64,000 nucleotides of DNA from an uncultured Pseudomonadota bacterium. GTDB taxonomy: Bacteria > Oederibacteriota > Muellerivitia > Muellerivitales > Muellerivitaceae. The notes beneath the pieces were generated by a model. That model saw only the letters and a program-made list of their open reading frames with translations. It ran no database searches and was not told the DNA's origin. Location: the NCBI GenBank assembly GCA_963770835.1, contig CAVYRH010000011.1:32001-96000 (forward strand). The letters run 5' to 3'. Of the stretch, positions 1 through 64,000 are shown piece by piece. Positions within the stretch are counted from its first letter, which is position 1, and the number at the start of each line of letters is the position of its first letter. The translations under genes were made by a program, and so were the position numbers.

Positions 1-298
1 AGTTTGCCAGTTGCGTTAGGAATCCCTGGTTTTTATCAATTTGATTCAATTGGCCGTTAAAACCGGGGTAGTTTGGCGCAAGTTTCGTGAGAAGCGGGGC
101 TTGCGGTCTTCGAGGGTGGCTTTTTTTGGGAAGCGGCCCACGCTCGGTTTATTCTTCGGTTGTCAGGACCCCTGGCAAGGGTTCAGGAGCAAGTTGGTTT
201 GGGAATGCACTCGACCCTGAGGAGTGCAACCCGAAAAGGCTAAAAAGGCCGGTTTTCCCCTGAGGTACCGGCCTAAAAAAGCTAAAGGAGAGAGAAGA

Positions 299-1900
299 AT
301 GAAGAAATTTTTTGCGCTGTTCGCAGTTTGCTTCATGGTTTTGGGTGCGAAGTGGGCCATGGCCGACTCGCGCACGGATTCCTTGGGGTTGACGCCTGGT
401 CAACAGGTGGACGACCTGGATTCCATTTGGTTGTATCCCCAGAATGCCGCTAATTTCGGCAACTTGGTGGACAACCGGTTGGGCACCTCGGCTAATTCAG
501 CGGTTCTGACCCCCACTAACGATTGGTTCGGGATCATTGCCCAGGAATGGCCGGACTTGGGTTATATCGGCGTTTACACCAACCGTCCTTTTGACCAATC
601 CAACGGGATTGTTCCGTCTTCGAACCCGGCGGATCAATTCGGCATTTTGGATGGCTCATTCGGGACTTGGGATGTCGCACTTAGCCCTTTCTCCACTTTT
701 ACCAATGCCATTGCTGATAATGGCGGCCATATTACCGCGACCTATGTTCCCCATGCCTTGGCTTTAGTTATCGCGAATCCGGAAAACAAACTGGATGCCT
801 TCTGGGCCAAGAGCTTCAGCGATGCAACCCTCGGCGTGCATGTGAACTATGCCAGCCAGAACGGCGGGAACATTTCCAACAGCGAAACTTACGTGGCAAA
901 TCCTCCAGCGGCTGGTTCTTACCTCACGACCACGAACAATGCCTATACCGGTGTTCTGGGCATCGACCTGGGCCTCGGGGTGAAAAACTTCATCCTCTGG
1001 GACAACTTGGATTTAGGCGTAGGTTATTCCATGGGTTCGGTGAACTACAGCTCGGTGTATAACCAAGAGAACACCGCCCAAAACGCAACCGTCGCCACGA
1101 CTGACTATACGGAAAAGGACCACGGGGTTGATGAGATCCGGGTGAATGGCTTGGGAGTGTCGAAGATTTCGGACACCACCAGCGGCCGCACTTACCTCAA
1201 CATCCGTATAGATAACTTGGGCGTCAATTCTACCACGAATACAACGACCCTCGGTGGGGTCAACAACAACGCGGGGGACCAAGTCGCCCAGACCAACGCT
1301 TATAGCGACACCAACATCAACCTGGGTTATGCCTTGGACCACAAGGTGTTGGATGGCAAGGCCTTGGTGATCGCCTCCTTGACCGGCATTTTTGATGACC
1401 GCAAATGGACCTATTCGAACCTCACTAACGCCGGGGGCAGCACCAGCGAAACCCAGCTCGGCGCAAACTCAGGTGAGAGCGAAGAGTTATCCGCCATTTT
1501 GATTCCCTTCAACGTGGCCATTGAAACGCCTTTGTTCGATTGGATGAAAGCTCGCATCGGCCTTTCCAAGAATATCTTCGTGTCCGCCACGGAAAAGATC
1601 GTCCAGCCGACGAATATCAACGGCGCTGGGACAGCTTTTCAGACCAACAATGTCGGGCAGGAAAGTGAGGATCCCGGCACGTTGTACCAAAATATCAACA
1701 CGTTTGCTGGAGTCGGGATGAGCTTCTCGAATTTCACCCTGGACTTCCAGATAAACCCGACCAACTTGCTGACGGCGCTCAATGGCTTGGCTCCCGGCGA
1801 TGGTCTTATTTACGGGCAAAGCACCTCCGGCCAGAACAATTCGGTTATCAACCAACTGTGGACGACGATCGCGCAATTTGATATGCGCTACGCTTTCTAA
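299..1900 (+). CDS. Exported Asn/Thr/Gly-rich protein, probable outer-membrane beta-barrel
   Basis: Signal peptide MKKFFALFAVCFMVLGAKWAMA after an AAGGAG RBS; amphipathic beta-strand pattern; C-terminal FDMRYAF typical of Bam substrates. Confidence 0.6.
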   Translation: MKKFFALFAVCFMVLGAKWAMADSRTDSLGLTPGQQVDDLDSIWLYPQNAANFGNLVDNRLGTSANSAVLTPTNDWFGIIAQEWPDLGYIGVYTNRPFDQSNGIVPSSNPADQFGILDGSFGTWDVALSPFSTFTNAIADNGGHITATYVPHALALVIANPENKLDAFWAKSFSDATLGVHVNYASQNGGNISNSETYVANPPAAGSYLTTTNNAYTGVLGIDLGLGVKNFILWDNLDLGVGYSMGSVNYSSVYNQENTAQNATVATTDYTEKDHGVDEIRVNGLGVSKISDTTSGRTYLNIRIDNLGVNSTTNTTTLGGVNNNAGDQVAQTNAYSDTNINLGYALDHKVLDGKALVIASLTGIFDDRKWTYSNLTNAGGSTSETQLGANSGESEELSAILIPFNVAIETPLFDWMKARIGLSKNIFVSATEKIVQPTNINGAGTAFQTNNVGQESEDPGTLYQNINTFAGVGMSFSNFTLDFQINPTNLLTALNGLAPGDGLIYGQSTSGQNNSVINQLWTTIAQFDMRYAF

Positions 1901-1917
1901 GATTGTTGTGTAGAATG

Positions 1918-1952
1918 ACCCCGCCCCTGAATAAGGGGCGGGGTTTTTTTTT
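1918..1952 (+). terminator. Rho-independent terminator
   Basis: ACCCCGCCCCT-gaata-AGGGGCGGGGT followed by a T-run. Confidence 0.85.
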
Positions 1953-1971
1953 GCCCGCAAAGGAAATGAAA

Positions 1972-2778
1972 ATGAAGAAACCGCTTAAAATTCTAGCTTT
2001 CATGATGCTCGCTACCCTGTTGGGCGGGCCATTGGCTTATGCCGCGGATGAAACCCCAATGGCAGGTGATGACAGCCTGGAAGTTGAGAAGTTGAAATTA
2101 CAAATTGAAGAACTCAAACTGGAAAATCAAAGGTTGCAACTTCAAATAAAAACCATGCAATTGGGCACTACCGCCGGAAATCCTACGACTCTTCCCTCGA
2201 CCCCAACTGTTACCCCTACCCCCGTTGACAAGGGTGGAAAGAAAATTGCGAAGGACATGGCGGAAAAAGCCGAAGCCTTGGCGCAACAATATGCCTCCGA
2301 CGACCATAAGGTGGTTTTGGATTTTTCCAACGGGGTGATGTACTACAAGGGCGCCCATTACGACATCATGGATTTCAACGGTCTTTGTGAAGACCAAAAA
2401 TGGGGTGTGAAACCCAAGTTCGTCAAGTATGACATCGCAGGCGACAGCATGTACCGTTACCAGTACGACAACATGTCCTTGAACCGGTACGACGCCCAAA
2501 CACTCGGGGTTTTTACGTTTGAGGCGCCCCGAAATGACGGCGATTTCACCTTTGTCACGCCGGAAACCGTGACGGAAACTTCCCGGTTCTATGATTTCAG
2601 GAACGATTTTGAGACGGCTTATTTCAAATTCTCGGAAGAACGCAAACAAGACGGCTACCGGGTGATCCGGTTCAGGCACTATGTCGACTTCCTGGGATTC
2701 GACGATGTCCTTGAATTTTGGTTCGATACCAAGGACAATTTCGCGAAATTGAAATGGGGAACGTTGGACAAGAAGTAA
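1972..2778 (+). CDS. Exported hypothetical protein with coiled coil and Pro/Thr linker
   Basis: Signal peptide ending AYA; heptad LEVEKLKLQIEELKLEN; PTVTPTP linker; start could also be 1966. Confidence 0.6.
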   Translation: MKKPLKILAFMMLATLLGGPLAYAADETPMAGDDSLEVEKLKLQIEELKLENQRLQLQIKTMQLGTTAGNPTTLPSTPTVTPTPVDKGGKKIAKDMAEKAEALAQQYASDDHKVVLDFSNGVMYYKGAHYDIMDFNGLCEDQKWGVKPKFVKYDIAGDSMYRYQYDNMSLNRYDAQTLGVFTFEAPRNDGDFTFVTPETVTETSRFYDFRNDFETAYFKFSEERKQDGYRVIRFRHYVDFLGFDDVLEFWFDTKDNFAKLKWGTLDKK

Positions 2779-2814
2779 CATCATCAAGCCGTAACAATAA
2801 TTAAGGAGAAGACC

Positions 2815-3150
2815 ATGGATTCTGTTTACGCTCAAACAACCACACAAACGGCCCCGGCCAAGCCGGTCCCGGGGGCGGGTTCGCCTGCCGCAGGGATCAT
2901 TTCGTTCGCGCCGTTCATCGCCATCATGATTTTGTTTTATTTCCTGATGATTTACCCCCAAAGTAAAGAGAAGAAGAAAAAGGAAGAGATGCTGGGTGGT
3001 ATCCAGCGGGGCGATCGGGTTTTAACCCGGGGAGGCATCTACGGCACGGTGGCCGACATCAAGGAACAAATCTTGATCCTGAAAATCAGCGAAAACAGCA
3101 AGGTGGAAGTGGACCGCGCCTTTGTCGAAACAGTTCAAAAACAATCTTAA
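2815..3150 (+). CDS. yajC: Preprotein translocase subunit YajC
   Basis: TM helix then FYFLMIYPQSK...GDRVLTRGGIYGTV motif. Confidence 0.93.
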   Translation: MDSVYAQTTTQTAPAKPVPGAGSPAAGIISFAPFIAIMILFYFLMIYPQSKEKKKKEEMLGGIQRGDRVLTRGGIYGTVADIKEQILILKISENSKVEVDRAFVETVQKQS

Positions 3151-3562
3151 AAAAGTTGAAAAATCCGTAAAAGGATCGCTAACCCCTTTTGTTCTTTTGG
3201 CTAACGGCTGCGTATTTGACCGCCCGGGCCTTAAGACGGAGAGCAGGGAAACCAGGGGTTTTCGTCCGGGGAAATCCGAACTTACCGAATTCGTAGTATT
3301 CCCGTTAAACTCAACTTGTTGAAAATCATATGCAGATTTGACAAAAAGCTCTCGAATTCTTCCGTGGAAAAGCGGTTTCTGATTTAGGTCTTTTTAAAAT
3401 AGTTTTGAAATTCAGGTTTTTGCTAAGACTAATATTTGTCAACGCTGTTTGGCCAATCCAATTATCAACCGGGAAAATAAAATGGGCGGGGGATATTTGA
3501 GATATAATTTCCCTAGCCCTCGTGATCCGGCCAAAACCAACCTATGAGGCGATCGGAATTCA

Positions 3563-4105
3563 ATGAATGAAATTATGACGGCCCAGGAATTATCGACTTA
3601 CCTGAAGATCACTACCACCACCATCTACAAATTGGCCCAACAGGGCGAGATTCCCTCCTTTAAAATTGGAAGTGAATGGCGCTTCAAGAAAGAGCTGGTC
3701 GACCGCTGGCTAGAAAACGGGGCGGGACACGCTCCCCGGAAAGTCCTCATCGTGGATGATGAACCGGCCATCTGCGAGCTTTACAAGCGCGCCCTGGACC
3801 GAAAAAAATTTGTTGTGGAATCCGTCAATTCCGGCCAAGAGGCTGTGCAAGCCGCCAGCCAAAGCAGTTACGACTTTATCTTCCTGGACTTGAAGATGCC
3901 GGGAATGAACGGCGTGGAGACCTTCAAGGAACTCAAAAAGATGGGGCTCCGGGCCCTGGTCGTCATCGTCACGGCCTATCCCGACAGCGAACTCTTGAGC
4001 GAAGCCATGAAACTGGGGCCATTGACGGTCATTTTGAAGCCTTTTGACCTCAACGAAATCCAGCGGGCGGTGGAATCGCTCGTTTTAATGACAACCCGGG
4101 CCTAA
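3563..4105 (+). CDS. Excisionase-like HTH plus receiver-domain response regulator
   Basis: MTAQELSTYLKI...IPSFKIGSEWRF (HTH_17-like); LIVDDE, FLDLKMP and KPF receiver motifs. Confidence 0.85.
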   Translation: MNEIMTAQELSTYLKITTTTIYKLAQQGEIPSFKIGSEWRFKKELVDRWLENGAGHAPRKVLIVDDEPAICELYKRALDRKKFVVESVNSGQEAVQAASQSSYDFIFLDLKMPGMNGVETFKELKKMGLRALVVIVTAYPDSELLSEAMKLGPLTVILKPFDLNEIQRAVESLVLMTTRA

Positions 4106-4266
4106 AAACAGTCGGCAGCCGGCAGTTCTCAGTTGGCAGAAAACCAATGTCCTACGGCACCTAAAATTCAACTTCGAATCTTTCTTTCAACATTCCAAAA
4201 ATTCTAACTACCCATTTACAATATTCCTTTTTATTGGACAAAGTAAGAATCTGGAGCCATTGAACC

Positions 4267-5700
4267 ATGAAGGGCCTCACTGAAATCTTGGGAACGCCGT
4301 TGGACCTCCAAACCGGAGGCGTGTCCGGCAAGTCCCTGGATTTTGCCGGGCTTTGGGAACAATGGGTTGAAGAGGGCCCGGCTGTTCTCTTGGAAAGCGC
4401 GGGCGCCTTGGGCGATGCGAACCAGTGGCTGATTCTGGCGGGAGTGCCCGAGAGTGAGTTCTTTGAGAGCAGCGGGAAGGCCTTGTGGAAGGATTCCTCA
4501 GGCGTCCACCCGGCCTCTTTCGACTTTTGGGAGTTTGCGGATCGTATAGGCCACGCCCAGGCGAATTTTTCAAACCTCCCTTCCTGCCTTTCTTCGGCAT
4601 GGTTCGGCGTCCTGAGTTACGATTTCGGGAAGAAATTCAGCCGAAAAGAAAAACAAAATTTTCACCACCAAGACACCAAGAACAGCATTTTCTTGGGAAA
4701 TTCAAAAACTGAAAAACCTTTGGAAACCCCTGATTTTTATTTTTTCAAGCCCTCCCGCCTTGTGATGCTTAACCGACGGACCAAGGAAAGTTTTTTCTTT
4801 GGGCAGGGATCCTGCGAAGTTTCGAAAAATCCGGACTCATCCCGGGCTCCTTTCCAAGTCCGGAATCTTCAGGGCTTTTCCCAACTCGCCCAATACGAAT
4901 CCAGGGTCCGCCGCGCCCAGGAATACATCGCCCAGGGCGACATCTACCAGGCCAATCTAGCCCAAGTTTTCCAAGCCCAGTGGGAGGGAAGCGCCGGAAC
5001 CCTTTACCGGATCCTTCGCGAAATGAACCCGGGACCCTTCATGGGCCTTTTCCGGGGAGAGGATTTCACGGTGGTTTCTTCCTCGCCCGAACGCCTGATC
5101 GCGGGCCGGGGAAATTGGCTGGAAACCCGCCCCATCGCGGGAACGCGGCCGCGCGGCAAGGACGGGCCGGAGGACTTGCGAATGAAGGTTGAATTGAAAA
5201 CCAACGCGAAGGAACAAGCGGAGCATTTGATGCTGGTGGATTTGGCCCGGAACGACTTAGGCCGGGTTTCCCGTTATGGAACGGTTGAGGTCGAGAAATA
5301 CGCCGAGATCGAATCCTACGCCCGGGTCCATCATTTAGTATCCAACGTGTGCTCCCAAAAACGCCCTACCGCCGCCCTTTCGGAGGTGTTAAGGTCCCTT
5401 TTTCCCGGGGGCACCATCACGGGCTGCCCTAAAATACGATGCATGGAAATCATTGAGGAATTGGAGGGCCGATCCCGGGGATTTTACACCGGGAGCATGG
5501 GATATCTGGCGCCGGGGCCCTGTTTTGATTTCAACATCCTCATCCGCAGTTTCACCCTCTTTTCCAATGGAACACTGGAATTCCAAGCAGGCGCCGGTAT
5601 CGTGGCTGATTCCGACCCGAAACGGGAATACTTGGAGACCCTTTACAAGGTGGAAGCCCTGGCCCAGGCTTTGGGCACTTCCTTATTGCAAAACCCATGA
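4267..5700 (+). CDS. pabB: Aminodeoxychorismate synthase component I (chorismate-binding family)
   Basis: GDIYQANL, SSPERL, TRPIAGTRPRG, EHLMLVDLARNDLG, FPGGTITGCPK motifs; adjacent to pabC and folD. Confidence 0.8.
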   Translation: MKGLTEILGTPLDLQTGGVSGKSLDFAGLWEQWVEEGPAVLLESAGALGDANQWLILAGVPESEFFESSGKALWKDSSGVHPASFDFWEFADRIGHAQANFSNLPSCLSSAWFGVLSYDFGKKFSRKEKQNFHHQDTKNSIFLGNSKTEKPLETPDFYFFKPSRLVMLNRRTKESFFFGQGSCEVSKNPDSSRAPFQVRNLQGFSQLAQYESRVRRAQEYIAQGDIYQANLAQVFQAQWEGSAGTLYRILREMNPGPFMGLFRGEDFTVVSSSPERLIAGRGNWLETRPIAGTRPRGKDGPEDLRMKVELKTNAKEQAEHLMLVDLARNDLGRVSRYGTVEVEKYAEIESYARVHHLVSNVCSQKRPTAALSEVLRSLFPGGTITGCPKIRCMEIIEELEGRSRGFYTGSMGYLAPGPCFDFNILIRSFTLFSNGTLEFQAGAGIVADSDPKREYLETLYKVEALAQALGTSLLQNP

Positions 5701-6554
5701 GCAGTCACCTTTTCCTTGACGACCGGCTGATCCTGATCCGCCAGGCCAAGATTTCTCCCTTAAATACTGCGATTCTCTATGGGGAAGGACTTTTTGAGAC
5801 CCTGCCTGTTTACCATGGCAAACCGCTTTTCTTCCGGGAACACCTGGACCGCTTGGAAAAAGGCTGCCGGTTCTTAGGCTGGAGGGCTCCCCCACGGACA
5901 TTATTCGAAAAAGCCATCCGGCTTTACGCGGCCCAAAATACCAGCCACTTTGCCATCCGGTTCAGCTTGGTCCAAGAACTGGACCCACCCGCCAGCCCCC
6001 GGCAATTTTCACGGAAGTCCCCCCGATTCCTGGCAATGATCCGCCCCTTAAGGCACCAGCCGGAAGACTTTAACCCTCCCATGGGCCGGGCGGGGGTAAG
6101 CCCGTGGACGGTCCCCGGCCCTTCGGCTGTGCCCGGACAGTTCAAATGGATTTTCTATATGATGATCCGGCAGGATTTCAGGCGGCATCCTCAGTGGGAT
6201 GAAATGCTTCGATTGAATGAAAAAGGGTTTGTCGTAGACGGCGGAAGTGCCGCCCCCCTTTGGGCCCTGGATGGCGCGGTTTACGCTCCGCCCCTGAGCG
6301 AAGGTGGATTGGAAAGTGTGACAAGAGGAAAGGTCCTGGAACTTTGCCGGTTGCTCAAGATTCCAGTGGTGGAGAAAGCATGGCGGCCTTCAGACGTTCT
6401 CAAAAAGGGCGAATTATTTTTCACCGGATCAGGGGTGGGGGTCCTTGGGATATCCCACGTGATGGGGAAGAGTCTTCGACGGGCCAATCCCATCACCTTA
6501 CGCTTGTGGCAACATTACCGGGACTTCGTTTTTCAAAAAGCTTCTTTTGAGTAA
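5697..6554 (+). CDS. pabC: Class IV aminotransferase / aminodeoxychorismate lyase
   Basis: YGEGLFET, HLDRL, GLESVTR motifs; overlaps pabB. Confidence 0.7.
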   Translation: MSSHLFLDDRLILIRQAKISPLNTAILYGEGLFETLPVYHGKPLFFREHLDRLEKGCRFLGWRAPPRTLFEKAIRLYAAQNTSHFAIRFSLVQELDPPASPRQFSRKSPRFLAMIRPLRHQPEDFNPPMGRAGVSPWTVPGPSAVPGQFKWIFYMMIRQDFRRHPQWDEMLRLNEKGFVVDGGSAAPLWALDGAVYAPPLSEGGLESVTRGKVLELCRLLKIPVVEKAWRPSDVLKKGELFFTGSGVGVLGISHVMGKSLRRANPITLRLWQHYRDFVFQKASFE

Positions 6555-6759
6555 AGCACGAGACACAAAGACGCCAAGAAAAGCTTTTTTCCGCAACACC
6601 AAGTCAGAAAAACAGCTTTCAGACATACCCTGAAGTTTTTCGACTAATTTAAATTGTCCCAGTCGAATCCGGGGTTAGAATATCGACGATCCACCCGCTT
6701 TATCCTTTGTTCTGAATAAAAACAGGGCCCCAATCAACCGCTGGTTCCAAGGAGGCGTT

Positions 6760-7611
6760 ATGGCTTTAATATTGGATGGGAATGCCGTTTCCAAAGCTGT
6801 ACAGGAAAAAATAGCCGTGGAATTTGAAAAGATGAAACCAACCGGCCAAAGGCCGGGTTTGGCAGTGGTTCTTGTCGGGGATGATCCGGGGTCGGTAATT
6901 TACGTGGGCCGCAAGAAAAAGGCCTGTCAATCCCTCGGGTTTTATTCAGAAGAGTACAAACTGCCGAAGGAAACTTCCCAGGATGAATTGTTGAAACTCG
7001 TCCAATCCCTTAACCAAAACCCCAAGATCCACGGCATCCTCGTCCAGCTGCCCCTGCCCAGCCATTTGAACCCACAAAAAGTCATCGAGTCCATTGATCC
7101 CCGCAAGGACGTGGACGGCATGCATCCTTTCAGCTTGGGGAAGCTGGTGGCGGGGCTCCCGGGTTTGAGGTCCTGTACACCCGCCGGCGTCATGGCCATG
7201 CTGGATCACTATAAGATTCCCGTGGCGGGGAAGAGGGCGGTCGTTATCGGCCGAAGCATCATGGTGGGGAAACCCATGGCCCAGCTTTTGATCGAAGCCA
7301 ATGCCACCGTCACCGTTTGCCACAGCAAAACCCAGGATATCGGCGGGGTGGTGCGGGAAGCGGATTTGGTGGTGGCGGCCATGGGAAAACCCCGTTTCGT
7401 AAAGGGAAATATGGTTAAAGAAGGTGCGGTGGTGGTGGATGTGGGGATTAACCGCACCCCCGAAGGTAAACTGGTAGGCGACGTGGATTTCGATGCCGTG
7501 GCCCCTAAGGCTTCCGCCATTACACCGGTCCCGGGCGGAGTGGGGCCCATGACCATCGCGCTGCTTATGAAAAACACCTATCAGGCTTTTCTGGAACAAA
7601 CAGGGCTCTAA
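6760..7611 (+). CDS. folD: Methylenetetrahydrofolate dehydrogenase/cyclohydrolase
   Basis: GILVQLPLP, KDVDG, CTPAG, TPVPGGVGPMT. Confidence 0.97.
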   Translation: MALILDGNAVSKAVQEKIAVEFEKMKPTGQRPGLAVVLVGDDPGSVIYVGRKKKACQSLGFYSEEYKLPKETSQDELLKLVQSLNQNPKIHGILVQLPLPSHLNPQKVIESIDPRKDVDGMHPFSLGKLVAGLPGLRSCTPAGVMAMLDHYKIPVAGKRAVVIGRSIMVGKPMAQLLIEANATVTVCHSKTQDIGGVVREADLVVAAMGKPRFVKGNMVKEGAVVVDVGINRTPEGKLVGDVDFDAVAPKASAITPVPGGVGPMTIALLMKNTYQAFLEQTGL

Positions 7612-7728
7612 AATCGTTTATTAAGTATCGTTTTATGATATCTAAGTAAAGTCCAATGTTCTCCGTTTTCGGTAAAGGGACTTTTTTATTGGAAATCGTG
7701 GCTACTAATAACCCTCCATGGATTTGGC

Positions 7729-8334
7729 ATGAAACAACCCCTTAAAATTGGCCTCACCGGTGGTATCGGTGCAGGTAAAAGCCTCGTTCTGGAATTCCTT
7801 CAGGAAAAAGGGATTCCTGTCTTACAAACCGACCACCTGGGGCACCAACTCCTTGGCGAAAAGGAATTTTCCAAGTCCATTGTCCGGCATTTCGGAAAAA
7901 GAATTTTAGGAAGTGGCGGAATAATTGACCGGAAAAAATTAGGGCAAGTGGTTTTCAATCAGCCCACGAAACGTGAAAAATTAAACAGGTTGCTGCATCC
8001 GGAGATTTTACGACGGGTGGAGAAATGGGCCCGGCATCAGGCCCGAAAGGTTCCGCGCGCTCTCTTGCTCGTGGTGGAAGTACCGCTGCTCTTTGAAAGC
8101 GGTTCGGATCGGCTATTCGACGGGATACTTTCCGTATCCGCTCCCCTTGATTTAAGGCGAAAACGGCTTTTAAAAAGGGGTTTGGACCTTACGGAAATCA
8201 AACGAAGGGAGAAATCCCAATGGTCCCAAACACGGAAAAACCGGGCGGCCGATTGGGTTATTTTCAACCCAAGAGGTCGAAAAGAACTAAAATACGCCGT
8301 TAACCGCTGGTTGGACTCGATGAAAAAAGCTTGA
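7729..8334 (+). CDS. coaE: Dephospho-CoA kinase
   Basis: IGLTGGIGAGKS P-loop, IDRKKLG, EVPLLFE. Confidence 0.95.
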   Translation: MKQPLKIGLTGGIGAGKSLVLEFLQEKGIPVLQTDHLGHQLLGEKEFSKSIVRHFGKRILGSGGIIDRKKLGQVVFNQPTKREKLNRLLHPEILRRVEKWARHQARKVPRALLLVVEVPLLFESGSDRLFDGILSVSAPLDLRRKRLLKRGLDLTEIKRREKSQWSQTRKNRAADWVIFNPRGRKELKYAVNRWLDSMKKA

Positions 8335-8388
8335 TGATTCGGTGGGGAAACTGGTTTTGAACCGGAAAGGTTTTTAAGAAGCTCTACG

Positions 8389-9849
8389 ATGCCCCAAATT
8401 TCGAAATTTGAAAATCTCAGGCTCTCGCAAAGATGGGCCCTCGTGCTTGGCGCCACCCTTCTGGCGTCGGTGGTTTGTTACATGGCCGCCCAAAGGGGGG
8501 AGCTTTCGCTTTCCTTTCTTCTCCTTTTTTACATTCCCCTCACCCTGTCCGCCGTGCTTTTGGGTTTGAACGTTACCGCCGGCCTGGCGGTTGTCATCGT
8601 CCTGATATCTCTTTTGAACTTACTTTCATCTTCCGTCCCGGCATGGGCTTGGACGACTTTTTTCCTGGGGTTGGCCGCCAATTACACTGGCTTATACCGT
8701 TGGATTAGGGTGGGGGAATTACAGGAATTCCAGTTCCGCAAAGCCGGGGATGAATTGGACTTGGCCATGAATGACGCACGCATCGCCGATGAAAAAGTCA
8801 GGATGGCCCATCAATCCAACCAACTCAAGATTCAGCGGTACATCGCCCTCAACGAGCTGGCCCGCAGCCTGGCCATGACCCTCAAAACCCAAGAGGTGGT
8901 TGTCTTACTCATCGAGACCATTTCCAAGACCTTCATGGCTTCGGGCGGGGTATACACCCTTTTATTGTTCGACAACAGCATGAGAAAGTCCCTGCACGCG
9001 GTCCGTTATAGCGTCGACACGGAAATGGAGGTGCGGCTCAACCGGGAAAGGCTCAACTTGGATGAAATATTCAACGCCTGGGTCGTGTCCCAGGCCAAAC
9101 CCCTTTTCATCGGCGATACCACCAACGATTTTCGTTTCCAAAATTATTCCCCGGAAAACAAGATTCGCAGCCTAGTGTCGGCACCCTTCATGGCGGGTAA
9201 TGAAATGCTGGGGTTGATCCGTATGGAAAGCTGTTTCCCTTCCGCCTTTCGCCAAGAGGATGCCCGCCTCTTGTCCATTTTCTGCGACCTGGGCACGGTA
9301 GCCTTGGAACACGCGGCCCTCTACCGCCAAACCATCGAATTGGCCATTACGGACGGATTGACGGGGCTTTATGTCCAGCGGTACTACAAGGAACGGGTGC
9401 GGGACGAGGTATTCCGGGCGCTGGAACACAAACTGCCCTTGTGTCTCATGATGATTGACGTGGACAAATTCAAGACCTACAACGACAGATACGGTCACCT
9501 GATGGGAGACAGGGTCCTTAAAGGAGTGGCCCAGATCCTCAAGGAGACCGTCAGGACCGTAGATTTGGTGGCCCGCTACGGAGGGGAGGAATTTTCCGTT
9601 CTTCTTTTAAAAACGCCCTGGTCCGGCGCCAAGACGGTGGCCGAGCGCATCCGACAAAAGGTGGCAGCCCAGGAAATCGTTGCTTCCCATGAAACCACCC
9701 ATGTGACGGTTTCCATCGGGGTGGCGGAACTAAACCCCTCTTTCAAGGACGTCGAGTCTTTCGTGGATTCTGCGGACCAAGCCCTTTACCAAGCCAAGGC
9801 CGACGGCAGAAATTGCGTCCGTTTTGCCAAGGGCCGGATTGTCTCATGA
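8389..9849 (+). CDS. Membrane GAF-GGDEF diguanylate cyclase with RxxD I-site
   Basis: N-terminal TM helices, GAF domain, TDGLTGL, DVDKFK, RTVD...RYGGEEF. Confidence 0.9.
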   Translation: MPQISKFENLRLSQRWALVLGATLLASVVCYMAAQRGELSLSFLLLFYIPLTLSAVLLGLNVTAGLAVVIVLISLLNLLSSSVPAWAWTTFFLGLAANYTGLYRWIRVGELQEFQFRKAGDELDLAMNDARIADEKVRMAHQSNQLKIQRYIALNELARSLAMTLKTQEVVVLLIETISKTFMASGGVYTLLLFDNSMRKSLHAVRYSVDTEMEVRLNRERLNLDEIFNAWVVSQAKPLFIGDTTNDFRFQNYSPENKIRSLVSAPFMAGNEMLGLIRMESCFPSAFRQEDARLLSIFCDLGTVALEHAALYRQTIELAITDGLTGLYVQRYYKERVRDEVFRALEHKLPLCLMMIDVDKFKTYNDRYGHLMGDRVLKGVAQILKETVRTVDLVARYGGEEFSVLLLKTPWSGAKTVAERIRQKVAAQEIVASHETTHVTVSIGVAELNPSFKDVESFVDSADQALYQAKADGRNCVRFAKGRIVS

Positions 9850-11240
9850 GTAAACCTGTGCAAAGGATTTTGGGAGCCTTTTTGGCCTTGGCCCTGCTGG
9901 CGCTCGCTCTTTTGCCGGATCCAGGTGTTTTTTTCATATGGCTTCCAATTTTTTTTACCGCTTATCTCGGTTTTTCCCTTCCTTCGGCGGGAGCATGGTT
10001 TCTCCTGGTCTATTTCACGGGTCTCGCGGTGGGCCGGTTTGCCTTCGGCCATTATGCCCAAAGCTGGGTCGCCCCTGAGATGTTGACCCTCGCCGCCCTT
10101 TATTGGGCCCCCTCTTTCATTCGGAAAAGACAAGCCAGGATAAGGGGAAAATACATATCGCAATACGAGGCAAAAAAGGGGGAATACGAATCCTTCCGGG
10201 AAGTCGCGGACCGGTTAAAAAAAGAAAACACCCAGAATGAAAAACAACTCCGGCACATTGAGCACTTGTACGACGTGATCAAAGAGGCGGGAAGCACCAT
10301 GAACGTCCAGGAAATGATCGAATTGACGAAGGAATTCACCGAACGGATGTTCGACTTGCCCCATTTCATTATCGCGGTGCTCTCCAACGACGCCAAAAAA
10401 TACGAAGTCCGGATCACCTCCGGATGTGACGAATTGCTTTTTCGGTCCTTTGACCTGGATTTGGAGTCTGGCGGGTTAGCGGCCATCTTAAGTCGGGAAA
10501 AAAAGCCCTTGTGGGTTTCTCCGGTGGACGCCAACGGCACTTTCTCAAAATTAAGGAACCTCGCCATCCGCTCCTTCATTTTCCTCCCCTTTTTGGTCCA
10601 AGACAGGGTCATTGGATTCTTGTGTTCCTATTCCAGCCAGGAAGACTTTATCGACCAGGAAAAGTTTTCCAATTTTCAGGTGTTTTGCAACCAAATATCT
10701 ATCGGGCTCCAGAAAGCCCTGCTTTACGAGAAAGTCCAAAAGCTTTCCATCACCGACGGACTGACCAAACTTTATTCCCACCGTTATTTCAAACAGCGCC
10801 TCGAGGAAGAACTCATCCTAGCCAACCGCTATTCGTCCCAATTGAGCCTGCTCATCCTGGACATCGATCACTTCAAACACTATAACGACAATTACGGCCA
10901 TGTGGCAGGTGACCACGTTTTGATGGAGGTGGCCAGAATCTTAAAGGAACAATCCGATATGACCCATCTCGTGGCCCGCTATGGAGGAGAGGAAATGGTG
11001 GTGGTCGCCCCGGAAACAACGAAAGAGCAGGCCATGGAACTGGCGGAAAAAATCCGAAAGACCATTGAGTCATTCTCCTTTGCGGTTGGGAAAGAAACCA
11101 CGAAGGTAACGGTCTCAATCGGGTTGGCTACCTTCCCCCAGGATTCCCAAACCAATTTGGATCTCATCGGCAAGGCAGATAAGGCTCTTTACGCAGCCAA
11201 GGCGAGAGGTCGAAATCGAATCGTGGCTTATCCCCTTTAA
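9846..11240 (+). CDS. Membrane GAF-GGDEF diguanylate cyclase lacking the RxxD I-site
   Basis: TM helices, coiled coil, GAF, TDGLTKL, DIDHFK, RYGGEEM; ATGA overlap with the upstream gene. Confidence 0.9.
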   Translation: MSKPVQRILGAFLALALLALALLPDPGVFFIWLPIFFTAYLGFSLPSAGAWFLLVYFTGLAVGRFAFGHYAQSWVAPEMLTLAALYWAPSFIRKRQARIRGKYISQYEAKKGEYESFREVADRLKKENTQNEKQLRHIEHLYDVIKEAGSTMNVQEMIELTKEFTERMFDLPHFIIAVLSNDAKKYEVRITSGCDELLFRSFDLDLESGGLAAILSREKKPLWVSPVDANGTFSKLRNLAIRSFIFLPFLVQDRVIGFLCSYSSQEDFIDQEKFSNFQVFCNQISIGLQKALLYEKVQKLSITDGLTKLYSHRYFKQRLEEELILANRYSSQLSLLILDIDHFKHYNDNYGHVAGDHVLMEVARILKEQSDMTHLVARYGGEEMVVVAPETTKEQAMELAEKIRKTIESFSFAVGKETTKVTVSIGLATFPQDSQTNLDLIGKADKALYAAKARGRNRIVAYPL

Positions 11241-11331
11241 CGTCGGTTAAGCAACAGTTCTCCCTTGACGAGTTGGAATTTAAGGGGTTGTGGAAAACAG
11301 ATTACGAGCAGCCAAGAATTGATTTTTAGGG

Positions 11332-11359
11332 TTGACAGTCCCCACCGACATGGTAGGAT
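11332..11359 (+). promoter_or_regulatory. Sigma70-type promoter upstream of rho
   Basis: TTGACA, 16 nt spacer, TAGGAT with an extended TG; about 250 nt leader before rho. Confidence 0.6.
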
Positions 11360-11610
11360 TAATCCATCCACGAAAGACGCCTGACACGATCCCCAATAGC
11401 TCCCGACGAACTACCCCTAAGTTTCATGAAAAGTCGAAAGACACTGGTTTTAAAACCCCAAGGTTTTTTGGGTTTTGAAGTTGAGTAGGCCGGTTCAATC
11501 TCTGGAATAAATTCAACTAACATGGTTTTTCAATCAAAATTTTAATTTTCCTACCACACTTTCGGGCTCTTCTGTGCCCGGAAGATTTTCGCGAAAGGAT
11601 TTAAGGGCTT

Positions 11611-12870
11611 ATGGATATAGGGGATCTGAAAAAGAAGACCATCGCCGAATTGACCGAGGTGGCCCGGGAACTCAACCTGGAAGGCGTCGGTACAATGAAG
11701 AAACAAGACTTGATCTTCAAAATCCTGGAAACCCAGACCCAGCGCAACGGCGTCATCAACGCCGAAGGGGTCCTGGAAATTCTACCGGACGGTTTTGGTT
11801 TCTTGAGGTCCGCCAATTATAACTACCTGCCCGGTCCCGATGACATTTACGTCTCCCCCTCCCAGATACGCCGGTTCAATCTGCGCACTGGCGATACGGT
11901 GACGGGACAGGTCCGCCCTCCTAAGGAAGGCGAGAGGTATTTCGCCCTTTTGAAGGTGGACTCCATCAATTTCGAGCCTCCGGACGCCATCAAGCAAAAG
12001 GTGCTCTTCGACAACCTGACGCCCATCTATCCCAATAAACGCATTTGGCTGGAAACTTCGCCCGACGATTTGTCTATGCGGGTCATGGACTTGCTGATCC
12101 CCCTGGGCAAAGGCCAGCGGGGGCTGGTGGTGGCCCCGCCCCGCACTGGGAAAACCATCTTACTCCAGAAGATCGCCAACAGTATTGCCAAGAATCACCC
12201 CGAGATTTACTTGATTGTTTTGCTAATCGACGAAAGACCTGAAGAAGTGACGGATATGCAGCGGTCGGTGAAGGGGGAGGTTGTCTCTTCCACCTTCGAT
12301 GAGCCGCCCGAGCGTCACGTGACGGTGGCCGAGATCATCATTGAGAAAGCTAAACGGCTGGTGGAGCATAAGAAGGATGTGGTGATTCTGCTCGATTCCA
12401 TCACCCGCCTAGGGCGTGCCTATAACACCATCGTTCCCTCCTCGGGCAAGGTGCTTTCCGGAGGCGTGGATTCCAATGCCCTGCAGCGGCCCAAGCGGTT
12501 TTTCGGCGCGGCCCGCGACATCGAGGAAGGGGGAAGCCTTACCATTATTGCCACTGCCCTCATCGACACCGGAAGCCGCATGGATGAGGTGATTTTCGAG
12601 GAGTTCAAGGGAACGGGCAACCAGGAAATCGTGCTGGACCGCAAGTTGGCTGAACGCCGCATATTCCCAGCTTTTGACATCACCCGATCAGGCACCCGTC
12701 GTGAGGAATTGCTGCTCACGGAAGAAGAGCTGAATAAGGTTTGGATTTTAAGAAAAATTCTGAATCCCAACAACTCCGTGGATGCCATGGAATTTTTATT
12801 GGACAAAATGCGCCGCACCAAATCCAACAAGGCCTTCTTGGACTCCATGAAAGGGACTGTGAACGAGTAA
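11611..12870 (+). CDS. rho: Transcription termination factor Rho
   Basis: [44 protein letters not shown]. Confidence 0.99.
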
Positions 12871-12941
12871 AAGCAGCTGTTAGCCGGCGGTAAAGACCTT
12901 GAAGATATAAAGCTGGCAGCTGACTTTGAGGGGTTGAGCCG

Positions 12942-13871
12942 ATGAATTATTTTGTACGAAAGGTTTACCTCTCTATCGCGGCCGTTTTGACGGTTCTTTG
13001 GTTTGGCATGCTCGCCTTGACCGTCCACGCCATGAAGCCAGAGATGTTTTCCTTCCCTTCGGCCCCCTTTCCGAAGGCTGCCGAAAACCTGCCAGGCTTG
13101 TCACCTTCCCTTGAAGTGTCGGGGATTCATTTTTCCACTTACCACGTTGCTTCCAACGATACTTTTTCAAGCCTTTCGCAAAAATTCCATCTTTCGGAAG
13201 AAACCCTCCGGAGCCTGAACCAAGCCAACGACAACACTCAACCCCAAACCAACTCTATTCTCCTCATCCCCTCCAAGAACGGGATTTTTCATATGGCCCG
13301 GCCCGGACAAAGCTTGGCGGACATTGCCCGCGCCTACGGCCTGTCCTTAAAAGATGTCCTGAAATCAAACCCTCAAAGGGGGGACGCAGACCTGAAACCG
13401 GGGGACGTTTTATACCTGCCCGGAGCCATTTATCTCCAAAAACAGGACGTGCGTTGGATGGCATTGGCTTCCCTCGCCGACCAAAATGGCTTTTTAAAGC
13501 CCACCACCGGGCGGTTCGCAGATGGGTTCGGGATGCGCCTGCATCCCATCACCCATAAAATGACTTTTCACGAGGGGCTTGATTTGGCGCCCGGATGGGG
13601 AGCCCGGGTGGTGGCTTCTCAAAATGGAAGGGTTCTTTTCGCGGGGATTAGGGCCGGTTATGGGCTTTTAGTTATCTTGGACCATGGCGAAGGCCTGACC
13701 TCTTGGTATGCCCATTTGGACGAGATTTTGGTGAAACCCAGCCAAACAGTTAAGCGCGGGGAATTGATCGGAAAGGTAGGAAATACTGGCCGAGTCACGG
13801 GTCCCCACCTTCATTTTGAGGTGCGTTTGAACGGAAAACCGCGGAATCCCCTGCTGTACTTAGTCCAATAG
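12942..13871 (+). CDS. LysM-containing M23 peptidase
   Basis: Two LysM-like repeats; HEGLD, YAHL and TGPHLHFEV motifs. Confidence 0.92.
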   Translation: MNYFVRKVYLSIAAVLTVLWFGMLALTVHAMKPEMFSFPSAPFPKAAENLPGLSPSLEVSGIHFSTYHVASNDTFSSLSQKFHLSEETLRSLNQANDNTQPQTNSILLIPSKNGIFHMARPGQSLADIARAYGLSLKDVLKSNPQRGDADLKPGDVLYLPGAIYLQKQDVRWMALASLADQNGFLKPTTGRFADGFGMRLHPITHKMTFHEGLDLAPGWGARVVASQNGRVLFAGIRAGYGLLVILDHGEGLTSWYAHLDEILVKPSQTVKRGELIGKVGNTGRVTGPHLHFEVRLNGKPRNPLLYLVQ

Positions 13872-14005
13872 TGGCCTAAAAATTATGGAATCTAGGCTCG
13901 CCGAGGGTCTTTACTTCTAAGGTTGATTTTTTTATGTTTTTGAATAAACTAACGACCCCTCAAAAAATGAGCAGGGAACGAGTCATAAAGAAACGGAGTT
14001 GTGGC

Positions 14006-14317
14006 ATGAGAACAGGAATTCACCCTAAATATTATAAAACCAAGATCGTTTGCGCCTGCGGCAACGTGATCGAAACGGCTTCCACCAAAGGCGAAACCTT
14101 TTCGGTTGAAATTTGCTCGGCTTGCCACCCATTCTTTACCGGAAAAATCAAGCTGGTGGACATGGCCGGCCGCGTGGAGAAGTTCCAAAAGAAAAGCGCC
14201 AGCGCCGCCAATGTACAGGCCGAAACAAAGGCCCGCTTGGAAGCCAAGGCGGTCGCCGCCGCGGCCAAAAAGGCCAAACGCCAGGCAGCCCCCCCTCCCG
14301 CCGAAAAGAATTCTTAG
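14006..14317 (+). CDS. rpmE: 50S ribosomal protein L31 (Zn-ribbon type, Ala/Lys-rich tail)
   Basis: MRTGIHPKY...CACG...[11 protein letters not shown]...GRVEKF. Confidence 0.96.
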
Positions 14318-14337
14318 ACCCCTTTCCGTCTTGCCCC

Positions 14338-14371
14338 AAAACCTCCGGAATTTAAAGCCGGAGGTTTTTTT
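14338..14371 (+). terminator. Rho-independent terminator after rpmE
   Basis: AAAACCTCCGG...CCGGAGGTTTTTTT. Confidence 0.8.
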
Positions 14372-14427
14372 ATTGAGGCCGATTCCCTTTTACGGTTCAA
14401 ACCTATCAATGATTCAAAGGCTTTCCG

Positions 14428-15498
14428 ATGATAGAGCCCAAACTCCAAAAAACCGAAAAACGCTACCAGGAACTATCCGACCGGTTGATTCACCCAGATA
14501 CTTTTTCCAATTCCGCAGAATTGCAAAAAATCTCCAAAGAACACGCCGATCTGGAGCCTTTGATCCAGAAGATCCAAGAATACCGGAAGTTCCATCGGGA
14601 AAGGGAGGAGACTCGCTCCTTACTGGAAGGTTCCGACCGGGAAATGAGGTTCCTGGCCCAGTCGGAACTTCCAGACTTGGAAAAAAAAATTGGAGAAATC
14701 GAGAAAGACCTGAAGAGGATGCTTCTTCCCAAGGATCCCTATGGGGCAAGAAACGCCATCGTGGAAATACGAGCCGGAACGGGAGGGGATGAGGCGGCCC
14801 TTTTTGTGGCAGACCTTTTCCGCATGTATTCCAGGTATATTGAAAAGATAGGCATGAAAATGGAACTCATCGATTCCAGTCCAACTGAAATCGGCGGTTT
14901 CAAGGAAATCATTTTTATGGTGACGGGTAGGGATACTTACGGGAAGTTCCGTTTCGAAAGCGGTATTCATCGGGTACAGCGGGTTCCTCGTACCGATGCC
15001 TCGGGCCGCATCCACACTTCAGCGGCAACCGTGGCGGTTTTACCTGAGACGGATGAGGTGGAAATCCAAGTCAAGGATTCAGATTTGCGCATCGATACCT
15101 TTTGCTCTTCAGGGGCCGGGGGCCAAAGCGTTAATACTACTTATTCGGCTGTACGTATCACCCACATTCCCACTGGGCTGGTCGTCCAATGTCAAGATGA
15201 GCGGTCCCAGCTGAAAAACAAAGGAAAAGCTATGAAGGTTCTTTACGCCCGCCTTAAAGAAAAGGCGGACGAGGAAGCGCAGGCCTCCCTCTCCGCGACG
15301 CGCAAAAATCAGGTCGGAAGCGGTGACCGCAGTGAGAAAATAAGGACTTACAATTTTCCTCAAAATAGGGTGACGGACCATCGCATCGGCCTGACACTCT
15401 ACCGGCTGGACAAGGTGATGGAAGGGGACTTAGATGAAATCCTGGAGGCCTTGGCATTGGCCTATCAGGAGGAACAGTTAAAGGGGCAAGAAGCCTAA
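14428..15498 (+). CDS. prfA: Peptide chain release factor 1
   Basis: GGQ motif, PxT (VPRT), [11 protein letters not shown]. Confidence 0.98.
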
Positions 15499-15564
15499 AC
15501 GCCGAAACCGGTTAATGGACCTTACCGCAGGCTTCCAGCGAAAACCAGATAGGGGAGTACTTGA

Positions 15565-16446
15565 ATGCCTGAGGAAAAAGGGGCCAAGGAGGTTTGGACG
15601 CCCCTGAAGATCATTCAATGGGCAGTTCCTTATTTAACCCAAAAAGGTATTACCAGTGCACGGTTGGACGTGGAGCTCATCATCGCCCATGCCCTTCGTT
15701 TGGACCGCCTCAAGGTTTACCTTCAATTCGACCGTCCGTTGGATGCCGGGGAATTATCAGCCATTCGGGAATTATTGAAACGCCGGGCCCAGCGGGAACC
15801 CCTTCAATATATCTTGGGCCAAAGGGAGTTTTTTGGGCTTAATTTTGTGGTTTCCGTTGGGGTGCTTATTCCCCGGCCTGAAACGGAGTTATTAGTAGAG
15901 GGAGTTCTCGAACATTTAAAATCTATACCGGAGGAAAAAAGACTGTTTTTAGATCTCGGTACGGGTAGTGGGTGCATTGCCATTGCGGTGGCTAAAAATA
16001 TTCCTTGCCATGTTTGGGCGGTTGATCAATCGGAAAAAGCCTTAGAAATATCAAAATTGAACGCTCAAAACTTGGGTGTTACAACAATAGAGTGGCGTCA
16101 GGGCAGTTGGTTTGGAGCTTTAAAGTCGGAGGATCCCCTCCAATTTGCCGCGATTGCCAGCAATCCCCCCTACCTTTCCAACTGGGAGAAGTCCGAATTA
16201 TCGCCGGAAGTAAGGGATTATGAACCGCCCGAGGCGTTGTTCGCGGAGAAAGATGGGTTGGAAGCCTATGAGCAGATTGCAATGGGGCTTAAAGACAGGC
16301 TTATGCCTGGAGGGGCCGCTTTCTTTGAAATCCATGCAAATGGTTATGACAAGGTTTCCAGGGTATTGTTCCCACTAGGCTACAAGAAAACTGTGGACAA
16401 GGACTTGCCAGGATATCCCCGCATGATTAAGCTTAAAAATGAATAA
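15565..16446 (+). CDS. prmC: Release factor glutamine methyltransferase
   Basis: LIPRPETE, DLGTGSGCI, SNPPY; follows prfA. Confidence 0.96.
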   Translation: MPEEKGAKEVWTPLKIIQWAVPYLTQKGITSARLDVELIIAHALRLDRLKVYLQFDRPLDAGELSAIRELLKRRAQREPLQYILGQREFFGLNFVVSVGVLIPRPETELLVEGVLEHLKSIPEEKRLFLDLGTGSGCIAIAVAKNIPCHVWAVDQSEKALEISKLNAQNLGVTTIEWRQGSWFGALKSEDPLQFAAIASNPPYLSNWEKSELSPEVRDYEPPEALFAEKDGLEAYEQIAMGLKDRLMPGGAAFFEIHANGYDKVSRVLFPLGYKKTVDKDLPGYPRMIKLKNE

Positions 16447-16451
16447 CTTTA

Positions 16452-16481
16452 TTGACTCTTTTTGGCAGGAGTCTGTATAAT
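16452..16481 (+). promoter_or_regulatory. Sigma70-type promoter for rpoB
   Basis: TTGACT, 18 nt spacer, TATAAT. Confidence 0.65.
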
Positions 16482-16599
16482 CACCCCTCTTTGCCCAAAA
16501 CGAGAAAAAACCCTTTCTCGTTTTTTGTTTTCTAAGGGAAGAAATTCCCGTCAAGCAAGGCGCCTTGGCTCATTCCTGTTGTCTTCTGGAGGACATTCT

Positions 16600-20289
<3,690 letters not shown>

Positions 20290-20301
20290 GGAGGGGAAAA
20301 A

Positions 20302-24579
<4,278 letters not shown>

Positions 24580-24791
24580 GCTGTCTTTTTGTCATAGCGG
24601 TTGAGAAAATCCTCCTTTTGGGCGGTGCCGAAGGTTGGCACTTACCAAATGGGTGAGCTAGAGGAGGGATTTGCTTGAAGATTCCCCCTTGGGCCTTTTG
24701 AGGGCCCAGGGTTTCGTATGGAATATTCATTTGGCAAAGGCGGAGCTCACTGTCTTTGCCTTTTTTATTTTTAGGATGCGTGGAGGAAACT

Positions 24792-25183
24792 TTGCCGACG
24801 CTGAATCAATTGGTCCGCATGGGCCGTGAAAAAAGCAAGCATAAAACAAAATCTCCGGCTTTGAAGGCTTGTCCTCAAAAGCGCGGGGTGTGCGTGAAAG
24901 TGGCGACCATGACACCTAAAAAGCCAAACTCGGCTCTTCGGAAGATTGCCCGCGTGCGTTTGACCAATGGAATGGAAGTCACTTGTTATATCCCGGGCGT
25001 GGGCCACAACTTACAGGAGCACTCGATTGTTTTGATCCGCGGAGGCCGCGTGAAGGACTTCCGGGTGTTCGTTATCACATTATCCGCGGCGCCTTGGACG
25101 CCGCCGGTGTTGCCGATCGTAAACAAGGACGGTCCAAATATGGAATGAAGCGGCCTAAAAAAGAAGCCGTTGCGAAAGCTTAA
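24792..25183 (+). CDS. rpsL: 30S ribosomal protein S12, one frameshift near 25058
   Basis: TTG start after [16 protein letters not shown], then [10 protein letters not shown] in another frame. Confidence 0.95.
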
Positions 25184-25193
25184 GGAGTAGGAA

Positions 25194-25664
25194 ATGCCCC
25201 GTCGAAAAGTAGCCGCGAAAAGGGAAATCCTTTCGGATTCCCGTTACAACAACAAATTGGTGACGAAATTCATCAATTGCATGATGTATGACGGCCAAAA
25301 AATGGTGGCTTCCCGAAGTTTTTATGATGCCTTGGATGTGTTGGGCGAAAAGCACGGCGAAGGCGCTTTGAATGTGTTTAAGACTGCCATTGATAACGTC
25401 AAACCAGTTTTGGAAGTAAAGTCGCGCCGAGTTGGCGGAGCTACTTATCAGGTTCCGGTTGAAATTCGTCCGGAACGCCGGGTTTCCCTGGCCATCCGTT
25501 GGATTTTAACAGCGGCCCGGGCGCGTAAAGAAAAAACCGTTGCCGAGAAATTGGCAGCCGAATTGACCGATGCATTCAAAAACCAAGGCACGGCCATTAA
25601 GAAAAAAGAAGATACCCATAAGATGGCGGAAGCCAATCAGGCTTTTGCCCACTATCGCTGGTAA
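25194..25664 (+). CDS. rpsG: 30S ribosomal protein S7
   Basis: [25 protein letters not shown]. Confidence 0.98.
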
Positions 25665-25679
25665 TTTGAGGAAATTAAA

Positions 25680-27776
25680 TTGGCGACGACAACGACACCG
25701 GCAAATACCTTTGGCTAAAACCCGAAACATCGGGATTATGGCCCATATTGACGCGGGCAAAACCACTTTGACGGAACGCATTCTTTTTTACACGGGACGT
25801 ACCCATAAAATTGGCGAAGTCCACGACGGCGCCGCAACCATGGACTGGATGCCGCAGGAACAAGAACGCGGAATTACCATCACTTCAGCCGCCACTACCT
25901 GCTTTTGGAAAAATAACCGAATTAATATTATTGATACTCCTGGTCACGTGGACTTTACCATCGAAGTGGAGCGCTCTCTCCGCGTTCTCGATGGAGCCAT
26001 TGGCGTTTTTGGCGCCGTGGAAGGGCGTGGAGCCCCAGTCGGAAACGGTTTGGCGCCAGGCTACCCGTTACGGGGTTCCCCGTATTGCCTTCGTGAATAA
26101 AATGGATCGAGTGGGCGCGGATTATTTCGCGGCCATCGAACAGATGCGAAGCCGTTTAAACGCCAACGCTCATGCAGTTACCCTGCCGGTGGGGTTTGAA
26201 GAAAAATTTGACGGCATCATCCACTTGGTGGAAATGAAACGATACCGTTGGCTGGATGACATCTTGGGCGCCAAGTTTGAAATTGAGGAAATACCTGCCG
26301 ACATGAAGGAAATGGCCGAAAAATATCACAAAGAATTGGTCGAAGCGGTCGCTGAATTCGATGACGACGTCATGCAAAAGTATCTCGACGGCAAGGAAAT
26401 TACCGCCGAAGAACTGCAACTCTGTATCCGCAAAGGAACAATTTCCAACAAATTTAACCCGGTTTTTTGCGGCTCGGCCTTTAAGAACAAGGGTGTTCAA
26501 CCCCTTTTGGATGCGGTCGTCAATTATCTCCCTTCGCCCTTGGATATCCCTCCGGTCAAAGGTCACAACGCCGAGACCGAATGCGGAAGAAACTCGCGAA
26601 GCCAGTGATGAGTGCGCCCTTTTCCGCCTTTGCCTTCAAAATCATGACTGATCCTCACGTTGGAAAATTGGTTTATTTCCGCGTTTATTCTGGAACCCTT
26701 TCCGTTGGTTCGTATGTTTATAACTCCACTAAGGGAAACCGTGAGCGTATTGGACGTCTCTTGCAGATGCATGCCAACAAACGGGAAGAAATCAAAGAGG
26801 TCCATGCCGGGGATATCGCCGCTACCGTTGGCATCAAAACCATCACCACTGGGGACACTTTGTGTCTTGAGGAGAAACCCATTATTCTCGAGAAGATGGT
26901 GTTTCCTGACCCGGTCATTTCGGTGGCCATCGAACCTAAAACCAAAGCTGATCAAGAAAAAATGGGTTTGGCCTTGAGTAAGTTGGCTGAAGAGGATCCT
27001 TCTTTCCGGGTCAAGAGCGATGAGGAGACGGGCCAAACCATTATTTCGGGCATGGGCGAGCTCCACTTGGAGATTATCGTGGACCGCATGATGCGGGAAT
27101 TCAACGTTCAAGCTAACGTGGGAAAGCCCCAGGTTGCTTATCGCGAAACAATTCGAAAAGGCGTTGAGGCGGAGGGAAAATATATTCGACAAACGGGTGG
27201 GCGCGGCAATATGGCCATGTTTACATCACAATGGAACCACTCAGGGCCTGGGAAAGGCATCGAGTTTGTTGATGCCATCAAGGGCGGCACGGTTCCTCGG
27301 GAATATATTCCCGCCGTTCGAAAAGGGAATCATGGAAGCCAAGGACACGTGGCGTGCTTGCTGGTTATCCGGTGGTCGATTTCAAGGTCACTCTCTTCGA
27401 CGGTTCTTATCACGATGTTGACTCAAACGAAATGGCATTTAAGATTGCCGCTTCCATGGCGTTCAAGGATGCAATGAAGAATGCCGAACCGGTTATTTTG
27501 GAGCCGGTCATGGATGTGGAAGTTGTCACTCCTGATGACTTCATGGGCCCGGTCATGGGGGACCTTCAATCCAAACGTGGAAAGATCGAGGGAATGGAAT
27601 TGCGCGGATCGGCCCAAATCATCCGTTCAAAAGTTCCCCTGTCCGAAATGTTTGGTTATTCGACGAATTTGCGGTCAATGACCCAAGGACGGGCAACCTA
27701 TACCATGCAGTTCGCTCATTACGAGGAAACTCCTCGGTCCGTTCAGCAGGAAATCATCGCAAAAGTAAAAGGCTGA
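25680..27776 (+). CDS. fusA: Elongation factor G, several frameshifts
   Basis: [37 protein letters not shown] spread across ORF pieces. Confidence 0.95.
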
Positions 27777-27819
27777 AAAAATTCAACACCCGTGAAGGGG
27801 TGAAAGGGGAGGCGTGTCT

Positions 27820-29014
27820 ATGTCAAAAGAGAAATTCGTAAGAAACAAGCCGCACGTGAATATCGGGACGATCGGGCACGTCGACCATGGAAAGACGACA
27901 CTGACGGCGGCGATCACGACGGTATTGGCAAAGAAGGGATTGGCGACGGCGAAGGGTTATGCGGACATCGACAATGCCCCGGAAGAGAGGGAGCGCGGGG
28001 TTACGATCAATACCTCCCACGTGGAGTACCAGACCGAGAAGCGGCATTACGCGCACGTGGACTGCCCAGGCCACGCGGACTATATCAAGAACATGGTGAC
28101 GGGCGCGGCGCAGATGGACGGAGCGATTTTGGTGGTCTCGGCGGCGGACGGACCCATGCCCCAGACGCGGGAACATATTCTTTTGGCCCGCCAGGTCGGG
28201 GTGCCTTATATCGTGGTTTTCCTGAACAAGTGCGACATGGTGGACGACAAGGAGCTGTTGGAGCTGGTGGAAGTGGAAGTTCGGGACCTTTTGACCAAGT
28301 ACGGGTTCCCCGGAGATAAGACGCCGGTCATCAAGGGATCGGCCACGAAGGCCTTGGAAGGGGATACAGGGCGAGCTCGGGCGAACCGGCGATTTTCAAG
28401 CTGATGGAAGCGGTGGATAGCCTATATCCCGGATCCGAAGCGGGACGTGGACAAGGATTTCCTGATGGCGGTGGAGGACGTATTTTTGATTACCGGCCGT
28501 GGGACGGTGGCGACGGGCCGGGTGGAACGTGGAAAGGTGAAGGTGGGGGACACGGTTGAGATTGTTGGAATCAAGCCCACGAAGGAAACAGTGGTGACGG
28601 GCGTGGAAATGTTCCGGAAGCTGCTGGATGACGCGCAAGCGGGGGACAACATCGGAGCCCTCCTGCGCGGCGTGGAAAAGAAGGACATCGAGCGGGGCCA
28701 GGTTTTGGCGAAGCCCAAGAGCGATCACCCCGCACAAGAAGTTTAAGGGGGAAGTATACGTGTTGACGAAGGAAGAGGGTGGACGGCACACGCCGTTTTT
28801 CAACGGGTACAAGCCGCAATTCTTCTTCCGGACGACGGACGTGACGGGAAGCGTGAAGCTGCCGCAGGGAGTGGAGATGTGCATGCCGGGGGACAACATC
28901 ACGATGGAGATCGAGTTGATCGTGCCGGTGGCGATGGAGAAGGAACTGAGGTTCGCGATCCGGGAAGGCGGCCACACGGTGGGCGCCGGCGTTGTCACTC
29001 AGATCATTGAATAA
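27820..29014 (+). CDS. tuf: Elongation factor Tu, frameshifted
   Basis: [47 protein letters not shown]. Confidence 0.96.
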
Positions 29015-29033
29015 AGAAAAGGCGAGGTAAAGA

Positions 29034-29351
29034 ATGGCCACGGCCACAAGTCAAAAAATCCGAATCAAATTAAAGGCCTATGATCACCGGCTTTTGGACC
29101 GGTCGACGGTCGAGATCATCGAAACTGTCCGCCGTACGGGTGCCATCGTTTTAGGGCCGGTTCCATTGCCGACGGAGATCAACCGTTATACGGTGTTGCG
29201 TAGCCCCCACGTGGACAAAAAATCGCGGGAACAGTTTGAAATCCGCACTCACAAACGACTGGTGGATATCGTGAACCCGAACCAGCGAACGATCGATGCC
29301 TTGATGAAACTTGACCTCCCTGCAGGCGTGGATGTCGAGATCAAGTTGTAA
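29034..29351 (+). CDS. rpsJ: 30S ribosomal protein S10
   Basis: [14 protein letters not shown]. Confidence 0.98.
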
Positions 29352-29362
29352 GGGTGAGGGAA

Positions 29363-30002
29363 ATGAGCGACAACGTGAAAACTTTAATCGGCAAAAAGGT
29401 TGGCCAGACCACTTTATTTGAAGAAAGCGGCAAGGCCACCCACGTAACGGTCCTGGAAATCGGGCCTTGTGTGGTCATCCAAAAGAAAACCCAAGATAAA
29501 GAGGGCTATAATGCTCTTCAATTGGGTTTCTCGGAGAAAAAAGAAAAGCACACAACCAAGGCTTTGCAGGGTCATTTCAAAAAGTCGGGTGCAACACCCA
29601 AACGTATTTTGAAAGAAATCCGCGTTGCAGGACGCATCTCCTTTCCAGGTGGGGCAGGCTTTGACGGTCGAAAATTTCAAAGACGTCACTTGGGTCGATG
29701 TAACGGGCGTTTCCAAGGGCAAGGGATTCCAAGGTGTGGTACGGCGCCACGGTTTCAGGGGTGGTCGGAATTCCCATGGCAGCATGTTTCATCGCGCTCC
29801 AGGCGGTATTGGAGCCTCTTCCGACCCTTCGCGCGTTTATCCCGGCAGCCGCATGCCGGGCCACATGGGGACCCAGAAAAATACCGTTTTGAACTTAAAG
29901 GTCGTAAAAGTGGATTCCGATAACAATCTCTTGTTCGTGAAGGGTGCTGTGCCGGGTGCCGATGGGGGCATTGTGACGGTGCGGCCGAGCGTTAAAAAAT
30001 AA
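29363..30002 (+). CDS. rplC: 50S ribosomal protein L3, frameshift near 29628
   Basis: GYNALQLG, then SKGKGFQG...HGS...KGAVPG in a second frame. Confidence 0.95.
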
Positions 30003-30013
30003 AGGTGAGATCC

Positions 30014-30670
30014 ATGCCCAAAGCCAATGTTTACAATTCAACGGGTCAATCGACTGGTCAAGTCGAATTGCCGGATATTCTTTTTGGCGTCAAACCACGC
30101 CCACATCACTTGTGGCGTAGCGTGACTACCCATTTGTCCAACCAAAGGTTGGGAACGGTTAAAACCAAGGGCAAAGGAGAAGTGTCTGGCGGCGGAAAGA
30201 AGCCCTTCAAGCAAAAAGGTACCGGTAATGCTCGGCAGGGATCCATCCGTGCCGTCCAATTTGTAGGCGGTGGTATCGCTCACGGTCCCAAACCGCGGGA
30301 TTATTCCTTGGGTTTGCCGAAAAAAATGCGGCAGCAGGCTTTGGCGGAGTCGCTTTCTGATAAAGCGCTTCAGGGGAAGGTTATGGTGATCGAGAGCCTC
30401 AAGTTTGACGCTCCTAAAACCAAGCAAGCAGTCGGCTTGTTAAAAAGTCTCGGGCTTAACGGACAAAAATGTCTGATTGTGATCGATACGGCAAACCCGG
30501 ACACTTTTAAGAGCTTTCGGAACCTGCCTAAAACAAAAGTTCTTTTCAAGGAAAACCTTAATACCTATGAAATCATGAACCACGATGTCTTGGTTTTGAC
30601 CCAAGGCACACTGAAACAGTTAACCGAATCTAAATCAAAGCTTTCCTCGGACAAGGAGAAAGCGCCGTGA
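30014..30670 (+). CDS. rplD: 50S ribosomal protein L4
   Basis: QKGTGNARQGS, GGGIAHGPKPR. Confidence 0.97.
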   Translation: MPKANVYNSTGQSTGQVELPDILFGVKPRPHHLWRSVTTHLSNQRLGTVKTKGKGEVSGGGKKPFKQKGTGNARQGSIRAVQFVGGGIAHGPKPRDYSLGLPKKMRQQALAESLSDKALQGKVMVIESLKFDAPKTKQAVGLLKSLGLNGQKCLIVIDTANPDTFKSFRNLPKTKVLFKENLNTYEIMNHDVLVLTQGTLKQLTESKSKLSSDKEKAP

Positions 30671-30963
30671 AAAAAATACAGGATGTTATCGTCCGTCCGT
30701 TGATCACTGAAAGAAGCACCCTCTTGAAGGAAAAAAACAAGTATTCCTTCGAGGTGAATCCTTCAGCCACAAAACAAGAAATTAAAAACGCGGTAGAAAC
30801 TATTTTCAAAAAAGAGAAGGTGGAAGTTTTGAAAGTGAATACCACTAACCTGCCAGCTAAGATCCGGCGGTTGGGGCGCAGCTTCTCCAAGCCTTATCGC
30901 TGGAAAAAGGCGATTGTGACTTTGAAGCCGGGCCAAAAAATTGAATTTTTCGAAGGGGCTTAA
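30667..30963 (+). CDS. rplW: 50S ribosomal protein L23
   Basis: [13 protein letters not shown]; operon order. Confidence 0.96.
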
Positions 30964-30968
30964 AATTC

Positions 30969-31793
30969 ATGGCCATTAAAGCTTACAAACCTACTTCCGC
31001 GGGCCGCCGGGCGATGACGGCCATTGTGGGCGAAAATTTAACCAAAAAGGCACCGGAAAAGTCTCTGGTGGTTGCCTTGAAATCCACCGGTGGGCGTAAT
31101 ATGCACGGCCGTATTACCAGCCGTCACCGCGGGGCGGGACATAAACGCCAATACCGTTTAATTGATTTTGGCCGGGAAAAGGCGGGCATGACGGCGAAAG
31201 TTTTGTCGCTCGAATATGATCCCAATCGATCTTCCCGGATCGCTCTATTGCAATATTTGGACGGTGAAAAAAAATATATCCTGGCCCCTGAGGGGTTGCA
31301 GGTGGGTGATCAGGTTCTAGCGGGCCAGGGCGCGGACGTGAAACCCGGTCACGCAATGAAGTTAAAAGACATTCCGATGGGGTCCATGATCCACAATATT
31401 GAAATTCGTCCGGGAAAGGGCGGGCAGATGGTCCGCTCGGCCGGTGCTGTTGCGCAGTTGATGGCCCGTGAGGGGGACTACGCCACCGTAAAGCTGCCTT
31501 CCGGCGAGATGCGAAAAATCCATATTGAGTGTGTGGCTTCCATCGGCCAGGTGGGAAATCTGGACCATAACAATGTGAGTATTGGCAAGGCTGGCCGCAT
31601 GCGCTGGATGGGCGAGAGGCCTCAGTCCCGCGGAGTGGTAACCCGTCCGGGCGACGGTCATCCCATGGGCGGCGGTGAGGGAAAGACTTCAGGTGGACGC
31701 CATCCGACCACGCCTTGGGGGAAACCGACCAAGGGTTACAAGACGCGCCAAAACAAGCTGACGGATAAATATATCGTCAAGCGGCGTAAATAA
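30969..31793 (+). CDS. rplB: 50S ribosomal protein L2
   Basis: [25 protein letters not shown]. Confidence 0.98.
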
Positions 31794-31810
31794 AGAAGAG
31801 GTCTAAGACA

Positions 31811-32098
31811 ATGAGCCGATCCATTAAAAAAGGTCCTTATGTGGACGCGAAGCTCTTAAAACTGATCCAAAAGATGAACCGTGCAAACGACAAGAAAGTA
31901 GTCAAGACTTACGCGCGGCGCTCCACGGTCCATCCTGAAATGGTGGGACACACCTTCGCCATCCACAATGGCAGAAAATTCATCCCCATTTTCATTACGG
32001 AAAACATGGTGGGGCATAAGCTGGGTGAGTTCGCCCCGACTCGCACTTTCAAAGCCCACGGGACGGTTAAGACTGAAAAAGCCGTTGCTTTGAAATAA
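31811..32098 (+). CDS. rpsS: 30S ribosomal protein S19
   Basis: [15 protein letters not shown]. Confidence 0.98.
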
Positions 32099-32124
32099 GC
32101 GATAGGGAACGAAAGGTATTCAAC

Positions 32125-32475
32125 ATGCAAGCACAGGCTATTTCTCGTTATACGCGGGTAACCCCGCGAAAAGCCCGGCAAGTGGTGGAGCTCATCCGCA
32201 GGAAACCTGTGGCGGAAGCCTTGAATATCCTGGCTTTCACCAAAAAACGGGCGGCTGGCGAATTGGCGAAAATTTTGAAAGCGGCTGTTTCCAACGCGGG
32301 CCAAAATACCCGGGTTGATGTTGACAAGCTGGTCATCAAATCAATCCAGGTGGATGGCGGACCCATGATGCGAAACACCCGCCGGTTCATCCCCCGGGCC
32401 ATGGGACGGGCTAGCGCGATTCACAAACGGACGAGTCACATTAAAGTAGTTGTTTCGGACGAAGCTAAAAACTAG
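32125..32475 (+). CDS. rplV: 50S ribosomal protein L22
   Basis: PRKAR, PRAMGRA, KRTSHI. Confidence 0.97.
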
Positions 32476-32497
32476 AGAAGGATTGGGGAGGCGTTTT

Positions 32498-33247
32498 TTG
32501 GGACAGAAAATAAACCCGATTGGTATAAGGGTCGGAATCACCCGTGATTGGGATTCCCTTTGGTTCAATGCCAAGCAAAAAATCTATACCCAGACGCTTT
32601 TAGAGGATATTGAGATCCGGAAGTTCGTCAAATTGCGCTTGCGGCATGCCGGCATCGCCCGCGTTGTCTTGAAGAGGAAGGGCGAAACAGTGGAAGTTGA
32701 CATCTTTGCTTCCCGCCCCGGCATTGTCATTGGAAAGAAGGGTTCGGAGGTTGATAAGTTGAAGGAAGAGCTGCAACGACTAACTAAAAAAGAAGTCCGA
32801 ATCAATATCAACGAGGAAAAACATCCCGAAACAAATGCCCAATTGATTGCCGAGGGTGTGGCGGGACAGCTGGAAAAGCGGGTCGCCTTCCGCCGGGCCA
32901 TGAAAAAGGCCATCCAAGGAGCTTTGGACGGGGGGGCCAAGGGTATCAAGATCATGTGCTCCGGCCGTTTGGCGGGCTCGGAGATCGCCCGTACGGAATG
33001 GTACCGCGAGGGACGGGTTCCCCTTCACACCCTTCGGGCGGACATTGATTTTGGTTTCGCAGAAGCCAGTACTACCTACGGGAAAATTGGCGTCAAGTGT
33101 TGGGTTTTCAAGAGGGAGATTTTCGGGGCCAAGGACAAACAAGAAGAACCGGTGACGACGAAACCGAAGACGGGTCTGCGGGATACGCGGGAAAAAAAGC
33201 CAGTACAGCCCAACGCACCGACGAAGACCACCGTTGCCCAAAGTTAA
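32498..33247 (+). CDS. rpsC: 30S ribosomal protein S3
   Basis: TTG start; [21 protein letters not shown]. Confidence 0.97.
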
Positions 33248-33262
33248 GTGAGGACTTAAACC

Positions 33263-33682
33263 ATGTTAATGCCCAAACGCGTGAAATACCGCAAAACCAT
33301 GAAAGGCCGAATGCGAGGCCACACCAAGAACGGTGCCGCTTTCGCTTTCGGGGAATATGCCTTGAAATCACAAGGAGCTGGATATGTTACCGACCGGCAA
33401 ATCGAGGCGGCGCGCGTGGCCATCAACCGCCATATGAAGCGAGTGGGGAAATTATGGGTGAGAATTTTTCCGGACAAACCCATCACCCGCAAGCCCGCAG
33501 AAGTCCGTATGGGCGGTGGAAAGGGAGCGCCAGACCATTGGGCGGCTGTCGTCAAGCCAGGGCGGATTTTATTCGAGTTGAGTGGGTGTCCGGAGTTGGT
33601 GGCCCGAGAAGCCTTTCAACTGGCTTCCCATAAGCTTCCTGTCATGACGAAGACCATCTCGCGCGCTCAGGTAGGGGGATAA
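33263..33682 (+). CDS. rplP: 50S ribosomal protein L16
   Basis: [16 protein letters not shown]. Confidence 0.98.
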
Positions 33683-33684
33683 AA

Positions 33685-33888
33685 ATGAAATCCAAAGAAG
33701 TCCGTGAACTCAGTATTGACCAGTTGAAACAGCAGTTGATCTCCAAAGAAGAAGAACTTTTCAATTTGAAGATTCAACTGGCGACTAAACAGCTTGAAAA
33801 TCCTATGAAAATACGGGAAGCCCGCCGCAATGTGGCGCGCTTGAAAACCATTTTGCGGGAAAAAGAAAAAGGCTTTAAGGCCTCGTGA
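33685..33888 (+). CDS. rpmC: 50S ribosomal protein L29
   Basis: ELFNLK, RRNVARLKT; operon order. Confidence 0.95.
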   Translation: MKSKEVRELSIDQLKQQLISKEEELFNLKIQLATKQLENPMKIREARRNVARLKTILREKEKGFKAS

Positions 33889-33898
33889 GGAGAGATTC

Positions 33899-34198
33899 AT
33901 GACAGAAGAAGGAAAAAAATCCCATGAGCGCCCCCAGGCGCGGGTTAAAACGGCGGTTGTTTTAAGCCGGAAGATGGACAAGACGGCGGTGGTATCCATC
34001 GAGCGTTTGGTCAAGCATCCGCTTTACCAAAAATTAATCCGCAAACGAAGCAAGTTCAAGATTCACGACCCGAAGAACGAGACCAAGAAAGGGGACGTGG
34101 TGCTCGTGGCCGAAACCCGTCCGATCAGCGCCGACAAACATTGGAGACTGGTCAAAATCCTGAAGAAGGCCGTTGAAATCGAGGAGGCTAAGGTATGA
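33899..34198 (+). CDS. rpsQ: 30S ribosomal protein S17
   Basis: KMDKT, HPLY, ETRPIS. Confidence 0.97.
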
Positions 34199-34563
34199 TC
34201 ATGCCTCAAACCATGCTGAATGTGGCGGATAATAGTGGCGCCACCAAGATCATGTGTATCCATGTGCTGGGCGGAACCAGGCGGCGCTACGCGGCCATTG
34301 GCGACGTCATTGTGGCTGCCGTGAAGGAAGCCATCCCTGGCGCTGGAGTCAAAAAAAGCGAAGTGGTGCGGGCGGTCATTGTCCGCCAACGCAGGGTTTT
34401 TACCCGCCCCGACGGTTCGAACATCCGTTTTGATGAGAACGCAGCCGTCATCATCAATGATCAATTGAATCCCCGTGGAACCCGTATTTTTGGGCCCGTA
34501 ACCCGCGAATTAAGGGAAAAGAATTTCATGAAAATCATTTCACTGGCTCCGGAGGTTTTGTAA
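34195..34563 (+). CDS. rplN: 50S ribosomal protein L14
   Basis: [22 protein letters not shown]. Confidence 0.98.
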
Positions 34564-34566
34564 GTC

Positions 34567-34893
34567 ATGCACGTTCATCGCGAAGACACGGTTGTGGTAT
34601 TGACGGGGAAAGACCGGGGCAAGAAGGGACGAGTGATCCGCCTATTTCCCAAGGATGACAAGGCCTTGGTTGAAAAAGTGAACATGGTTAAGCGTCATAT
34701 TCGCCCGAACCAAAATCCACAATTCCCCCAGGGTGGGATCATGGAGAAGGAATCGTTAATCCACACCTCTAATTTACAGGTGGTGTGCCCCAAATGCGGT
34801 AAGGCCACCCGCATTGCGCACAAAGTGTTGGCGAGTGGACAAAAGACCCGGGCGTGCAAAAAGTGCGGTGAAATTTTGGATAAGGAAAAGTAA
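34567..34893 (+). CDS. rplX: 50S ribosomal protein L24
   Basis: [11 protein letters not shown] motif; operon order. Confidence 0.96.
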
Positions 34894-34894
34894 G

Positions 34895-35449
34895 ATGACG
34901 ACGAAGACGATTTTAAAAGAGAAATATTCGAAGGAAATTATCCCCGCTTTGATGAAGAAATTTGACATCAAGAATTCTATGCAGGTTCCCAAGGTGGAAA
35001 AGATCGTCATTAATGTTTGTGTTGGTAAGGCGGCCTCGGAAAATAACATCAAGCTGTTAGACATGGCGGTCGATGAACTTTCTATGATCAGCGGCCAAAA
35101 GCCGGCTATCACGAAGTCCAAAAAGGCTATTTCCAATTTCAAACTTAGGGCAAACCAACCCTTGGGAGCTAAGGTGACACTTCGGGGAGACCGTATGTTT
35201 CAGTTCATGGAGCGTCTTTTCATGGTAACTTTCCCCCGCATCCGTGATTTTAGGGGGGTTCCCACCCGTTCCTTTGATGGCCGGGGTAATTACACACTGG
35301 GGTTGAAGGAACAGATTATTTTTCCCGAGATCAATTTTGACAATGTTCAGTCCATTCACGGCATGGACATTACTTTCGCGACCAACGCCAAAAACGACGA
35401 GCAGGCCAAGGAATTGTTGAAGCTGCTTGGCATGCCCTTCCGGAACTAG
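34895..35449 (+). CDS. rplE: 50S ribosomal protein L5
   Basis: [23 protein letters not shown]. Confidence 0.98.
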
Positions 35450-35457
35450 GAGATTTC

Positions 35458-35643
35458 ATGGCCAAGAAATGTTTAGTGAACAAGCAAATGAGAAAGCCGA
35501 AGTTCAAGGTGCGGGCTTACCACCGGTGTAAACTTTGTGGTCGGCCCCGAGGCTTTTTAAGGCGCTTTGGAATGTGTCGCATTTGCTTTAGAAGCCTCGC
35601 CGGGGAGGGAAAAATCCCTGGTGTCGTCAAAGCCAGCTGGTAG
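35458..35643 (+). CDS. rpsN: 30S ribosomal protein S14 (type Z, Zn-binding)
   Basis: RCKLCGR...[14 protein letters not shown]. Confidence 0.97.
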
Positions 35644-35662
35644 GTTTAAGGAGAACGAATTT

Positions 35663-36064
35663 ATGTCCATGACGGACCCGATCGCAGACATGTTGACCAG
35701 GATTCGCAATGCGAATCATACGTATAAAGAAAAGGTGGATGTCCCCTTTTCCAAACTCAAGTTGGAAATAACACGTATCCTTTCGGAAGAGGGCTTCATT
35801 AAGAATTATAAGGTGGTTGAGGACAAGGGAAAACCCGCCCTTATTCGAATCTCCATGAAGTACGGCGACAAAAGGGAAAGGGTGATTTCCAATATTAGCC
35901 GGATGAGTCGGTCAGGCCGCCGGGTTTATTCGGGTAAGGCGCGGATTCCTAAAGTCATTGGGGGCTTGGGCGTGGCTATTCTTTCAACCTCCAAGGGTAT
36001 TTTGACCGACCAACAGGCTCGCCGGCAGGGCGTGGGTGGGGAAGTTCTTTGTTTGGTGCACTAA
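35663..36064 (+). CDS. rpsH: 30S ribosomal protein S8
   Basis: [18 protein letters not shown]. Confidence 0.98.
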
Positions 36065-36096
36065 TACTAGGATTGAAGATTTAATTAGGAGAAGTC

Positions 36097-36666
36097 ATGG
36101 CACGTATCGCCAAAAAACCAATTGAGATCCCCCAGGGGGTCAAAATCAAGCCGGAAGGAAACCGGGTAACGGTAGAAGGGCCTAAAGGTTCTTTGAGCCA
36201 AGAATTGATGGCTGGAATTAAAGTGGACGTAAAAGAAAAAAACCTTTTGGTTATTCCGGTCGAGGCCGCCAACGTGGAGGCCAAGACCCTCAATGCCAGC
36301 CATGGACTTACCCACGCCCTGGTGAAAAATATGATCCTGGGTGTTACGACAGGTTTCGAAAAGAAGCTCGAGATCCAAGGGGTGGGTTACCGCGCCAATA
36401 TGGAAAAAGGAAAGCTCAATATGTCATTGGGTTTTAGCCATCCGGTGCTTATGGATTTGCCCAAAGGCGTTACCGTCGACATCGAGAAGCAGACGCTTTT
36501 AACCGTCAAAGGAATCGATAAATACTTGGTGGGTGAGACGGCGGCTAAGATCCGCCGTGTCAAACCGCCTGAGGTTTACAAGGGAACGGGTATTCGTTAC
36601 CTGGGCGAGTATGTAAGGAAGAAGGTCGGTAAAACCGGCGCTACCGGCAAAGCCGGAGCAAAATAA
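36097..36666 (+). CDS. rplF: 50S ribosomal protein L6
   Basis: GVGYRA, LGFSHP, PEVYKGTGIRY. Confidence 0.98.
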   Translation: MARIAKKPIEIPQGVKIKPEGNRVTVEGPKGSLSQELMAGIKVDVKEKNLLVIPVEAANVEAKTLNASHGLTHALVKNMILGVTTGFEKKLEIQGVGYRANMEKGKLNMSLGFSHPVLMDLPKGVTVDIEKQTLLTVKGIDKYLVGETAAKIRRVKPPEVYKGTGIRYLGEYVRKKVGKTGATGKAGAK

Positions 36667-36682
36667 GACGAGGAGTTGATCC

Positions 36683-37048
36683 ATGCCGTCGCAACACCAA
36701 AACATCAAACGGATCCGACGCCACGATCGGATTCGTAAAAAGGTCGCGGGGGATGTGCAAAGACCCCGATTAGTCGTTCACCGGGGCTCTAAAAATATTA
36801 CCGCCCAGATCATCGACGATTCCCAGGGAATCACCCTGGCGGCAGCTGCCAGTTTCGACCAATCCTTGCGAGGAAAATTGAAATACGGTGGCAATATCGA
36901 AGCGGCGAAGGCCGTCGGAGAACAAATCGCCAAATTGGCAAAGGAAAAATCAATCAGCCGTGTTGTGTTTGACCGCGGGGGTTATATTTTTCACGGTCGA
37001 GTGAGGGCTTTGGCAGAGGCGGCCCGACAAAATGGGCTTCAATTTTAG
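36683..37048 (+). CDS. rplR: 50S ribosomal protein L18
   Basis: [17 protein letters not shown]. Confidence 0.97.
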
Positions 37049-37062
37049 GAATAAGGAAGATT

Positions 37063-37575
37063 ATGGCTCGTATTGACTCATCCAAGCTGGATTTAAAAGA
37101 AAAAGTAGTCCATATCAACCGTGTGGCCAAGGTGGTTAAGGGTGGACGGCGGTTTAGCTTTTCCGTCCTCGTAGTGGTAGGTGACGGTCACGGCCATGTA
37201 GGAATTGGGACCGGGAAAGCCAGTGAAGTTCCGGATGCCATTCGCAAGGCAGTTGAGGACGCTAAAAAGAACTTGATCGTGGTGCCTTTGAAGGGGCTGA
37301 CCCTTTATCACGAGATTGTCGGTGTTTTCAAGGCTTCCCGCGTTATGCTAAAGCCGGCTGCACCTGGAACGGGTATCATCGCGGGCGGAGGAGTGCGTGC
37401 CGTTTGTGAACTAGCCGGTATCCATGATGTCTTAACCAAGTCCATTCGTTCGGACAACACTTTCAACGTGGTTCAAGCAACCCTGAGGGGTTTAAGGGAA
37501 ATCCGGTCACCCGAGGTAGTGGCGGCTTTGCGGGGAAAATCAGTTGAAAGTCTTATAGGAGTTCCAAAGTCATGA
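37063..37575 (+). CDS. rpsE: 30S ribosomal protein S5
   Basis: [23 protein letters not shown]. Confidence 0.98.
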
Positions 37576-37748
37576 GCGAATTAAAGATCCAATTGGTTAA
37601 AAGCCTGAATGGACGTCTGCCACAGCACGTTCGAATTGCCGAGGCGCTTGGTTTGAAGAAGATCCGACAGACAGTGGTAAAGCCTGATACTCCCGTGATA
37701 CGGGGAATGGTCGATAAAATCGGTTATTTGATTGAAATAAAAAAGTAA
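37572..37748 (+). CDS. rpmD: 50S ribosomal protein L30 (not in the ORF track)
   Basis: 58 aa read manually: [11 protein letters not shown]...[23 protein letters not shown]; lies between rpsE and rplO. Confidence 0.93.
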
Positions 37749-37764
37749 AAACAAGGTTAGCGCT

Positions 37765-38202
37765 ATGAAAATGTCAGAACTGAAACCGGCGCGTGGCGCC
37801 GTAAAACGCCGCAAAATCATCGGGAAGGGCCCGGGGTCGGGCCATGGAAAAACTTCAACCCGGGGAAATAAGGGTCAAAATTCACGTACCGGTGGCGGGG
37901 TAAGACTCGGGTTTGAAGGTGGACAAACGCCCATTTACCGGAAACTGCCAATCCGTGGGTTTAAAAGTATTGATAAGACCTCCTTTGACGTTGTGAATGT
38001 CGAACAGCTCTCCTCTTTTGAAAATGGAAGCACCGTTACACCTGCGGAACTAGAAAAGAAGGGGTTCGTGGGCGGGGGTGAGCCCGTTAAAATCCTGGGA
38101 AATGGGGATTTGAAAACAAAATTGACGGTGAAAGCTCACGCTTTCAGCGCTTCTGCCATCGAAAAAATTAAAGCTGCAGGCGGAACGGCGGAGGTTCTTT
38201 AA
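37765..38202 (+). CDS. rplO: 50S ribosomal protein L15
   Basis: GSGHGKT, GFEGGQTP, KILGNG. Confidence 0.97.
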   Translation: MKMSELKPARGAVKRRKIIGKGPGSGHGKTSTRGNKGQNSRTGGGVRLGFEGGQTPIYRKLPIRGFKSIDKTSFDVVNVEQLSSFENGSTVTPAELEKKGFVGGGEPVKILGNGDLKTKLTVKAHAFSASAIEKIKAAGGTAEVL

Positions 38203-39540
38203 GTGTTCTCTGCCTTTCTAAATATTTTCCGGGTTCCGGAATTGAAAAGCCGGGTGCTTTTCGTTTTGGGAATATTGCTGGTTTACCGTATTGGCACCCA
38301 TATACCGGTTCCCGGGGTCAACATTGAAGCCCTGGCGGAGTCCTTTAAGAGTCAAAACAACGGAATTTTGGGTTTTTTGAACCTCTTTTCTGGAAACGCC
38401 TTGAAACAGGCCTCCATTTTCGCTCTTGGAGTCATGCCCTATATCAGTATGTCCATCATCCTCCAGCTTTTAACGGCCGTGATTCCCACGCTCGAAAAAC
38501 TTTCCAAAGAAGGTGAAATGGGCCGCCGTAAGATTACCCAATACACCCGTATAGGAACGGTGGCTTTGTGCCTTATCCAAGGGACTGGTACCACCTATTT
38601 ATTCAAGAATTTTGGTGAAAACGTTGTTTACCATTGGGGACTCGGGTTTCAAATTATGGCAGTTATGGCCCTGACAACTGGTACCGTTTTCATCATGTGG
38701 CTCGGGGAGCAAATCACCGAATACGGGATTGGAAACGGGATGTCTATTATCATTTTTTCCGGGATTGTTGCAGCCCTGCCGGGTCAAATCGCGGCTACTT
38801 TTCGTTTATTGCGGGTTAACCAAATCAGCCTGGTGGCGGTGATTGTATTCGGCGTTTTTACCCTGTTGACGATTGGCTTTATTGTCGTTTTGCAACAAGG
38901 TGCCCGGAAAATCCCGGTTCAATACGCAAACCGCGTGGTGGGGAACCAGGTCTTTAAAGGACAATCCACCCAGTTGCCGCTGAAAGTTGATTATTCAGGA
39001 GTTATTGCCGTTATTTTCGCTTCCTCCATCCTTGTTTTTCCATCAACAATTGCCAAATATGTCCAAAATATTCCTGCGGTTGCTACCGATCAGGGTTGGG
39101 CTTATAACCTCATGGATTTCATTATCCGAAATTTTTCGCCGGGGGCTTTTGTTTATTATGTTTTGTATTCCGCTTTAATCGTCTTTTTTTGCTATTTTTA
39201 CACTGCCATTGCTTTTAACCCGACCGATTTGTCGGAAAACATGAAAAAATATGGGGGATTCATTCCGGGCATCCGTCCTGGTCAACCCACGGCGGAATTT
39301 ATTGACCGAACCTTGACACGGATCACCATCTGGGGAGCTTTGGCGGTTTGTGTTGTCGCGGTGTTGCCCGATTTGTTAGTCCGACAACTTCATATCCCCG
39401 TTTATTTCGGCGGGACCTCCCTTTTGATTATCGTGGGAGTGGCCCTGGACACCATGAAACAAATTGAATCCCATTTGTTGATGCGACATTACGACGGTTT
39501 TATGAAAAAAGGCCGCTTAAAAGGGCGGAGCGCATTTTAA
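38203..39540 (+). CDS. secY: Preprotein translocase subunit SecY
   Basis: SIFALGVMPYI, GIGNGMS, IPGIRPG, GGTSLLI. Confidence 0.98.
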   Translation: MFSAFLNIFRVPELKSRVLFVLGILLVYRIGTHIPVPGVNIEALAESFKSQNNGILGFLNLFSGNALKQASIFALGVMPYISMSIILQLLTAVIPTLEKLSKEGEMGRRKITQYTRIGTVALCLIQGTGTTYLFKNFGENVVYHWGLGFQIMAVMALTTGTVFIMWLGEQITEYGIGNGMSIIIFSGIVAALPGQIAATFRLLRVNQISLVAVIVFGVFTLLTIGFIVVLQQGARKIPVQYANRVVGNQVFKGQSTQLPLKVDYSGVIAVIFASSILVFPSTIAKYVQNIPAVATDQGWAYNLMDFIIRNFSPGAFVYYVLYSALIVFFCYFYTAIAFNPTDLSENMKKYGGFIPGIRPGQPTAEFIDRTLTRITIWGALAVCVVAVLPDLLVRQLHIPVYFGGTSLLIIVGVALDTMKQIESHLLMRHYDGFMKKGRLKGRSAF

Positions 39541-40196
39541 TGAGAATTATTCTTTTGGGGGAACCGGGAGCAGGCAAGGGAACCTATTCGGCCGAAATGG
39601 TCAAGAAATACGACATTCCCCAAATCTCGACGGGGGACATGCTCCGAGCAGCCGTCAAAGCGGGAACACTCTTGGGTCGGCAAGCCCAGGAATTCATGAA
39701 AAAGGGAGAATTGGTACCCGATGCGGTTGTGATAGGTTTAATCCAAGAACGTATCCAGCAAAGTGACGCCGCGAATGGTTTTATTTTGGATGGCTTCCCG
39801 CGAACGGTGCCTCAGGCTCTCAGCCTTGAAAAAATGCTGGAAAGCATGAACATCAGTCTGTCAACTGTTTTGAAAATAGAAGTAAATAAGACAACCCTCT
39901 TGCGAAGGCTTACTGGTCGCCGAGTGTGCCCAGGTTGTGGCGCCACTTATAACATTGACACCATGAAACCGAAAAAAGAAGGGATTTGCGACAAGTGTGG
40001 CAAAGAATTGATTCAGAGACCTGATGACCGTCCTGAAACCATTGAGAATCGGTTGACTGTTTATCAAAAAGATACGGCTCCTCTCATCGAATTCTATGAA
40101 AAAAAAGGCCTGTTGAAGCGTGTCCCCTGCGAGGGTGAATACCAGGAGGTTTTGGGGCGCCTTTTCAGCGCGCTTGAAAAACCGGCGAAAGTTTAG
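39540..40196 (+). CDS. adk: Adenylate kinase
   Basis: GEPGAGKGT, STGDMLR, LDGFPRT, Zn lid. Confidence 0.97.
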   Translation: MRIILLGEPGAGKGTYSAEMVKKYDIPQISTGDMLRAAVKAGTLLGRQAQEFMKKGELVPDAVVIGLIQERIQQSDAANGFILDGFPRTVPQALSLEKMLESMNISLSTVLKIEVNKTTLLRRLTGRRVCPGCGATYNIDTMKPKKEGICDKCGKELIQRPDDRPETIENRLTVYQKDTAPLIEFYEKKGLLKRVPCEGEYQEVLGRLFSALEKPAKV

Positions 40197-40942
40197 TGAT
40201 TACTCTTAAGTCGCAATCTGAATTGAAGCTGATGAAAACCAGCGGCAAGATCGTCGGGCAAGTCTTGATCGAGCTGGAAAAAAAGATCAAACCTGGTGTA
40301 ACGACCCAGGAATTGGACAAGTTCGCTTACGAATTTTTTAAGAAGAATGATTGTGTTCCTGCTTTTTTGGGTTATCACGGTTATCCCGCGACCATTTGTA
40401 CTTCGGTGAACGACCAAGTGGTCCATGGGATTCCAGACAAGCGGACTTTAAAAGAAGGCGACATCGTAGGGATTGATGTTGGCGCTTTTTACAAAGGTTA
40501 TTGTGGGGACTCGGCGCGGACTTTTCCCGTCGGCAAAGTTGGGCCGGAGATTCAAAAACTGCTCCAAGTTACCTATGAGAGTCTGGACAAGGGAATCGAA
40601 CAATGCCGCGTGGGTAACAGGATTTCCGACATTGGATGTGCGGTCCAGGAATACATTGAAGCCAAGGGTTATTCAGTCGTGAAGGACTATGTTGGACACG
40701 GCATCGGACAAGCCATGCACGAAGAGCCCCAGGTTCCCAATTACGGGAAGCCCCATCAAGGGCCCAGGCTGGTGGAAGGGATGTGCCTGGCTTTGGAGCC
40801 CATGGTAAATATGGGCGGTGATGAAGTCCGGGTTTTAGAGGATGGCTGGACAGTCGTGACGAAAGATGGTAAATTCTCCGCCCATTTTGAGGACACCATC
40901 GCCATCTTGGTAGAGGGTCCGGAAAACTTGACGAGGATTTAA
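40196..40942 (+). CDS. map: Type I methionine aminopeptidase
   Basis: [26 protein letters not shown]. Confidence 0.97.
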
Positions 40943-40974
40943 ACCGCCCCCTTGAAAGGGGTTTTAAGAGGCTT

Positions 40975-41193
40975 ATGGCAAAGGAAGAAGCGATTTCGGT
41001 GGAGGGAACGGTCATTGAGGCCCTTCCCAACGCCAGTTTTAGGGTGGAATTGGAGAACAAACACGTGGTTTTAGCCCACGTATCGGGAAAAATGAGGATG
41101 AACTTTATCCGGATTCTTCCAGGGGATCGGGTGACGGTTGAACTTTCCCCTTACGATTTGAACCGGGGCCGTATTACTTACCGGTTCAAATAG
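40975..41193 (+). CDS. infA: Translation initiation factor IF-1
   Basis: [20 protein letters not shown]. Confidence 0.98.
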
Positions 41194-41230
41194 CATTCTC
41201 AAAGGATTTATTTTAGGAAGGATTAAAAAC

Positions 41231-41344
41231 ATGAAGGTGCGGTCATCTGTAAAACCGATTTGTGATAAATGCAAGGTCATCCGCCGCCGTGGGGTGGTCC
41301 GGGTTATTTGCACGAACCCGAAGCACAAACAACGGCAAGGATAA
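41231..41344 (+). CDS. rpmJ: 50S ribosomal protein L36 (not in the ORF track)
   Basis: [37 protein letters not shown] read manually. Confidence 0.97.
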
Positions 41345-41357
41345 TCAAGGAGAATTT

Positions 41358-41738
41358 ATGGCTCGAATCGCTGGGATTGATTTACCCAAGGAAAAACGAA
41401 TTGAAATCGCCCTGACTTACATTTATGGAATCGGGTTAGCTCTATCGAAGAAGGTTCTTGTGAAAGCCAGCGTGAATCCTAATGTTCGGGTAAAAAACTT
41501 AAAGGATGACGAAATCGCCCGTATCCAAAACACTATCAACAGCGAAAACTTAAAGGTGGAAGGCGATTTGCGCCGGGAAGTTTCTATGAATATCAAGCGT
41601 TTGATCGATATCGGCACCTACCGGGGAAGCCGTCACCGGAAAGGTCTTCCCGTAAGAGGACAACGGACGAAGACGAATGCGCGGACTCGCAAGGGGCCGC
41701 GGAAGACGGTTGGAAGCGGCCGGAAGAAGGAAGAGTAG
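41358..41738 (+). CDS. rpsM: 30S ribosomal protein S13
   Basis: [23 protein letters not shown]. Confidence 0.98.
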
Positions 41739-41808
41739 TGATTTTCTGAAATTTAGGTGCCCCTCGAATGACGGGCAAGAAGTTAAGGATGGATTAAGGA
41801 GAAAAAGA

Positions 41809-42249
41809 GTGGTTGATAAAGCCGAGTCGAAACCCGAATCAAAAGATGATAAGACAGCGACACCGGCGCCAGCGGTTGCTAGCGCGAAAAAAGGGAAGAA
41901 AGCCCCCCGCAATGGTGTAGTGCATATCCAATGCACCTTCAATAATACTTTGGTGACCGTGACCGATCCCAAAGGAAATGTAGTGGCCTGGTCCTCAGCT
42001 GGGTCGATGAACTTTAAAGGAAGCCGTAAATCTACTCCTTTTGCGGCCCAAGTGGCCGCTGAAACGGCGGGTAAAAAGGCCGTAGATGCTGGGATGAAGT
42101 CTGTGGAAGTTTACGTTAAAGGCCCTGGATCGGGCCGGGAAGCGGCCATTCGGGCCATTCAAACTAGTGGGTTACAGATTTCCATAATTAAGGACGTCAC
42201 CCCTGTCCCCCATAACGGTTGCCGGCCGCCTAAGCGCCGGCGCGTCTAA
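41809..42249 (+). CDS. rpsK: 30S ribosomal protein S11 with N-terminal extension
   Basis: [31 protein letters not shown] start after AAGGAG. Confidence 0.97.
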
Positions 42250-42260
42250 AGGAGTCTTTC

Positions 42261-42881
42261 ATGAGCATCCAGTCGGTTTGTCGTATATGCCGCCGTGAAG
42301 GCATGAAGCTTTTTTTAAAAGGCACGCGTTGCGAGACGGAAAAATGTGCGTTTGAACGTCGGGGCTACGCTCCCGGGCAGCATGGGCAAAAGCGCCGGAA
42401 GGACACGGAATACGGGCTCCAATTAAGGGAAAAACAAAAAGTTAAAAGAATTTATGGATTATTGGAACGGCAGTTTCGCCGTTATTTTTCGATCGCCTCG
42501 CGGAAAAAAGGCGTAACGGGTGAAACCTTGCTTCAATTGCTGGAACAGCGGTTGGACAATACCGTCTATCGTATGGGTTTTGCCGAGTCCCGGCGTCAGG
42601 CCCGTCAGGTGGTTCGGCATGGCATGATCTTGGTCAACGGGAAAAAGGTGGACATTCCGTCCTTTACTTTGAAGGCGGGGGATAAGATCGCCATATTGGA
42701 CAGGTTCAAAGAAAATGTCGGACTGAAGCGTTCCTTGGAAACTCTTCAAAAAAGGGGAGTCCCTGAGTGGTTGGAAGTGGACACCGGGATTTTGTCCGGC
42801 ACCTTCAAGAAAGTACCGACCAAGGATGAAATTGCTCTTCCGGTTCAGGAACAGCTTATCGTTGAATTATATTCAAAATAG
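42261..42881 (+). CDS. rpsD: 30S ribosomal protein S4
   Basis: [27 protein letters not shown]. Confidence 0.98.
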
Positions 42882-42940
42882 CATTCGCCGGAGACGTGCA
42901 GACGGGTCCCCTTGGGGGACACTATTCGCAGGAGGCATTC

Positions 42941-43954
42941 ATGCAAATCGGAAATGTACAGATTCCCAAGTTTTTGGATTACGAGAAGGAAACATTAACT
43001 CCTCTCTATGGAAAATTCATTGCCGAGCCCTTTGAGCGGGGATATGGACAATCGGTTGGGAATTCTTTGCGTCGGATCTTACTTTCCTCCATTGCGGGGG
43101 CTGCAGTTACCTCGGTTAAGTTTGAAGGGGTATCTCATGAGTTTTCCTCTATCCCTGGCGTGGTGGAGGACACCACGGAAATCATCTTGAATTTAAAGGA
43201 ACTTAAAATCAAGTTATTCAGCTCGGGACCCAAAACCATGCGGCTGTCCATCAAAGGCGAACGGAATGTTGTGGCGGCGGATATCCAAGCCGACGCAGAT
43301 GTTGAAATTTTGAATCCCCAATTACACTTAGCCTCATTGACGGAAGATGACGCGTCTTTGGATTTGGAAATCGAAGTGGGGGAAGGCCGTGGATATGCTC
43401 CGGCTGAGCGTAACAAAAGGGAAGGCCAACCCATTGGTGTCATTCCAGTTGATTCCATTTTTACGCCGGTTCTTCAAGTCAAATATTCCGTGGAATCGGC
43501 TCGCATCGGTCAGATGACGGATTATGACAAACTGATTATGGAAATTTGGACCGATGGGCGCATCCACCCGGAGGATGCTCTGGCTCACGCTTCCAAAATC
43601 TTACGCGACTCCCTCCAGATTTTTATCAACTTCGAGGAAGAACCCATTCAGCAGGACGACTCGGTAAGCGAAGAGGAAGAGCGTTTGCGTGAACTTTTGA
43701 ATGAAAGTGTCGAGGAGTTGGAACTTTCTGTTCGGTCGGCCAATTGCCTGAAGACGGCCAACATCAAAATGATCGGTGATTTGGTCCGTAAAACCGAGTC
43801 CGACATGCTGAAATACAAGAATTTTGGGCGTAAGTCCCTTAATGAAATCAAGGAAATCCTGGGTGGCATGGGCCTTTCCTTCGGGATGGATGTGGATGCC
43901 ATCCTCGCCAAGGGAAAACCCGTGTCAGTGGTCCGAGTTGAAACCAACGTTTAA
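42941..43954 (+). CDS. rpoA: RNA polymerase alpha subunit
   Basis: [30 protein letters not shown]. Confidence 0.98.
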
Positions 43955-43976
43955 ATTAGTCTGATCAGGAGTTTTT

Positions 43977-44450
43977 ATGCGACATCAAGCACATCATGGA
44001 CGTTTAGGGGTGCAGCCGGCTCACCGCCGGGCCCTTATCCGGAATATGGTGACCTCACTGCTGAAACACGAACGTATCAAAACGACGAAAATCCGTGCCA
44101 AAGAAATTCGCCGATACGCCGAGAAAATGATCACCATTGCCAAAAAAGAAACTTTGGCGTCCAAAAGGCGGATTTTAGGATTCGTCCGGGAAAGGGAAGT
44201 GGTTAATAAGCTTTTTAAAACCCTCATTTACCGATACGCGGAACGAAAGGGTGGGTATACCCGTATTTTAAAACTCGGCTACCGCATGGGGGATGGAGCT
44301 GAAATGGTCTTTTTGGAATTGGTTGACCGTCCAACCGAAGAAAAACCTTCTGAAACAAAGGTAGAAAAGAAGGAAAAAGACGAAGCCGGTTCTTCCGAAC
44401 CCAAAAGTGAGAAGAAGAAAAAACAAACGGAAGCCACCGCAGCCTCTTGA
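43977..44450 (+). CDS. rplQ: 50S ribosomal protein L17
   Basis: HERIKTT, GGYTRILK, R-GDGA. Confidence 0.97.
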   Translation: MRHQAHHGRLGVQPAHRRALIRNMVTSLLKHERIKTTKIRAKEIRRYAEKMITIAKKETLASKRRILGFVREREVVNKLFKTLIYRYAERKGGYTRILKLGYRMGDGAEMVFLELVDRPTEEKPSETKVEKKEKDEAGSSEPKSEKKKKQTEATAAS

Positions 44451-44535
44451 CTTTCAAACTCCAAATAGAAACGGTTTCATTTGGATTGATTTCTTTTGAC
44501 CTGCTTCGTGCCTTTGCTTAAAATATCCTGACCTT

Positions 44536-45054
44536 ATGAAACGAATGACCCACAAAACCTTTTTTCTCGCAGCAGTTGTTCTTTTGTTTTCAACTTCCCT
44601 CGTTTTGGCCCAAAATGCGGATACCGGTTTATCCGGGAGCCTTGAAACCAATCATCAGGATTATTTTTACAAGGATCCGAATAAGGCTTTTCTTTTAGCC
44701 TTTTTTCCCGGATTGCTCATTCACGGATACGGTCATTTTTACGCGGATGACAACCTTATGGGAGATGTTCTTCTCACGGGGGAAGTCGTCTCGGTCTTAT
44801 CCGTGGGCCTCGGCGCGCTTATAAGATCTGATACAACCACCTTTTCCGGAGGGGTTTTGGGTGACTCCAACAACGCCGGGAATATAGGAACCAACCTCAT
44901 CTGGGGCGGAGTGATCGCTTTCACGGGTCTTTGGATCGTCGATATGGCCCACGCTCCCACGGCCGCCAGTGATTTTGACGACGAACACGGCTTAAAACCG
45001 GTGGCTTATCTTGAACAAGATCGTCCTACCCTGGCTCTTGCCTACCGATTTTAA
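44536..45054 (+). CDS. Exported/membrane hypothetical protein
   Basis: Signal peptide; KDPNKAFLLAFFPG..GYGHFY motif; TM helices; ends YRF. Confidence 0.6.
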   Translation: MKRMTHKTFFLAAVVLLFSTSLVLAQNADTGLSGSLETNHQDYFYKDPNKAFLLAFFPGLLIHGYGHFYADDNLMGDVLLTGEVVSVLSVGLGALIRSDTTTFSGGVLGDSNNAGNIGTNLIWGGVIAFTGLWIVDMAHAPTAASDFDDEHGLKPVAYLEQDRPTLALAYRF

Positions 45055-45320
45055 AAGACAGATCAAGAATTTTTTGATGAATTGTGTTTGGTTTGGTTCC
45101 TTTTCTGTCCCTCCATTTAACAATCTCGAATCTTGTTCAACAAAACAATACTCGATGAAATCAGTGGTGTTTTTCTAGCCTAGTTAGAGGAATCAATTTC
45201 AAATTTATTCGCTTGTTTTTACTGTCTTTTATTCGTTTTTTGGGGTCTTCCCAACATATTGCCCACGTTACTCCGGAAGCGATAAAATAGCCTAGTCGAT
45301 TTTTTGTGAGGAGGTATGGG

Positions 45321-46856
45321 ATGAAAAGTACAAAGATATTTATCCATGGTTGTTCTTTTGCTGTTTTTTTGGTCGTCGCACCATTAAGTGCCGCAATTTT
45401 CCAATTTGGACCTGCCGATTCATTATCGGCCGGGATGAGTCCGCGTGGCATTGCAGTTGGAAGCTTATTCGAAAACGGAACGCAAAACCTCGTTGTGGCC
45501 AATTTTGGTTCTCCAACTTTTATTGGTCAATCTACTCCCGCTTCTCTTTTAAATTCCTCCAGTTCAAATATTGAGATTTTTTCGCCTTCCCCCACAGGCC
45601 TTCAACTAACCGCCACCATCCCAACCGCTTCGAGCCCGCGGGACATCAGCCTGTTCGACCCTAATGGCCAAAATAGGGAATCGATTTTTATCACCGCTTA
45701 TGATGCGAACTTTTTACAGGTTTTTAGCTATTTGGGGAACCAATGGATAAAAACGGATGAAGCGCCTACTTTGAATATGCCGGTGGGCGTTGCCACAGGT
45801 TTAACAGGTCCTGGGGGAATTCCTTTCGTGGTCGTGTCTGACTACGGATCGAATAATCTTTCAGTATTTTCACTTGCGGGTGGCAAACTAGGCAAGCGGA
45901 TTGATATCCCGGTGGCCGAAGGTCCAACCCAGGTTGCCATTGGAGATCTCAACGGTAGCGGGGTCAACCAAATTGCTGTCGTCTGTTTGCCTGATAGCAA
46001 GATCGATATTTTGTCGCTGGATCCAAATTCAAAAGGAAGAGAGGGCAGCCTTTCCTCCCTTAAATTGACTCAAACGATTTCGATGCCTAAGGGAAGCGCC
46101 CCCGCAGATTTGAGGATAGCCGATTTGAACGGTGATGGAAGATTGGATTTGGCCGTGGCCGATTTCGCAAACAACGCCATTTATACGTACCTACAACAGA
46201 AAGACGGATCCCTCTTGGTCCAGCCGGTTTTGGAAACCAGTGGCAATCATCCGAATGGTTTAACGGTGGCTGACCTAGACGGCAGTGGAAGAAAAGAAAT
46301 CATCGTGGCCAACCGCGACTCGGATTCCATCGATGTATTCCAATCCGAAGGCGGCCAGTATCAACTGACGCAGACCTTGAAAACTTCCGGCGACCTTACT
46401 GGCTCCTTCGGGCCTATTGAGGTGGGCGTTTTGGACACCCGGGGAAATGGGGAAAAGGATTTAGTGGTCAGCCATATGCGTTCGAACACACTTAAAGTCC
46501 TAGTCCAGGCATTGCCCTTGTCCGCGCTTACGCCGGTTTCGGGGTTTTCCGATAATAGAAGGGCGCCCTTCTCCGAAAAAACAACGTTTTGTTATCCCAA
46601 TCCCACCCATGATGGAAACGTTAAGTTTTGCTTTAACCTCGACACGCCGTCTACCGCGCTCATCCAGGTTTTTGACATAAATGGTGAAAAGGTCTGGCGC
46701 CAAACGGTGGAAGCGGGCCAGACCCAAATCGGGCCAAACATCATTACCTGGCCTGGAACCAATCAGGCTGGACAAAACCTGGCGAGCGGGCTTTATGTTT
46801 ATAGCGTCACAGTTGGCGGTCAAACGGTCACAAAAAAAATGGTTATCCTCCATTGA
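45321..46856 (+). CDS. Secreted FG-GAP/VCBS-like beta-propeller protein with C-terminal FlgD-Ig/CTD-like domain
   Basis: Repeats such as ADLNGDGRLDLAVA and ADLDGSG; C-terminal YPNP...W.GTNQAG..LASGLY...KKMVIL. Confidence 0.8.
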   Translation: MKSTKIFIHGCSFAVFLVVAPLSAAIFQFGPADSLSAGMSPRGIAVGSLFENGTQNLVVANFGSPTFIGQSTPASLLNSSSSNIEIFSPSPTGLQLTATIPTASSPRDISLFDPNGQNRESIFITAYDANFLQVFSYLGNQWIKTDEAPTLNMPVGVATGLTGPGGIPFVVVSDYGSNNLSVFSLAGGKLGKRIDIPVAEGPTQVAIGDLNGSGVNQIAVVCLPDSKIDILSLDPNSKGREGSLSSLKLTQTISMPKGSAPADLRIADLNGDGRLDLAVADFANNAIYTYLQQKDGSLLVQPVLETSGNHPNGLTVADLDGSGRKEIIVANRDSDSIDVFQSEGGQYQLTQTLKTSGDLTGSFGPIEVGVLDTRGNGEKDLVVSHMRSNTLKVLVQALPLSALTPVSGFSDNRRAPFSEKTTFCYPNPTHDGNVKFCFNLDTPSTALIQVFDINGEKVWRQTVEAGQTQIGPNIITWPGTNQAGQNLASGLYVYSVTVGGQTVTKKMVILH

Positions 46857-46892
46857 AGATAGCCACTTTGGATTTAAATCGCTTCCGAAATC

Positions 46893-47375
46893 TTAGTTTT
46901 TGATTTCTGAAGGGGAAGCCACCGATGATTTATCGGCCGTTTCGTTTTGTTCCGAGCGGAATATTTGGTTTGAATTCTTGTGCGAGCCCTTCGTCAGGCG
47001 ATATCCCGCAACTTCCAAGGCCTGTTTCCAACTTCCAAATTCACGCCGGGCCGCCGAATAAAGGGCTAGACGGTCCCGGTAGGTTGATAAGAGATTTTGC
47101 GATTCGGCCTTTCGAATTTCGTCCAGAACCTGTTCTTTGGACCATTTGGTCAGCTTTTTGCGGCGCCTTGTTTTGCCGGCTTCCAATATTTGGTCGTAAT
47201 CAATACCCGCCGCCTTTACGGCGTTTGCCCAGCTGGAAAAATACCGACGGGAACAGGCGGCGGTAAAAAGCGGGATGTGGTTTTTGGAAATATTGCTGGC
47301 AGATATATCCATATTTTTATTCCTCAGCTCTTTAATTGTTTCAACGATTTTTTCTTTGGACCATTTTTGCTTCAT
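46893..47375 (-). CDS. Small basic protein with two KWSKE...F.SW..A repeats, putative DNA-binding
   Basis: Internal duplication KWSKEKIV...YFSSWANAVKAAG / KWSKEQVL...EFGSWKQALEVAG; resembles the homing-endonuclease-associated repeat. Confidence 0.6.
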   Translation of the reverse strand: MKQKWSKEKIVETIKELRNKNMDISASNISKNHIPLFTAACSRRYFSSWANAVKAAGIDYDQILEAGKTRRRKKLTKWSKEQVLDEIRKAESQNLLSTYRDRLALYSAARREFGSWKQALEVAGYRLTKGSHKNSNQIFRSEQNETADKSSVASPSEIKN

Positions 47376-47788
47376 GGGAGACCCCCTAAAAATTTTCATG
47401 TGTTGACAGGCATGATTTGTTAGATTTGTTTGAACCACAATCTAAGCAATATTATGATATATTACGTTATATTATGAATCAATATGTTTTATTAGCTTTA
47501 AACAGCTCAATTTAGTAGGGAACATGCCAAAATTAATGATTTTTGGGGTTGTTTCCCCAAATGGCTTCAAATCTAAGGTTTCTTCTCATTTCTGATCCAA
47601 TTTAATTCACCTTCGGGCCCGTAACTGAAGGAGCCCAAAATTTCTAAATTTATAGGCCTTTCTTAAATGGCAATTTAAGACCGTATCAGTTGAAATTGGT
47701 AAAAACCAGCTGTGCCCATTCATCAAGATTCCAATAAAGTTAAAAGGTTAAATCGCGTTATTCGATCGCCTGGTAAACTAAGCGGCCA

Positions 47789-48505
47789 ATGAAAAAGATC
47801 AACGAACTCATTGAACTATTGCTCTTTTTTACCTTTACGCTGGTTCTCGGTTTTCTATTTCTCATCAACCTACCGATTTTCGAAGAGCCCCATGGGCTCC
47901 TTATCATGAACGAACTTTCGGATTTTTCCAGCAACCAACTGGCGGCCGCTTCATTATTCGGCTCGATCATCGTTTGCATCGGTCTCGGCGCGCTGATGAT
48001 GAAATGGCTCCCCTTATTCACGCCGGGAATGACGGCGAATTTATGGGCGACAACCTATTTTTTGATGTGGGTGGATAGCATGTTCGCCCTCTCCGTACAG
48101 GCGCAATCATTCCATTACCTGGTTCTTTTAGGTTTAGGCCTTTTATTCCTTTATCTTTTCTTTTTCACTTTGTATTACCTGGATCTTCCAAAAGACACGA
48201 ACCAGGCACCGGAAGAACCATCCTTCAAATACAAACTCATCCATTATTGGCTCGGGAGTTGGATGGGGATTTATTTCATTGTTTCGATCCGGCTTCTCTT
48301 TAATTCCTTTGGATACCCCGAGCTTCAGTGGCCCCTCGCGATGGGCTTTTGCGCCTTGTGTTTTTTAAATTACCTTCTTTTTCTTTTTTTAAGAAAATCC
48401 CGGGGGAAGGGCGTCGACGGATTATCCCGCGTTGGCAGAATTTTCTTTAGCCTTTGGTTTCTAACGCTCTTATGCACGGGGATAAGCCAGCACTATTTCC
48501 GTTGA
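47789..48505 (+). CDS. Integral membrane hypothetical protein
   Basis: About 7 hydrophobic segments. Confidence 0.6.
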   Translation: MKKINELIELLLFFTFTLVLGFLFLINLPIFEEPHGLLIMNELSDFSSNQLAAASLFGSIIVCIGLGALMMKWLPLFTPGMTANLWATTYFLMWVDSMFALSVQAQSFHYLVLLGLGLLFLYLFFFTLYYLDLPKDTNQAPEEPSFKYKLIHYWLGSWMGIYFIVSIRLLFNSFGYPELQWPLAMGFCALCFLNYLLFLFLRKSRGKGVDGLSRVGRIFFSLWFLTLLCTGISQHYFR

Positions 48506-48577
48506 GGCGCGCAAAAAGTTTCGGCCCCCGGACCGTTTTTCAGTCCGCGCCGGGTTTGGAAGGACTTTAGGAATTTC

Positions 48578-50725
48578 ATGGGGAATGGCGTGAACAAGAT
48601 TAAGCGCTTCATGAATGTCCAAGTGGAGGGCTTGGTCTCCACGAGCCCCTTTTGGACTTGGTTCTTTTTCTTCGTTTTTGTGATATCGAACGGGCTCCTG
48701 GCCTATTCATCGCTTCCTTACCAGATGAAAATATGGGTTTTCATGGCCGGTATCTTATTGACTTTCGCCCTTTATGCCCGCGGGAGAGTCGCCGATAAAA
48801 TTGACGTTAAAAAAAGTTTCACCAACCCCATCCTTCCCATTCCACCTATCGGGATTTGCCTATTCCTGCTTGGCATCGCCCTATTCCTGCGTTTTTTTAA
48901 ACTCACCAGTCTCCGCCTTTGGCCCACCGGTGACGAGGGATTGCAGGGTTTTTTCGCCATTGAACTGGTCAAAAAATGGGATTGGAGGTTTTTCTACACC
49001 TCGGGGCAGCATCCACCGCTTTTAATATGGATTTTAAAATTTTTCTTTCAATCCTTCAGGGACCCTTTCTTCAACCTTTGGTTTCCACCGGCGTTATTTT
49101 CCTCTTTCACGTTGATCATCGGTTATTTCGCTTCCAGATTATTTTTTTCAAAATCGGTAAGCTTTATATTCTTCCTTTTATTGGCGTTTAGCTTTTGGCC
49201 ACTTGATTTCGGAAGATTTTGCGTACAAGGCGCATTAGTGCCTTTGTTTGAAGTACTCTGTTTTTATTTTTTGGGGCGCTTTTTAAACGAGCCGAGGCCG
49301 TTATTCCGAAGGATATGGGCGGGGATTTTAGGGATAAGCCTTGGCCTGGGATGCCTGACCTTTACCTCTTGGGTGATGGTGATCCTATTCGTGGCTTTAC
49401 TGGTTGCCCTACGAACCTTCGCGCGGCGCCCAAACGATCGCGATGACGTTCTTTTTTTTGCGGTATTCTTTTTCATCGGATTTTCCCCGTGGCTCATCGC
49501 CTTCTCCCGGGAGGGTTTCGGGGGATATCTTTTTGGAGTTTCTTTCTTTAGCGGTTTTTTCACATGGAAGCAGCAATTTTTAACTTCTCTTTCAAATTTC
49601 ACTTCTTTGTTTTGGGGACCCTTCCAAATCGAGGCGGGCTATGGCCCGACTTGGGGTGGGGTGCTCAATCCCCTTTTAGGCGGATGTTTTTTCCTGGGGG
49701 CGGCGGAACTTTACCGCATGCGCCAAGAGCCTATTGCCCACGTTTTGTTTCTGGGCTTTTTGCTGTTTTTGCTGCCCGGATTTCTTGCGGCAGACCACGT
49801 TGAGATGTTCCGGATCATCCCGGTTATGCCCGTCCTTTTAATGATGGTGGTATTTGGAATTTGGAGACTTCTTTTAACGCTTTCTTTCGACAAAAGACTC
49901 TTCTTATTGTTTCCCCTCATCGGCTCCTCCTTCCTCATCGATTTTTACCATTTTTTAAGGCCCCGGCTGGCTGGAAGCAATCCCGGGGTTGAGTTTAAAA
50001 AAAATATGGAAGATGAAAGTTTCCAGGCCTTCCAATTGTTGAGGAATATGGGTGACCACCATGGCCCTGGGCTCATTTTCACGGAGTTTTTGCTTCTTTC
50101 CCGGGGCCATAATTTGCGGGTGGCCGTTTATCCCTTTAACGCGGCCGACAATCCCGCGATCAATCCCGATCAAGCGACTTGGGCTTCCGTGATTGTGAAT
50201 GTCCATTATGGGTACTTTCTCGCCAAGCGGTTTCCGAAATCCCAATGGCGCCGGATCACCGTAGGGAGCCAGGAGGATGGCGGCCTCGCGGTGGGGATCA
50301 TCCCCCTTGAAAAAAAGGACAGGGAAGCCATGCTTTGTTGGTTGCGCGCGCAGGACTATGTCCATCAATTGGGCGTCCAGTCGGAAAATATGATGAATAA
50401 CCAGCCCTTTTACCAGTCGATTGTGCAGAAGCTGGCCGACGGCTATCCCCTGATGGAAGGGGATCCGTTTCTGGAGTCCATCTATGGCGAATGGATCGCC
50501 CAATACCGCTATACCCATGGCCTCGAAAGGAATATTTCCGCCCTCCAACGGGCGGTGGAAAAAGGTTATCCGGCCGCCAACCTTTATTACAAACTTGGAA
50601 ATTTTCTCTTCTTAAACCGGCAAATCCCCGAAGCCCAAAAAGCTTATTTGATGGCGGCAGGGTGCAATCCCAATTACACTAATGCCACTGAAGTCCTTTC
50701 GCGTATTTGGGGGAAAAATCCGTAG
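48578..50725 (+). CDS. GT-C fold (PMT/ArnT-like) membrane glycosyltransferase with C-terminal TPR-like region
   Basis: ALFLRF..L....TGDEG, HPPL, many TM helices, TPR-like tail. Confidence 0.7.
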   Translation: MGNGVNKIKRFMNVQVEGLVSTSPFWTWFFFFVFVISNGLLAYSSLPYQMKIWVFMAGILLTFALYARGRVADKIDVKKSFTNPILPIPPIGICLFLLGIALFLRFFKLTSLRLWPTGDEGLQGFFAIELVKKWDWRFFYTSGQHPPLLIWILKFFFQSFRDPFFNLWFPPALFSSFTLIIGYFASRLFFSKSVSFIFFLLLAFSFWPLDFGRFCVQGALVPLFEVLCFYFLGRFLNEPRPLFRRIWAGILGISLGLGCLTFTSWVMVILFVALLVALRTFARRPNDRDDVLFFAVFFFIGFSPWLIAFSREGFGGYLFGVSFFSGFFTWKQQFLTSLSNFTSLFWGPFQIEAGYGPTWGGVLNPLLGGCFFLGAAELYRMRQEPIAHVLFLGFLLFLLPGFLAADHVEMFRIIPVMPVLLMMVVFGIWRLLLTLSFDKRLFLLFPLIGSSFLIDFYHFLRPRLAGSNPGVEFKKNMEDESFQAFQLLRNMGDHHGPGLIFTEFLLLSRGHNLRVAVYPFNAADNPAINPDQATWASVIVNVHYGYFLAKRFPKSQWRRITVGSQEDGGLAVGIIPLEKKDREAMLCWLRAQDYVHQLGVQSENMMNNQPFYQSIVQKLADGYPLMEGDPFLESIYGEWIAQYRYTHGLERNISALQRAVEKGYPAANLYYKLGNFLFLNRQIPEAQKAYLMAAGCNPNYTNATEVLSRIWGKNP

Positions 50726-50763
50726 CCAGAGCTACGGCCTGAATATTTAAACAGGGGAAGAAT

Positions 50764-51456
50764 ATGGTTGCGACCGTTATTGTGTTGGTGGTTTTAATTT
50801 TTGTCATCTCCAAGGCATGGAGGTTTTTCCTGGAAACCTCCGACGAAATCCGGCATATCCGCCTTTTGGAACCCTGGTACTGGTTTGTTTTTTTAAACCT
50901 CACCCTCACGATGGTTTCCAGCAATTATGACTACCAGTTCCTGATGGTGGGCCTGCTTCTCCAAATCGCGTTGAGCGCCTGGTTTGCCGTGTCGCTCGGT
51001 TGGATCATCCAATCCTGCCCCCATAAGATGGCCCTCTTCAACGAAAGCTGGTTTGTCAGGGGAAAAAGCGTCAAGTTTTGCTACCGCTGTGGGACGCGCC
51101 TCTCCAAGGATTTCCACGCTTCGGAAGTGAAAGACCATTCCTGGCAGGTTTTTCTCTTCCATGTTTCGCCCCCTCTTTTTGAGTACATCGGTTTTTGGGT
51201 CGCCCAATCTCTCATGGTGCTTATCTCCGTGTTTTTGGCCCTGCGGTTTTTGAAACAATCCGACCTCCAACACCAGGCGGTTTTGGTGGCCGTGATCCTG
51301 GTCGTGTTGGTTCCGCCGCTTCTTTACTTCCTCGGCCGGTTCCGGCGTTACCTGTCGGATACGGGCGGCATGATTTGGTGGGACGACCTCAAAAGCTCTT
51401 TTCTCACTTGGGCCGTTGCCCTTGGCATCCTCTGGGGAATTTTGCATTTTTTGTAA
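50764..51456 (+). CDS. Membrane hypothetical protein with possible Zn ribbon
   Basis: TM helices; CPH...CYRCG. Confidence 0.55.
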   Translation: MVATVIVLVVLIFVISKAWRFFLETSDEIRHIRLLEPWYWFVFLNLTLTMVSSNYDYQFLMVGLLLQIALSAWFAVSLGWIIQSCPHKMALFNESWFVRGKSVKFCYRCGTRLSKDFHASEVKDHSWQVFLFHVSPPLFEYIGFWVAQSLMVLISVFLALRFLKQSDLQHQAVLVAVILVVLVPPLLYFLGRFRRYLSDTGGMIWWDDLKSSFLTWAVALGILWGILHFL

Positions 51457-51481
51457 ACAAGAGCCGGCCGCCAGCCTTGGC

Positions 51482-51510
51482 TTGACAAAAGGCGGAGAGG
51501 CCGTTATATT
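51482..51510 (+). promoter_or_regulatory. Sigma70 promoter of the ilv-leu operon
   Basis: TTGACA, 17 nt spacer, TATATT. Confidence 0.8.
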
Positions 51511-51544
51511 TCCTAGCGCAGTTCAATTTTTTAGGAGTTTTTCA

Positions 51545-51622
51545 ATGGCCTTCGGAATCGCAATGAACTTAGTGCTTTTGGTACTGGTACTTGTATTGCG
51601 TCCGGAGGCGGTGCGCTCCTAA
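51545..51622 (+). CDS. Leu/Val-rich attenuator leader peptide
   Basis: AGGAG RBS; MAFGIAMNLVLLVLVLVLRPEAVRS; followed by a terminator. Confidence 0.85.
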   Translation: MAFGIAMNLVLLVLVLVLRPEAVRS

Positions 51623-51635
51623 CGACGGCTACCAG

Positions 51636-51675
51636 GCCGCGGAGTCCCGCCCAACGGGACTACCGCGGCTTTTTT
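51636..51675 (+). terminator. Attenuator terminator
   Basis: GCCGCGG-AGTCCCG-cccaa-CGGGACT-a-CCGCGGC-TTTTTT. Confidence 0.85.
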
Positions 51676-51848
51676 GTTTTAAGGCCCGGTTTTCCCGCCA
51701 AAGCAGACCTCCAAATACTGGTTTAAAAGCTTTTTCCGGTTTTTCAGCGGGCTTTTTACCCTGAATTGCCTCGAAAAAGCCTCAATTTAATGTAAAATCT
51801 GGGTCTTTACGCCCATTCAGGGCGTGGGGAACTTCAAGGGAGAAGACC

Positions 51849-53615
51849 ATGGCTAAGCAAAAAATGAAACTCAAACAAGGCGCGGAGATGGTGGTGGAGG
51901 TTCTCTTGAGCGAGGGGGTCGACATTGCCTGGGGCGTGACGGGCGGGGCCATCCTGCCGGTTTACGACGCCCTTTACCGCAACCGGGACAAGATCCGCCT
52001 CATCGACACCCGCCATGAGCAGGGGGCGGTCCATATGGCCGAAGGCTACGCCAAATCCACCGGCAAAGTGGGTGTTTGCGTGGTCACCTCCGGCCCCGGC
52101 GCCACCAACATCGTCACGGGTTTGGCCGACGCCTATATGGATTCGGTTCCCCTGGTGGCCATCACGGGCCAGGTCCCGACCTCCCTTATCGGCACCGACG
52201 GATTCCAGGAAGCGGATGTGGTGGGAATCACGCGGCCCTGCACCAAGCACAATTACCTGGTGAAGAACATCCAGGAACTTCCCCAGATCATGCGGGACGC
52301 CTTTTTCATCGCCCGTTCCGGGCGGCCGGGGCCGGTTTTGGTGGACATCCCCAAGGATATCGCGGCGGCCTCGGCCGAAGTGGAAATCCCCACCAAGGCT
52401 ACCATTCCCCTGTCCAAGTTCGTGCCCACGCCGGACATGAACGAGATCGATAAGATCGCCGAGTACTTGAAGCACGCCAAGCGCCCCCTGATTTACGCGG
52501 GGGGCGGCGTCATCAACGCCGGGGCGGCCGAGGAACTTTATAAATTCGCTCGCAAGACCAATATCCCGGTCACCCTGACCCTGATGGGCCTGGGCGCCTA
52601 CCCGGCCACGGACCGGCAGTTCATCGACATGCTGGGCATGCACGGCAGCTACCGGGCCAACATGGCCTTGACCAACTGCGACCTTCTGATCGCCATCGGC
52701 AGCCGTTTCGACGACCGGGTGACGGGCAAGTTGAGCGAGTTTTCGCCGAACTCCAAGAAGGTCCATATCGACGTGGACCCAACCTCCATCGGCAAGAACG
52801 TCAAGGTGGACGCCCACGTGCTGGGCGACATGCGTTTCATCCTCAAGGACCTGACCAAGCGGGCCGGGTCCATGGATTACGACGCCTGGTACGACGAACT
52901 GGACGGGTGGCACAAGAGCCATCCCCTGGGCTACAAGCAAGACCCGAAGGGGGAGACATTGCCCCAGTTCGCCATCGATGAAATCTACCGCATCACCAAG
53001 GGCGACGCCTATGTGGCAACCGAAGTGGGCCAGCACCAGATGTGGGCGGCCCAGTATTACAAGTTCAACAAGCCCCGCCGTTGGATCACCTCAGGGGGCC
53101 TGGGCACGATGGGCTTCGGCTTCCCGGCCGCTATCGGCGTGGCCTTCGCCCATCCCAACGCCACGGTCATCGACATCGCCGGCGACGGCAGCTTCCAGAT
53201 GACCCTGCAGGAACTGGCCATCGTCAAGCAATACGACCTGAACGTGAAGACCATCATCATCAACAACAAGTTCATGGGCATGGTCAAGCAATGGCAGGAC
53301 TTGTTCTTCGACAAGCGCTACGCGGCCACCTCCATCCCGGCCCAGCCGGATTTCGTGAAATTGGCGGAGGCCTACGGCATCAAGGGCCTCAAGGCCGAGA
53401 CGTCCAAGGAAACCACCCAGGTGCTGGAGGAGGCCCTGACCACGAAGGGGCCCTACCTGGTGGACGTGGTGGTGGACAAGGAAGAGCACGTCTATCCCAT
53501 GGTTCCGGCGGGCGGGGCGGTGAAGGATATCGTCCTTTCCAAGGCGCACGAAAAGCAAAAGGCGCAGGAAAACCGCGCCAAGGGCCCCCAAAAGCCCACC
53601 CAAGTGCACCTTTAA
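51849..53615 (+). CDS. ilvB: Acetolactate synthase large subunit
   Basis: RHEQGA, TSGPGATN, GMHG, GDGSFQM. Confidence 0.96.
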   Translation: MAKQKMKLKQGAEMVVEVLLSEGVDIAWGVTGGAILPVYDALYRNRDKIRLIDTRHEQGAVHMAEGYAKSTGKVGVCVVTSGPGATNIVTGLADAYMDSVPLVAITGQVPTSLIGTDGFQEADVVGITRPCTKHNYLVKNIQELPQIMRDAFFIARSGRPGPVLVDIPKDIAAASAEVEIPTKATIPLSKFVPTPDMNEIDKIAEYLKHAKRPLIYAGGGVINAGAAEELYKFARKTNIPVTLTLMGLGAYPATDRQFIDMLGMHGSYRANMALTNCDLLIAIGSRFDDRVTGKLSEFSPNSKKVHIDVDPTSIGKNVKVDAHVLGDMRFILKDLTKRAGSMDYDAWYDELDGWHKSHPLGYKQDPKGETLPQFAIDEIYRITKGDAYVATEVGQHQMWAAQYYKFNKPRRWITSGGLGTMGFGFPAAIGVAFAHPNATVIDIAGDGSFQMTLQELAIVKQYDLNVKTIIINNKFMGMVKQWQDLFFDKRYAATSIPAQPDFVKLAEAYGIKGLKAETSKETTQVLEEALTTKGPYLVDVVVDKEEHVYPMVPAGGAVKDIVLSKAHEKQKAQENRAKGPQKPTQVHL

Positions 53616-53677
53616 AAGGCAGCTCACAGCCGGCAGTCGACAGCCAGGCAAAAGAACTTAAAAGAAAGGCAAAAACC

Positions 53678-54220
53678 ATGAGACACACTATTTCGGTCCT
53701 TGTGAACAACCGCGCGGGGGTTTTGTCCCGCGTTTCCAACCTGTTTTCGGCCCGGGGCTACAACATCGACAGCCTGGTGGTCGGCATCACGGAGGACCCC
53801 AAGGTGTCCCGGATGACCATCGTGGTGCGGGGCGACGAGCGGGTCATCGACCAGGTGGAAAAACAGCTCAACAAGCTCATCGACGTGATCAAGGTTTCGG
53901 ACCTCACCAACGAGGACTTCATCGCCCGGGACCTGGCCTTGATCAAGGTGAAGGCCGAGCCCAACACCCGCAGCCATGTCATCGAGATCGTCCAGTGTTT
54001 CGACGCCAAGATCGTGGACGTGGCCTTGAAGAGCTTCACCATCGAGGTCACCGGCAAGGAAAGCAAGATCAACGCCATGGTCGATCTTTTGAGGCATTAC
54101 GGCCTGTTGGAGATGGTGCGCACCGGCGAGGTGGCCATTTTCCGGGGCAAGAAGGTCCAAGAGGAAGAGGAAAAGAAGGTCAAGATGAAGGCGGGAAAAG
54201 CCGGACAGTCCAATCTTTGA
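53678..54220 (+). CDS. ilvN: Acetolactate synthase small subunit
   Basis: MRHTISVLV.N..GVLSR, RGYNIDSL, QLNKLIDVIKV. Confidence 0.96.
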   Translation: MRHTISVLVNNRAGVLSRVSNLFSARGYNIDSLVVGITEDPKVSRMTIVVRGDERVIDQVEKQLNKLIDVIKVSDLTNEDFIARDLALIKVKAEPNTRSHVIEIVQCFDAKIVDVALKSFTIEVTGKESKINAMVDLLRHYGLLEMVRTGEVAIFRGKKVQEEEEKKVKMKAGKAGQSNL

Positions 54221-54395
54221 AAGGCAGTCGGCAGTTCGCAGTTGTCCAGTTTCACAATTGATAAACCAGGCTTCGCCTGGGCAATGAAAACTGGACTACC
54301 CTGATCTCTTTATGCGGGCTTCGGCCCGAAGGCAATACGAAGATCAGGGTGGCAGGTAAACCTAAATAAAAAGGCGAAAACCTAAGGAGACAAAG

Positions 54396-55385
54396 ATGGC
54401 GAAGATTTACTACGAGCAGGATGCGGATCTCAATGCGTTGAAGGGGAAGACCCTGGCCGTCTTGGGCTATGGGAACCAGGGCCGCAACCAGGCCCTTAAC
54501 CTCAAGGACTCGGGCATCAAGGTGATCATCGGGACGCGCTCCGAGAAAACCAAGGCCCAGGCCAAGGCGGACGGCTTTGAGGCTTTGGATTCCAAGGAAG
54601 CGGCGGCCAAGGCCGACATCATCCAGATCCTCATCCAGGACGACCTGCAAGGCGCCCTTTACCGCAACGACGTGCTGCCGTCCTTGAAGGCGGGCAAGGC
54701 CCTCATGTTCTCACACGGTTTCAACATCCATTTCGGCCAGATCGTGCCGCCCCCGGACGTGGACGTGTTCATGATCGCGCCCAAGGGGCCGGGCCACCTG
54801 GTGCGCACCACCTATGTGGAAGGAAAGGGCGTTCCGGCGCTCGTCGCCATCCACCAAAACGCCACGGGCAACGCCTTGAAGCTGGCCCTGGCCTACGGCA
54901 AGGCCATCGGCGCCACCCGCGCCGGGGTTTTGGAAACCACCTTTAAAGAAGAGACCGAAACCGACTTGTTCGGCGAGCAAGTGGTCCTTTGCGGCGGCTT
55001 GTCGGAATTGATCCGCTCGGGGTTTGAAACCCTGGTCACGGCCGGTTACCAGCCCGAAGTGGCTTATTTCGAGTGCCTGCACGAAGTGAAGCTCATCGTG
55101 GATTTGATCTACGAGAAGGGCATCACCGGCATGCGGGACGCCATTTCCACCACCGCCAAGTACGGGGATATCACCCGGGGACGGCGCATCATCAACGAAA
55201 ACACGCGCCACGAGATGCAGCGCATCCTGGCCGAGATCCAGTCCGGCTCCTTCGCGCGCGAGTTCGTGTTGGAAAACCAGGCCAACCGGCCCGTTTACAA
55301 CTCCATCCTGCGCAACGACGCCAACCACATGATCGAGAAGGTGGGAACGCAGGTGCGCAGCATGTTCAGCTGGATGAAAAAATAG
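54396..55385 (+). CDS. ilvC: Ketol-acid reductoisomerase
   Basis: [23 protein letters not shown]. Confidence 0.98.
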
Positions 55386-55574
55386 AAGATTGAACCACAG
55401 AGGTCACGGAGGACACAGAGTGAGGCAAAAAGGAATCTAAAAAAGATTTTCTCTGTGAACTCTGTCCCACATAACCTATTTGAAATGTAAAAATGGAAAT
55501 GTGGGACTATACCACCCTCTTTAAAGTTTTATGAATGGGTGGCATGTGTACTCTGTGGTGAAAGAGGTGTTTTT

Positions 55575-56255
55575 TTGAAACTGCCGTTTATGCCGGAAAC
55601 CTGGGGCATGTTCCTGCCCACGCTGGCGGTGGGGTGGGGACTGCTCCTGGCCGGGAGCCATTGGGGAAACGGAATCCTGATCGTCCTTGGCGCGGCGGTG
55701 CTGGTCGTTTCGGCGCTGATCCTCAACTTTTTCCGGGATTTTGAGAGGCGGCCCGAAAGGGAACTGAAGCCAAAGGAAATCCTGGCTCCTGCGGACGGCA
55801 AGGTGGTGGTGTTGAAGAAGGCGGTGGAAAAGTTTTACCTCAAGAAGCCATCGGTCCACATCGCCATCTTCATGAACCCGCTGAACAACCACGTCCAACG
55901 GGCGCCTTACGACGGCAAGGTGGTCAAGAAGGTTTACCATCCCGGAAAGTTCCTGGCGGCCTATGACGACAAGGCCGACCTGGTGAACGAGCAGGCCCAC
56001 TTGGTGGTGGACCTGAGGACGCCCGGCAAAAAAGGGAAAAACGCCGGACGCATTGTTTTAAAACAAATTGCCGGCTTGTTATGCCGGAGGGTAAGGACGA
56101 CCCCGGACCAAGGGGATGTTATCGTCCGTGGCAAAAGAATCGGGCGCATCCTCCTGGGTTCGCGGGTGGATGTCTTCCTGCCGAAGGGCTTCAAACCGGC
56201 CGTGAAAATGGGCGACCAAGTCCGGGCAGGTGTAACGGTGCTGGGGGAACTTTAA
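55575..56255 (+). CDS. psd: Phosphatidylserine decarboxylase proenzyme
   Basis: FFRD, APADGKV, H.QRAP, QIAG, LGSRVD cleavage motif; TTG start after GAGGTG. Confidence 0.9.
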   Translation: MKLPFMPETWGMFLPTLAVGWGLLLAGSHWGNGILIVLGAAVLVVSALILNFFRDFERRPERELKPKEILAPADGKVVVLKKAVEKFYLKKPSVHIAIFMNPLNNHVQRAPYDGKVVKKVYHPGKFLAAYDDKADLVNEQAHLVVDLRTPGKKGKNAGRIVLKQIAGLLCRRVRTTPDQGDVIVRGKRIGRILLGSRVDVFLPKGFKPAVKMGDQVRAGVTVLGEL

Positions 56256-56367
56256 AGGCAGTTTTGAGTGTTGAGTTTTAAGTTTTGAGTTAAGGAAAGT
56301 TATTTGAACCGTCGGTTCAAATAACTTTTAGCGGCTTATGATTTCTATGTGAACAACGGAGAAGGCG

Positions 56368-57246
56368 ATGGCGGCGATAAGACCCAAAATGAAACCGATG
56401 GGGGCGGAGAAGCCTTTCAATTCCCGCCTGCGCAAATCCATCTTCCTGCTGCCCAACCTGCTCACCGCCTCCAACATGGTGCTGGGCCTGCTGGCCATCG
56501 TCTTCGCCATCAACGACTCGCTGGCGCTCAAGCTGGCGGGCGAAAACGTCATTCCCTTCGTGCTGCCGGCCAAGCTCATCATCATCGCGGCCTTCCTGGA
56601 CTTTACCGACGGCTTCGTGGCCAGGGCCACGGGCACGACCAGCAAGTTCGGCATGGAATTCGACAGCCTTTCCGACCTCATCAGCTTCGGCGTGGCGCCG
56701 GGGCTTCTGATCTACCTGTCGGTGCTGCGCAACATCCCCATCCTGGGAGCGGGGCTTTCCATCACGCTGTTTTACATCGTCTGCACGGCCATCCGGCTGG
56801 CCCGGTTCAACGTCCAGGCCCAAGTGGAGGAAAAGAGCCATTTCACGGGCCTGCCCAGCCCCGCCGCCGCGGGCCTCCTGGCCAGCTACGTGCTCTTCGC
56901 CCATTACGAGGGGTGGTATGAGAAGGCCATCATCGTAAATCCCGTCATGCACTGGTACGAGGAGAACGTCAACTGGTGGGAGCTGTACCTGATTCCCATC
57001 ATGACCGCGCTTATCGCAATCGTCATGGTTTCCACCATCAGCTACCCCAGCCTGAAGAAGCTGAGTTGGGAGACGGTCAAGCCCTGGACCTTCGCCTTCA
57101 TCATCCTGGGGGTGTTCTTCCTGATCTACTGCATGGAATTCTCCTCCTTCGCCTTGCTGACCTTTTACCTCTTGTGGGGCATCCTCCATGCCCTGACCAA
57201 AAAAAGTTTTGAAAAAATGAGACCTAAAAAAGCACCAGCAGCCTAA
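56368..57246 (+). CDS. pssA: CDP-diacylglycerol--serine O-phosphatidyltransferase
   Basis: LPNLLT, DG.VAR, DSLSD.ISFGVAP, RLARFN, FTGLPSP. Confidence 0.93.
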   Translation: MAAIRPKMKPMGAEKPFNSRLRKSIFLLPNLLTASNMVLGLLAIVFAINDSLALKLAGENVIPFVLPAKLIIIAAFLDFTDGFVARATGTTSKFGMEFDSLSDLISFGVAPGLLIYLSVLRNIPILGAGLSITLFYIVCTAIRLARFNVQAQVEEKSHFTGLPSPAAAGLLASYVLFAHYEGWYEKAIIVNPVMHWYEENVNWWELYLIPIMTALIAIVMVSTISYPSLKKLSWETVKPWTFAFIILGVFFLIYCMEFSSFALLTFYLLWGILHALTKKSFEKMRPKKAPAA

Positions 57247-57511
57247 CCCGGAGGTAATGTTGCGGTTTGCTTAGATCACCCTCACCCCGTCCCATCTCCC
57301 TGACGGCGCTCATAGGGAAGCCCCCCTATGTACCCTCAAAACCGAGGCGTCAAGGGAGAGGGAGAAATCCTAGAAATGGACCGCATCCAATACCCTCGCC
57401 CCTTGCGGGAGAGGGTGGGGTGAGGGGTGACTTTGGGAAACTTTAAGATCAAATTACAATACAAACAAACTGAACCGCCCTTGACTGGGCACAAACATAA
57501 GGAGTCCAACC

Positions 57512-59098
57512 ATGAAAACCAAAAGCACCACTGACGATAAAAATGAACGGGTTTATATATTCGACACCACCCTGCGGGACGGGGAACAGGCCCCGGGAGC
57601 CAGCCTGAACACCGAGGAAAAGATGAAGGTGGCCGCCCAACTGGAAAAACTGGGCGTGGATATCATCGAGGCGGGCTTTCCCGCCGCCTCGCCCGGCGAC
57701 GCCGAGGCCGTGGAGAAGATCGCCAAGGCGCTCAAGAAAACCATCGTGGCCGCATTGTCCCGGGCCATCCGCAAGGATATCGACGCCTGCGCCAAGGCCC
57801 TGAAACCGGCCAAGCGCCCGCGCATCCATACCTTCATCTCCTCCTCGGACATCCACCTGAAGCACCTTTTCCGCAAGAGCCGCGAGGAGGCCCTGGCGGC
57901 GGTGGTGGACGCGGTCAAGTACGCCCGGCGCTTTTCCGACGACGTGGAGTTTTCCGCGCAGGATGCCTCCCGGTCGGATTTGGACTTCCTGTGCCGCATG
58001 GTCGAGGCGGCCATCAAGAGCGGCGCCAAGACGGTCAACGTGCCCGACACAGTGGGTTACGCCATCCCCACCGAATACGGCCATATGGTGGCCACCCTGA
58101 AGAACCGGGTGCCCAACATCAGCAAGGCCGTCATCTCCGTGCATTGCCACAACGACCTGGGGCTGGCGGTGGCCAACTCCCTCTCGGCGATCCGAAGCGG
58201 GGCGCGGCAGGTGGAATGCACCATCAACGGCATCGGGGAGCGGGCGGGCAACGCCAGCCTGGAGGAAATCGTCATGGTGCTCAAGACCCGGCACGACCTC
58301 TATCCCTACCAGACCGGCGTCGACACGACGGAAATCTACAAGACCAGCCGCCTGGTCTCGACCCTGACGGGCTTCATGATCCAGCCCAACAAGGCCATGG
58401 TGGGCAACAACGCTTTCGCCCATGAGAGCGGCATCCACCAGGACGGCATGCTCAAGTACCGCCAGAACTACGAGATCATGACGCCCCAGGAGATCGGGGT
58501 GCCGGAAAGCCGCCTGGTGCTGGGAAAGCACTCAGGCCGCCACGCCTTCAAGAAAAGGCTGGAAGACTTGGGATACAACCTCGCGCCGGAGGCCATTGAC
58601 GGGCTCTTCGCCAAGTTAAAGGACCTTGCGGACAAGAAAAAAAGCGTGTACGACGAGGACATCGAGGCCTTGATCGAGGAAAAGATCGCGGCTTCCAGCG
58701 AAATCTACCACTTGACCTACCTGCACACCTCGGCGGGCACCACCACCTTGCCCACGGCCACCCTGAGGCTTAAGAAAGGCGAGGCCGAGAGCGAGGAGGC
58801 CGCCACGGGTGACGGGCCGGTGGACGCGGTTTTCAACGCCATCGACCGGGCCACGGGCTTCAAGGGCAAGCTGGAGAACTATTCCTTGAAGGCCCTCACC
58901 CAGGGCAAGGACGCCCAGGGCGAAGTGACGGTGACCGTCGCCGTCAACGGCGACGAGGCCCACGGCCGGGGCGTTTCCACCGACGTCATCGAGGCCTCGG
59001 CGAAGGCCTACGTCAACGCCGTCAACAAGCTCATGTTGAAGCACAAGGCCAAGAGCGCCAAGGCGGCGTTTGATATACAGAAGGGCTTGAAGCTCTAA
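57512..59098 (+). CDS. leuA: 2-isopropylmalate synthase
   Basis: DTTLRDGEQ, HCHNDLG, GIGERAGN, HESGIHQDG, regulatory domain GPVDA. Confidence 0.97.
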   Translation: MKTKSTTDDKNERVYIFDTTLRDGEQAPGASLNTEEKMKVAAQLEKLGVDIIEAGFPAASPGDAEAVEKIAKALKKTIVAALSRAIRKDIDACAKALKPAKRPRIHTFISSSDIHLKHLFRKSREEALAAVVDAVKYARRFSDDVEFSAQDASRSDLDFLCRMVEAAIKSGAKTVNVPDTVGYAIPTEYGHMVATLKNRVPNISKAVISVHCHNDLGLAVANSLSAIRSGARQVECTINGIGERAGNASLEEIVMVLKTRHDLYPYQTGVDTTEIYKTSRLVSTLTGFMIQPNKAMVGNNAFAHESGIHQDGMLKYRQNYEIMTPQEIGVPESRLVLGKHSGRHAFKKRLEDLGYNLAPEAIDGLFAKLKDLADKKKSVYDEDIEALIEEKIAASSEIYHLTYLHTSAGTTTLPTATLRLKKGEAESEEAATGDGPVDAVFNAIDRATGFKGKLENYSLKALTQGKDAQGEVTVTVAVNGDEAHGRGVSTDVIEASAKAYVNAVNKLMLKHKAKSAKAAFDIQKGLKL

Positions 59099-59157
59099 AA
59101 ACGGTCATCCGGTCTCAGGTGCCAGTCAAAGCTGTCACCTGAGATTTTAGACCTAAC

Positions 59158-59216
59158 CTTTCAATTAACCCCCCCAGGAAGAAAAATCTATAAGGTCACA
59201 AATTGTGACCTTAAAA
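59158..59216 (+). pseudogene. ORF6N-domain gene relic
   Basis: Translates, with one frameshift in a C-run, to FQLTP/QEEKSIRSQIVTLK; contains the palindrome AAGGTCACAAATTGTGACCTT. Confidence 0.55.
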
Positions 59217-59348
59217 AATGAAAAGAGCGCCAAGGCGGCGTTTGATATCCAGGTGGATTTGAAGCTTTAAGCGTATCTTTTAGTGTCACATGCGTGTCAA
59301 ACTCAGTTATGGCTCCTTTGCCAATGTAGGGGTTATAATTTACCCACT

Positions 59349-59654
59349 ATGAGCCCGATGATCACTTTGGACGAATTGGCCTTGGCCGACTTTTGCAAGA
59401 AACGCCATGTCCGAAAGCTTTCGCTTTTCGGGTCAGCGGTGCGTGCCGATTTCAAACCCGGTAGCGACCTCGACCTCTTGGTGGAGTTCGACCCGGGCCA
59501 CACTCCCGGTCTTGCCTTCTTCTCCCTGGCCGAAGAGCTTTCAGCCTTCTTTGGCCGCAAGGTGGATTTAAATACTTCCCGTTCCTTAAGCCCCTACTTC
59601 CGGGACCAGGCTCTTGCCGAGTCCGAAATCCTCTATGACTCGGCACGACCCTAA
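59349..59654 (+). CDS. Minimal nucleotidyltransferase (MNT/MntA-like antitoxin)
   Basis: LSLFGSAVRADF...SDLDLLVEF, GRKVDL. Confidence 0.9.
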   Translation: MSPMITLDELALADFCKKRHVRKLSLFGSAVRADFKPGSDLDLLVEFDPGHTPGLAFFSLAEELSAFFGRKVDLNTSRSLSPYFRDQALAESEILYDSARP

Positions 59655-59985
59655 AGTTTCATTCCTGCAAATGCGGGACACAGTCCAAGAAGTCGTTACC
59701 CTCACCCAGAAGAAAACCCACGACGATCTTCTCAAGGACCGTGTTTTGAACCTTGCCTTAACCCGCCTTTTGGAAGTCCTGGGCGAAGCCGCCACACGCG
59801 TTCCCGAAGAATTCCGCAAGAAATACCCCGGGCTTCCTTGGCAGCAGGTCATCGGGCTAAGAAACAGGCTTATCCACGCCTACGACCAGGTAGACCTCGA
59901 AATCCTTTGGGAAATTGTCTCGGAAGACCTACCACCTTTATCCAAGAATTTGGACCAAATTATTCAAAATTGGGGCGCGGAGTGA
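59635..59985 (+). CDS. HEPN (DUF86/HepT-like) RNase toxin
   Basis: LEVLGEAA, PW..IGLRNRLIHAYD (RX4HXY); overlaps the MNT gene. Confidence 0.9.
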   Translation: MTRHDPKVSFLQMRDTVQEVVTLTQKKTHDDLLKDRVLNLALTRLLEVLGEAATRVPEEFRKKYPGLPWQQVIGLRNRLIHAYDQVDLEILWEIVSEDLPPLSKNLDQIIQNWGAE

Positions 59986-60161
59986 TAACCATCGCCAACC
60001 GCGACGAGGCCCACGGCCGGGGCGTTTCTACCGACGTCATCGAGGCCTCGGCGAAAGCTTACGTCAACGCGGTCAACAAGCTCATGTTGAAGCACAAGGC
60101 CAAGAGCGCCAAGGCGGCCTTTGATATCCAGAAGGGCTTAAGCTTTAGTTTTAATTATGAG

Positions 60162-60195
60162 GCCAGGTGAAAAAATATTTTCACCTGGCTTTTTT
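60162..60195 (+). terminator. Rho-independent terminator after the distal leuA-end copy
   Basis: GCCAGGTGAAAA...TTTTCACCTGGC-TTTTTT. Confidence 0.85.
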
Positions 60196-60240
60196 ACTTC
60201 TCGAAAATCTTTCCAAGCACATAATTGAATAGAGGAATGA

Positions 60241-61359
60241 ATGTTATTAGATCAAATCAAAAAAAATTTATGGTCCATATTAGGTGTTTTCCTCACAATT
60301 TTATTTGGCCTTAGTGGAATTTATTATTACTACAGAGATAAAAAACCTGAAATAACCCTTGAGATTCTGAATGATTCGAATGTTTTGGATGTTCATGAAT
60401 CGTTGAAAGACCTCACTGTTCTTTTTCAAGGGCAGAATATTCAAAAGAATAATTTAAATTTAAAAATGTTGCATGTGAGGATTATTAATTCTGGCGAGAC
60501 AACGATCTTGCAGGATGATTTCGATTCGAATATGGAATGGGGATTAAATATCAATGAAGGAAAGATTATTGAAGCGAGATTTTTGGATGATGAAAGTAAC
60601 TCGACTTATATAAAGGAAAATCTGAAACCCGTATTAATTAGAAGCAATTTTCTTAAATTTCAAAAGGTTATTTTGGAAAAGAAAAAGTATTTTTCTTTTA
60701 ATCTCTTAATACTGCATGAAAAAAATATCAAGGTAACGCCATTTCTATCTGGAAAAATCGCGGGAATAGAAAATTTTATAACATTAAATTCGTACAACAA
60801 TCAGCCTAATCATGAAAATATTATTTTAAAAATTGTTGGTGGGAATTTGTTTGTTCAATTAGCCCGTGTCTTTATTTATTTCTTTTTGGCATTTTTTCTT
60901 ATGATTGGAATTGCATTGGTGCTGGTTCTGTTTGATGAAAAAAAAGAAAAGAAACAAAAAGAAAAAAGAAAAGTTTTAATAGAAAAGTTGTTTCCGGTTG
61001 GCACTAGAGAAGATTTTAATTATTTTATGGACGCATATGTTGAGGATGGTTTTGGAGGACTCTCTGCTGTAAATAAAAACTTCTCTGAACCCAACAAACT
61101 ATATGAAGATTTTTCTGTTTATCTTTTAGACGTTCCCACGGAGAAGTACATAAAAAGAAAAATTCATAGTATGGTCGGAGGTCGGCCTGATAGTGAGCGA
61201 ATTGTCGATTATTATTTCTTGACCGGTAAAATTTTGAGTGAATTGAAGAAACTTAATGAAGCGAAAATGGAAAATGAAACTATAGTTATTGATCAAAAGC
61301 AAAAATCATTTCTTTTGGAAATGATTGAGGCCATTAAAAATAGTGGAGAAAATTGCTGA
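60241..61359 (+). CDS. AT-rich hypothetical membrane protein (two TM segments)
   Basis: 372 aa ORF, visibly much lower GC than its neighbours. Confidence 0.65.
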   Translation: MLLDQIKKNLWSILGVFLTILFGLSGIYYYYRDKKPEITLEILNDSNVLDVHESLKDLTVLFQGQNIQKNNLNLKMLHVRIINSGETTILQDDFDSNMEWGLNINEGKIIEARFLDDESNSTYIKENLKPVLIRSNFLKFQKVILEKKKYFSFNLLILHEKNIKVTPFLSGKIAGIENFITLNSYNNQPNHENIILKIVGGNLFVQLARVFIYFFLAFFLMIGIALVLVLFDEKKEKKQKEKRKVLIEKLFPVGTREDFNYFMDAYVEDGFGGLSAVNKNFSEPNKLYEDFSVYLLDVPTEKYIKRKIHSMVGGRPDSERIVDYYFLTGKILSELKKLNEAKMENETIVIDQKQKSFLLEMIEAIKNSGENC

Positions 61360-61371
61360 AAAGTTAAATGA

Positions 61372-61860
61372 AGCTCTCGTAAAGTTTTTCATTTAGATGG
61401 TTACAATTCCGGACCACAAGTCATCGAAGATAATGGGAAAGAAGAGATTGTCGATTTTAGAAATTCTTTTATTGATGCTTGTGAAGGTTGCCAGACGTGT
61501 TATGAAATCGCTTATCAATGGGACGGCAAAACGTTCATTCCTTCCAAGAGTTCTTTCGACGAATGTGTTGTTGAATATGATAAAAGTTACGACGACGAGA
61601 AGCACAAGGATGACCACATCAAAAAAGCTTTCGAACTGTTTAAGGAATATTTAAAAAACAATCCCAACAGTTTCGCTGCCGCTTATAACCTTTATGGATT
61701 AAGCCGGGATTTGGGTTTGAAAGATGAAGAAAAAAAGTATAAAGAATTGTCTTTGAAAATCGGTTTACAAAATCCGGAAGGGCCGCATTGGAATAGTCCT
61801 GATATGTCTTGGCAAAAGCAAAACCAATCAAGCCTTATCCAACAGTTATCGGAAGAATAA
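61372..61860 (+). pseudogene. 5'-truncated gene remnant (162 open codons, no start codon)
   Basis: Open frame from just after the TGA at 61369 to the TAA ending 61860; natural-looking protein with a TPR-like helix pair. Confidence 0.5.
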
Positions 61861-61913
61861 AGTTTTGAAAAGGGTAAAAGCCTTGTCCACGACGGGGACC
61901 CATCGTGGACATC

Positions 61914-62463
61914 GTGCCAGAGGAGGGTTTGCAGAGCCAGCAGGTGAGGGAGTAGGCCGATGAGGGTCAACCCAAGTCCTGACCAGGTAATCACCAGAGA
62001 GCCTGGAAGTCAGCCCCCGGCGTAGGATCGAGAGGTCCTGCCCGAAACGGGGTCATAAACCTCATTTAGTGAGGGAACAATCCAGCAGTCCGCAACATCA
62101 AGTGAATCCTGCCGCTTCGTGAATGGGACACCGAAAGGTGCAAGGGGATGCCGAGCCGCGTGTCTACTGGCGAAGGCCACGATCCCGCTGAAGAATCTGG
62201 TAGCAAGCGGGGCAAGTCCTCCGGAGTATGGGGAACGGAATGTTGGAAAGGCTATGCAAGCAAGCTGGGAGATCCTACCCGCCAAAAGACTTGCCGCTAT
62301 AAGGCTAAAACCGAAAAGAGGCAAGGGTGGGAGGAAGTCGGAGGGGGTCACAGTACCGATGAAGGGGTGGACAACAAAACCACCCTGAGGGAAGGACCCC
62401 TGCTTCAACCATGTGTCTCAAAGAAGGTAGGCGCTGGAGCATGCCCCAAAAGGGCCAACAACT
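61914..62463 (+). mobile_element. Group II intron, 5' part (domains I-III and start of IV); interrupted by the IS and continuing past the window end
   Basis: GTGCC 5' end; AAGTGAATCCTGCCGCTTCGT; GCCGAGCC..GGCGAAGGCC (EBS1 stem); GGGAGATCCT; AAGTCGGAGGGGGTCACAGTACCGATGAAG...GGGAAGGACCCCTGCTT. Confidence 0.85.
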
Positions 62464-62559
62464 GATATGAATGAGCCAGTCAAGCCCGCTGGTTTTTCCT
62501 TTGGTTTTATCCTACTCTTTTCCACCTCAAGGCCCTGCGAAAAGCCCTGATCTCGAAAG

Positions 62560-62725
62560 CCCGGCTTGTTTCGACGATGAATCAAACTGATATTCGCGTG
62601 TTAGACCCATTGCTGGTTCCAGGGACGCAAGATTTTCATTCGTCGGGAGCTGCCTCGATCTCTGATCGTGGGTCGTCGCAGGCTTAGGCCTTTGCGCCAC
62701 AGAGTTGTACCGAGGGTTCTCCAAA
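62560..62725 (-). ncRNA. Bridge/seek RNA of the IS110-family element (ends approximate)
   Basis: Two stem-flanked internal loops whose strands match the reconstructed target and the donor junction. Confidence 0.8.
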
Positions 62726-62770
62726 TCGTTGCCAAGCTTCCGGAAACAGGGTTCTTCCTTCATGACCTTG

Positions 62771-63874
62771 TTAAACCATTCCTGTTGTTTCCTGGGCGAT
62801 GGCCCACACAAATCCAGCCAACTCCCGGGCTACGGCCACCACTACTTTTTGGATGGGCTTGTTACGTTGGGTCATTTTTAGAAACTTTTTGTACAGACGA
62901 TCCTGTGCTCTGCGGGCGATCTTTAAAATCTCCACCGGACAACCCTCCCGCCTTTTTTCTAAAACCACGCCGACCGACTTCCCATGGCGGTAACTCCAAG
63001 CCGATTCCACAAGAATCCGTCTCAAATGGGCGTTCCCGGTCTTGGTGATTCCTCCCCGACGGATTTTTCCACCTGAACTGCTTTCACATATCCCCAAACC
63101 CGCGTAACCCATGAAATTACGAGCGCTCTCAAATCGCCTCAAATCTTGGCCTTCCACCGCCAAGGTCATGGCGCTCAAGGTATCAACCCCTTTCAGGCAC
63201 CTCAAATGCTTGACCAGTTTCCTGTAGGGTTCTTGGCTGGCCATCTCCTCCACTCGGCTCGTCAAACTCCTCAACCGCTCATCTGCCTCTTGCTTCCCGC
63301 GGACATATGCCTCGAAAGTCTCATGCAGTTCCAGAGGTTCGAACTTTTGGGTTTTCAGCCATGCCTCATGGGCTGATCTCCAATTCTTAGCTTCTCGAAA
63401 GATACGACCTTGCCGAAGAAAGAAATTCGACAACCGGTGCCGGGCCTTTTGCCGGTCTTCTAGGGCATCCTCACGAACTCGAACCAGATCCCGACAGGCT
63501 TCCTCTTGGATGGTCGGAACCCGCACTTCCGTCAGCTCTCCCGCCCTCCAAAGACGGGCCAACTTTTCCGCATCTCGGCGGTCTGTCTTCACCCGATCCC
63601 CGGCTTTCACTGGAATTTTCCCAGGGGCGATTACGACGCACTTCAACCCCTTTTGGGTTAATTGCCGGTGGATGTCATATCCACAAGGGCCCGCCTCGTA
63701 CACAAACGTTATTGACCCTCGTCCTTCGTACTTACCCAGCATTTTCCCCAATGCTTTTGGGGTGTTCTCGATTGTAAAAATATCCTTCACATTTTCGGCC
63801 CTAGCCGGCAGGACCGCACCTACCACCGTATCCTTATGGACATCCAACCCGACCACCGTGATATTATTTTCCAT
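62771..63874 (-). CDS. IS110-family DEDD recombinase/transposase
   Basis: GLDVHK, YEAG, KTDRRDA (DEDD); ESSSG serine; ITKTGN.HLR; AVARELAGFVW; GGAGG RBS before the ATG at 63874. Confidence 0.96.
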   Translation of the reverse strand: MENNITVVGLDVHKDTVVGAVLPARAENVKDIFTIENTPKALGKMLGKYEGRGSITFVYEAGPCGYDIHRQLTQKGLKCVVIAPGKIPVKAGDRVKTDRRDAEKLARLWRAGELTEVRVPTIQEEACRDLVRVREDALEDRQKARHRLSNFFLRQGRIFREAKNWRSAHEAWLKTQKFEPLELHETFEAYVRGKQEADERLRSLTSRVEEMASQEPYRKLVKHLRCLKGVDTLSAMTLAVEGQDLRRFESARNFMGYAGLGICESSSGGKIRRGGITKTGNAHLRRILVESAWSYRHGKSVGVVLEKRREGCPVEILKIARRAQDRLYKKFLKMTQRNKPIQKVVVAVARELAGFVWAIAQETTGMV

Positions 63875-64000
63875 GAGCCAGCCCTCCGTATGCGGATAGG
63901 CTCCCTCAAGGAGCAACCCGCGAATTAGGGCCCTTCAACAAGGCCCGTTTTATTTTACGCAGGCCGCTGGCTCATTCATGTTATCTCTGTAGTACCAAAG

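Follow-up and report, generated by a model that had tools for sequence, protein, structure and literature searches.

In the window analysed here, a stretch of 64,000 nucleotides, an insertion sequence with a putative guide RNA lies inside a group II intron, and the locus raises the question whether this guide directs the element to the intron and, if it does, whether the match is an adaptation. A first-pass annotation had proposed an intact, potentially reprogrammable recombinase system of IS1111 type whose guide specifies a site at the start of a group II intron ORF, and had suggested that the element may be a hyperparasite of a retroelement. IS1111 elements with a seekRNA or bridge RNA downstream of the recombinase gene have been described, namely ISEc11, ISKpn4, ISPst6 and ISPa11 (PMC11187229).

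Results

The insertion sequence and its recombinase

The element is 1,523 bp long when its CT core (AG in its own orientation), present at 62462-62463 and at 63985-63986, is counted once. Both 13-bp subterminal repeats are perfect and are followed outward by extensions of 7 nt (AGATAAC) on the left and 3 nt (ATC) on the right; filled alleles are longer than empty ones by exactly 1,523 nt, target duplication is absent, and the non-coding DNA flanking the recombinase gene measures 310 nt downstream against 110 nt upstream. Judged by these sequence characters, i.e. subterminal repeats within the 11-13 bp range, 7/3-nt extensions, no duplication and a long non-coding region downstream of tnp, the element is assigned to the IS1111 group as defined in PMC11187229. 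The recombinase passes the NCBIfam IS110 cut-off and carries both IS110 domains (RuvC-like DEDD, and Tnp with the catalytic serine). Its residues D11, E60, D98, D101 and S266 correspond to the catalytic set of IS621 (PMC11208158); of these, D98 is invariant in the 8 closest homologues and the other four in all 39 that were aligned. The motif before the catalytic serine differs from the IS1111 pattern GL-P----SG by lacking the proline. Domains, catalytic residues and repeats are all present, and the element is intact.

The ends of the element, once joined, are predicted to yield the promoter TTGACT-17-TAACAT. The TTGACN count given in Table 1 took in the distinct elements with recognisable ends (n=69), and among the elements listed with more than 50% identity the register of TAACAT was the same in 24 of 24. 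The circle joint itself was not found in the contigs of four public runs, a result which is uninformative on its absence.

Table 1. Features of the element, its guide RNA and the surrounding intron (window positions unless a contig is given)
Feature	Position	Strand	Basis
28-bp palindromic gene-cassette site, intron 5' exon	61884..61911	+	78 sites in genome
5' part of ORF-less group II intron	61912..62461	+	RF02003 above gathering score; 14 copies
RT-start remnant (ATG in short hairpin) and left half of IS target	62441..62461	+	
IS1111-type insertion sequence	62462..63986	-	6 identical copies, junctions, 1,523-nt skip in public contigs
Subterminal inverted repeat, right end, 13 bp	62467..62479	.	
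-35 box TTGACT, promoter forming only at circle junction (predicted)	62478..62483	-	TTGACN in 69/69 distinct elements
Conserved core of bridge (seek) RNA, ~153 nt	62570..62722	-	27-sequence alignment and consensus fold
Donor guide AUAUCAG + UU	62585..62593	-	9/9 complementary to junction at 62460-62468
Short second (left) donor guide AUC(U), weakly supported	62630..62633	-	ATC invariant, unchanged in L023
Target guide 2, AUCAG-AG-AU, specifies CT-CTGA	62658..62666	-	flank covariation
Target guide 1, GUACAA-CU-C (intron side ACAA, core, +1)	62702..62710	-	flank covariation
DEDD recombinase, 367 aa	62771..63874	-	PF01548 + PF02371; NF033542 above cut-off
Subterminal inverted repeat, left end, 13 bp	63967..63979	.	
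-10 box TAACAT, 17 nt from -35 box across predicted junction	63978..63983	-	
Right target half and start of intron 3' part	63987..64000	+	
Second IS110 (genome G000; L249, L251)	C3:45328, C3:81921, C3:103119 (reverse), C8:165072		

The bridge RNA and its guides

The target-binding loop precedes the donor-binding loop in the RNA, and every motif named in the first-pass annotation was located exactly: the stem CCUCGGU/AUCGAGG, ACAACUCU at 62701-62708 and GAUCAGAG at 62660-62667, as well as AUCU (62630-62633) and AUAUCAG (62587-62593) of the donor loop. The consensus fold of 27 homologous RNAs consists of two stem-flanked internal loops and places both target guides within one of them, in agreement with the loops drawn earlier. 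The fold of the single sequence was modestly better than chance (z -1.83, 9/200 shuffles as good; in a second test z -2.33, 2/100 shuffles as good), and at the level of sequence the covariation of guides with their targets is the strong test of a bridge RNA, ahead of such a fold.

For this test 178 homologue loci were reduced to 83 with recognisable ends, 36 with RNA anchors and finally 21 distinct guide pairs, the element studied here included, the guides being excised by conserved anchors and blind to the target. Out of 5 positions compared with the flank of the same element, guide 1 matched 4.49 on average (1.47 after shuffling, at most 2.57), and out of 4 positions guide 2 matched 2.57 (1.32 after shuffling, at most 2.07); neither observed mean was reached in any of 20,000 shuffles, a count which is not to be read as a probability, related elements not being independent. 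With growing distance from the core the match rate was 0.95, 0.95, 0.95, 0.93 and 0.71 for guide 1, and 1.0, 0.92, 0.44 and 0.20 for guide 2; the +1 base of guide 1 was matched in 22 of 23 guides of the same register. The left and right target guides claimed for the RNA are real in the sense that both covary with the flanks across the 21 pairs. In the stems, 20 of the 26 consensus pairs are invariant and a compensatory change was seen in only one.

Two details of the earlier reading had to be narrowed. The target match of 10 nt holds for its guide part, but its last 3 nt (UGU) belong to a stem that is invariant or near-invariant in the 27 homologous RNAs and are therefore a coincidence; this portion also fails on the RT-coding targets. 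As to the donor guides, L038 and L129 show the right one altered in step with the IS end, and in L023, where the core is AA, it has changed along with the core and both target guides; the left one is reduced to AUC(U) and is unaltered in L023 despite the changed core. The AU of guide 2 is the handshake pair to the donor by the rule of PMC11208158. The donor-loop handshake covaries weakly (27/60 and 16/60 matches), so the 9/9 match to the donor junction may be partly due to chance.

Taken as a whole, we regard it as nearly certain that the bridge RNA is a real guide, and from the covariation among homologues together with the published IS1111 work it would follow that the recombinase can be reprogrammed. 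The DNA encoding guide 1 (62701-62710) is itself a near-cognate target (TACAACTCTGT), and self-insertion was not seen there. A bridge-RNA-like segment of 75% identity, maybe an orphan or a remnant, occurs in another genome (L183, G002:C85), which gave no matching recombinase hit at E 1e-60.

The host intron and the cassette site

Without the IS the ORF-less intron is about 800 nt long; its domains V-VI lie beyond the window and extend to C11:96234. It was recognised as a group II intron by the domain I-IV motif RF02003, by RF00029 on L001 (the only locus matched when Rfam was run on 13 loci), by the domain V fold and by EBS1-IBS1 pairing, in which EBS1 (UGUCUAC, 62161-62167) pairs with the last 7 nt of the palindrome (GTGGACA). 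From this pairing we infer that the 5' splice site probably lies 2 nt before GUGCC. At 61912-61918 a 2-nt extension (UC or GC) before GUGCC is probable, and the dinucleotide tracks the intron type, not the exon; domain VI of this intron lineage is long (>100 nt).

An intron-encoded RT/maturase is absent from the copy in the window, whereas relatives encode an RT of 432 aa; after removal of the IS the start codon gives only 16 aa, a frameshifted remnant of the RT start. The claim that the guide specifies the start of an intron ORF is correct for three other copies, where the site falls on RT codons 7-8, but not for the ORF-less intron of the window. ORF-less group II introns have been called rare in bacteria (PMC4424553), and here there are 14 near-identical copies. 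Four of them have one 5' exon in common, and at least two of these four closely follow the RT of a different intron family, present in 11 copies, an arrangement which is possibly a twintron.

The 28-bp palindrome was present in 23 of 30 other genomes of the family and in 0 of 68 outside it. On contig C15 palindromes separate co-oriented genes, mostly one per interval; palindrome-bounded cassettes were observed on C3, C11, C12, C15, C17 and others, some of them recurring in different arrays. One cassette (C15:15814-17186 of G000, the genome of the window) holds two genes which, by eye, we take to resemble cas1 and cas2. When a tyrosine recombinase was looked for beside the cassette arrays, 12 PF00589 genes were among the matches listed. 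The genome also carries a second IS110/IS1111 element, which shares 30% identity with the first. Of its 5 copies, 4 directly abut the end of a palindrome; four copies have a repeated 16-nt right end, and a relative is likewise found at a palindrome end in G073. Elsewhere in the window (59283-60170) an MNT-HepT toxin-antitoxin-like pair lies between leuA, which precedes it, and a duplicate of the 3' end of that gene (~59986-60145), an arrangement resembling that left by an integration.

Occupied and empty target sites

The genome, that of a soil bacterium, contains six copies of the IS, 100% identical and one of them cut by a contig end, and all six occupy one homologous position of group II introns; the search for further copies gave no unrelated site. 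Three of the occupied sites are in the ORF-less intron and three in its closest RT-coding relatives. The 14 copies of the ORF-less intron comprise 10 empty ones, 3 filled ones and 1 with its contig ending at the site. The predicted empty site CCAACAACTCTGTAG was found ten times in the genome, always within an IS-free copy of the same intron, and the empty allele reads ACAACTCTGT precisely as excision at the core had foretold, not otherwise. Three RT-coding introns are about 90% identical to the ORF-less intron in the 5' part, and all three are filled; with the IS removed they encode the 432-aa RT starting M-P/L-Q-K/R-A-N-N-S-E-D, the CT core spanning codons 7 and 8. The RT of the relatives scores above the TIGR04416 cut-off. 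Three more distant RT introns are all empty, one of them with one mismatch to the guide 10-mer and two with two mismatches.

Three intron variants are occupied, the ORF-less A and the RT-coding B1 and B2 (B1 and B2 are 92% identical), and since they differ within 10-20 nt on both sides of 100% identical IS copies, at least three separate insertions are required. The guide 10-mer ACAACTCTGA differs from each occupied variant by one base, at differing positions, and is the exact intron site in L231, L233 and L237 (G004 and two ORF-less introns of G002); in G073 the site reads AACAACTCCGA in 10 of 10 RT introns and in G010 it reads AACAACTCAGA. The varying +2 base of the target is a Ser wobble position, and on the RT-coding target guide 2 is mismatched at a position where 92% of the homologues match. 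The introns of relatives conserve the site; the guide thus equals the consensus of the intron lineage, and the mismatch that it tolerates falls on the wobble base.

Sites with at most one mismatch to the guide 10-mer numbered 61 outside introns against 17 within them. None of the 61, of which 42 are in ORFs and 19 outside, is occupied, and one of them is the IS's own guide DNA. With 18 intron and 60 other sites, the chance that all events fall in introns is 0.012 for three events and 0.00015 for six; if only non-coding sites were tolerated, it would be about 0.13 (3 events) to about 0.02 (6 events) by hand arithmetic. By itself the guide does not distinguish the intron from the rest of the genome, about 60 non-intron sites fitting it equally well. 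A hairpin is present beside the target in the intron sites; as an added cue or family rule it was rejected, 18 of 68 homologue targets folding as well against 13 of 64 control stretches.

Public runs and related genomes

A joint skipping the IS (1,523 nt, CT shared) was found in contigs of three of the four public runs examined, the empty joint occurring in X1, X6 and the RNA run X15, where X1 may be identical with the source sample. Intron pieces and the empty site were covered in X15, with no coverage of the IS. A run from another study, X10, contains a variant of 1,527 nt that is 98% identical, with 31 differences, none of them in the RNA core, and with unchanged guides; its right end continues in one contig into type C RT sequence, a fourth intron variant, and other flanks may exist among 19 further loose ends of this run.

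Relatives of the IS with more than 61% identity were found neither at the protein level in 40 related genomes nor at the DNA level in 98 genomes with three candidates scored per genome, nor in viral contigs or plasmids. When RT tblastn and intron blastn were applied to the 178 loci, many of which have short flanks, matches were obtained only in the loci of G000 itself. The homologue loci from other genomes (40-62% identity), many of them on short contigs, have other targets, with no intron or RT nearby. Intron targeting is a property of the element and its near variant rather than a trait of the clade, relatives of 67-84% identity lying outside this comparison. A related IS1111 of G024 (L007, L009, L011, L013-L018, L047) has targets whose mutual similarity (GGGTCAG, often GCC) extends beyond the 5 nt of the guide and thereby points to a repeat family.

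Discussion

The explanation that we favour, and hold to be probable though far from certain, is that the IS1111-type element is active and that its bridge RNA was reprogrammed to match the best-conserved part of a single lineage of group II introns, the match being adaptive. This part would consist of the codons for Asn-Asn-Ser-Glu/Asp where the RT begins, within domain IV. As in IS621 and ISEc11, the element would circularise, its joined ends would form the sigma70 promoter, and the recombinase together with the downstream RNA would be expressed from it; the target loop would then read ACAA-CT-CTGA on both strands and the donor loop the junction, and recombination at the CT core would leave the element inserted in antisense orientation relative to the intron, without a duplication. 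A lasting and harmless landing site might be offered by the intron because it is multicopy, renewed by retrohoming, shared across the genera of the family and outside host genes, and in RT-coding introns the insertion would cut the RT gene after codon 7. Mobile elements and repeats are normal targets of IS1111 members, such as attC, REP and Tn21 ends (PMC11187229). Several findings count against the favoured explanation: the near-cognate sites outside introns, none of them occupied, the mismatch of guide 2 on the RT-coding target, homologue loci of other genomes with no intron nearby, and the failure to detect a circle joint or RNA of the IS; 10 of the 14 ORF-less copies and all three distant RT introns are, moreover, empty. 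The hyperparasite of a retroelement suggested earlier agrees with the finding of all copies at one intron site; the guide may not be the sole reason for the preference, and the preference may not be an adaptation.

The most serious competitor, although we consider it rather unlikely, accepts the guide as real but not as shaped by the intron: many insertions would occur at ACAA-CT-CT(GA), and only those in the neutral multicopy intron would persist. Such survival would agree with the roughly 60 sites outside introns that fit the guide just as well, two thirds of which fall in ORFs, the independent events are possibly as few as three, and the unrelated guides and targets of the relatives indicate that guides change easily; nevertheless about 18 non-coding sites outside introns are likewise empty, the variant from another study also abuts an intron, and the guide equals the lineage consensus better than any occupied site does. 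With lower probability, the host might have kept the insertions for knocking out the RT that drives the spread of the ORF-less intron. All three type-B RT introns are filled against 3/13 (or 4/14) ORF-less copies (Fisher p 0.036 or 0.051, on tiny numbers and by a test chosen after seeing the data), the RT-coding introns most closely related to the 14 near-identical ORF-less copies are those of type B, and in G073, where the IS was not found, the type-B sites are intact in 10 of 10. Two of the three type-B copies are, however, alike at their junctions and perhaps descend from a single insertion, three less closely related RT introns are intact, as is another family of introns, and such a brake is compatible with the favoured explanation. 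A stronger form of the thought, to which we likewise give little credence, would make the element a naturally programmed anti-retroelement, with its guide tuned to the lineage-wide RT start, the RT removed and the element kept by the host; if this were true, insertion would deprive the proliferating ORF-less introns of the RT that they need, an RNA-guided recombinase would control an RNA-guided retroelement, and four layers would be stacked, i.e. the cassette site, the intron, the IS1111 in the intron and the second IS1111 in the cassette site.

It is quite improbable that an IS-carrying intron, its domain IV tolerating the cargo, multiplied a single insertion through retrohoming or gene conversion. 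Three ORF-less IS-carrying copies do have different 5' exons, as retrohoming would give, and at 2.3 kb the IS-carrying intron is close in size to the RT intron (2.0 kb), yet this route cannot join A, B1 and B2 and would explain only the copies within one variant, and the insertion falls within the RT-start region, which it disrupts. An assembly artefact from collapsed repeats can practically be dismissed: two contigs (C20, C24) stop at the site or at the IS end, but four of the six copies lie deep inside large contigs with distinct flanks, and public contigs again contain both filled and empty forms, along with two kinds of right junction.

The mechanism is the one published for the bridge or seek RNA of IS1111 elements (PMC11208160, PMC11187229). 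The element resembles ISEc11, ISKpn4, ISPst6 and ISPa11 in its 11-13 bp subterminal repeats with 7-nt and 3-nt extensions, in the long non-coding region downstream of tnp, in the junction promoter and in two short target matches, and its RNA core of about 150 nt compares with 154 nt in the long form of that group (PMC11187229). With IS621 and ISCro4 (IS622) it shares the DEDD and serine residues, the CT core, the order of target loop and donor loop, and handshake positions adjoining the core-pairing guides (PMC11208160, PMC11208158, 10.1101/2025.05.14.653916); it differs from them in that the RNA stands at the opposite end of the element, the part of target guide 1 next to the core measures 4-5 nt, against 7 in those systems, and the left donor guide is very short, and their proteins are only distantly similar to the recombinase (E 7e-7 and 2e-4).

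As regards the target, the IS1111 elements of PMC11187229 are aimed at attC, REP and Tn21 ends and not at the RT start of a group II intron, and the word 'intron' does not occur in the main text of that paper. The literature search returned no IS110 or IS1111 aimed at a group II intron, its scope being main texts and mostly open papers; nor is such an element described in the accessible portions of PMC11376236, PMC6053426 and 10.64898/2026.10.21.760802. A group II intron as the target of an IS1111 element is apparently unreported. The nearest parallel is formed by the twintrons of Methanosarcina, where group II introns home into other group II introns (PMC4424553): there, too, a conserved intron sequence provides a perpetual harmless homing site, but the invader is another intron, whereas in the present case a DNA recombinase with an RNA guide of its own takes that role. 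In integrons, IS1111-attC elements (PMC11187229) and group IIC-attC introns both use the cassette-boundary site, and it is the second IS110 of this genome that shares such a site with introns; unlike attC, the site is a 28-bp palindrome, with the extra layer of an IS1111 inside the intron. An intron-targeting IS1111 subgroup comparable to IS1111-attC did not emerge, RT or intron matches among the 178 loci being confined to those of G000.

The element offers a compact bridge recombinase of IS1111 type whose natural target, donor, promoter and guide rules are legible from its sequence, and the 21 natural guide pairs supply the mismatch tolerance for each position. Strict natural site choice with a guide of about 10 nt could be due to pairing alone, to an added cue or to selection, and the genome is a ready test of it, since filled and empty intron alleles coexist with about 60 unused near-cognate sites. 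Group II introns are added to the mobile elements targeted by IS1111 members, and one mobile element appears to live on another.
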